Shown here one piece after another: positions 1-42,996 of a stretch of DNA of 42,996 bases (position 1 is the first letter of the stretch; each line of letters opens with the position of its first letter). Made by a program: the position numbers and the translations under genes. The notes beneath the pieces were generated by a model, which was given only the letters and a program-made list of their open reading frames with translations, was not told the origin of the DNA and searched no databases. Location: the NCBI GenBank assembly GCA_938091905.1, contig CALKOM010000017.1, positions 1-42,996 of the forward strand. The letters run 5' to 3'. This stretch comes from an uncultured Verrucomicrobiales bacterium (lineage in GTDB: Bacteria; Verrucomicrobiota; Verrucomicrobiia; Verrucomicrobiales; DEV007).

Positions 1-136
1 GAAAACGTCTTTGCTAGAATGGGGCGGTGGACAAGATTGGAACTCCGCCGCGAGCGTAAAGCTTCTCACTTCGAATCGTTTCTAAACCTCTGGGCTATAA
101 GCACTTGGGTGAAAATCTGAATTAATGGATTAGCCC
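1..136 (+). mobile_element. Right end of an IS5-family insertion sequence (transposase C-terminus 1-120 plus terminal sequence)
   Basis: Frame 1 reads ENVFARMGRWTRLELRRERKASHFESFLNLWAISTWVKI* (TGA 118-120). This resembles the IS5-family C-terminal pattern E-x-x-F-x-x-L-K-x-W/F-R-R-I-x-T-R-Y-D/E-K...W-L. It is followed by TTAATGGATTAGCC-CTAG, consistent with an IS end at a CTAG/TA target. Truncated by the window edge. Confidence 0.7.
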
Positions 137-210
137 TAGTATTCACGGCCATGTGGATTATCTGGATTACAGTGAAAGGGTGGCGTTCTTCTAAACAAAC
201 TCTGAAATGA
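136..210 (+). pseudogene. 3' fragment of a membrane-protein gene, probably interrupted by the IS
   Basis: From the CTAG it reads LVFTAMWIIWITVKGWRSSKQTLK*: a hydrophobic segment, then a basic tail, stopping 6 nt before the convergent ligase stop. Confidence 0.4.
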
Positions 211-216
211 GAAAGA

Positions 217-2901
217 TCACCCTTCCGCAAGTTTACGCACATTTGCTAGCGTATCAATGTCGTCGATCGTCTTGTCTTGACGGATGGCCTTGATTCTGGG
301 GAAACGGAGCGCATAGCCACTATTGTGGCGCTTGCTCGGATTGATGGAGTCGAAAGCGATCTCGAGGATGACGTTGGGCTCGACTTCGCGTTTGTTGCCA
401 GACTTGCCAAGTGTGTGCTTGGTGAAATGCTCGGTCAGGTCTTCGATCTCGACATCGGTAAGACCGCTGTAGGCTTTGCCGATTACTAACAGCTGCTCTG
501 TTTCGGTATCACGTACGGCAAAAGTGTAGTCACTGAGAACATGACTGCGTTTACCGTGCCCTTGCTCGGCATAAACGACGACGACATCGAGGGTCGCCAT
601 GGCCTTCTTCAATTTGAGCCAGGACTTACCCCGTCGACCAAGTGCATACGGGCTCTGCGGATCCTTGGCGATGAGGCCTTCGTTGTCGCGCAGGCGCGCT
701 TGCTTGAAGGCGTCTTCGATCGCGTCTGCATTGGCAGCTTTCTCGACCGGGACGATGGCAAAGTGTTCGGGAAGATCGAGTTCATCTAACAAGCGTCGGC
801 GTTCCACGAGCGGCTCCTTGAGAAGGGAATGACCATTGCACCATAGAAGGTCAAACGCCACGAAACGAACGGGTATGGCTTCGCCAAAGAAGAGATCTCC
901 ATTGAGCCGCTTCCGCCCAAGGCGCTTCTGGAGATCGAAGAAGCTTAGTTTCTTGCCTTCGGCATAGGCAATGAGTTCTCCGTCGAGCACCATATTGTCT
1001 TGAAAGGCTTGGCCTGCCTGAATGACCTCGGGAAACTCGCCCTCAAGCGAACGAAGATCTCTCGAGAAGAGCTCAGTACGCCCATCAACGCAATGGAACT
1101 GAGCACGGATGCCGTCGAGCTTGTCTTCCAACCAGACCTCGTTGCTCTCACAGCCTAACCGATCCCAAATGGCTACTGCCGTCGGCTCAGGGCTCGCCAA
1201 CATGCATTTGACCGGAGTGAACGGTTGTAGGCTGAGAGTATTGAGTGTCTTTGCATGCGCAGCGGCCGCTGTTTGACCTAGGTTTCCCAACAGCATGTGG
1301 GCCTCACGCACGGTGGCCACTGGCTGCTCAAAGGCTTGCGCGATGGCTTCTTCGAGAAGGCCTTCTTTCAGCCCGATACGAAGATCATTGGTCAGGATCT
1401 GGACGACCAGCCGTCCCTCACTGGGATGAAGTCTGCCGAGCACATCACAAATGATCTCGTTCTTTGCCACAGGTCCTTGAGCGTTCGCCAAGGAAACAAA
1501 GACATCTTCCAGTTCGGTAAGCGACACAGCCGTTGGCCTCGTAACGCCGTTGAGAACGAGAAAGGTGGTTCGCCCAGCATCCGATTGCGCCTGTGAAATG
1601 TCTCGGTAACGAGCCAGATTCATCCCTGACACTTTTAGGAGAGCTTTCCTGACCACGGCCCAACCAGTTCCTAGAGCTCGCCGTTGAGTAGGTTCAATAA
1701 AGATCTTGCCGCTGAGAAACAAGGTGGCTCGTTGCAGGTTGGCAGGACTGAGCGTGCGAAAGTAGTTCGCCAGCAACTCCGTCTTCTTGCGTTTGCCTGT
1801 CGTCTCAGCCACCGCCTGACTAACATCAGACAGCACGGCCACTTCACAGTCGACTCTCGATTCTTGGGAGTCTCGGCGGATCTCCCCAATCTCGCGATCG
1901 ACGGCAAGATCGAGATCCAATTGATTGTCTGTGAGGATCGACCAAGCTTCCGTTCCCTGTTCACGAAGGTCTCGCGCAAATTCCGCCGCATATCCATGCA
2001 AGGTATAGACAAGCTTGGGCTGCACTCGCGCCACATACTCCATCAGGCCTGGGTAATCGGCATGGTCCGAGAGTGGAAACACCGCGTCGACCTGATAACG
2101 ATAGATAGCGCTGGACTGCAATGCCCAACCGCTAAGCATGGCCGTCCGGGTGTTCCTCAAACGCCGAACCGCTTGTGATCGCCCAACCGAAGGCGGCATG
2201 ATGAGAACATGACCACCTGGTGCTTTAAAATCCAGTTTCGTGTATTCTGGAAAGGTCTCTTGGAACTGCTCGTAAACGGTAGTCATGTCGTAGACCGTCT
2301 TGTGCAGCATGACTGGGAGCCGGGCATCTGTCAGAGCCGCCAGAATTTCTTGCGCTTTACCTAGCGAATAGCCAAAGAGGATGGGAATTTCATTCTCTTC
2401 CAAAGTTTCGCGGCAGAATTTCACGATGCTGGCCACAATCTCTTCTGTCGGTGGGAAGCGAAAGTGCGGCAGACCAAAGGTCGTCTCCATGATCAACGTA
2501 TCTGCCTTCTCAGCTTCGATTAGTTCTGCCGAGTAACTCTGCCGCACCTTAAAATCGCCCGTGTAAAGGAGGGTAGCTCCATCGGAGATACGCGTGAGAT
2601 ATATTTGTGCCGAGCCAAAGATATGCCCGGCCGGCAATAAGTAAAGATGATAGTCTTCATTGAAACCGTAGCGCTCGCCATATGCTAGCGGAATCACCTT
2701 AGACTTGGGCGCGCCGTAGCGCTTCCGAATGAGGGCATGCGTTCGCTCAGAACAGATGATCGTCTCATGCTTGGCAAAGTGATCGGCATGCGCGTGGGAC
2801 ACGAACGCGGTCGATTTGGCTCGATGAGGGTCGAGCCACAAGTCCATGCCTGGCAGGTGAAGACCACCAGCATAACGGACTTGGATAGGATCAGGAGGCA
2901 T
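217..2901 (-). CDS. Fusion of an MBL/beta-CASP-type ligase-associated exonuclease and an ATP-dependent DNA ligase (~894 aa)
   Basis: N-terminal half: SHAHADH, AGHIFGSA, YTGDF, METTFG, GYSLGKAQ, LSDHAD. C-terminal half: EDKLDGIR (adenylation Lys), LDGEL, EGLIAK, WLKLK, ALRFPR. ATG at 2901 preferred over the TTG at 2946. Confidence 0.93.
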   Translation of the reverse strand: MPPDPIQVRYAGGLHLPGMDLWLDPHRAKSTAFVSHAHADHFAKHETIICSERTHALIRKRYGAPKSKVIPLAYGERYGFNEDYHLYLLPAGHIFGSAQIYLTRISDGATLLYTGDFKVRQSYSAELIEAEKADTLIMETTFGLPHFRFPPTEEIVASIVKFCRETLEENEIPILFGYSLGKAQEILAALTDARLPVMLHKTVYDMTTVYEQFQETFPEYTKLDFKAPGGHVLIMPPSVGRSQAVRRLRNTRTAMLSGWALQSSAIYRYQVDAVFPLSDHADYPGLMEYVARVQPKLVYTLHGYAAEFARDLREQGTEAWSILTDNQLDLDLAVDREIGEIRRDSQESRVDCEVAVLSDVSQAVAETTGKRKKTELLANYFRTLSPANLQRATLFLSGKIFIEPTQRRALGTGWAVVRKALLKVSGMNLARYRDISQAQSDAGRTTFLVLNGVTRPTAVSLTELEDVFVSLANAQGPVAKNEIICDVLGRLHPSEGRLVVQILTNDLRIGLKEGLLEEAIAQAFEQPVATVREAHMLLGNLGQTAAAAHAKTLNTLSLQPFTPVKCMLASPEPTAVAIWDRLGCESNEVWLEDKLDGIRAQFHCVDGRTELFSRDLRSLEGEFPEVIQAGQAFQDNMVLDGELIAYAEGKKLSFFDLQKRLGRKRLNGDLFFGEAIPVRFVAFDLLWCNGHSLLKEPLVERRRLLDELDLPEHFAIVPVEKAANADAIEDAFKQARLRDNEGLIAKDPQSPYALGRRGKSWLKLKKAMATLDVVVVYAEQGHGKRSHVLSDYTFAVRDTETEQLLVIGKAYSGLTDVEIEDLTEHFTKHTLGKSGNKREVEPNVILEIAFDSINPSKRHNSGYALRFPRIKAIRQDKTIDDIDTLANVRKLAEG

Positions 2902-3009
2902 CGCGTCAGAAGAAATTACGCTTATCGTATGCCCTTGGAAAGGCAAAGAGCCCGCGCGAGTAGAAGCGCGGTGGGCTCTTGATAAACGCTACTTTCAAGA
3001 CAAGTGCAT

Positions 3010-3540
3010 TTACTGGCTGCCCTTGTCTTGAAGCGATTCACGAGCAGACTCGAGTGCTTCGCCAGCTTTCTTCTTGGTCGCGTCGAGAGCACCCTTGGCA
3101 CTTTCTTTCGCGGCCTTGAGCTTCTCAGCACCTACCTCTTTCACAGCAGCAGTCTTATCAGCGACAGCAGCACCAACATCCTTCGCTTTATCAGCAATTG
3201 CCGCGCCTGCGTCCTTGGCCTTATCGGCTACTATAGCGCCCGTTTCTGCTACCGCCTCTTTCGCAGTCGCAGCAACGTCTTTCGCTTTGTTGGCAACAAC
3301 AGAACCTGCTTCACTCAACACATCTTTAGGGTTAGCAGCCTTAGCAGCCTTATCAGCCGCTGCGTCTTTGAGATTGCCGGCACCTTCTGTAATGGATTCA
3401 CCTGCTTTGTCAGCGGCATCGATGCCGTTTTTGGCTACGTCAGCAGTCGTGTCTACAGCGTCTTTGGCTTTGTCACAGCTAACCAGAGAGAACGCTGCTG
3501 AGATGAGCCCGAAGATGAGAAATGTAGATAGATGGTTCAT
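3010..3540 (-). CDS. Ala/Lys/Asp-rich lipoprotein with LEA-like 11-residue repeats
   Basis: Signal peptide with lipobox FSLVSC; repeats such as KAKDAGAAIAD / KAKDVGAAVAD. Confidence 0.8.
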   Translation of the reverse strand: MNHLSTFLIFGLISAAFSLVSCDKAKDAVDTTADVAKNGIDAADKAGESITEGAGNLKDAAADKAAKAANPKDVLSEAGSVVANKAKDVAATAKEAVAETGAIVADKAKDAGAAIADKAKDVGAAVADKTAAVKEVGAEKLKAAKESAKGALDATKKKAGEALESARESLQDKGSQ

Positions 3541-3730
3541 AGGATGTGTTGATGGGTATTACGATTTCGTGAATACCCACTCTCGTCGCCTGCTCTTTCT
3601 TCGGCCACTACAAACGGTCCACTACATTGCAGTGACAAAGCCGAGGCGACATGTCTCGTGCGCTTTCAAGACGTCAAAACCCGGCTTCTCGCCATCTCGA
3701 AGCCCCATCCCACGCTGAAACGCTGAACCT

Positions 3731-5131
3731 CTATTCGTCGAACTGGCTAACCAATGCTGACACCGTCGCCTTGGCATCCCCGTAGAGCATTCGCGTGTTC
3801 TCTCTGAAAAAGAGCGTGTTTACGAGACCAGAGAAACCAGCGCCCTGACCCCGCTTGAGCGCGAACACCGTCTTGGCTTCGAACACGTTGATAATCGGCA
3901 TGCCGTAGATTGGACTGCTCTCATCTTCACTCGCCGCTGGATTCACCACGTCATTCGCGCCGATCACAATAGCAACATCGACGGTCGGCATGATGGGATT
4001 CACCGCATCCATCTCGCAGAGCTGCTCATAAGGTACATCGGCTTCTGCTAGAAGCACGTTCATGTGTCCAGGCATGCGACCAGCCACCGGGTGAATGGCA
4101 TAACGCACTTCACATCCGTTGTCTTCGAGAATAGAACCTAACTCTTTTACCGCATGCTGAGCTTGAGCCACCGCCATGCCATAACCAGGAACGACCACCA
4201 CGCTAGTCGCTGCTTCGAGCACATAGTAGGCATCCTCGATCGTAATCGCTTTCATTTCACCTTCCACGGCAGTTCCGCTCGAGGAAGCACCACCAAAGCC
4301 AGCGAAGAAGACATTGCCCAAGGTGCGATTCATCGCCTTACACATAATCACGGTAAGGATCAGGCCACTGGCGCCAACAAGACAGCCAGCCACAATGAGG
4401 ACGTTATTCAGAATCACGAATCCAGCCGCCGCTGCGGCCAGCCCTGAACAACTATTCAAGAACGAGATCACGACCGGCATGTCGCCTCCGCCAATAGGGA
4501 TAACGCCAAGAATACCTAACAAGAGCGCGATGCCCATCACCGTGTAGAAAGCGATGGTGGCAGACCCACTCGCGTAGTTTACTGCCAAGAAGACGCCGAC
4601 ACCCAACAACGCTAAAAACAGGCTGGCATTGATCGCATTCTGGCCGGGGAAATTCGTGGGAGAACCACCCATCTTTCCCGAGAGCTTGAGATAAGCTACA
4701 ATGCTGCCAGTAAACGTGATACCACCGATAAGAATGGCGAGCACGATGACGAATACGGTAAACGAGGGATTCTCATAGGATGTCGCCACCCACTCAAGCG
4801 TCGATCCCCGAGCGTATTCGGCCCAGCCCACCAGAAGACTAGCAAGACCGCCGAAGCCATTGAACAGCGCCACCAATTCAGGCATACCCGTCATTTGAAC
4901 CTTCTTGGCCCAGATGAAGCCGATGCTAGCTCCTAACGCGAGCCCCCCTACGATAAGACTGTAGCTTGTAATGATCTCGCGATTCAGCAGCGTAACGACG
5001 ACCGCCAAGAGCATTCCAAGTGAAGAAAGAAAATTGCCCCGACGCGCAGTCGATGCGTTGCCAAGCATCTTGATCCCAAAGATGAAGAGGATCGACGCCG
5101 CAATGTAAGCTAGGTTGATGAATTCCTGCAT
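3731..5131 (-). CDS. pntB: NAD(P) transhydrogenase subunit beta
   Basis: MPELVALFNGFGG, IGGGDMPVVIS, PGYGMAVAQAQH, IHPVAGRMPGHMNVLLAEA, GANDVVNPAA. Confidence 0.98.
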   Translation of the reverse strand: MQEFINLAYIAASILFIFGIKMLGNASTARRGNFLSSLGMLLAVVVTLLNREIITSYSLIVGGLALGASIGFIWAKKVQMTGMPELVALFNGFGGLASLLVGWAEYARGSTLEWVATSYENPSFTVFVIVLAILIGGITFTGSIVAYLKLSGKMGGSPTNFPGQNAINASLFLALLGVGVFLAVNYASGSATIAFYTVMGIALLLGILGVIPIGGGDMPVVISFLNSCSGLAAAAAGFVILNNVLIVAGCLVGASGLILTVIMCKAMNRTLGNVFFAGFGGASSSGTAVEGEMKAITIEDAYYVLEAATSVVVVPGYGMAVAQAQHAVKELGSILEDNGCEVRYAIHPVAGRMPGHMNVLLAEADVPYEQLCEMDAVNPIMPTVDVAIVIGANDVVNPAASEDESSPIYGMPIINVFEAKTVFALKRGQGAGFSGLVNTLFFRENTRMLYGDAKATVSALVSQFDE

Positions 5132-5145
5132 GGTCAGCGAAAGCG

Positions 5146-5451
5146 TTACTTGTTAGGCTGGTTGTCTTCCTTCTTCTTTTTGAACATGCCGAGCATACGA
5201 TCTGTGACCATGTAGCCACCGACCACATTGATGGAAGCAAGCACCAACGCACCGAAGCCAAGCCATTGGGCAAACGGGCCGCTCTCTATGGAGCCGGAGG
5301 CAAGCAAGGCGCCGACAATGGTAATGCCAGAAATGGCGTTCGATCCCGACATGAGCGGAGTGTGTAACTGTGAGGGCACTTTCGCGATGAGCTCGAACCC
5401 AAGAAAGGCCGCGAGGACGAAGATGAAGAGAAGGAGAATGAGTGCTTCCAT
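5146..5451 (-). CDS. pntAB: NAD(P) transhydrogenase subunit alpha part 2 (membrane part)
   Basis: VPSQLHTPLMSGSNAISG, NVVGGYMVTDRMLGMF. Confidence 0.96.
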   Translation of the reverse strand: MEALILLLFIFVLAAFLGFELIAKVPSQLHTPLMSGSNAISGITIVGALLASGSIESGPFAQWLGFGALVLASINVVGGYMVTDRMLGMFKKKKEDNQPNK

Positions 5452-5489
5452 GACTGACTGACTAACTAGCTAACAAATAGGTAAACAGA

Positions 5490-6626
5490 CTAGCTGTTCT
5501 TAAAACGTTCATGCACGATGCTGCCACCGTGGGTGATAACAGATCCCTTAAGAATCTCGTCTTCCAAATCGACTGGCGGCAGCGCTTTGGCTTCTTCATC
5601 CCAGAAGTGCTCGACGAAGCTGGTCAAATTCGCTGAGAACATTTGGCTCGCGTGTTGCGGCACCCGACATTCGAGACGGCCAATACCAATGATGCGGACG
5701 CCATTGTCGGTGATGACTTCTTCATCCAGCACTGTACCATCTACATTCCCGCCACCTTCTGCAGCAAGGTCCACGATGACGCTGCCAGGACTCATGCCGG
5801 CGACCATTTCTTTCGTGATGATGACAGGCGCCTTGCGACCAAAGAGCTTTGCCGTCGTGATCACAATGTCCGACCTGGAACAGACTTTCGCCATGCCTTG
5901 ACGTTGTTTCTCAATCTGCTCGGGTGTCAGTTCCTTAGCGTAGCCTTGTGCAGTCTGGCCGGTTTCACCGATGTCGATCTTCACGAACTTAGCCCCGAGA
6001 GACTTCACCTCGGTCTCGACGATAGGACGTGTGTCGAAGGCTTCCACCCGCGCGCCAAGGCGTTTCCCTGCTGTGGCGATGGCCTGAAGACCGGCCACGC
6101 CGACCCCCACAATAAAAACACGGGCCGGAGAAAGTGTCCCGGCAGGAGTCATCATCATCGGAAAGATCTTTGGCAGACGATCGGCAGCCAGAACGACCGC
6201 TTGATAGCCAGCGAGGCTAGCCTGCGAACTCAACGCGTCCATCTTTTGGGCCAGGGTGCTACGAGGCATCATTTCCAGGCTCACCGCAGTGATACCCTTG
6301 GCCGCAAAGCGCTCGATCAGGGGCCGCTCATTAAACGGATCGAGGAAGCTGAGATGGATCGTGCCTTTTTTGAGGGCATCAACTTCAGGCACCGGCGGTT
6401 TTCCCACCCGGAAGACGACATCAGCCTCTGCTAGACCAGCCATGCGATCGTTCTCAATGGTCGCCCCGACATCAGTGTAGACCTTGTCCGGCCATGAAGC
6501 CTTCTCACCAAGACCGGATTCCACGACGACCTGGGCGCCGAGTTTGACCAGACGGCCCACCATTTCAGGAACCAAGGCCGCACGGGTTTCCTGAGGATCT
6601 GTTTCCTGAGGCGCGAAGATTTGCAT
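5490..6626 (-). CDS. pntAA: NAD(P) transhydrogenase subunit alpha part 1 (NAD-binding dI)
   Basis: ETRAALVP, AQKMDALSSQASLAGY, FPMMMTPAGT, GVGVAGLQAI, VDLAAEGGGN. Start moved to the ATG at 6626 (MQIFAP). Confidence 0.96.
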   Translation of the reverse strand: MQIFAPQETDPQETRAALVPEMVGRLVKLGAQVVVESGLGEKASWPDKVYTDVGATIENDRMAGLAEADVVFRVGKPPVPEVDALKKGTIHLSFLDPFNERPLIERFAAKGITAVSLEMMPRSTLAQKMDALSSQASLAGYQAVVLAADRLPKIFPMMMTPAGTLSPARVFIVGVGVAGLQAIATAGKRLGARVEAFDTRPIVETEVKSLGAKFVKIDIGETGQTAQGYAKELTPEQIEKQRQGMAKVCSRSDIVITTAKLFGRKAPVIITKEMVAGMSPGSVIVDLAAEGGGNVDGTVLDEEVITDNGVRIIGIGRLECRVPQHASQMFSANLTSFVEHFWDEEAKALPPVDLEDEILKGSVITHGGSIVHERFKNS

Positions 6627-7085
6627 AGAGTTCGTGACGTAAGCCGTACCCCGGGTGGTTGCGAATGGTTTTTTATAGAGGGAAGTTTCCTCAGCAACAA
6701 AGCACGCACCCTTCGAGGGACTGACAAGGATAAGAAGGCCCCTCACGTCTTCTATGGAGATTACAAACACTAAGGCAGCCCCGGTGCCAATCGACTATTC
6801 TACGGCTACCTACCTTAACTTCTCACGCTCCGTTTGAATCGCCTTTCGATTTTCGTTAGACAGAGATACTGGTCATCGAACAGCGTGCGAAAGTTAGCCG
6901 GACGCCTGGTTTTTGAGCACACGGCAATCTCAGGGTGCAGCGTAAGGATCGGCATCACTCCAGCTGCACACCATCCCTGAATTTCAGAGTCCATGGTCCC
7001 ATCATAAAACAAGAAAGAGGTGACTTTAGCTGCCTCGGGCTGCATCAAACACGCGGAAGAGTTGCCGCGACACAACTCTTTCATC

Positions 7086-7122
7086 GCTGGGTCCGTGGTC
7101 TCCACGGGCCCAGCACCTTTTT
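7086..7122 (+). terminator. Strong hairpin, possible intrinsic terminator
   Basis: 13-bp stem GCTGGGTCCGTGG/CCACGGGCCCAGC (one G-U pair), TCT loop, followed by ACCTTTTT. Confidence 0.45.
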
Positions 7123-7169
7123 AGGGAAGACGAACGTAAAATGCAGCCATTCACCACTGCAGGTCTACG

Positions 7170-8221
7170 TTATTTCAGCTGACTAATAGAGACCGTTTCC
7201 CAGTTTCTGAAATCGGAGGGCAACTGGAAAGCCAAGTTGATAGGTTTGTCCGAAGTCGCTGCGTTTGGATAGAAGTTGAAGATAATCAACTCTTGACTGT
7301 TCTTGCTAGCGTTCAGGGCGACATCAGGAAACCCCATTCGTATCGCGATCCGCCTCGAAGATGTCACCCACATCCTCAAAGAGACCGTTACCGTCGACAT
7401 CAATGCCAAAGACTTGATTGGCGTCATTGGCCAACTCGATCCAACACGGGGATGAGGCCTTGGGGCGGTAGTTCTGAAGCTGGGACTCTTGCGCTCACCT
7501 TGCGACTGCACAAACTGGGGAACCGGCGCCGCATGAAAGGCATTGCGCCGAGTCACACTCGGCGAGGGCCGCATGCACACGCACCCCGTCTTCGGTGCGT
7601 CCGCCATAGTTCCATTGAGAAACCCAATTACCCTGAGTTTTCACATTCACCATGGCTTCTCTTGCCTGACCCAACTCCGAACGCCCCGCCGCTTTCATTA
7701 CTCAAAGGCACGGCAAATGCAGGTGCAAGCCAAACGTCTCTGACAAATGCGCCGCTTGCCGGATCATCGCAATCACCTCGGGGAAACGCTGTTCATAAGC
7801 GAGGAGCCGCGCATATAGCCGTTAAAACGGGGCGCTCGCCGCGTCGAACGCCGCAATTCGCGAGCAATTTACTCAGGGCGAGCCCACACATCACCACATC
7901 GCCACGATCTTGCCGAAGCGCCATGACAACATCACCAGAATCAGCATCCACTGCCGCATCCAGGGATCTCGCAAACGCCTCTCAAGCACGTTCTCCTTGT
8001 CCAAGATCACTCAGGAGATAGCTGATACGATAGGCGGAATAGAAGATTCACCGCGTGCCCTTGGCCACTTGAATTTGCTTCAAGGCCTCCTCAAAACCGG
8101 TGAGAACTTCCTGCAATTTGTCCGCCTTCCACAATCTATCGGCTTCTTGATAGGTATCGAAATGAGCCCGCGGCAAGGTAAGAAGGTCCAATCCGATCCC
8201 GAAGACGACCATGACAAACAT
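7170..8221 (-). pseudogene. Decayed gene for an exported TPR-like protein with DxDxNG Ca-binding-type loops
   Basis: Stitched frames: MFVMVVFGIG...YQEADRLWKADKLQEVLTGFEEALKQ...R*IFYSAYRISYLLSDLGQGERA*EAFARSL / AYEQRFPEVIAMIRQAAHL...L*VMKAAGRSELGQAREAM...R*AQESQ...GIDVDGNGLFEDVGDIFEADRDTNG / FPDVALN...QLPSDFRNWETVSISQLK*. Four in-frame TGAs and at least two frameshifts. Confidence 0.6.
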
Positions 8222-8340
8222 AAGCGCCTTTTACGTCCAATGAGGAGACGGTAAACACGGACCAACTCACAACCATCAAAGACTTCTTCCCTGGCAAGCC
8301 GAGTAGATATCACATTAAATCGCTCACCAAGTGCGAGGTA

Positions 8341-9525
8341 TCACAAGGCGACCTCGACAGCTGAAGAGGCCGCGACTGCCTTCTTGCGCGCCTCGTCGAT
8401 CGACGTGCTCCGAGCAATCGCCACACCCATGCGACGACGTCCATTCACCTCGGGCTTGCCGAACAGGCGGATTTGCGTGTCCGGCTGCGCGAGGGCTTTG
8501 TCGAGATCGCCAAAGCGAACGTTTTTTGAGGTTCCTTCGACCAGTACGACACTGGAGGCGGCGGGCCCATGCTGGTGGATGTTCGGAATGGGCAACCCTA
8601 GAATGGCTCGGGCGTGTAACGCAAACTGCGAGAGGTCTTGTGACATCAGGGTGACGAGGCCCGTATCATGCGGCCGCGGAGAGACCTCGCTAAAGTAGAC
8701 CGTGTCTCCTTTGACAAAGAGCTCGACGCCAAAGAGGCCGCGACCACCTAACGCTTCGGTGATCGTACGTCCAATGTGCTGCGCCTCTGCCAGAGCAGCT
8801 TCGCTCATGGGTTGAGGCTGCCAAGATTCGCGGTAGTCGCCGTCTTCTTGGCGATGGCCGATCGGTGCACAGAAATCCGTGCCTTCGGCATGGCGAACGG
8901 TTAAGAGCGTGATTTCGTAATCGAAATCGACGAAGCCTTCGATGATAACTTTGCCTTTGCCAGCACGGCCGCCTTCCTGGGCGTAAGTCCACGCGGCTTC
9001 CACATCTTCAGTCCCACGCACCGTGCTTTGGCCTTTGCCGGACGAACTCATGATGGGCTTGATCAAGCACGGATAGCCAATGGCTTCCACAGCTTCGCGG
9101 TAGGCTTCTTCCGTTTCAGCAAAGCGATAGAGTGATGTCCTCAACCCCAAGGTCTCCGCCGCCAGCGTACGAATGCCTTCGCGATTCATCGTGAGTTGAG
9201 TCGCTCGTGCCGTTGGGATGATAGTGGTCACGCCCGCAGTTTCCAGGGCGGCTAAGACATCAGTGGCGATGGCCTCGACTTCCGGCACGACGAGTTCGGG
9301 CTTCTCCATTTCAATGACATTCCTCAACGCGTCTCCATCTAACATCGAGACCACATGCGAGCGATGCGCCACCTGCATGGCGGGGGCATTCTCGTAGGCG
9401 TCAACGGCGATGACTTCGGCGCCCAGACGCTGAAGTTCGATAACGACTTCTTTGCCTAGTTCTCCCGAGCCACAGAGAAGAACTTTTGTTGCCGATTCAG
9501 TGAGAGGAGTTCCAAGGGATGCCAT
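8341..9525 (-). CDS. purT: Formate-dependent phosphoribosylglycinamide formyltransferase
   Basis: [51 protein letters not shown]. Confidence 0.98.
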
Positions 9526-9608
9526 GCTGCGAGAGACGGGGTGCGTCGGCTAGTTTTGGCTCACGAGCTGCGACCGTAAAGAGAATTGGCACCCAGAAAG
9601 AGAAGAAG

Positions 9609-9690
9609 TGCTCGAGGGGGGACTCGAACCCCCATGGATTGCTCCATACGCCCCTCAAGCGCACGCGTCTACCAATTTCGCCACCCGAGC
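9609..9690 (-). tRNA. tRNA-Leu (GAG), CCA not encoded
   Basis: GCTCGGG/CTCGAGC acceptor stem, D arm GGCGAAATTGGTAGACGC, anticodon loop TTGAGGG, long variable arm, GGTTCGAGTCC T loop, discriminator A. Confidence 0.97.
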
Positions 9691-9913
9691 AGGTGTTTCA
9701 AACCGAGCGATCCATTAATCATATCCCAGGTGGCTCGCAAGTATCTTTTAAGAAATCTCGCGATATCGACGGCTAGTTTTTTCTTATTTCAATGAAAGAA
9801 ACTCAGCAGCACCGATTGTCAATGTTTGGAAATAATATAAACCACTGATAAATCAGACTCTGAAAGCACCGGAAACTTGAAGCGAATTATAATTACCTTA
9901 ATGTCGGGCTGCT

Positions 9914-11056
9914 ATGTCTTCGCTTTGGCTATTTCGTGCCTCAATTTCTGGCCTTATTTTCGCGTTTTGGGTGACGACCAGCTTGGCGACGGAAGCTTAT
10001 GACCACGGAGATCCCTCTGACATTGAGCAACTCTTGCTAGAGCGAATCAATGAGACCCGCGCCAATCCTGGTCCCACCGCCAACCGGCTAGGAGTGAAGC
10101 TGAACGACGCCTTGGCTCGCCAGCCCCTTGTCTTCCATTCCGCTCTGGTTAACTCCTCAAAGGCCCACTCTGATTTCCTGATCGCGAACAACAAGTTCTC
10201 CCACGTCGGCGCAGGAAACTCGACCGCACTGCAACGCATGGCAACTGCGGGCTACCCCTTCGGAGGAAGCTATGAGGGCTGGGCCGAGAATCTCGGCCTG
10301 CACGAAACTACGGGTTTCACGGATGAGGGCGTCCTTCATCGCACCCAAGACCTCATCTTTAAGAGTGCCGAGCACCGCCAGTGGCTCCTCCAGCCCTTCT
10401 TCCGTGAAGTCGGCCTGGGCGTTGTCTTCGGGCGAACATCGGTGCGAGGCGCCAAGCAAGACGTCATCGTGATCACGGAGAAGTTCGCGACTAGTGGTGC
10501 CTCACCCAATGCAACCAGTGATGGGTCCTTTATCCAAGGCGTTGTCTACGACGATGCCAACAGCAACGCTCGCTACGACCTTGGCGAAGGCATCCCAGGC
10601 GTTACGGTAACGCCGAATGCGGGAAGCACGTATCACGGAGTCACCTCGCTCTCTGGTGGATATGCCATCCCCATGGCAGACTACCATGGACCAGTCACTC
10701 TGGCCTTCTCAGGAGATTCTCTCAGTCACTCTATCGATATGACGATGACGGGAGGACGGAGCTCGAAGGCCGATCTCCGTAAACAAGAAGTGCCTGAACC
10801 TGCCCCTCCGATCTTTGAGGCCGCTCCTCCGGCGGATCCTTCAACCCATGCGGTTCCCATTTTGGAAATCAGCCGAACAGCCGATGAGTCGATCACACTC
10901 GCCTTACCCGCCGGCACAGCGGCGGACAGGCCAATGGCCCTCCTTCACTCAAACGATCTACAGAATTGGGTGCCCTTACACGCCTCCCTGGAAGCATCCA
11001 TCGCATTACCGACCAATTACCGGCAAGGATACTATCGGCTAGCACCGCAACCCTAG
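9914..11056 (+). CDS. Secreted CAP (SCP-like) domain protein with an SdrD-B-like/carboxypeptidase-regulatory domain
   Basis: Signal peptide; LERINETRA, HSDFL...FSH, AENL, SAEHRQWLL..FREVGLG; GVVYDDANSNARYDLGEGIPGVTV; C-terminal SNDLQNW...YYRL. Confidence 0.85.
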   Translation: MSSLWLFRASISGLIFAFWVTTSLATEAYDHGDPSDIEQLLLERINETRANPGPTANRLGVKLNDALARQPLVFHSALVNSSKAHSDFLIANNKFSHVGAGNSTALQRMATAGYPFGGSYEGWAENLGLHETTGFTDEGVLHRTQDLIFKSAEHRQWLLQPFFREVGLGVVFGRTSVRGAKQDVIVITEKFATSGASPNATSDGSFIQGVVYDDANSNARYDLGEGIPGVTVTPNAGSTYHGVTSLSGGYAIPMADYHGPVTLAFSGDSLSHSIDMTMTGGRSSKADLRKQEVPEPAPPIFEAAPPADPSTHAVPILEISRTADESITLALPAGTAADRPMALLHSNDLQNWVPLHASLEASIALPTNYRQGYYRLAPQP

Positions 11057-11063
11057 AGTCCTG

Positions 11064-11093
11064 TTGCCATCTTGCGCTTATAGCAGCTACCAT
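11064..11093 (+). promoter_or_regulatory. Possible sigma70 promoter for the amidase operon
   Basis: TTGCCA-N18-TACCAT, 11 nt before the ATG at 11105. Confidence 0.3.
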
Positions 11094-11104
11094 TAGGTTC
11101 TGAC

Positions 11105-12385
11105 ATGCTCAAGACATGCGCAATCCTCCATGCGGGACTAACGTTAAGTTGGAGTAGTCTCGTTGCCCAAGATCGCGTAAGTCCCCTCAGTCCACCCGTG
11201 GACTGGAAGCGCTTGGATGCGTTTCAAGGAACCATCACCCGAACAGCCTTTGAGGGCGCGCTTAAGAAAGTCTATTCCATCGGTGACGCTTACAAACACA
11301 CGATTGAGATCCACGAAGATCACGCCCGTATTCAGACAGGCGAGGATACATGGACAACGCTCAAATTCTCGAAGAGCAATGCTCTCAAAAGAACCACTCG
11401 GCGCTTCTGGCGGAGCCGAAAGGAAATCCTCCCAAGTTTAACTAAAGAACGTCCGCTCAACAGCGTCCGGATCGCTCTGGATCCTGGTCACCTAGGCGGG
11501 CCATGGGCACGAATGGAAGAACGCTGGTATATCATGGATGATAGCGAAAAGCCAGTCACTGAAGGTGATCTCACTCTGATCGTTGCAAAGTTGCTTGAAA
11601 CACGCCTGGAAGCACTCGGAGCCATTGTATTGCCTGTAAGGGCTTCTAGCAAGCCAACCACGCCTCGGCGCCCGAAAGATTTTGAAGATCTCGCTCGAGA
11701 GGACCTAAAACGCATGGGCCTGACAGACCCGCCCATAAAGTATGCTCTTGAAGCACCACTGGAAGACCGTCGAAAGAGCGTGCAATGGCACAGCGAGAAG
11801 TACTTCTATCGCATCAGTGAAATCCGTCACCGCGCGCAAAGAATTAATCAGCGACTTAAGCCAGACATCGCTCTTTGCCTCCATTTCAATGCTGAAGCCT
11901 GGGGGGATCCGAGCAAGCCCGAATTTGTGCCGCGCAATCACCTACACTTTCTTATCAATGGTGCCTACAGTAGCTACGAGCTGGGCATGAACGACGAGCG
12001 CTTTCAAATGATACTCCGGCTCTTGCAAGGCACGCATATGGAGGAACAAGCTCTAGCAGAGTCCGTAGCTCCACACCTCGCGAGACACACCCAGCTTCCC
12101 GCATTTCAATACATTACTAACAATGTCAAGCGACCGAGTCCCAACCCCTATGTCTATGCGCGAAACCTTCTCGCCAATCGCTTGTTTGAATGTCCGGTCC
12201 TTTACTTCGAACCGTATGTCATGAATTCCGAAGACGTCTTCGCACGGGTGCAGGCTGGTCTTTACGAGGGAGAAAGAGAGGTCAATGGCATCACCCGTTC
12301 CAGTATCTTCCACGAGTATGTCGAAGGCACCGTAGAAGGACTCGTCGCCTACTTCACCACTACCCAGGAAGCGCCCAATGAGTAA
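11105..12385 (+). CDS. N-acetylmuramoyl-L-alanine amidase (Amidase_3-like), exported
   Basis: IALDPGHLGG, TEGDLTL, LCLHFNA, LYFEPY (Zn-ligand and catalytic pattern H/E/H/E). Confidence 0.8.
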   Translation: MLKTCAILHAGLTLSWSSLVAQDRVSPLSPPVDWKRLDAFQGTITRTAFEGALKKVYSIGDAYKHTIEIHEDHARIQTGEDTWTTLKFSKSNALKRTTRRFWRSRKEILPSLTKERPLNSVRIALDPGHLGGPWARMEERWYIMDDSEKPVTEGDLTLIVAKLLETRLEALGAIVLPVRASSKPTTPRRPKDFEDLAREDLKRMGLTDPPIKYALEAPLEDRRKSVQWHSEKYFYRISEIRHRAQRINQRLKPDIALCLHFNAEAWGDPSKPEFVPRNHLHFLINGAYSSYELGMNDERFQMILRLLQGTHMEEQALAESVAPHLARHTQLPAFQYITNNVKRPSPNPYVYARNLLANRLFECPVLYFEPYVMNSEDVFARVQAGLYEGEREVNGITRSSIFHEYVEGTVEGLVAYFTTTQEAPNE

Positions 12386-13253
12386 GGTTCTCATTGTCGG
12401 TCTAGGATTCGTCGGCTCACCCCTAGCACAAGCTCTTCATGCAAAGGGTCATTCAGTCATCGGCCTCACCCATTCTGTGGGATCCGCTGAACTCTTGAAA
12501 CAAACGAGTTCCGCCGAGGTCCGCCAGGCCGACGTCGCTGAACTCGGCTCTCTCAAGCAAGCCGTGCGTGAACCCGTGGATTGGATCGTCCATTGCGCAA
12601 GTTCTGGCAGAGGAGGTCCTGACAAATACCGTCGTGTGTATCGCGATGGTTTAGCTAATCTGCGAGAATTATGTCCCCAAGCACGTGTTCTCTACACAAG
12701 CAGCACCAGTGTCTACGCCCAACTTGCAGGCGAACTTGTCGATGAAGAAGCTCCAGCCAAGCCAGATCGCGAAACCGGTCAGATTCTACGAGAAACCGAA
12801 GAACTTGCTCTCGCCTCTGGCGGCCTTGTCACTCGCTTGGCCGGAATCTATGGACCAGGTCGCTCCTTTATACTTCTCAAATATCTTAATGGCACCGCTG
12901 TCATCGAGGGTGATGGTGGACGCTACCTCAACCAAGCCCATGTTGTGGACATCGTTAGTGCGCTCAGCCATCTCATCGAAATCAACGCTAAGGGTATCTA
13001 CAACATCGTCGATTCCACGCCTCAGACCCAACGTGCAATCTTCCAATCCCTGGCGGATCATTTCCAAGGCGAACTCCCACCCAAGGCACCCCCAGACTAT
13101 GAGCGTAAACGTGGCTGGACGCACAAGCGCGTTTCCAACGCCAAGCTCCGAGCCACGGGTTGGGATCCTCGCTACCGAAGCTTCCAAGACGCCATCGCCC
13201 ATGATGCAAGTCTGATCCCGTCCATTCGCGATCTCATCGATCACCAAGACTGA
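12378..13253 (+). CDS. NAD-dependent epimerase/dehydratase (atypical SDR)
   Basis: IVGLGFVG, YTSSTSVY, RLAGIYGPGR, KRVSNAKL. Confidence 0.9.
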   Translation: MSKVLIVGLGFVGSPLAQALHAKGHSVIGLTHSVGSAELLKQTSSAEVRQADVAELGSLKQAVREPVDWIVHCASSGRGGPDKYRRVYRDGLANLRELCPQARVLYTSSTSVYAQLAGELVDEEAPAKPDRETGQILRETEELALASGGLVTRLAGIYGPGRSFILLKYLNGTAVIEGDGGRYLNQAHVVDIVSALSHLIEINAKGIYNIVDSTPQTQRAIFQSLADHFQGELPPKAPPDYERKRGWTHKRVSNAKLRATGWDPRYRSFQDAIAHDASLIPSIRDLIDHQD

Positions 13254-13268
13254 CACAGACACTCACGC

Positions 13269-13883
13269 CTAATGTTTGATCACCACGGGTGTGCCAACCT
13301 TCGTCTTCTCATAGATCACTGGCGCAATCTTCCTGGGCATGCGAATGCAGCCATGTGAAGCAGAGTAGGTGGGCACATAGCCCACGTGCATGCCAATACC
13401 AGTGTTGGTCAGCCGCATCCAGTATGGCATGCTCGCCCCAACGAACTTGCCGCCAGGCGGAATCTTGCTCTTCCGTATATCACTCCCAGCAACGCGTCCA
13501 CCACTCTCGTTGTAGATTACGCCATAGAGATTAGAGCGTTTGTCTTTCTTCTTCCCAATAATACTAAACGTCCCCGTTGGCGTAGGATGCGATTTCTTTC
13601 CCGGTGACACAGGCGTATCTATCGCCACTTCGTTAGCCTCGTTTAATACACGTGCACGGCGTTCACTCAGCGTGATCTCAATGCGCGACGTTTCTGGCGT
13701 GAGCAGTGGGAGCAATTCTTCATTCTTATAAATGAGCCTTTTAATGTTTGGCTGCGCCTTAAAAGCTTCATGCGCCTTCTGGTATTTAGTTAGCCCAGGT
13801 TCCTCCGGCTCTTCATCCTTTGGGAGCACAGAACACGAGGGGACTAGCAGGAGAAGGAAAGGAATCCAAAACGTCCATTTCAT
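13269..13883 (-). CDS. L,D-transpeptidase (YkuD family) lipoprotein
   Basis: Lipobox LVPSC; HPTPTGTF, MPYWMRL, GMHVG...ASHGCIRM. ATG at 13883. Confidence 0.92.
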   Translation of the reverse strand: MKWTFWIPFLLLLVPSCSVLPKDEEPEEPGLTKYQKAHEAFKAQPNIKRLIYKNEELLPLLTPETSRIEITLSERRARVLNEANEVAIDTPVSPGKKSHPTPTGTFSIIGKKKDKRSNLYGVIYNESGGRVAGSDIRKSKIPPGGKFVGASMPYWMRLTNTGIGMHVGYVPTYSASHGCIRMPRKIAPVIYEKTKVGTPVVIKH

Positions 13884-13928
13884 GAAACGCGAACGTGCCA
13901 CAAGAACGCACGCTGTAAAGTTTGAGCA

Positions 13929-16900
13929 TCAGCGGGAACGCTGCACATAAGCCTTCCCCTGTCGATAAAGCGCTAGTCTCTCCTCTAGTCGTTTGGCCAC
14001 CCCCATTTGATTGGCAGTCCGAGCCAGCTCGAGAGCACGCTGCGCAGTTACGATAGCCTCGGGAAACCTCCCGCCGGCAGCTTGTGCGGCTGCCAGGGTA
14101 TCAAGCGGCTCCGGCATGTCTCTCTGGCCGACGGCACGAACTTGCAGCGCGAGGCGCTCCGCCTCAGCAGGCTCACGTAAGTTGGAATCGGACGCCGTCG
14201 CGAGAAGCCAGGCAAGGCTATTCATCGCCGGAAGATGTCTCGGCTGCAACTTCAGCACCTCCCTATACTGGCCGATAGCAGGCTCATATTCACCGGCATT
14301 CTCAAAAAGAATGGCGAGCGCCACACGGGCCTCCAGATGTTGCGGTTGGTATTGAAGAGCACGAATGTGGGCTTGCCGCGCTTTTGTCAGTCGCTTCAAC
14401 TCGGCAAACTGGTTGCCAGCTTTATGGTAGATGCTAGCAACCGTCGAGCGGGGAATCCCATCGCTCCTCCCTGGCTTTGACACGTGATTCTCAAGATAGT
14501 TGTAGCCAGCATCCGTTTGATTGATCTCTAACAGTCGGTTGGGAATGGCCAGGAGATCTGCCGCGAGAGGGCGATTCAACCAGCGCCCTTCGAAAGGCAC
14601 GGCTTCATCACGAAACTTTTCATCGGGGACGGTGGCCAGCCTACGATCCTTCAGCACCGTCGCGACATCAAGTGACCCTTTGTAGAGAACCAGCAATTCT
14701 CCCGTAGGATTCACAAGGAGACTGCTAGGCAAGGCAGCTTCGCGTTCGCGTCCCGGCAGAGCCCGCTGCACAACATCAAAGGCTTCCAGAAAAGCGGGAG
14801 TAGCTTGTCCTCGAGTAAAGCTCGCGTCTGCCAGAGCAATCGTCTCTACAGCGGTTTCCACATTGACCAGGCACACCCTCACCTTCGCTTGAGCGAGGGC
14901 CTCTGCCTGGGCAGAAAAGGCACGTATTTCTGCTAGACAGGGTTGGCACCAAGATGCCCATAGCATGATCAAGGTAGGCTCACTCGCAGCTTTACTAGCA
15001 TCTTCCAACAGGCCCCTGGAATTAATATAGGGCAAAGGCGGCAACGGAAGCTTTGCGTGGGGCAGTAGCCGTGCACTCGAAGCTGAGTCAACGGTTGCCT
15101 GTGGTGCTTGCGCTAAGACGCTCGATAACCGCCTGGGCGCCAATTTCAGGGCACCTCCCTGTGTTAGCTCATAGGTGCGACCTGGAACCACGTGGCCGAA
15201 ATCCTCGATGTCGCCACCTGGCCAACGCACGCTGACTTGAACATCGGAAGAAGCCTCGGCGATGGGCAGCCCGAAGTGCATTACTTTGCTAGACTGACCA
15301 AGGTAGCCTTCGCCTGCACGGATTGTTCGCAACAACCGCTTCCCCTGACTCAAAGTCACGGTTACGCGGGCACCAATCGCATCCCGGTTGCAGTCCGTGC
15401 CAGAAAGCTGGAAAGCCACGAACCGTTCGTTTCCATCAAACTGATTGAGCAGGAAACGCAGCCGAGGCGCATTTCGATTCGCCTGCCAAACATCCAAATC
15501 GCCATCACCATCCCAGTCGGTGAATGCTTGGGCGCGACTATCAGATGGATAGTCAAAGTCAACCAACGACGAGATATCCGTGAACCGACCGTTCCCTTCA
15601 TTGAGGTAGCAGAGATTCCGTTCACGACCGCTCCAAGACTTGCCCTCTTCTAGCATCTTTCCCAACGCATCCCACGACCGGAGGTACCGTCGTCCAAGCT
15701 GCCGACTAGCCGCATCACTAGGCAGACTGTCAGGAGATTGCGACGTGACCCGTCGCCAGAAGAAACTTCACAAGTCGCCCGTGTCTTCTGCCGAAGTGAC
15801 CATGCCATTGGCGACGAGCAGGTCTTCGTGGCTATCGTTGTTCACGTCAGCAAAGTGCGAGCTCCAGGCCCAGCGACCCATGTTCACTCCAGCGGGCAGC
15901 GTAACGTCTTCGAACGTTCCATCTCCTCGATTCTGAAACAGCGAATTGCCACGGGCATGGCGCTTCATCGCTCGGTTTGCCTCCGCATCCAGCCCCTCAC
16001 GAAACTGACGCTGGTAGGCGATACGATTGCCTGCCGAAGAGAACATATTCCCCACGTAGACGTCCATGAGCCCATCTTGATTGTAGTCTGACCACGATAC
16101 CGACATGCCTGCTGAGATGTCTTCGACACCCGCGCGCGCCGCAATGTCTTCGAACACGCCGCCGTTGTTCTGATAGAAATTGTTCCGACCAAAGTCGTTT
16201 GCCACATAGAGATCCATGTCCCCGTCGTTGTCGAAGTCCTCCCATGAAGCCGCGTAACTAAACCGTCGATTGTTCATATCCATGCCGACTTCCTCGGTCA
16301 CGTCCCGGAAACGCCAATCACCAAGATTGGCCAAAAGGTGATTCCTCACGCTGTTTTTCGCATCATGATAGGGCATGGGCCGCCCTAAACCTACACTGTC
16401 AACACTGTGACTGAAGTAGCCGCAAATGTAGACATCGAGATCACCATCGTTGTCATAGTCCGCAGCAGCCATGGAACGAGCCACCGAGTCCGACTGGGCC
16501 ACGGCTTTCTGAACAAACTTCGCCTCGCCGTCATTGGCATAGAAGAAGACATGCCGCCCCGCTGCAAACACGAGATCCTGATCACCATCGTTATCCCAAT
16601 CAACAAGAAGAGCGCTGTTTGTGGACTCGAGGAAATTCACACCCGCTTCCCTCGATACATCGACCGCCGTGCCACCAGCTTGCTGCACAAACAAGCGATT
16701 GGGAAGACCACCACTCTCACAAACATACAGGTCATCCAGCCCATCGCCATTGACGTCGCCCACGGCAAGCCCATGAGGACCTGATACTTCAATCCCAAAC
16801 CTCCAATCCAATCGATCTCGCCAGTGATCGATCCCGTTCGCAAATTGGTCGCGAAAGGCGGCTTCCTTTCCAATCACGCTCCCGGTGGCGTCGGCAAAGA

Positions 16901-17576
16901 GCGGCAACGCACTGGCTTGGCGCTCGACCCGCTCATAGGAAAGCAACTCCGCAGATCGCAGCGTTACCGCTCCACCACCAGAGATATCCCAGAGAAGCTT
17001 CCACATGGCATTCTCTTGCACCTGCTCAGAAGCTCGATCCATGAGCAGCGAGACTGAAACCTTTCGGTCCGACAGCTCGGTGATATGAACGACCTTAAAA
17101 TGGGCCTCCATTTGGTTAGGCCAAGAAGCCAGCCATGTTGTTCCGTCTACCGTCTTCTTGGGTACACCTCGGCAAATCTCATAGGGAGGATTCTCGTAAA
17201 CCAACGGAAGCCCGTCTGCTGTGGTAAGGCTACCCCTAAACTCAGACGCCAACTTCAAGGGACTCGGCCCATCACGCCTCGCACGAACCCAAACGTCAAA
17301 TGCCTTCATCGTCTTAAGGATGTTGCCAGACACCACTTCTGTAGACCAGCCGTCTTGCGATGGATCCACACGCACCATCTCGCTCTGCAGCGCCGTGTCG
17401 AACCGATCCGACGACAATCCTGGCACAGCGCTTAGTTCATTAGAACTTGTAGCCACTGATACCGAAGGTTCTCCAGAAGCTCGTGAGGTCGGTTCCTTCT
17501 CACCGCACCCGCACACCGCGCCGGCGCAAACCAGCATGACGAGCCTAACTAGGGAGACCATCCGAACATTGTTCAT
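13929..17576 (-). CDS. Putative selenoprotein lipoprotein (~1215 aa): FG-GAP/VCBS repeats, Sec603, ASPIC/UnbV (CRTAC1-like), thioredoxin-like WCQPC, TPR
   Basis: ORFs 15768-17576 and 13929-15665 share a frame, with only the TGA at 15768-15770 between them: DTGDL*SFFWRRVTSQSP...GKSWSGRERN. Many DxDxDG repeats, RDAIGARVTV..GEGYLGQSS, WASWCQPC, and C-terminal TPRs (NSLAWLLAT..DTLAAAQA). The domain call is strong; Sec decoding is inferred. Confidence 0.78.
15740..15756 (-). promoter_or_regulatory. Putative bacterial SECIS element
   Basis: mRNA: UGA-AGUUUCUUCUG (11 nt)-GCGACG-GGUCA-CGUCGC. Perfect 6-bp stem, loop starting GG, 17 nt in total. Confidence 0.72.
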
Positions 17577-17614
17577 GCATCCATTGACTGGGCCAGATTA
17601 TTCTTCTCTGTCTC

Positions 17615-18742
17615 CTACTTCCGTGAGCGCTCGTAGTCATAGACAGCCTTACCCAGGGCAATCATGAATGGTTCGCCGATGGTATCGTATTCGTAGACGT
17701 TGTCGTTGTAGATCTGGTTAGCATTCACATGGATGGCAGTAGACAGAAAGAAGGCAATGTCATGGTCTTCATCGACGATGTAGGCATTGTCGATCATGTA
17801 TCCATAGGCCTGGCCGGATTTATTGTAACAACGTAACGTGTCGCGAATTGGCTGTTTCGCCCATCCAAGAAAGTTTTTCACATAGGTGTCTGGTTCCTCC
17901 CGAATGGCCGCATCGGTCGTGGCCGCACATTCGCGTGGGAACTGACCCATCGTCGTTTTCACAAACTCGCGATCCGCTGGGGTGAGCCTTAGCCCTTCTT
18001 CGCTCGGAAAGTAAACCTCGCGGACCAAGAGATGCTGCTCGTGTAACGGGAAGACGTTCTTATGCGAGAAATCCATGGGCTCATTTACGAGAACGCCTGA
18101 ATCGAGATAGCCCACGCCTTTGCGCAACGTCTTGCCAGACCTGCCTGCGGGAGAACTCATCAAGGAAAGACTCTCCGAATGAAGTAACTCACCTTTAGAA
18201 TCGAGAAAACGGATCGGATTAGCGAACGTCATGTGATTCAATCCCAACGCATGGACAATCTGCGTGTCGGTTAGCCCCAAAGCTCGCAGCCGCTGTTGAC
18301 ATTTCTCTTCACCCACAAAGGCAAAGAGACGATTAAACGCTGCATTGTCGCTGACGATAAAGATCCGCCGCACATCCTCCGCGACCGATGACGGCTCACC
18401 GTCGTACGGAGGCATCGACATCGTCGTCTCACGGTTCAATCTTGGCCCAGCTAGATTGGCGACTTTCTCCAGAGCAAAGAGGGCCACTGGAAACTTCACC
18501 GTGCTAGCCGGGTAGAAGTAAGTCTCCTTATTCAGATGCCAACCATGCTCAATAAACTTGGGCCCCTCTTCCGTCTTCTCGATCTGCACGTAGAGCACCT
18601 GGACTTCGTTATCCGGCTTGTTAGCGATACTATTAAGAGGTGCAGGTAATTCCGAAAGTAACCGCGAAAGCAAAGGACTATCGTTTGCCTCAGTGAAACT
18701 CATGCATAGAAACAGAACAGAGAGCGTCTTCGATAGCCACAT
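17615..18742 (-). CDS. Exported serine hydrolase, class A beta-lactamase-like fold
   Basis: FYPASTVK (SxxK), VSDNAAFN (SDN), NKSG (KTG-like). Confidence 0.85.
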   Translation of the reverse strand: MWLSKTLSVLFLCMSFTEANDSPLLSRLLSELPAPLNSIANKPDNEVQVLYVQIEKTEEGPKFIEHGWHLNKETYFYPASTVKFPVALFALEKVANLAGPRLNRETTMSMPPYDGEPSSVAEDVRRIFIVSDNAAFNRLFAFVGEEKCQQRLRALGLTDTQIVHALGLNHMTFANPIRFLDSKGELLHSESLSLMSSPAGRSGKTLRKGVGYLDSGVLVNEPMDFSHKNVFPLHEQHLLVREVYFPSEEGLRLTPADREFVKTTMGQFPRECAATTDAAIREEPDTYVKNFLGWAKQPIRDTLRCYNKSGQAYGYMIDNAYIVDEDHDIAFFLSTAIHVNANQIYNDNVYEYDTIGEPFMIALGKAVYDYERSRK

Positions 18743-18748
18743 GAATCT

Positions 18749-18777
18749 AGCATAACCAACCGCCCCATCGTGTCCAA
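18749..18777 (-). promoter_or_regulatory. Sigma70-like promoter, predicting a leaderless transcript
   Basis: TTGGAC-N17-TATGCT, then 6 nt, then the ATG at 18742; no Shine-Dalgarno sequence. Confidence 0.45.
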
Positions 18778-18825
18778 GCGTTGTTTCTGGTGGCGGGAAG
18801 ATTGACCATGTCGTAGCCTTGTCTC

Positions 18826-19743
18826 ATGCGCCGACCCCTCGCATGGCTCCTGCTACTTGCCGTCATTTCCATGGCGACGGGCTGCCTGGAAGTCCATCAG
18901 CAGTTCACGATCAATCCAGACCGTAGTGCGAAAGTTCGCGTGAAATTGGCTTTCGATCTCGGTCTGCTCGAACGCGTCCAGGCAGAAACCGGCATCGACA
19001 TGAAGAATGAGGTCAATGAGGCCGAGGCGACGATGCGCAGTCTTGCTCGGCAATGCATCGCAACCGCGACCGGGGTAGATGCATGGACGGACTACAGCAT
19101 GGAGATTCGTCCCGGCGAATCCATCACTGTGTGGATGACGGCCTACGTACCAGAAGTCACCCATTTCAAACTAAACCCGAACAACGGCGAAATCCCTAAC
19201 ATGACACTTCGAATGTCACGTAGCGCAGCGAGTGAAGAAAGGTGGAGCGTGATTCTTCCTGGACTCAATGATCACAAAGTCAACGAGGAGGAGCCAGTTC
19301 AGCCCCTGAGCAATGAAGAGGTCGCTGAGGTGCTGGCGGAACGTCGAACGCAGTTTGATGAAGAGTCGGCAGAGTCCAAGGTGCTCTTTGAATCACTCAA
19401 GATCACTTCGGCACTACGATTTCCTGGCAAGGTGGTCAAGACCACCAACGCAACACGGACGTCACGTCAAGAAGTGACCGTCTCCTTCGAGGGAAAGCGC
19501 TTCTACGCCATGATGGAAAATATCTTGGCCGACGATCAGTTGGCACCCAAGGCCTTTCGAGATGGAGCCGAACTTCATAGTAGCCTTACCTTGCCCGGTA
19601 ATCAGATCAATGCGTGGCTCTTTGGAGAGAAAGCTCCCGTCAGTGTCACCGTGACACCAGGCGAGCGGGCTTTATTTGACTATGAGAAAGAGCTCGCTAT
19701 CGCCAAGGCTTCACCGCCACCCGAGTTTCCTGAAGACGAGTAG
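18826..19743 (+). CDS. Hypothetical lipoprotein
   Basis: Lipobox MATGC followed by LEVHQQFTINPDRSAKV; FPGKVVKTTNA. Confidence 0.75.
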   Translation: MRRPLAWLLLLAVISMATGCLEVHQQFTINPDRSAKVRVKLAFDLGLLERVQAETGIDMKNEVNEAEATMRSLARQCIATATGVDAWTDYSMEIRPGESITVWMTAYVPEVTHFKLNPNNGEIPNMTLRMSRSAASEERWSVILPGLNDHKVNEEEPVQPLSNEEVAEVLAERRTQFDEESAESKVLFESLKITSALRFPGKVVKTTNATRTSRQEVTVSFEGKRFYAMMENILADDQLAPKAFRDGAELHSSLTLPGNQINAWLFGEKAPVSVTVTPGERALFDYEKELAIAKASPPPEFPEDE

Positions 19744-22700
19744 CCTGTCAGTAGGCTGGTCATTCCTCTTGGTCGCACTTTGTCAGGCCCAATTCGTTTT
19801 CATCAACGAGTTGCACTATGACAATTCAGGAAGCGACGTTGGAGAGTTCATCGAGATCTTCGCGCCTGCTGGCACCGTCCTCGCTGACTATGAACTTGCC
19901 CTCTACAATGGAGCAAACAGGCAAGTCTATCGTACCTTTCCTTTGCATGGCATCGTTGCCGATGCCGGTGCGGGCTTCGGAGTGAGGTCATTTGAAATCA
20001 GCGGAATTCAAAACGGTGCTCCTGACGGAATTGCGCTTTATTCAAGGGCTGATGGCAGAGTGTTAGAATTCATTAGCTATGAAGGCAGTTTCACCGCTCT
20101 GGGAGGCGTCGCTGCTGACCTGGTGAGCGACGAATTACCAGTTTTCGAAAATTCCAGCGTCGCTGCTGGATTCTCCATTCAACGAGAAGGTTCCGGACGT
20201 GAAGCTGGCGATTTCACTTGGGCCCGTCCCGCCGCCGCCAGCCCAGGATTGATCAATCAACGCCAAACGGTGACCGGATCGCTTGATCCTTTCATCAATG
20301 TCAGGCTGAACCCAACAACGCTTTCAGAGAGCGCCGGTGACCTGGCTCTCACTCTTAATATTCAAGTTCTGCCAGCCCCCACAAAACCCATAACATTGAA
20401 CCTGACAAGCAGTCATCCCGCCCGCATATCTGTAGTGGCTACTGTAGTCATCCCAGCTGGTGGCCAAGCGATCATCCCCCTCAGTCCTATCGATAACGAT
20501 ACGGTCGATGACACACCCAGCATTACTTTGTCGCTAACGGATCCATCTGGAACGCTTACTACCGTAAATACTAATCTCATCTTGCTTGACGATGATCGTG
20601 CCATGGCACCGTTCAACGGCACCTTGCGCGTTGCTACTTACAACATCTTGAACGGCGTGGGCGCCCCGGGCACAGCAAGCTATGAGGCAATCAGAGCAAA
20701 CATCGCTCGCGTGAATCCAGATGTGATTGGCTTTCAAGAAACCTCTGCCGTGGGTGATTTCCGAAACCTAAGATCGCTCCTGTTAGATCTAGGCTTTCTT
20801 GTCGACCGCCAATTCCTCGCCACCGAAGGAGATAATTTCGAACACGCGGCAGCGGAGAATGGCCAGTTCACAAGCGATCAGTTTGTCGTCCTCGCCAGCA
20901 GATTTCCCATCAAGCGCACGGTCCAGATTGGGCGGGGTGTCGCCGGACGCCGGGAACTCACACGCTACCCTCTTTATGTCGAGATCGATCTACCAGATCT
21001 TGAGCGTGACCCGGTCTTCGTTGTCGTTCATCTAAAGGCAGGTCGACGACAGTCCGATCAGTTTCGGAAGGCCGTCGAAGCCTTCCGAGTCGTTCAGTTC
21101 CTCCAAGAGCAAGGCTTGGATGGGCGGATTGACCCTTTAGTGCTACTAGGCGACTTCAACGAGAACCGGGAGGGCTCTACGTTTCACCCCTCAAGCTTCC
21201 AGATTCCGCCACGATTCACCGATGATTCATTCTTGCCAGCGACCTACCGGCTCGGTGCAGATTTGGAAAACGACGTGCCCGCCCTCCGTTATCGAACGTT
21301 TCCTGACAGAGCCTTTCAAAGCGCGGGATTCCGAGTATTGAATGCCTTTCATGCGAACGGTTCTGACAACGGCACTTTCATCGATCCAGAACAAGATTCC
21401 CCGCTGGACTACATCCTCGTCAGTACAGCCATACGCGCCAATGGCACCGCCCGACCCGAGGTGTTGAACAGTGTGCTCGACCATGCCTTCGACGGATTGC
21501 CCAAACAGGGCACAGCACTAACGCCCAACACGGATGCCCGAGCTTCAGATCATCGCCTCGTCTTCGCCGACCTCCCACTAACGCCACAAGAAAAAGTCAC
21601 CATTAAACTAGAGGAAGCGAGTATTTTAGAAGTCGAAAGGAGCTCAATTGCCGGACACATCAACATTGCATCTGCATTGGAAACGGATCTCTCGGGAACG
21701 CTGACTCTCAGTGCCGATACCCTTGGTTCTCTCACTCAGACTTCCTGGAGGATACCAGCCGGAACACTCACTTCTAGCACCTTCCAACTGAGCGCTATCG
21801 ACGACAACCGCACCGCGCCGGATGTCAATGCCACCCTCACTGCGAGAACAGACGATCGTATCGTTGGACTCACGACGGTGGAAATCCGCAATGACGAGCC
21901 CACGGGCAGGGTCATCATCAGTGAGTATCGTGAACCACCATCTGGAATGACAGGGCGCGCCTTGGAACTCTTTCACCCAGGGGACACCTCACTTGATCTC
22001 GCTTCCACCCCGTTGCTTCTCTACCGCTACGCTGCCGGCAGCCACGAACGAATCCTCGAATCCAAGATTGACGTCGGGCGCTGGAAACCAGGCACCGTCA
22101 TCGTGATAGGTGACAACGCCACCCGCACATATCTCTTAGACACTGGCTTCCTACCGGCAAATGCGCTCAGCTTTCCACGGGGAAACGCTGGCACCGCATT
22201 CACCCACACGACGGGAGACCTCCTCTTCGTCTTGGACAATATGGGATTCAATGGTGACGACGCCCTCGAGGTTCAGTTAGGCTGGGAACGTGCGGATGTC
22301 TTTGGCCGTCCCGGTGAGGATCCCGGCATTGCTTGGGCTGGAAAAGACGTTTCGACACTCGATAGCCATTTAACACTTTTGCCATTTGCCAGCTTTGGCA
22401 GCGCGGGCTTCGATGATCCGAGTGGCCGCTTTTTCGCTAGTGCCAACACCACGCCTTTGTTAGGTTTCGGACTTCCACCCTTAGTTGTTCCTGATTACAT
22501 GAACTGGCTTCTTGAACAGAACGTTCCTCTCAGCCAACGCGGTCTCCTAGATGACGTCGATGGTGATCGACTCGAAAACCTTTTAGAATTTGCCCTGATT
22601 CAAGATCCGCTAACGTCGGAAGCTCATCCGATACGATTGATAGATTCGAGTATCGAGTTTATGACGCGACCTTCCGATCACTTGGCATTCGAGGCTGAGG

Positions 22701-22828
22701 TATCAAGTGATCTTCAGGAATGGCGGCGACTCGACGATGGCAGGACCGACCTCGACGACGGACGCGTCCGTTGGAGCGTTCCTGAGGGACAGGCCAACTA
22801 TGTCAGAGTTCGCGTTAGACTTCGTTAG
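19682..22828 (+). CDS. Large secreted nuclease/phosphatase: lamin-tail-like domain, Ig/Calx-like domain, EEP (endonuclease/exonuclease/phosphatase) domain, second lamin-tail-like domain
   Basis: FINELHYDNSGSDVGEFIEI, QNGAPDGIAL; RVATYNI, GFQE, VHLKAG, LGDFN, LDYIL, ASDH; IISEY, FNGDDALE. Start uncertain (ATG 19682 overlaps the upstream gene). Confidence 0.85.
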   Translation: MRKSSLSPRLHRHPSFLKTSSLSVGWSFLLVALCQAQFVFINELHYDNSGSDVGEFIEIFAPAGTVLADYELALYNGANRQVYRTFPLHGIVADAGAGFGVRSFEISGIQNGAPDGIALYSRADGRVLEFISYEGSFTALGGVAADLVSDELPVFENSSVAAGFSIQREGSGREAGDFTWARPAAASPGLINQRQTVTGSLDPFINVRLNPTTLSESAGDLALTLNIQVLPAPTKPITLNLTSSHPARISVVATVVIPAGGQAIIPLSPIDNDTVDDTPSITLSLTDPSGTLTTVNTNLILLDDDRAMAPFNGTLRVATYNILNGVGAPGTASYEAIRANIARVNPDVIGFQETSAVGDFRNLRSLLLDLGFLVDRQFLATEGDNFEHAAAENGQFTSDQFVVLASRFPIKRTVQIGRGVAGRRELTRYPLYVEIDLPDLERDPVFVVVHLKAGRRQSDQFRKAVEAFRVVQFLQEQGLDGRIDPLVLLGDFNENREGSTFHPSSFQIPPRFTDDSFLPATYRLGADLENDVPALRYRTFPDRAFQSAGFRVLNAFHANGSDNGTFIDPEQDSPLDYILVSTAIRANGTARPEVLNSVLDHAFDGLPKQGTALTPNTDARASDHRLVFADLPLTPQEKVTIKLEEASILEVERSSIAGHINIASALETDLSGTLTLSADTLGSLTQTSWRIPAGTLTSSTFQLSAIDDNRTAPDVNATLTARTDDRIVGLTTVEIRNDEPTGRVIISEYREPPSGMTGRALELFHPGDTSLDLASTPLLLYRYAAGSHERILESKIDVGRWKPGTVIVIGDNATRTYLLDTGFLPANALSFPRGNAGTAFTHTTGDLLFVLDNMGFNGDDALEVQLGWERADVFGRPGEDPGIAWAGKDVSTLDSHLTLLPFASFGSAGFDDPSGRFFASANTTPLLGFGLPPLVVPDYMNWLLEQNVPLSQRGLLDDVDGDRLENLLEFALIQDPLTSEAHPIRLIDSSIEFMTRPSDHLAFEAEVSSDLQEWRRLDDGRTDLDDGRVRWSVPEGQANYVRVRVRLR

Positions 22829-22866
22829 AATGAACCTCCTTGTCATAAATGATCCACGCTGCACCA

Positions 22867-23646
22867 CTAAGCAGTTCTTAAACAAATGCCCTTCTTCGAT
22901 TTCCCGCCCACAAACTTCAGAAACTGCTCAGCTTCGGGCCCCCAAATCCGCTCCCTTGCCTTACCAAGGGCCTCCTGAAGCCGTAGCTGACTGCGAAAGA
23001 ACAACTTGAAGACCTCCTTCACTTCGGCTCGAGCCTCCTTGCTGAACCCAGCACGCCTGAGACCCACACTATTGAGCCCGAAGATACGGTTCCTTTCCGC
23101 CGCCATGACGTAAGGAGGGAAGTCGAGCGAACATGCCGTGAGCCCCTGCACCATTACCCGGTCGCCGACCCGAACAAACTGATGAAAGCCCGCACCCGCT
23201 CCCAGGAAGTTTCCATTTCCGATATGCACGTGTCCGCCAATCAGGCAGTGATTCGCAATCACGTTGTCGTCTCCAACTTGCGAGTCGTGACCGACATGGG
23301 CGCCCACCATGAAGAAATTCCGTTCTCCTAATGTCGTAACTACACCTGGTTTCGTGCTCCGATGAATCGTCACGTGCTCTCGCAGATCGCACCCAGCCCC
23401 AATCTTGACCCCACTGAACCGGGTTCGATCGAAGGAAAGGTCCTGCGGAAAGGCACCCAGCACCGCCCCTGGACCAACTTTGCAGCCTTCCCCAATGTCC
23501 ACGGTGCCAAGCAGTTGGGCATGTCCACTGACTTCGCAGCCATCGCCAATGGAGACGCCACCTTCGACAATCGCATAGGGCCCAATAGAGACGTCCGCCC
23601 CAAGTTGCGCCTGGGAATCAACAACTGCCGTAGGATGAATGGCCAT
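22867..23646 (-). CDS. lpxA: Acyl-ACP--UDP-N-acetylglucosamine O-acyltransferase
   Basis: MAIHPTAVV, hexapeptide repeats, PQDLSF, REHVTIHR, HVGHD, HQFVRVG, GLNSVGLRRAGF. Start corrected to 23646. Confidence 0.93.
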   Translation of the reverse strand: MAIHPTAVVDSQAQLGADVSIGPYAIVEGGVSIGDGCEVSGHAQLLGTVDIGEGCKVGPGAVLGAFPQDLSFDRTRFSGVKIGAGCDLREHVTIHRSTKPGVVTTLGERNFFMVGAHVGHDSQVGDDNVIANHCLIGGHVHIGNGNFLGAGAGFHQFVRVGDRVMVQGLTACSLDFPPYVMAAERNRIFGLNSVGLRRAGFSKEARAEVKEVFKLFFRSQLRLQEALGKARERIWGPEAEQFLKFVGGKSKKGICLRTA

Positions 23647-23698
23647 GCTGGAGAGATAGGGCACCAGGATGGCAAACGGACAACTGGAATCCTCAGCC

Positions 23699-25372
23699 TC
23701 AGAGACGATTGCACGCAGAAACGAGCGCTCGCAGGCCTGCCATTTCAATCGAGGGATCAATGCCACACCCCCATATGAGGGCACCATCGGAATCACGCTG
23801 CAATTGGACATACGCAGCGGAATCCGTTGCCGACCCGCTCCCCATCGCATGGGAGCGATAGTCCGTTAGGCTAAAATCTTTCCAGCCTTGAGCTTCAAGC
23901 GCCTGGGTAAACGCATTGATCGGCCCATTGCCTTCCCCACGCACTATGTGGATACCACCATCGCGGTCTACTTTAGCAATGCACATGACTTTGCCTGGGG
24001 CATTCTTGTCATGGACCAGTTCATAGTCCACCAGGCGCAACGGTGTTTCACTGTTGACGAATTCAGAATAAAACGCATCGCGAATCTTTTCGGAGCTGAG
24101 TTCTTCGCCTAACTGATCTGCCAAGCTGTTGACCAACAAGCCCACTTCTGGGTGCATCGTCTTTGGCAGATCGAGACCATACTCACGGTCCAGCACATAG
24201 GCGACGCCGCCTTTGCCACTTTGACTGTTGATACGAATGATAGCCTCGTAGCTACGACCAATGTCCTGGGGATCAACCGTGAGATAAGGAACAGCCCAGT
24301 GCTGCTCGCCAGCATCTGGCTTCTGCAAGTCCATGCCTTTCTTGATCGCATCTTGATGACTTCCCGAAAACGCCGTGAACACAAGTTCGCCGCCATAAGG
24401 CTGACGCTCCGGCACGATCATGCGAGTAGTGCGCTCGTAAACCTCACGGATATGCGATAGCTGAGAGAAATCGAGGCCTGTCTCAATGCCATGGCTATTC
24501 ATGTTCAACGCCACAGTCACGATGTCCAAGTTCCCTGTACGTTCACCATTGCCAAAAAGTGTGCCTTCCACACGATCTGCACCCGCCATCAAACCCAACT
24601 CTGTTGCTGCCGTACCTGTGCCTCGATCGTTGTGCGTATGCAGGCTGATGAGCGCCTGATCCCGCCGCGTGAGATGCTTGCAGAACCACTCAATCTGGTC
24701 AGCATGCACGTTCGGAGTGAACCACTCAACCGTCGCTGGTAGGTTCAAAATGATAGGTGACTCAACGCTCGGCTGCCAGGCGTCCATCACGTCCTCACAG
24801 ACCTCCAAAGAGAATTCCAACTCAGTATCCGAGAAGCTCTCGGGCGAATACTGAAAGGCGATGCTCGTTTCAGGTAAAGTCGGGACCAGGCTCTTCACCA
24901 ACGTCGTCCCATCCACGGCAATCGCCTTGATCTCTTCCTGGCTGGCATCACGAAAGGTCACCCGACGCTGCAACGGTGAGGTTGAGTTGTAGAGATGCAC
25001 GATCGCGTTCTTCGCTCCCGCAAGACTCTCGAAGGTCCGGCGGATCAAATGCTCACGTGCCTGCACCAGTACTTGCACTTGCACATCATCTGGCACCAAC
25101 TTATCCTCTACCAAACGACGCATAAATGCGAACTCAGTGTCAGATGCAGACGGGAAACCAACCTCGATCTGTTTGAATCCGATCCCAACTAGAAGCTGAA
25201 ACATCTCTAGCTTCTCTTCCACAGACATGGGTACTGCGAGTGCCTGATTACCATCCCGGAGGTCCACGCTACACCACAGCGGTGCCTTCGTGATCTCGTG
25301 ATCAGGCCATTGGCGATCGGGAAGATCGACTTTGGGAAACGGCCGGTATTTAGTTAAACTGTCAGGTTTCAT
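23699..25372 (-). CDS. leuA: 2-isopropylmalate synthase
   Basis: WCSVDLRDGNQAL, IEVGFPSAS, YSPESF, LHTHNDRG, GNGERTGN, AFSGSHQDAI, IRINSQSGKGG. Confidence 0.98.
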   Translation of the reverse strand: MKPDSLTKYRPFPKVDLPDRQWPDHEITKAPLWCSVDLRDGNQALAVPMSVEEKLEMFQLLVGIGFKQIEVGFPSASDTEFAFMRRLVEDKLVPDDVQVQVLVQAREHLIRRTFESLAGAKNAIVHLYNSTSPLQRRVTFRDASQEEIKAIAVDGTTLVKSLVPTLPETSIAFQYSPESFSDTELEFSLEVCEDVMDAWQPSVESPIILNLPATVEWFTPNVHADQIEWFCKHLTRRDQALISLHTHNDRGTGTAATELGLMAGADRVEGTLFGNGERTGNLDIVTVALNMNSHGIETGLDFSQLSHIREVYERTTRMIVPERQPYGGELVFTAFSGSHQDAIKKGMDLQKPDAGEQHWAVPYLTVDPQDIGRSYEAIIRINSQSGKGGVAYVLDREYGLDLPKTMHPEVGLLVNSLADQLGEELSSEKIRDAFYSEFVNSETPLRLVDYELVHDKNAPGKVMCIAKVDRDGGIHIVRGEGNGPINAFTQALEAQGWKDFSLTDYRSHAMGSGSATDSAAYVQLQRDSDGALIWGCGIDPSIEMAGLRALVSACNRL

Positions 25373-25395
25373 GAGTCTGCAAAAGAAGGGATGTT

Positions 25396-25453
25396 AAAAG
25401 GAAGAAAGGACTAGGGCGAATAGTCAGGACGATTGCCCTGAATTACTGCTAGT
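25396..25453 (-). terminator. Attenuator terminator upstream of leuA
   Basis: Core stem TCAGGGC-AATC-GTCCTGA, extendable to ACTAG...CTAGT, followed by pyrimidine-rich CCTTTCTTCCTTTT. Confidence 0.6.
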
Positions 25454-25471
25454 GAGCCAATCCGGTGCGAT

Positions 25472-25546
25472 CTATGCACGCAAGAGTAGGCCCGCGCCAC
25501 TAAGTCGCAGGTTGCCGAGGGTCGTCAGGAGTCTGTCTTTCGGCAT
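25472..25546 (-). CDS. Leu-rich leader peptide (24 aa) of a leuA attenuator
   Basis: MPKDRLLTTLGNLRLSGAGLLLRA*: 8 Leu, ending in CTA CTC TTG; stop lies 99 nt upstream of the leuA start. Confidence 0.8.
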   Translation of the reverse strand: MPKDRLLTTLGNLRLSGAGLLLRA

Positions 25547-25614
25547 ACCAAACATCGCCAGGAGCCTAGGAACATTTCATGCGCTGTCCACAGGAAACTC
25601 TCACTGTAGTAGAC

Positions 25615-25845
25615 TCATTCTTCTTCAGCATCCTCGTCCCCACCAGCGGACAGCTCCCAGTGGCGCCCCAAGCAATACGCAATGAAGGCGGCGTAGAGCG
25701 CCGAGGCCACCACGGAATAGAGTGCCCATGTCGGAAAGCCAAGCACCACCGGGGGCAACCGATCCGAAGGTAGGAAGAACCACGGCACCGTGAATACCAG
25801 TGCCAGAAGCGAGTAGGTATAGAGAGCACCTTTGCTGCGAATCAT
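25615..25845 (-). CDS. Small two-helix membrane protein (DUF3311/DUF997-like)
   Basis: FTVPWFF...VLGFPTWALYSV, acidic tail; pattern resembles the small partners of sodium:solute symporters. Confidence 0.7.
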   Translation of the reverse strand: MIRSKGALYTYSLLALVFTVPWFFLPSDRLPPVVLGFPTWALYSVVASALYAAFIAYCLGRHWELSAGGDEDAEEE

Positions 25846-25972
25846 GACCAAATGCTAACCAAATCACCCGCCATGTCGAGCCCCCAATCATCCCTAACAA
25901 CGCCCTCAGATCAGCTCTTCTGACGCTCAAATTTCCCTTGCTCGGCCTCTAGGCACTACTTAGAAATTAAAG

Positions 25973-28900
25973 ATGCATTTCACCCCCATGACAATTCGGC
26001 GCACGTTCCTTCACGCCGGGGCTGCTTTGGCCCTGTGCCTAGGCAATTCACTCGTGGCGGCCGACCTGACCACGACCGCTCTCGCCAAACCTGCACCACC
26101 CACTGGAGACACCCTCTTTACCTCCGTTCCCATCAACAATTCGGGCGTTGAGCTGCCTCCTGTCATGCATGACCCTAGCGACCCGCTTGGCTTCCTCTAT
26201 GGCTCCGGCTTCGAATACGGTGGCCTCGCCATGGGCGACGTGAATGCCGACGGCAGACCAGATCTATTCATCGCCGGATCTCCAGGACGCAGCCGGCTCT
26301 TTCTTCAAAACGCCGATTTCAAGTTTGAAGACGTCACTGACGCTGCTGGAGTGAACCCTGGGAAAGCTTGGGGCCGCGGCTCCTCCTTTGCAGACATTGA
26401 TAACGACGGTGACCTTGATCTCTACTTGGCCATCCACGACGCGCCCAATCAGCTATTTATCAATGAAGGCGTGAGTGACTCCGGCCTACCCAAATTTCGC
26501 GAGTCCGCTGCTTCCTACGGCCTCAATTTGAGTGATGCCAGCCTCATGCCGTCGTTCTGTGACTATGACAGGGATGGCGACCTTGACCTCTACCTTCTCA
26601 CAAACCAATTCCATTGGCCAGGCGGTGCCGTTCCCAAAGACATCATCAAATTGAACAACGGTCGTCCCTATTTGGAACCCAAGCACGCCAAATACTTTCA
26701 GCTCGTTTCCGCCGGCAAAGGCAAGGTTACCTACAAGAATCTCGGAAGACGCGACTTCCTCTTTCGCAATGACGGCAATGGTCGCTTCACTGAAGTTAGC
26801 AAAGATTCCGGCCTCTCACTTGCGCGAGGGCGTGGCCTTTCCTCAACCTGGTGGGACTATGACGGCGATGGCTGGCTCGATCTCTATGTCGGTAATGACT
26901 GGGAAGACCCCGATCGACTTTATCGCAACCAAGGCGATGGCACCTTCAAGGATGTCGTCAAAGAGACGGTCCCGCATACCACCTGGTTCTCCATGGGTTC
27001 GGACATTGGAGATCTCAACAGCGACGGCATCATGGATCTCTTCAGCGCCGACATGTCCGGAACCACCCACTACAAACGTAAGATCAGCATGGGTTCCATG
27101 AATGCGGAGCAGAATGCTTTCCTCGTAACCGCACGCCCGCCTCAATACATGCGCAATGCCGCCTTTCTCGGCACGGGGACCAAGCGAGTGTTAGAAGGCG
27201 CCTATCTCATGGGCCTTGCCAATTCTGATTGGTCGTGGTGCGTCAAGCTTCGCGACTTCGACAACGACGGGCACTGCGACGTCTTCATCACCAATGGCAT
27301 GGCGCAGAATATCGTCGCCACGGAAACTAGCGATGGCGGCAAACCCGGCGCCGACGATCTACGCAAAGAGCGTAACCTCGCCTTCCGCAACGACGGACAT
27401 GCTCACTTCAGCGATGTCAGCAAGGACTGGGGCATTGATTACTTCGGCCTCAGCCTAGCATCTTCCTGCGGTGACCTCGATCGCGACGGCGACCTAGATC
27501 TCATTGTCATCAATCAGGACGAATCACCCTCAATCTATCGCAACGGCTCCACAAGCAACCGCTGCACCGTGCAATTGAAAGGCACCCTCTCAAACAAACA
27601 CGGACTGGGTTCCATCCTGACTGTCGAAACCGCCACATCCACACAAACACACCAGGCCCTACTTACTAGAGGCTATCTTGGCTCAGACGACCCTATCATA
27701 ACGATTGGACTGGGAAACGCGAAACAGATTAAGAAGCTCACCGTCAACTGGCCCAGCGGACAGGTCAGCCAATTGGCTAACATTGACGCAAATCAAGCGC
27801 TTATCATCACCGAACCATCCGCCAAACCCACTCAAACCGCCACACCCCCGAGTCAGCCTCAGTTCTCTCGATCGGACATCTTTAAGCAAACCCCTCACCG
27901 CGAGTCGCCCGTGGATGACTTCGCTCGCGAACCGCTTCTTCCAAACAAGCTATCACAACTCGGCCCCGCCATCGCCGTCGGAGACATTGATGGTGACGGA
28001 GACGACGACCTCGCCCAAGGAGGAGCCCGTGGTCAAACCACCATGTTGCTCCTCAACAATGGCAAAGGGGGCTACGATGCGCGTTCGCTAAGCGGAACCG
28101 AAGCTTTCGAAGACATGGGCCTGCTCTGGATCGATGTCGACAATGATGGGGACCTCGATCTCTATGCAGTCAGCGGAGGCGTAGAATGCTCCCCTGGTGA
28201 ACCCGTTCTCCAAGATCGCCTATTCCTCTCAGAACCTGGGCTACGCTTCCGAATCGCCCCGCAAGGCACCTTGCCAAAGATGTTAGATAGCGGCGGCCCA
28301 ATCACAGCTGCAGACTTTGATCGCGACGGCGATATGGACATCTTCGTTGGCAGTCGCGTCGTTCCTGGCGCGTTCACCACGACACCAACAAGTCATTTGT
28401 TAGAAAACATCGGTGGCAAGTTTCGCGACATCACGCAATCCCACGCGAAAGGACTCGCTAAAACGGGCATGGTCACCTCAGCCACGTTTGCCGATATCGA
28501 CAACGATGGTTGGCAAGACCTACTCGTGGGCCACGAATGGGGACCTATCAAAGTCTTTCACAACAAGGACGGCAAGTTCGTCGACCAAACCACCGCCGCA
28601 GGTCTAAGTAAATTCACTGGCTGGTGGAATAGTCTCGCCGCTGGCGATCTAGACAATGACGGCGATCTCGATCTCGTCGCCGGAAACTTTGGGCACAACA
28701 CCAAGTATCACGCGACACCAGAGAAACCGGTAATGATCTTCGCAGGCAAGTTCGGCACCGACCATCTCCAGCTCGTCGAAGCCGAGTATGAAAACGACAG
28801 CCTCTTCCCGGTGCGAGGCCGCAGTTGCTCCACCCGAGCCATTCCCCATCTCGCCAATAAATTCACCACGTTCCACGACTTTGCTCTAGCAGAAGTCAAC

Positions 28901-29587
28901 GAAATCTACGAAAAGGAACACTTCGCCCAAGCACAACGCCACGAAGTCACCACGCTGGACACCGCCATCTTCATCAATGACGGTAACGGCAAGTTCACAT
29001 TCAAGCCACTCCCCCACCTCGCCCAGATCGCCCCCGTCTATGGAATCACCCTAACAGATCTCGACGGCGACGGCCACCGTGACATCTACCTCGCCCAAAA
29101 CTTCTACAACCCGCAGCCCGAAACGGGACGCATGGCCGGGGGCCTAAGCGTTTGGTTGCGCGGCGACGGGAAGCTAGGCTTCAAACCTGTCTGGCCCAAA
29201 GAAAGCGGCCTCCTGGTCCCAGACGACGCCAAAAGCACGGTCCTCACAGACATTAACAATGACCGTGTTCCCGATCTTGTCATTGGCGTGAATGACAGGC
29301 CCCCCATCGTCTATCTAAATCGCCAAAAAGCAAGGCACAAGATCATCGGTATCCGGCTTGCCGGTCAGGGCCTTGGCGCACGCCTCACCTTGAAAACAAA
29401 GTCTGGCTCCACCCAGACCGCTGAGATTAACGCAGGCGGCGGCTATCTTTCCCAATCTAGCACACGCCGAACCTTTAGTATTCCAAAGAACGACACGATT
29501 ACCGCCGTCACCGTCCAATGGCCCAACGGCACCAGGCGTGTCTACAAAGACAATCTTGCGAACGACGAGATTATCTTACGACCATAG
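25973..29587 (+). CDS. Secreted FG-GAP/VCBS repeat protein with two ASPIC/UnbV-like domains (CRTAC1-like)
   Basis: Signal peptide; many D-x-D-x-D-G-D-L-D repeats; GLGSILTV..RGYLGS and GLGARLTL..GGGYLSQS..VQWP. Confidence 0.92.
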   Translation: MHFTPMTIRRTFLHAGAALALCLGNSLVAADLTTTALAKPAPPTGDTLFTSVPINNSGVELPPVMHDPSDPLGFLYGSGFEYGGLAMGDVNADGRPDLFIAGSPGRSRLFLQNADFKFEDVTDAAGVNPGKAWGRGSSFADIDNDGDLDLYLAIHDAPNQLFINEGVSDSGLPKFRESAASYGLNLSDASLMPSFCDYDRDGDLDLYLLTNQFHWPGGAVPKDIIKLNNGRPYLEPKHAKYFQLVSAGKGKVTYKNLGRRDFLFRNDGNGRFTEVSKDSGLSLARGRGLSSTWWDYDGDGWLDLYVGNDWEDPDRLYRNQGDGTFKDVVKETVPHTTWFSMGSDIGDLNSDGIMDLFSADMSGTTHYKRKISMGSMNAEQNAFLVTARPPQYMRNAAFLGTGTKRVLEGAYLMGLANSDWSWCVKLRDFDNDGHCDVFITNGMAQNIVATETSDGGKPGADDLRKERNLAFRNDGHAHFSDVSKDWGIDYFGLSLASSCGDLDRDGDLDLIVINQDESPSIYRNGSTSNRCTVQLKGTLSNKHGLGSILTVETATSTQTHQALLTRGYLGSDDPIITIGLGNAKQIKKLTVNWPSGQVSQLANIDANQALIITEPSAKPTQTATPPSQPQFSRSDIFKQTPHRESPVDDFAREPLLPNKLSQLGPAIAVGDIDGDGDDDLAQGGARGQTTMLLLNNGKGGYDARSLSGTEAFEDMGLLWIDVDNDGDLDLYAVSGGVECSPGEPVLQDRLFLSEPGLRFRIAPQGTLPKMLDSGGPITAADFDRDGDMDIFVGSRVVPGAFTTTPTSHLLENIGGKFRDITQSHAKGLAKTGMVTSATFADIDNDGWQDLLVGHEWGPIKVFHNKDGKFVDQTTAAGLSKFTGWWNSLAAGDLDNDGDLDLVAGNFGHNTKYHATPEKPVMIFAGKFGTDHLQLVEAEYENDSLFPVRGRSCSTRAIPHLANKFTTFHDFALAEVNEIYEKEHFAQAQRHEVTTLDTAIFINDGNGKFTFKPLPHLAQIAPVYGITLTDLDGDGHRDIYLAQNFYNPQPETGRMAGGLSVWLRGDGKLGFKPVWPKESGLLVPDDAKSTVLTDINNDRVPDLVIGVNDRPPIVYLNRQKARHKIIGIRLAGQGLGARLTLKTKSGSTQTAEINAGGGYLSQSSTRRTFSIPKNDTITAVTVQWPNGTRRVYKDNLANDEIILRP

Positions 29588-29588
29588 C

Positions 29589-31775
29589 ATGATATCCACA
29601 ACGCTAGCGAAGCTAGAGCTCCTAGCAATCATGCTACTCGGCCTCACCTTGGGCAATGCATCAGCTCAGGCCAAATCGCCAACCGCAGCGAACGAAAGCT
29701 TGGAGACCATCCTCGCCACCATTCGCAGCCGCACCAACGACGACCACCCCTTCTTCGGCGACGCTGCCGCGCGAAAGCTCCGCCGAGAGTTAAAGAGCCT
29801 TGTCCCCCGGAATGATCCCGGCACGTACCTGAAGACCTTGATGGTCCTTGGGAACCAGGAAATCGATCTCGGGAACCTCGACGAAGGCATCGCCAGGCTA
29901 ACCGAAGCCTATGACTTTCTGAATCAACTCAAAGTCCCGAATTCCATTCGGGCCGAGATCTGCGCCAGCCTCGGAAATGCCTATCTCCGATTGGCAGAAT
30001 CCGAGAACTGTTGTGCCAGCTACTCCCCCGAAAGCTGCATTGTGCCACTCACAGGCAACGCCATTCATCAGAAACGCCATGGGTCAGAACAGGCGATCAA
30101 GTACTTTGCCGAGGTCTTCCCTCTCCCGAAGGTCGATCAGAGTCTAAAACTCAAGTGCGCCTGGCTTACCAATGTCGCCTACATGACACTAGGTGAGTAT
30201 CCAGACAAGGTTCCCTCAGGCATCCGCATTCCTCCAGCCACATTCCGGTCCAAGCTCCCCTTCCCTCAGTTCGCGAACATATCTCACACACTCGGACTCG
30301 ATCAATTTAACCTCGGCGGCGGAGCCATCATGGATGACTTCGATGGTGATCACGACCTCGATCTGATCACGTCTTCCTGGGACACCGCAGTTTCTATGCA
30401 GTTCCACCAGAATCAAGGGAACGGAACGTTCACCAACCGCAGCGTAACAGCGGGCTTGGCCAACCAGTTAGGCGGCCTCAACCTCGTCCAAGCAGACTAT
30501 GACAACGACGGCGACCTTGATGTCTATGTCTTGCGCGGCGCATGGCTCGGCGCCCTCGGCAAACATCCCAACTCGCTCCTTCAGAACCAAGGGGACGGCA
30601 CCTTCATCGATCGCACCCTCGAATCGGGTCTCGGAAAGTACCACTACCCCTCGCAAACAGCTGCCTGGGCCGATTACGATAACGACGGTGACCTTGACCT
30701 CTATGTCGGCAACGAAACCATCCCGAACGAAATCACGTCTCCTTGCCAGCTCTTCAGGAATCAGGGCAACGGCACCTTCATTGAATGTGCAAAGGCTGCC
30801 GGAGTCACCAACGAACGCCTCGCCAAAGGCGTTGCTTGGGGAGACATCGACGGCGACCGATGGCCCGACCTCATCGTCTCGAACCTCGGCGAAAAGAACC
30901 GACTCTATCACAATCAAGGTGACGGGACGTTCGTCGATCGCGCTGCTGAGCTAGGAGTAGACCGCCCAATCTTCAGCTTTCCTTTATGGACGTGGGACTA
31001 CAACAATGATGGTCTCCTAGATCTCTTCATCTCTTCCTACGACCGTAATGTTGGCAACGTGGTCATACACAGCATGGGCCAGCCCACCAAAACGGAACCA
31101 CCTGGACACTATCAAGGCACTTCCAAAGGCCAATTCACCAACAGAGCGAAAGCCCAAGGGCTCACCCACCCCATGATGCCCATGGGAAGCAATATCGGTG
31201 ACCTCAACAACGACGGCTACCTCGATTTCTACCTCGGCACAGGCGAACCACAGATTTCCGTCATTCTACCTAACATGATGTACCTAAATCTTCGTGGTGC
31301 CCGATTCGCTGACATCACTATGGCTGGCGGCTTTGGGCATCTTCAGAAAGGCCATGCCGTGGTCTTCGCTGACTATGACGAAGATGGCGACCAAGATGTC
31401 TTCGAACAAATGGGCGGCGCCAAACCGGTCGACAAGTATCGCGACGCCCTCTACGCCAATCCAGGCTTCAAGAACAACTGGCTAAAAGTTAAACTCGTCG
31501 GCACGCAGTCAAATCGCTCCGCCATCGGTGCCCACATAAGCGCCGAGCTTGTCGAAGGTGACAAGAAACGCACGGTCTACCGCCACATCGGCAGCGGCGG
31601 CAGCTTTGGAGCCAACCCACTCCGCGAACACATCGGCCTAGGGAAAGCCACCCAAGTTGCCAAGCTTTACATTTATTGGCCCACGTCGGACCAACGCCAA
31701 ACCTTTGACAATGTCAGCGGCAACCGATTCATCGAAATTACCGAAGGCTCCAACGAGCTCCGAGTCATTCGCTGA
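29589..31775 (+). CDS. Secreted TPR + FG-GAP + ASPIC/UnbV protein (CRTAC1-like)
   Basis: N-terminal TPR-like helices with ENCC...SCIVP; DYDNDGDLD repeats; GFGHLQKGH; NRSAIGA..SGGSFGANP. ATG 29589 directly follows the upstream stop. Confidence 0.92.
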   Translation: MISTTLAKLELLAIMLLGLTLGNASAQAKSPTAANESLETILATIRSRTNDDHPFFGDAAARKLRRELKSLVPRNDPGTYLKTLMVLGNQEIDLGNLDEGIARLTEAYDFLNQLKVPNSIRAEICASLGNAYLRLAESENCCASYSPESCIVPLTGNAIHQKRHGSEQAIKYFAEVFPLPKVDQSLKLKCAWLTNVAYMTLGEYPDKVPSGIRIPPATFRSKLPFPQFANISHTLGLDQFNLGGGAIMDDFDGDHDLDLITSSWDTAVSMQFHQNQGNGTFTNRSVTAGLANQLGGLNLVQADYDNDGDLDVYVLRGAWLGALGKHPNSLLQNQGDGTFIDRTLESGLGKYHYPSQTAAWADYDNDGDLDLYVGNETIPNEITSPCQLFRNQGNGTFIECAKAAGVTNERLAKGVAWGDIDGDRWPDLIVSNLGEKNRLYHNQGDGTFVDRAAELGVDRPIFSFPLWTWDYNNDGLLDLFISSYDRNVGNVVIHSMGQPTKTEPPGHYQGTSKGQFTNRAKAQGLTHPMMPMGSNIGDLNNDGYLDFYLGTGEPQISVILPNMMYLNLRGARFADITMAGGFGHLQKGHAVVFADYDEDGDQDVFEQMGGAKPVDKYRDALYANPGFKNNWLKVKLVGTQSNRSAIGAHISAELVEGDKKRTVYRHIGSGGSFGANPLREHIGLGKATQVAKLYIYWPTSDQRQTFDNVSGNRFIEITEGSNELRVIR

Positions 31776-33525
31776 TACCCAGGTGCGATTCCAGCGCAGC
31801 CATCACATCATCCACTTCGATCTCGTTCAGACAGCGGTGATCCAAAGGACACTCCGCCAAGAAACAAGGAGTACACTCCACATGCTGCCGTAGTATCAGT
31901 GCCTTCGACGATAACGGCCCCGTCTCAATCGGCTCGCTCGGCCCGTAAATCGCAATCGTCGGCAAACCATACACCGTCGACGCCAAATGCACCCATTCGT
32001 TGTCATTCGACAATAGCATTCCCACACGATCTAGCGCCGCCAACTTCCCTTCCACATCGCCAACTTCCAACTCTAGCACCACCCTATTCTCGCCCAGTTC
32101 AGACTGCAAAGGCAACCAAGCCTCCCGCCCCTCGGCGCTAACCCACACCCGCCACTGAAGGCTATCAGGACTCATTCGAATCACTTCTTCAAATCGCTCG
32201 CGAGGCCACACATAAGACGTTCCAATTTCACTTTCAGGAGCCATCCCTACGGCTTTCAGTCCGGCGTCCGCACACCCACGCTTCATCGGAACTCGTAAGG
32301 TCACATCGTCAACCACCTGCGCACCTAACCGATGCGCCACTCTCAAGTAAGAGCGGTGCCGATGCTCAGGTGGTCCCAGCTTTCTTGGCATGTTCAGCAA
32401 ATCATCAAACTTATCCGACACGGGATGACTCTCCATCCCCGTTGTCCGCGCCACATTAAAGGCCTGCAACTCTGCCAGAGCAGCGCTCTCTTGATTGATC
32501 ACCACGCCCAAAGCAAAAGAACCATTGCCCTCAGACGCCTCACCCACCCTAGCAAATCCATCACATGCATTGACAAGACTCCAAAACGGCTCCATCGATG
32601 CGGTCGTCAACACCGTAAGATAAACATCAGGCCGGCCTCGTTTGATTGCCCGCACCGCAGGTACTGCGAGGCAAGCCTCCCGCACGTCATCTGGCACCCT
32701 TACAAGAACCCTAAACGGAGCCAACCCCTCCACTGATTGCTCTGCTGACAAGGCCAACTCCCAATCAAACCGACTCGGCAACAAACGATTCACCGGCGGG
32801 TACCAACAATCCGCCTCCCAATCCATCTCTGCCGGAGACGCATGAATACGCCGTGCAAAATGCTCCACCAGTGCGGATGTCAGGCGAGTCACAGACCCGT
32901 CTCCCGACATCGCCTCACCGATTTCCAACGTCAGCCCCTCATCATCCACACGACACCAAACCGGCAGCACAGGCACCCCAGTCTCAACCGCGAAAGCCGC
33001 ACCCTTCGACGAAACCGCCGTCAGCTCGCCCAAAAAATCCGTCAGCTGAGCTGAACCCTCCTGTGGGAAAAACGGCAGCTCAAAGGCCAACCCATGCCCG
33101 CGTTCAAGCACCGGAATATGAGCGGACGCATCCTCGTGCAGCCGAAAAACGACGCTCACCACCGGCTTCGGCTCCTGTGCCATCTGCTGCAACAGTCCCG
33201 TCAGAAAACCCTGCACATACACGAGCAGATAGCCTTTCCCCGCCTCCTGCAACGGCTTCAGCCGACTCAACCCATCAAACTGAATCTCCTCCGCAATCTC
33301 GCCAACTGCCGATTCATCCGTCAACCGCCGGTGAATTGCATCAATCTCTGACTGCTTGGAAAGAACCGCCTCGATCGCCGACCTTTCGGGCGCCGCGCTC
33401 TTCAGACGCTCCAGCCCACGGGTCACCACCCGTTCACGATGCCTTCGCGTCTCAACGGCAGGATCGTCCTCACTCGTAAAGAGGGAACTCAGCCCCTTCC
33501 CAATCCCAGAAATCCAACCTTTCAT
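31765..33525 (-). CDS. Fusion of a degenerate lipid A acyltransferase-like domain and a GT9 (heptosyltransferase-like) domain
   Basis: N-terminal FLGELTAVSSKGAAFAVETGVPVLPV..IHASPAEMDW (LPLAT-like). C-terminal LVRVPDDVREACLAVPAVRAIK, SNDNEWVHLA, IAIYGPS, VECTPCFLAECPLDHRCL. Confidence 0.75.
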   Translation of the reverse strand: MKGWISGIGKGLSSLFTSEDDPAVETRRHRERVVTRGLERLKSAAPERSAIEAVLSKQSEIDAIHRRLTDESAVGEIAEEIQFDGLSRLKPLQEAGKGYLLVYVQGFLTGLLQQMAQEPKPVVSVVFRLHEDASAHIPVLERGHGLAFELPFFPQEGSAQLTDFLGELTAVSSKGAAFAVETGVPVLPVWCRVDDEGLTLEIGEAMSGDGSVTRLTSALVEHFARRIHASPAEMDWEADCWYPPVNRLLPSRFDWELALSAEQSVEGLAPFRVLVRVPDDVREACLAVPAVRAIKRGRPDVYLTVLTTASMEPFWSLVNACDGFARVGEASEGNGSFALGVVINQESAALAELQAFNVARTTGMESHPVSDKFDDLLNMPRKLGPPEHRHRSYLRVAHRLGAQVVDDVTLRVPMKRGCADAGLKAVGMAPESEIGTSYVWPRERFEEVIRMSPDSLQWRVWVSAEGREAWLPLQSELGENRVVLELEVGDVEGKLAALDRVGMLLSNDNEWVHLASTVYGLPTIAIYGPSEPIETGPLSSKALILRQHVECTPCFLAECPLDHRCLNEIEVDDVMAALESHLGISE

Positions 33526-33595
33526 CTTCTGACATCTGGGCCCGCTAGACTCTCTACGTCAATGCCGATCGATCAGCAGCCGAATAGAGACAGAC

Positions 33596-34063
33596 TTACT
33601 TGGACTCAGGAACAGGCACCTCTGCTTCTTCAGCGGGCACCTCTGCTTCTTCAGCAGGCACCTCTGCTCCCACGGCAGGGGGCTCAATCGGAGGCACACC
33701 ATCCAAGACAGGTGGCTCAATCGGAGAGACACCAGCGCCATCAGCCGCACCAGCTTCTGGCTCTGCATTAGCATTCGCTGCAGCCTTCACAGCGCTCACA
33801 CCAGCTTTCCGATCCGCATCCCGGTCATAGGCCATTAATGTCGCAATCGTCAAAGACAGCACGAAAAAGGCCACACCCATGATGACGGTCGCACGCTGCA
33901 AGAAATCAGTCGTCCCAGAACCCAGCATCTTATCGGCAATACCGCCGCCAAAAGCTGCGCCAAGGCCCTCCTGCTTTGGACGCTGCATCAAGATCACCAG
34001 CGACATCAGCAAGCAAATGAAGACCAAAATGACCGTTAGGATGGTAGTAATGACACCGAGCAT
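33596..34063 (-). CDS. secG: Preprotein translocase subunit SecG with a Pro/Glu-rich C-terminal extension
   Basis: LVILMQRPKQEGLGAAFGGG, FLQRAT, two transmembrane segments. Confidence 0.93.
   Translation of the reverse strand: MLGVITTILTVILVFICLLMSLVILMQRPKQEGLGAAFGGGIADKMLGSGTTDFLQRATVIMGVAFFVLSLTIATLMAYDRDADRKAGVSAVKAAANANAEPEAGAADGAGVSPIEPPVLDGVPPIEPPAVGAEVPAEEAEVPAEEAEVPVPESK
33615..33668. repeat. 21-bp tandem repeat (~2.6 copies) inside secG
   Basis: GGCACCTCTGCTTCTTCAGC(G/A) starting at 33615, 33636 and 33657; encodes AEVPAEE. Confidence 0.85.
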
Positions 34064-34144
34064 AATAGGAACGTGGAGTATGAGTCAGAGCCTCAACCTT
34101 GTAAAGTGGTGAATTTCCGCTCCGTAAACCGAAACCGGTAACCC

Positions 34145-34885
34145 CTAATCTGCCTCCCAAAAGGCGTACCGCTTCTCCTTCACCGTTACATTAGGCGGCA
34201 CCCCACGAGTCTCAAAGTAGTCGTATCCACCCTTGAGACTGGCCCAAAACGTCCCCCACTTTGCCTCCCTCTTCGACAACTTTCCCAGCCGGCCCGTGGT
34301 CATCCGAAACGGAAAACAATGCACTCTGAAGAACTTCTGCCCGTTCCTCAGAGCCACATCCGCCAGAGTATAGATTTCCTCAATGCGGGCATCCGTCATC
34401 GCATAACAGCCAATCGAAACCCGGTTCCCATGCACCATCAGAAAACTTCCCGTCCTCCCATGCGCCCGATCATAAGCATTCGGATACCCCAAATTGAAAG
34501 CGAGATGATACGAACTTGTCGGATGCATCATCTTCGCAGGCACGTGGTAAAAGCCCTCCGGTGCCTGACCATCGCCCTCCGCTAATTTCGGTCCCAAACT
34601 CCCCGAATACGCCGCAATGGCATAAGACTTAAACAACCGGAACTTCCCATCCTGATGCTCTACCCAAACCTCTAACTCTCGGGACTCCTTGAAAATTCGC
34701 ATAAACACCGGCGATCCAAACACCAAATCCTTGGCCGCAAGCTCCTTTTCTAAAACAGGCCCCACCCGCACTCGTACCTCCTCGGCACGCTTCGAACTTG
34801 GCGGGGCACACTGCAAAGACATCGCGGACATCAGTAATACAGCCAACACCCCTCCACCCACCAACAAATCACTACCAAAGCCCAT
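34145..34885 (-). CDS. Murein L,D-transpeptidase family protein (YafK/DpaA-like)
   Basis: MRIFKE, GPKLAEGDGQAPEGFY, YHLAFNLGYPN, MVHGNRVSIGCYAM. Confidence 0.9.
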   Translation of the reverse strand: MGFGSDLLVGGGVLAVLLMSAMSLQCAPPSSKRAEEVRVRVGPVLEKELAAKDLVFGSPVFMRIFKESRELEVWVEHQDGKFRLFKSYAIAAYSGSLGPKLAEGDGQAPEGFYHVPAKMMHPTSSYHLAFNLGYPNAYDRAHGRTGSFLMVHGNRVSIGCYAMTDARIEEIYTLADVALRNGQKFFRVHCFPFRMTTGRLGKLSKREAKWGTFWASLKGGYDYFETRGVPPNVTVKEKRYAFWEAD

Positions 34886-34986
34886 AAGACCAAACTAGCC
34901 ACCCTATGCCCCTCAACACAAGGACTCCCCTCCAACACTTGCACTTGAAGCCACGCCCTCTTCACCCTACCCTCGGCCCAGATCAG

Positions 34987-35331
34987 ATGGCCACTCCTAG
35001 CCCAGCAACGCCTGCCCCATCCAAAAGTCAAAGCCGTGGCATCCTCACACTCGTCTTCATCTGGCTCGCCTCTGTCCTCGCCGCCGTCGCCTGCTTCTAC
35101 TTTCTTCCCGCCGCTGGCAGCTCGCAAAGCAGCGCCACCTACGGTCTCAATCGCGCCATCCCCATTCTAGGACTAGTCCTCTTCGCTTTGATCGATTCCT
35201 TAGTCGTCCTCGTCAAAACTTTCCGCAAAAGAAAAGCCCTCACCCCCTCCATCCGTAGCCTTGGCTACTCTCCTTTCTTCTTCACCACCGGCTCCCTCGC
35301 TACTCTACTACAACGTATCCTCAGCGAGTAG
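34987..35331 (+). CDS. Hypothetical small membrane protein
   Basis: Three hydrophobic segments; start uncertain (34906 or 34987). Confidence 0.55.
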   Translation: MATPSPATPAPSKSQSRGILTLVFIWLASVLAAVACFYFLPAAGSSQSSATYGLNRAIPILGLVLFALIDSLVVLVKTFRKRKALTPSIRSLGYSPFFFTTGSLATLLQRILSE

Positions 35332-35357
35332 CCGCCTCTACCCTAACACACACCACG

Positions 35358-36281
35358 ATGCTCCAACTCCTCGCAGGAAGCGCACACCTCGATCTCGCCC
35401 AGGAAATCGCGCAGCACCTCAACACAAGGCTCTGTGAAGCCCAGGTCACCACCTTTCCAGATGGCGAAACCTTCGTTAAGATCGAAGAGAACATCCGCGG
35501 AAACGATCTCTTTCTTATTCAACCGACCTGCCCGCCGACAAACCATCACCTGATGGAACTCCTCATCATGGTCGACGCGGTCAAACGCGCCTCGGCCGCA
35601 CGCATCACCGCTGTCATTCCCTTCTTCGGCTACGCCCGCCAAGACCGCAAAGACGAAAGCCGCGTCCCTATCACTGCCAAACTAGTCGCCAACCTCATCA
35701 CCGCAGCAGGTGTCGATCGCGTGCTCACCATGGACCTCCACGCCGGTCAAATCCAAGGCTTCTTCGACATTCCTGTCGACCATCTCTACGCCGCCCCCGT
35801 GCTCATCAACCACATTCGCAGCATGAACCTCGGAGACCTCGTCGTCGTCTCCCCAGATGTTGGCGGTATCAAGATGACCCACGCCTACGCGAAAGCATTG
35901 GACTCAGATATGGCCATCGTCGCCAAAGAACGCCTCAGCGCTACTGAAGTTGCCGCCCATAGCATCATCGGCGATGTCAATGGCCGCCACGTGCTCCTCG
36001 TTGACGACATGACAGAAACCGCTGGCACTCTCGTAGCCGCGGCCGGACTCCTCATCGAACGCGGTGCCAGTTCCGTCCGCGCCATCGTCTCCCACGCTGT
36101 CCTCAACGAACTCGCGCACAAAAGACTAGCAGACTCTCAAATAGAAGAACTTATCTGCACTAACAGCACCCCCATGGCTGCCGGCGATAAAGTCACCGCC
36201 CTCTCGGTCGCTCCGCTCCTAGCCGAAGCTATCAATCGAATCTACCAAGGCAAATCGGTCTCCAGCCTCTTTCAAACATAG
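35358..36281 (+). CDS. prs: Ribose-phosphate pyrophosphokinase
   Basis: FPDGE, PFFGYARQDRK, DLHAGQIQGFFD, VSPDVGG, VDDMTETAGT. Confidence 0.98.
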   Translation: MLQLLAGSAHLDLAQEIAQHLNTRLCEAQVTTFPDGETFVKIEENIRGNDLFLIQPTCPPTNHHLMELLIMVDAVKRASAARITAVIPFFGYARQDRKDESRVPITAKLVANLITAAGVDRVLTMDLHAGQIQGFFDIPVDHLYAAPVLINHIRSMNLGDLVVVSPDVGGIKMTHAYAKALDSDMAIVAKERLSATEVAAHSIIGDVNGRHVLLVDDMTETAGTLVAAAGLLIERGASSVRAIVSHAVLNELAHKRLADSQIEELICTNSTPMAAGDKVTALSVAPLLAEAINRIYQGKSVSSLFQT

Positions 36282-36309
36282 CCTTATCACCTCAAGAAGA
36301 ACCACTCAC

Positions 36310-37074
36310 ATGGCAGATTCAAGCAATGGGGATATCTCCGAGATCTACCTCTCGGGAGAATACACCGATAAGAACCCCACCTTTCATGTCGAGGACTCTT
36401 CTTGGAAGGCCAAGCAGGCCTTAAAAATACTGCAAAGCCATGACTTACACCCCGAGAACATCTGTGAAATCGGATGCGGCGCTGGTGAAATCTTAAATCA
36501 GCTCCACCGACAGCTTCCCGACTCTTGCTTATTCACAGGATACGAACTCTCACCCCAAGGCTTCGCACTCTGCCAGGAACGCACCAAGCCTCGCCTCAGC
36601 TTTCACAACCAGAATCTCTTCACGACTACCCCAAAACCCACCTTCGATCTCATGCTTTGCATGGACGTCTTTGAACACGTCGACAACTACTTTGAATTTC
36701 TCCGCCATCTCCGCCAACATTCAAAACACTTCATCTTTCACATACCTCTCGACATGAACGCTCAAATGGTCGCTCGTGCTGAGCCCATTCAAAGAGTTCG
36801 CCAAAAAGTTGGTCACTTGCACTACTTCTCAAAAGACACCGCACTCGCCGCGCTCACTGACACCGGCTTCCAAATTAAAAGCTGGTTCTTCACTCCCAAT
36901 GGAATCGACCGCCCTCGCACGACAAAGGCCAAACTCGCCAAGCTGCCGCGAAAAATCTTCAGTGCGTTCAGCCAAGAACTAACCGCACGTATCTTTGGCG
37001 GTTATTCCCTTCTCGCCCTTGCCTCAACAACAGCCCACTCAAGCGATGAACCACAAACTTCGCAAACTCGCTAA
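36310..37074 (+). CDS. Class I SAM-dependent methyltransferase
   Basis: EIGCGAG, FDLMLCMDVFEHV, GHLHYFS. Confidence 0.9.
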   Translation: MADSSNGDISEIYLSGEYTDKNPTFHVEDSSWKAKQALKILQSHDLHPENICEIGCGAGEILNQLHRQLPDSCLFTGYELSPQGFALCQERTKPRLSFHNQNLFTTTPKPTFDLMLCMDVFEHVDNYFEFLRHLRQHSKHFIFHIPLDMNAQMVARAEPIQRVRQKVGHLHYFSKDTALAALTDTGFQIKSWFFTPNGIDRPRTTKAKLAKLPRKIFSAFSQELTARIFGGYSLLALASTTAHSSDEPQTSQTR

Positions 37075-37348
37075 TCAGCTAGTTGTCGTCGCTGCCAAAC
37101 TCATCGGCTCTCAAATCCGAGACCACCGGACGAATCAGCCTATCGGCAAAGCCATTCTCCTTCCATTTCGCGGCAAGATTCATCTCCTTGGCTACCACTG
37201 TCCTCAAGAACACGGTCAACACGTCATTCCAGAATTTGACACCCAACAACGGGCCACCTACTGGAAACAAACAATCGTCTTCACACAGCAACCTGAGCCT
37301 GACTACCCTCGTGAGCACCCTCAACGTGATCCTAACCCATCAGAGTAG
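37046..37348 (+). CDS. Hypothetical protein (100 aa)
   Basis: MNHKLRKL...YWKQTIVFTQQPEPDYP. It fills the gap and overlaps both neighbours in operon fashion. Confidence 0.6.
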   Translation: MNHKLRKLANQLVVVAAKLIGSQIRDHRTNQPIGKAILLPFRGKIHLLGYHCPQEHGQHVIPEFDTQQRATYWKQTIVFTQQPEPDYPREHPQRDPNPSE

Positions 37349-38054
37349 GGCTGCCGTTGAAAATATGCTAACTCATTGGAACCGGATTGTCCCAATCGAA
37401 AACATCGCCGTTGCCTACGGAGGACCACTCGAAACCTTTGAATCCATCGAACATCCTCACAAAGCCTTTATCACAAGTGACCGTTTACGCACCACGGACC
37501 ATCAACGAGAGCGCCAAAGTTATCACCCAATCTTCCAAGCAATCGCAGCCCAAAAACTTACAGACGGCCACGAGCACGTGCATCTTACGGAGTTTGACCA
37601 CATTCCATTACAAAACAACATCAACGAACTCCAAGAAACTTTTCTGCAAAACGAAGGTGCGGACGTTTTAGGCTACGCGGTGCGGCGCGTTGACCGCACC
37701 AATAATCCCCACTACCTCACCCACTTACACGAAGCACGCTTCCTTGACTTCATTGCCTCCATCTCCGTCCGCAAGGATAAACGAGCCATCTTCTCCATGC
37801 TTGGATTTGGAACATTCTGGACGAAGAAAGCGTTTCTCGCCCTAGCAAACGTCGACGAACCCTTTCCAATCTATCTGGAGATTTTCATGCCAACCGTGGC
37901 TCATCACTTAGGCTTCCGCCTACGCAGTTTTCCAGCAAGCAGCTACGTCTCCTCTCAGGCAACCTTCTCATCTCCCCAAGTTGAGAAGGCTATTGCCAAC
38001 GGAGAATGGTTCGTTCACCCCGCCAAAGACCAATGGACGGCTACGACTACCTGA
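37311..38054 (+). CDS. Hypothetical protein, possibly a glycosyltransferase-like enzyme (247 aa)
   Basis: GTG start MSTLNVILTHQ; HLTEFDH, YLEIFMPTVAHHLGF, HPAK. Lies directly upstream of glf. Function inferred. Confidence 0.6.
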   Translation: MSTLNVILTHQSRAAVENMLTHWNRIVPIENIAVAYGGPLETFESIEHPHKAFITSDRLRTTDHQRERQSYHPIFQAIAAQKLTDGHEHVHLTEFDHIPLQNNINELQETFLQNEGADVLGYAVRRVDRTNNPHYLTHLHEARFLDFIASISVRKDKRAIFSMLGFGTFWTKKAFLALANVDEPFPIYLEIFMPTVAHHLGFRLRSFPASSYVSSQATFSSPQVEKAIANGEWFVHPAKDQWTATTT

Positions 38055-39181
38055 TCGTCGGGGCAGGCTTCTCGGGAGCCGTTCTTGCAGAGCGTCTCGC
38101 CTCCCAACTCGGCAAGACCTCACTGGTAGTTGATCGCAGAAATCATGTCGCGGGCAACGCCTACGACTTCCATGACGACGCCGGCCTTCTCGTCCACAAG
38201 TACGGACCTCACTATTTCCGCACGAATAGCGACGAAGTCATCAACTACCTTAGCCAATTCACCGAATGGCATCCTGTTCACTACCATATTCTCAGCTGGA
38301 CCCACGGTGACTACTGGCCGTTCCCAATCAACCTCAACACTTTCGAAAAACTCATTGGGAAAAACGCTAGTCCAGCTATCATGGCTCAAACACTAGCCGA
38401 ATGGCGACACGACATCCCTAGCCCCAAAAACTCCAAGGAAGTTGTCCTCTCGCAGGTGGGTACTCGCCTCTACGAGATGTTCTTCGAAAACTATACCCGG
38501 AAACACTGGAAGCGCGACCCCAGCGAACTCGACCCCAGCGTCTGTGGCCGCATTCCAGTCCGCACAAACCGAGACGATCGCTACCTATCAGACAAATTTC
38601 AGGCCATGCCCACCGAAGGTTACACGGCCATGTTTGAGAAAATGCTAGCCACTCCTGGTGTCACGGTCGCTCTCAACACCGACTATCGAGAAGCCAAAGC
38701 TGACATCCGCCACAAGCACCTTATCTACACTGGCATGATTGATGAGTATTTCGACTATACTCATGGTGATCTCCCCTACCGCTCATTGCATTTCGTCCCC
38801 GAAACTCACGATGTGGAGTTTTACCAGCCCACCGTCCAGGTCAACTATCCCAACGATCACGACTACACCCGCATCGTCGAGATTAAACACGTCACTGGTC
38901 AGCAGCACGCTAAAACTTCTATCGTCAAAGAATACCCTCAAGACTTCGAGCGCGGCCGCGAAGCCTACTATCCCATCCCTGCTCCGGACGCCCGTGAACG
39001 CTATCAGAAATACCGACAGCTCGCCAAAACAGAACCCAACACTCTCTTTTTAGGCCGCCTCGCTACCTACCGCTACTATAACATGGATCAGGTGGTGGCT
39101 ACCGCCCTCACTGCTTTTCAGGCAATCGCTGAAAAAGACCCCACCAGCACCACGCCGGACCTTGCGAATCCCGAATCCTGA
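38033..39181 (+). CDS. glf: UDP-galactopyranose mutase
   Basis: IVGAGFSG, HVAGNAYD, HKYGPHYF, LPYRSL, VNYP, YTRIVE, YYP, GRLATYRYYNMDQVV. Confidence 0.97.
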   Translation: MDGYDYLIVGAGFSGAVLAERLASQLGKTSLVVDRRNHVAGNAYDFHDDAGLLVHKYGPHYFRTNSDEVINYLSQFTEWHPVHYHILSWTHGDYWPFPINLNTFEKLIGKNASPAIMAQTLAEWRHDIPSPKNSKEVVLSQVGTRLYEMFFENYTRKHWKRDPSELDPSVCGRIPVRTNRDDRYLSDKFQAMPTEGYTAMFEKMLATPGVTVALNTDYREAKADIRHKHLIYTGMIDEYFDYTHGDLPYRSLHFVPETHDVEFYQPTVQVNYPNDHDYTRIVEIKHVTGQQHAKTSIVKEYPQDFERGREAYYPIPAPDARERYQKYRQLAKTEPNTLFLGRLATYRYYNMDQVVATALTAFQAIAEKDPTSTTPDLANPES

Positions 39182-39262
39182 CAAGATAGTCGGAGAACAG
39201 GCGCCACCCGGGAACACACAGCTCACCATTGAATCCACCCACCATCGGGGCTACATAGCTCG

Positions 39263-40231
39263 ATGAACCCGACTGTTCAGCCGTCGACTCTAGGCCAGCA
39301 CCTTCAAACACTAGCCCAGCGACCACTCGAAATAGCTCTCCTCGTCCTTTGGACTGGTCTCATTGCCTACTTCTTTGGCTTTCACCTCGCCTTCGGTCCC
39401 GCCCTCCAGGAATCAGCGCTCACACACCTGGAAAGCGCCTGGAATAGCGAAACCGAGTACGAACACGCTTATTTTATCCCATTCATCATGGTGGGCCTCC
39501 TCTGGATGGCCCGAAAAAAAATCGCAAGCGCGCCTCTGACAAGACAAGGAGCAAAACTAGGCCTCGTTCTACTGATTCTCGGAATCCTCTTCTATATCGC
39601 CTCCATACGCACCATCCAGTGGCGCGTCGCCATAGGCTCCTTGACGTTCGTTCTGTTTGGTTCAGCCCTCTACGGACTCGGATGGCGCGCCGCCAAGCAC
39701 TTCCTCTTCCCAATCGCCCTATTCTACTTCGCCGTTCCGGTCCCTGGCCTACTTCAAGGCACAAACCTCCTCCAACTCATTGCCACCAAGGCAGCCTATC
39801 AGGCTGGCTCTCTCTTCGGCGTTGACATGATCACCGCTGGCAACAATCTCGCTTCCGCCACTGACAAATGGGGCTTCGATGTTGCTGAAGGTTGCTCCGG
39901 CCTCCGCTCCCTCATGGCTCTCACGCTCGTCGGGGCCATCTACGCTTACACCACACAGACCAAACTTTGGAAGGGCCTAATACTCTTCGCCAGCACCATC
40001 CCACTTGCAATCATCGCCAACAGTCTCCGAATCACGACCATCGTCATCATTGCAGAGTACGTTGACGCTGACTTCGCAGGCGGCGTTTACCACGATTGGT
40101 CAGGATTTCTCTTCTTCCTCGCCTGCGGCCTTGCCGGGCTTATCCTTATCCACCGCTTCCTCGAAGCCTCCAGCCACAAAATCACTGCACGCCAGATCAC
40201 CCGCACTGCCACCCCGGGCATTGCCGAATAG
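39263..40231 (+). CDS. Exosortase (EpsH family)
   Basis: Multi-pass membrane protein; YEHAYFIP, VAEGCSGLRSL (Cys), NSLRI (Arg), YHD (His). Confidence 0.93.
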   Translation: MNPTVQPSTLGQHLQTLAQRPLEIALLVLWTGLIAYFFGFHLAFGPALQESALTHLESAWNSETEYEHAYFIPFIMVGLLWMARKKIASAPLTRQGAKLGLVLLILGILFYIASIRTIQWRVAIGSLTFVLFGSALYGLGWRAAKHFLFPIALFYFAVPVPGLLQGTNLLQLIATKAAYQAGSLFGVDMITAGNNLASATDKWGFDVAEGCSGLRSLMALTLVGAIYAYTTQTKLWKGLILFASTIPLAIIANSLRITTIVIIAEYVDADFAGGVYHDWSGFLFFLACGLAGLILIHRFLEASSHKITARQITRTATPGIAE

Positions 40232-40242
40232 ATTCAGCAAAG

Positions 40243-40917
40243 ATGAAACGCCTACTCATCCTCAACGCCATTGTCATGGTTGGCCTCGGCAGTATCTTTC
40301 TCTTACCAGCCTCGTCCAAGATCCAAGAGAGCGCGATTATTATGGATCTCCCTCCTTTCGTCGGCGACTGGTCCGCTGGCCCTAAAGAGGAAGCCTCCGA
40401 CAAAGTCAAAGATGTGCTCAAAGCCAAAGCCTACGAAAATCGCACCTATCGCAACGATCTCACCGGCCAGCTTGTCCACGTGAGCATCGTCCTATCTAGC
40501 GACAACGTGAATCAAAGCATTCATCGCCCTGAACGCTGTCTTCCCGCTCAAGGCCACAGTATTCTGAGCTCAGATTCCCTCGAAATTCCTGTCGAGCTGA
40601 ACGGCACAAAAAAACCGCTCCCAGTGACAAAACTGATCACTGAGATACGGTATCAAAAATCGGAGGACGATGAGCCCACCACGATGAATTCATCAAGCTA
40701 CTACTGGTTCATAGGAAAATCAGAATTCACAAACAATCACTTCGAACGGACTCGCATCGATATGGTCGATCGGCTCCTCCGTGGTTACACACAACGTTGG
40801 GCCTACATCAGTCTACAAACTCCACTAGACGACCTTCCAACGGGCTTCGACCCACACCAAGGTGTCGCCGATTTGATTCAAGAAATTGTTCCTGAAATCA
40901 TGCTCCTTGAGCGCTAA
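40243..40917 (+). CDS. Exosortase-associated EpsI family protein
   Basis: RTYRN, SIHRPERCLPAQG, YYWFIG, RWAYI; ATG at 40243. Confidence 0.88.
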   Translation: MKRLLILNAIVMVGLGSIFLLPASSKIQESAIIMDLPPFVGDWSAGPKEEASDKVKDVLKAKAYENRTYRNDLTGQLVHVSIVLSSDNVNQSIHRPERCLPAQGHSILSSDSLEIPVELNGTKKPLPVTKLITEIRYQKSEDDEPTTMNSSSYYWFIGKSEFTNNHFERTRIDMVDRLLRGYTQRWAYISLQTPLDDLPTGFDPHQGVADLIQEIVPEIMLLER

Positions 40918-40982
40918 AAAAACCCAAGCCTGTCGTTTTGATGACGTCATGACAGCCATGCTCAGGTCGTCTGAAAACAAAG

Positions 40983-42941
40983 TCAGGGCCTTTTGCCTAA
41001 CTCGCTGAGCCGCCCCCTCACAATCGCGATAAGCTGATGCCGTTCGACGTTTGATGTCTCTTCGAACCATGCCAGTTTCGACTTACTGAGAACGTCCGCT
41101 GCAGTCTCAAGCAGCTCAATCGCTCGAGAACGCTCTGTTTCATCGGAGACACCTAGGTCATTTGCCTCTCGGATCAGTGAGCGCGCCCATGCCAAATGGG
41201 ACTCCATTCGCATTGGAGCCACGCTCATTGCAAGTTTGCTAAGCTCTTTCGATCGTTCCTTATCCCCGATCTGATAGCTACATTCGGCTAGAGTCATGAT
41301 TGCCAACAGGTTTCTCGGATAAAGCTCCAATACCGTTTCAAGGCGGTCGGCAGCGCTCCCCAGAAATGACTTCCTAGCAAGCATGTTCTCAATCTGAAGA
41401 GCTCGCGCATAGGTATCTAGGCCGAGAATGAGGGGCGCTTGGTAATAGTTCTCATCAAGCTGAATCAATTCATTGAGGAGGCGTTGCGCTTCCAATGAGT
41501 CATCGTTACCCATTGCTAGCCGACCACGCTCGAAAAGCAAACCACCACGCAGGTGCATGCCTGGCAAACACACAATCATGCTACCTACCACAATGCATAA
41601 GATCCGCGACAAACGAGCACTGGACCTACCGACAACCATAGGTTTGGCATCGCCCACAACCCGCAGCATCAATCCTAGAATCAACCCAGTCACAAGCATG
41701 TTGAAGTTAGAATGTAGGATAAAGTCGAACCAACAATGAACTGCAATTGCACACAATCCTCCCAAAAGACCCACTGCTAGCGCTCGACTAGAACGGATGG
41801 TCGCTTCATCGCCCTCCCTTCGCCTTAGCTTCATGAAAAACATCGACTTCAACGCCACGATCAAACAGTAGAAAAAGAATCCGCTCACCAGCAAGAAGCC
41901 GACCACCCCATATTCGGCCAACAACTGCAACCAGTCGCTATGGGCAAACACCGGATTGCCAATGCCAAAATGTAGCGCTTCTGGCCAGTTGGTATGGCAA
42001 AGATACTCAAAGCTACGTGCACCCGCGCCAACGAATGGGACAGCCTGCCATTGACTTATCGCCATCTCCCAAAGCCCCATTCTTTCCTCTAGCCCAGCCG
42101 TCATACTATTCAGCCCTCTCAGCTCAAGCTGGCTAAAAGCCAATCCTATAAATAGCACGCACAGTCCAGCCACACCCACAGCACCAAGAACAGCCAGTCC
42201 TGCCCTGTGCAAACCACGTTCTCGTGTACTCAGAAAAAATCCAATCAAGCCCACAACCAAAGAACCACCACAGAAAGCAACCACTCCAAACCGACTACGA
42301 GACACAGCCACCAAGATTGCAAAAAGAATATACACGAAAAGCCATGCCCCACGAATCGCCAGTTTCGCTCTCCCCAATACTGCAATCGCTAAAACTAGGG
42401 GCCCAACCAGTTCTAAATAGCCTGCAAGATGGTTATGTAACACATAAAACCCACTGATACCGCCACCTCCAAGTGGACGAGTAAACCCCATCAAACTCAA
42501 GGGTATCCACTCGGGGTCAACTTTAAGCTGCCAAATTGCTGCCACGAAATTACCAAGCCCCAGACAAACTAACGCTAATACCACAATAGTTGCCCGACGA
42601 TCGGAATCGAAAACAAAGCGTCCAAAGAAGAGTCCAGCGAACAGGAGGCACAGTAAATACCAATCGTAACGGGCCAAAAGCGTGACCTGGCTAGAATAGA
42701 TACGCCAGGTAACATACACACCAACTGCAAACAATAGAACAAATCCAAAAGCAAGCCCCCGTGAGTTCTTTTGAAACGATCCTACCCCTCGACAACATAT
42801 TGACACACCTGCAAGCATCAAGGCGGGCACACACAACTCACCCTTGGTTCCTGTCGCCAGAATGCCAGCCCATAGCAGCGACAAGACAGCGAGCACCATT
42901 GCTAGCCCTTCAAATACTTTACTACCCCTTGACCCAAACAT
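40983..42941 (-). CDS. O-antigen ligase family membrane protein with C-terminal TPRs
   Basis: HNHLAGYL, SRSRFG, ERMGLW, GAGARSF, AHSDWLQLLAEYG, HCWFDF; TPR-like tail. Confidence 0.88.
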   Translation of the reverse strand: MFGSRGSKVFEGLAMVLAVLSLLWAGILATGTKGELCVPALMLAGVSICCRGVGSFQKNSRGLAFGFVLLFAVGVYVTWRIYSSQVTLLARYDWYLLCLLFAGLFFGRFVFDSDRRATIVVLALVCLGLGNFVAAIWQLKVDPEWIPLSLMGFTRPLGGGGISGFYVLHNHLAGYLELVGPLVLAIAVLGRAKLAIRGAWLFVYILFAILVAVSRSRFGVVAFCGGSLVVGLIGFFLSTRERGLHRAGLAVLGAVGVAGLCVLFIGLAFSQLELRGLNSMTAGLEERMGLWEMAISQWQAVPFVGAGARSFEYLCHTNWPEALHFGIGNPVFAHSDWLQLLAEYGVVGFLLVSGFFFYCLIVALKSMFFMKLRRREGDEATIRSSRALAVGLLGGLCAIAVHCWFDFILHSNFNMLVTGLILGLMLRVVGDAKPMVVGRSSARLSRILCIVVGSMIVCLPGMHLRGGLLFERGRLAMGNDDSLEAQRLLNELIQLDENYYQAPLILGLDTYARALQIENMLARKSFLGSAADRLETVLELYPRNLLAIMTLAECSYQIGDKERSKELSKLAMSVAPMRMESHLAWARSLIREANDLGVSDETERSRAIELLETAADVLSKSKLAWFEETSNVERHQLIAIVRGRLSELGKRP

Positions 42942-42996
42942 GACTAAGAAAACGGCGATACTCTCATATACAGATTATTAGATCGAAACCTCTTGC

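Follow-up and report, generated by a model that had tools for sequence, protein, structure and literature searches.

Does the UGA that interrupts a long reading frame in an uncultured Verrucomicrobiales bacterium end one gene ahead of another, or is it a sense codon within a single, larger gene? The question is raised by a locus in a window of 42,996 nt (the whole stretch of DNA that was analysed), where the first-pass annotation had described two ORFs in one frame with 102 open nucleotides between them, and had proposed that the TGA closing the first encodes Sec603 of an exported selenoprotein.

Gene layout and domain architecture

Translation bore out this layout and supplied the strand, which the annotation had not given. 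Both ORFs lie on the minus strand, at 17576-15768 (602 aa) and 15665-13929 (578 aa, with a TTG start), and share one frame; the plus strand at 13929-17576 yields only stops on translation. When the TGA is read through, 13929-17576 (minus strand, like all features below) is one open frame of 1215 residues, in which the sole internal stop is the TGA at residue 603 (15770-15768) and which ends in TGA at 13929-13931. The 102 nt from the internal TGA to the TTG read ...DTGDL-U-SFFWRRVTSQSPDSLPSDAASRQLGRRYLRSWDALGKM in translation, and homology in relatives continues across the TGA. The ORF list, the translation and this homology argue for a single gene of 1215 codons plus the terminal TGA, which a standard ORF finder splits in two. 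The second ORF would begin with LEEGKSWSGRERN, a stretch with no hydrophobic segment, in agreement with the earlier remark that it lacks a signal peptide of its own.

At the N-terminus of the entire frame, inspection points to a putative signal peptide with a lipobox-like ...AVCG-C (residues 1-24, 17505-17576). In about 22 homolog N-termini, [GAS]C comes directly after a hydrophobic segment, and the remainder resemble, by eye, ordinary signal peptides. Judged from sequence, the gene product would be an exported protein of ~1215 residues, probably a lipoprotein. Its parts are, from N- to C-terminus, an alpha/beta domain, a CRTAC1-like FG-GAP beta-propeller, an UnbV_ASPIC domain, a TlpA-like thioredoxin-fold domain with a CQPC motif and TPR repeats. 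The propeller blades upstream of the UGA (residues about 265-602, 15771-16784) match Pfam FG-GAP_3 in five stretches (1e-40), and the UnbV_ASPIC domain (residues 733-802, 15171-15380) matches PF07593 at 2.2e-15, scoring 56.7 bits where the cut-off is 23.4. Murine CRTAC1 (9etn_A), which likewise combines an FG-GAP propeller with UnbV_ASPIC, is the best fold match (E 9.8e-24, TM-score (target) 0.70, 18% sequence identity) and also a sequence match (2.8e-15). The protein thus has what defines CRTAC1-like proteins, namely FG-GAP repeats and UnbV_ASPIC above Pfam cut-offs together with the CRTAC1 fold. Compared with CRTAC1, represented here by a solved chain, the helix insert carrying DL-U-SFFWR, the TlpA-like domain and the TPR tail belong to the bacterial subfamily.

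The thioredoxin-fold domain (residues 833-969, 14670-15080) scores 28.6 bits with Pfam AhpC-TSA (cut-off 26) and matches TlpA in the PDB (1jfu_A, 1.6e-6) and ResA by structure (2h1b_C, TM-score (target) 0.75). Its CQPC redox motif (residues 877-880, 14937-14948) sits at the start of a helix (853-864 in model numbering), so that the fold and a CxxC at a helix N-terminus, as expected of a TlpA-like domain, are both present. The NCBIfam TlpA equivalog NF047696 is well below its cut-off (32 bits against 230), and the domain is related to TlpA but is not TlpA itself. TPR helical repeats close the protein (residues about 1043-1205, 13962-14450), as indicated by Pfam TPR families, helices in the model and TPR matches in the PDB.

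An AlphaFold2 model of the protein (mean pLDDT 91.7, pTM 0.90) confidently places the UGA-encoded residue at the N-terminus of a helix, within a two-helix insert of the propeller that begins with this very residue (residues 603-613 and 622-643, 15648-15770; helices 578-588 and 597-618 in the model, whose numbers are those of the protein minus 25). Ten-residue blocks over the two helices have a mean pLDDT of 84-94. The first-pass annotation was right that the residue lies outside a CxxU motif; the propeller loop that it had in mind is, according to the model, an alpha-helix of which the predicted Sec is the first residue. The gene context offers no further guidance. The YkuD gene adjoins none of the orthologs, the upstream beta-lactamase-like gene recurs beside one only (L051) and the ORF at 18826-19743 beside another (L023), and since neighbours barely recur no argument can be made from an operon.

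Conservation of the UGA and the hairpin that follows it

The TGA occupies one and the same alignment column in at least 90 distinct homologs from Planctomycetota, Verrucomicrobiota and Acidobacteriota, which are 40-78% identical. This set comprises genes of relatives and of the genome itself, plus acidobacterial loci and a pattern-based contig scan (among the matches listed, so that proportions are biased), and its members are mutually related, so that the counts are not independent events. In 34 distinct genes from relatives and the same genome, the TGA is embedded in the motif DL-U-S(F/V)(F/Y)WR(Q/R)V(V/T)SQSP, and a divergent subfamily, 29-35% identical, has it at the same column in 10 of 10 genes. 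That the TGA is a nonsense mutation, the mark of a pseudogene or a sequencing error, leaving two fragments or nothing functional, could be supposed from the two ORFs that a standard ORF finder returns and from the ortholog L051 and the relative L052, in which the surroundings of the site seem to be damaged or changed, but is refuted and has a negligible probability, because the TGA recurs in the same column in these homologs of three phyla and in the ~30%-identical subfamily, because nine paralogs in the genome each have exactly this TGA, and because the frame is open and conserved over the 102-nt gap; with such conservation, a read error is irrelevant. The idea that the TGA might be unique to this strain falls with it.

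What takes its place in uninterrupted homologs is seldom cysteine. In the 120 best of these, the column holds Ser (47), Ala (46), Gly (18) and Asn (5) and never Cys. The first-pass annotation had predicted TGA or Cys in homologs, and both exist, Cys being the rarer replacement, with 2 forms (L116/L141 and the distant L119) among the 65 aligned contig-scan loci listed. A TGC-encoded Cys form comes from a Bryobacterales genome in which two TGA forms are present as well. The Ser, Ala and Gly forms imply that the fold works without a redox residue at this position. Such a near-absence of Cys counterparts is unusual for a catalytic Sec. The paralog at 25973, cited earlier as running unbroken through the equivalent site, does align on both flanks (DVFITNGM and KERNLAFRN) but is devoid of DL-x-SFFWR, and BLAST finds almost no identity between these anchors.

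The perfect hairpin that had been noted 11 nt after the UGA is indeed there. On the 3′ side of the TGA, an 11-nt spacer (15767-15757) is followed by GCGACG (15756-15751), GGTCA (15750-15746) and CGTCGC (15745-15740), which form a candidate SECIS hairpin of 17 nt with a 6-bp stem and a 5-nt loop (G-GU-C-A). By our own arithmetic, six standard pairs in one fixed register would arise by chance with a probability of about (6/16)^6, or 0.3%. More telling is the retention of the stem in the TGA homologs: in the same fixed register, 81 of the 90 distinct ones among the matches listed have six of six pairs and the other nine have five. Conversely, none of the nine non-TGA homologs listed that retain the FFWRQVV peptide has a complete stem (5, 5, 4, 4, 4, 4, 3, 2 and 2 pairs), and the mean minimum free energy over 21 nt is -9.5 kcal/mol in TGA forms versus -4.1 kcal/mol in non-TGA forms, again among the matches listed. 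Since this peptide is kept even where there is no TGA, the conservation of the hairpin's nucleotides is owed in part to the protein.

Covariation was assessed on 81 distinct rows, in which 98.1% of the cells are paired and two of the six pairs show changes on both sides. Pair 18-28 occurs as GU (41), AU (26), GC (6), CG (3), UG (3) and UA (1), and pair 20-26 as AU (71) and GC (9). The covariation score was reached by none of 500 shuffles, and every register obtained by sliding scores lower. These compensatory changes, together with the incomplete stems of the non-TGA forms, are what had been predicted for a hairpin confined to TGA alleles. Loop positions 1 and 4, both third-codon positions, are complementary in 97.5% of rows (GC 66, CG 6, AU 4, GU 3), and the G22 and U23 between them, with which a conserved Val codon begins, are invariant. 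No Rfam family matches the hairpin region, the sole match up to E = 10 in 15600-15850 being a chance lncRNA.

The upper stem-loop of the E. coli fdhF SECIS, as described in PMC8659212, spans 17 nt (nt 15-31), lies 11 nt from the UGA, has a bulged U17 and exposes G23 and U24 at its apex. The present element has the same length and position counted from the U of the UGA, the same spacer and a G-U dinucleotide in the apical loop (invariant here), and likewise lies inside a coding sequence, whereas it has a perfect 6-bp stem with no bulged U on the 5′ arm and its GU falls at nt 22-23 rather than 23-24 (PMC8659212). The complementarity between loop positions 1 and 4 is a further difference from fdhF, and the protein is unrelated to formate dehydrogenase. 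The bulged U17 is specific to E. coli fdhF and is not known to be required of bacterial SECIS in general.

Selenocysteine machinery and alternative readings of the UGA

The genes expected of a selenocysteine-decoding bacterium, whose search the first-pass annotation had advised, are all found in the genome. A tRNA-Sec scores 68.5 bits (cut-off 47) and is called tRNA-SeC(tca) by ARAGORN, while selA (489.2 bits), selB (284.8 bits) and selD (266.8 bits) are all above cut-off. Among 41 related genomes, a selA match is present in 17 of the 17 with a TGA form, and the 19 that have no selA are all devoid of a TGA form. The protein scores below the cut-off with every selenoprotein model of NCBIfam.

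Two further readings accept the TGA as genuine. In the first, translation would terminate at the UGA and restart at the TTG (15665), giving a secreted 602-residue propeller and a cytoplasmic UnbV/thioredoxin/TPR protein, with the hairpin serving termination or reinitiation. The TTG does lie only 34 codons downstream, and this genome uses UGA as a normal stop. Nevertheless, this scheme is extremely improbable, for the 34 codons are conserved as protein (SFFWRQVVSQSP...Y..W.AL) in TGA and uninterrupted forms alike, they correspond to the two well-modelled helices that pack into the predicted fold, the second product would lack a signal peptide, and, in the matches and genomes examined, the hairpin occurs only with the TGA and TGA forms only where selA is present.

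In the second, the UGA would be read without selenium, by a standard tRNA (a near-cognate one for Trp, Cys or Arg) or through a reassigned code. Read-through alone would also keep the frame, and the Ser, Ala and Gly homologs show that ordinary residues are tolerated at this position. This, too, is very improbable. Each frame of ~1200 codons contains exactly one TGA, invariably in that column, and TGA is otherwise an ordinary stop, which ends 10 of the 25 long ORFs in the window, including the present gene. An fdhF-type hairpin stands at the distance suited to SelB, and the genomes with TGA forms all have selA (17 of 17). If the position called for no special residue, a sense codon would do at lower cost, as it does in the Acidobacteriota.

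Decoding of the UGA at 15770-15768 as selenocysteine 603 is, on this comparative evidence, very highly probable: codon and hairpin are conserved, the latter is specific to TGA alleles, and the machinery is present and co-occurs with the family. In such a scheme, SelB carrying Sec-tRNA(Sec) would be recruited by the in-coding fdhF-type SECIS hairpin (15756-15740), 11 nt after the UGA. The explanation as a whole, that of one gene for an exported protein with Sec603 and a proposed redox role, is held to be highly probable.

A proposed redox role and the standing of the family

An intact CxxC goes with the TGA. Among the matches listed, a CxxC is found 227-295 residues downstream in 82 of the 84 assessable TGA forms, as opposed to one of nine non-TGA forms. 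In alignment A1 it is present in 22 of 22 Sec forms versus 2 of 45 non-Sec forms, the Cys lost from the latter being mainly the first, nucleophilic one. The earlier suggestion that the protein's own WCQPC domain recycles Sec finds its support in this co-occurrence. Known thioredoxin-fold selenoproteins share with the present protein the fold, a W-C-x-x-C at a helix N-terminus and export, but have Sec inside the thioredoxin motif, whereas here the motif is all-Cys and the predicted Sec belongs to another domain, some 274 residues upstream.

These observations are consistent with a model, to which we give even chances, in which an extracytoplasmic redox enzyme has Sec603 as its reactive centre and the fused CxxC as its relay. 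Sec603 would react with an oxidised substrate held by the propeller, Cys877, the first Cys of the CxxC, would attack the reacted Sec603, and Cys880 would resolve the selenenylsulfide, after which a membrane reductant of the CcdA/DsbD type might reduce the domain again, as it does TlpA. Alternatively, Sec could be inserted but have no partnership with the fused CxxC, perhaps coordinating a metal or metalloid, or working alone as a peroxidatic residue that an external thiol reduces, in which case the link would reflect nothing but shared ancestry. To this we assign a sizeable chance that is appreciably short of even. It would accommodate the 2 of 84 TGA forms listed that have no CxxC (L083 and L118), and the non-Sec forms, which have a conserved His/Cys set of their own, hinting at a metal-type site in the family. 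The short subfamily without a thioredoxin domain bears on both sides, since two of its six genes have no U-x-C either and the other four do, so that this motif appears where the domain is missing. Against shared ancestry, the link persists within Acidobacteriota and even within a single genome (G041), which has two TGA forms with a CxxC and one Cys form without, and it is mainly the nucleophilic Cys that non-Sec forms have lost.

Returning to the relay model, these CRTAC1-like proteins might constitute a new class of extracytoplasmic selenoenzyme, in which the partner of a helix-N-terminal Sec within a beta-propeller is a fused TlpA-type CxxC domain or, in forms that have no such domain, a vicinal U-x-C, a generalization whose chances we put just under even. 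If true, the nine or more paralogs per genome could be the largest selenoprotein family of the genus and make for unusually large selenoproteomes, while the replacement of Sec by Ser, Ala or Gly (not Cys), together with the loss of the CxxC, would be a redox/non-redox switch of one scaffold. A Sec outside the classic CxxU/UxxC, a linked CxxC domain and Ser/Ala/Gly counterparts provide a testable handle on the biochemistry of bacterial CRTAC1/ASPIC proteins, and are also relevant to the reasons for which Sec is retained in some forms and absent from others.

The family itself has been recorded before, and the present gene is a new member of what is a widespread but barely documented family. The first-pass annotation knew of no characterised selenoprotein family with this architecture, yet Table S9 of Kim et al. 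(2016; PLoS One, PMC4807772) already lists ASPIC/UnbV FG-GAP selenoprotein candidates, from two genomes of Planctomycetes, with a SECIS found by bSECISearch in three of four. Their Pfam description is the same, and each is annotated, as here, as a pair of neighbouring genes divided by an in-frame UGA (PMC4807772). The table is a list of candidates, with no conservation analysis, thioredoxin/CxxC link, structure or distribution beyond those two genomes (PMC4807772). The family was not found in NCBIfam, Rfam or the main text of the 2025-26 catalogue papers, and a literature search joining selenoproteins or selenocysteine with ASPIC, CRTAC1 or UnbV gave nothing relevant. Because gene callers split such genes and databases hold the halves separately, a large, multi-phylum exported family is misannotated, and selenium use would be undercounted in marine and soil Planctomycetota, Verrucomicrobiota and Acidobacteriota. 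The closest NCBI match to the candidates in Table S9 is given there as having Gly at the site (PMC4807772), which fits the Ser, Ala and Gly seen in acidobacterial homologs.

Reading frame and conservation of the TGA column

Two ORFs on the minus strand, one of 602 aa with an ATG start (17576-15768) and one of 578 aa with a TTG start (15665-13929), lie in the same frame, and the first-pass annotation had taken them for a single gene split by a TGA. Translation bears this out, since reading through yields one frame of 1215 residues (13929..17576) that a stop codon interrupts only at residue 603 (TGA, 15770-15768, minus strand). The perfect hairpin that it had placed 11 nt past the UGA, GCGACG-GGUCA-CGUCGC, was found at 15756-15740 (minus strand), 11 nt directly after this codon. 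Locally, TGA is an ordinary stop that ends 10 of the 25 long ORFs of the window, and the terminal stop of the read-through frame is also a TGA. UGA 603 very probably encodes selenocysteine (Sec603), as had been proposed, a reading on which the machinery, column conservation, TGA-specific hairpin and selA co-occurrence all agree.

When 41 genomes, the bacterium's own and those of 40 relatives, were searched in six frames, 19 gave matches (E <= 1e-30), with exactly one TGA in most of the matches listed. In all 34 distinct genes, from the relatives' loci and the own genome, the TGA falls in one column (residues 540-719 aligned), within the motif DL-U-S(F/V)(F/Y)WR(Q/R)V(V/T)SQSP. Nine of these genes are in the own genome, on contigs C17, C44, C6, C113, C23, C1, C84, C98 and C134. 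A pattern scan using one genome per GTDB species found at least 80 loci, and the titles of the matches listed name Planctomycetota, Verrucomicrobiota (Akkermansiaceae, Roseibacillus) and Acidobacteriota. For the 65 loci among the matches listed that could be aligned over the column, the codon is TGA in 57, TGC (Cys) in two, Ala in three, and Ser, Gly and Ile in one each, although these proportions are no census and a number of the rows without TGA align weakly. A distant subfamily with 29-35% identity has TGA in the same column in 10 of 10 genes (nine loci), and a Cys form, DL-C-SFFWRRVVAESP, occurs in a Bryobacterales genome that also carries two TGA forms. Homologs with either TGA or Cys at DL-x-SFFWR, which the first-pass annotation had predicted, thus do exist. 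In the best 120 uninterrupted homologs, with a sense codon at the site, the column holds Ser (47), Ala (46), Gly (18), Asn (5), Glu, Asp, Leu and a gap (one each), and never Cys.

Two relatives' loci depart from this pattern. L052 (G008:C14), which has no internal stop, is the sole full-length close homolog without an in-frame TGA among the relatives' matches listed; the site lacks 3 nt (GDL-KLFWRQ), an out-of-frame TGA triplet remains, and hairpin and CPSC motif are intact. Either the TGA was lost very recently, or the assembly of this genome (79% complete) contains two indels. The same-genus ortholog L051 (G002:C141) is in pieces, with a longer T-run right past the TGA that shifts the frame and also a TAG, and is either a pseudogene or an assembly error.

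Probable SECIS hairpin and selenocysteine machinery

The peptide FFWRQVV is kept also in homologs without the TGA, so nucleotide conservation alone is little proof and it is the comparison of TGA with non-TGA alleles that is informative. Pairing was scored in a fixed register, nt 15-20 with nt 26-31 counted from the U of the UGA. Among the matches listed, 81 of 90 distinct TGA forms have six of six standard pairs and the other nine have five, while none of nine non-TGA forms with the same WR register reaches six (counts 5, 5, 4, 4, 4, 4, 3, 2 and 2). The 21-nt segment has a mean MFE of -9.5 kcal/mol in TGA forms versus -4.1 kcal/mol in non-TGA forms. In 81 distinct rows, 98.1% of cells are paired and two of the six pairs show two-sided changes; pair 18-28 is GU in 41, AU in 26, GC in six, CG in three, UG in three and UA in one, and pair 20-26 is AU in 71 and GC in nine. 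The covariation score was reached by none of 500 shuffles and all slid registers score lower. The covarying hairpin that had been anticipated for TGA alleles is seen in them, with compensatory changes in two pairs.

Since some stem compensations link a synonymous Arg codon with a Ser-to-Ala or Ser-to-Pro change, or R/Q with T/V, these alignments indicate that the RNA structure of the hairpin shapes the protein sequence. In the loop, the first and the fourth nucleotide (columns 21 and 24 of the alignment; 15750 and 15747 on the minus strand), both at synonymous third-codon positions, are complementary in 97.5% of the 81 rows (GC 66, CG 6, AU 4, GU 3) and enclose only an invariant G-U, which suggests that they form a closing pair, with the G-U flipped outwards and a bulge at loop position 5. 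The distant subfamily has another stem sequence (GCGCGC...) with a GGUC loop at equal distance. A review (PMC8659212) describes the E. coli fdhF element as a stem-loop of 17 nt (nt 15-31) spaced 11 nt from the UGA, its apical loop containing G23/U24 and its U17 being bulged; the present hairpin matches this geometry but lacks that bulge. An Rfam scan of the hairpin region returned no matching model.

The own genome (6.19 Mb, 212 contigs, 95% complete) was found to encode all four components of the machinery for which the first-pass annotation had called: tRNA-Sec (68.5 bits against a cut-off of 47; ARAGORN call tRNA-SeC(tca)), selB (284.8 bits), selA (489.2 bits) and selD (266.8 bits), each above its cut-off. 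In the 41 genomes, a selA match is present in 17 of 17 holding a TGA form (partial in G016, in two pieces in G008), the TGA form is present in none of 19 without a selA match, and five have selA but not the family, figures given as counts without a statistical test because these relatives are not independent. In two relatives, G010 and G012, the search matched only distant forms, which carry no TGA. The selD match (G000:C162:524-1435 in the own genome) lies inside a 797-aa open frame near the contig start, and this selD may be fused to another domain.

Protein architecture and the surroundings of the probable Sec603

Pfam assigns five FG-GAP_3 stretches (1e-40), UnbV_ASPIC (residues 733-802), AhpC-TSA slightly above cut-off (863-960) and TPR families (1046-1139). 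The nearest solved structures by sequence are murine CRTAC1 (9etn_A, 2.8e-15) and Bradyrhizobium TlpA for residues 833-969 (1jfu_A, 1.6e-6). An AlphaFold2 model of residues 26-1215, with the TGA entered as Cys and a 67-row alignment as input, has a mean pLDDT of 91.7 and a pTM of 0.90; among solved folds it is closest to CRTAC1 (E 9.8e-24, TM-score (target) 0.70), and its thioredoxin-like part resembles ResA (TM-score (target) 0.75). By inspection, the N-terminus is a hydrophobic run followed by ...AVCG-C, and in most homologs the lipobox is clearer ([GAS]C past the hydrophobic run), the N-termini of the rest resembling ordinary signal peptides, so the protein is probably exported.

The N-terminus of a helix is the classic location for a reactive Cys or Sec. 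In the model (protein numbering minus 25), helix 578-588 starts with Sec, which comes after a blade's last strand and a 13-residue loop; a second helix (597-618) follows, and the CxxC (CQPC, residues 877-880 of the protein) opens helix 853-864, as in thioredoxin-fold enzymes. Among the matches listed, a CxxC lies 227-295 residues downstream in 82 of 84 assessable TGA forms, six others being too short, and one of nine non-TGA forms has a downstream CxxC. In the 67-row alignment it is present in 22 of 22 Sec forms versus two of 45 uninterrupted forms, in which the first Cys is mostly replaced by Ser, Ala or Val and the second often retained. This association persists within Acidobacteriota and within one genome. 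A short subfamily (L158, L160, L161, L162, the second gene of L165, and L038), extending about 210-235 residues past the TGA, has no thioredoxin or TPR part, and in four of its six genes the Sec site itself reads U-x-C (USC or UPC), as though the vicinal Cys stood in for the fused CxxC domain. Because the TGA accompanies an intact CxxC, or U-x-C where the thioredoxin domain is absent, a redox relay is a reasonable proposal with about an even chance of being correct; it would run from Sec603 to Cys877 and on to Cys880, and the membrane would supply the reductant, as it does for TlpA.

The uninterrupted, mostly acidobacterial homologs conserve His368, His398, Cys443, His580, His762 and Cys1139, positions held in Sec forms by Ser, Gly, Ala, Asn, Ser and Ala, respectively. 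This set may form a different, metal-type site, although the contrast may partly be phylogeny. Together with the lack of Cys at the Sec column in the best 120 uninterrupted homologs, it counts against a simple catalytic Sec.

Prior record and genomic neighbourhood

ASPIC/UnbV FG-GAP selenoprotein candidates are already in Table S9 of Kim et al., 2016 (PMC4807772), and the gene, whose domain make-up fits their description, probably adds a new member to this uncharacterised family flagged in print as candidates. A literature search linking selenoprotein or selenocysteine to ASPIC, CRTAC1 or UnbV returned no relevant paper. The terms FG-GAP, ASPIC, CRTAC1 and propeller are absent from the main texts of deep-Sep (PMC12013277) and of a 2026 review of the prokaryotic selenoproteome (PMC13188914), the supplements of which may list the family, and from the main text and part of one supplement of BSepDB (PMC13326102); PF07593, PF13517 and PF01839 are absent from the main text of the 2026 review.

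Two adjoining FG-GAP/UnbV_ASPIC paralogs of 1204 and 745 aa (25973-29587 and 29538-31775, plus strand) have no in-frame TGA, no DL-x-SFFWR and no thioredoxin domain, so that Sec and non-Sec branches of the superfamily lie ~8 kb apart in the window. The Sec gene is flanked on its own strand by a beta-lactamase-family protein (17615-18742, minus strand, 38 nt away) and a YkuD L,D-transpeptidase (13269-13901, minus strand, 27 nt away); YkuD is beside none of the orthologs of the Sec gene, and the beta-lactamase-like neighbour recurs only beside the broken ortholog L051. The sole tRNA of the window is a tRNA-Leu(gag) at 9608-9690 (minus strand).
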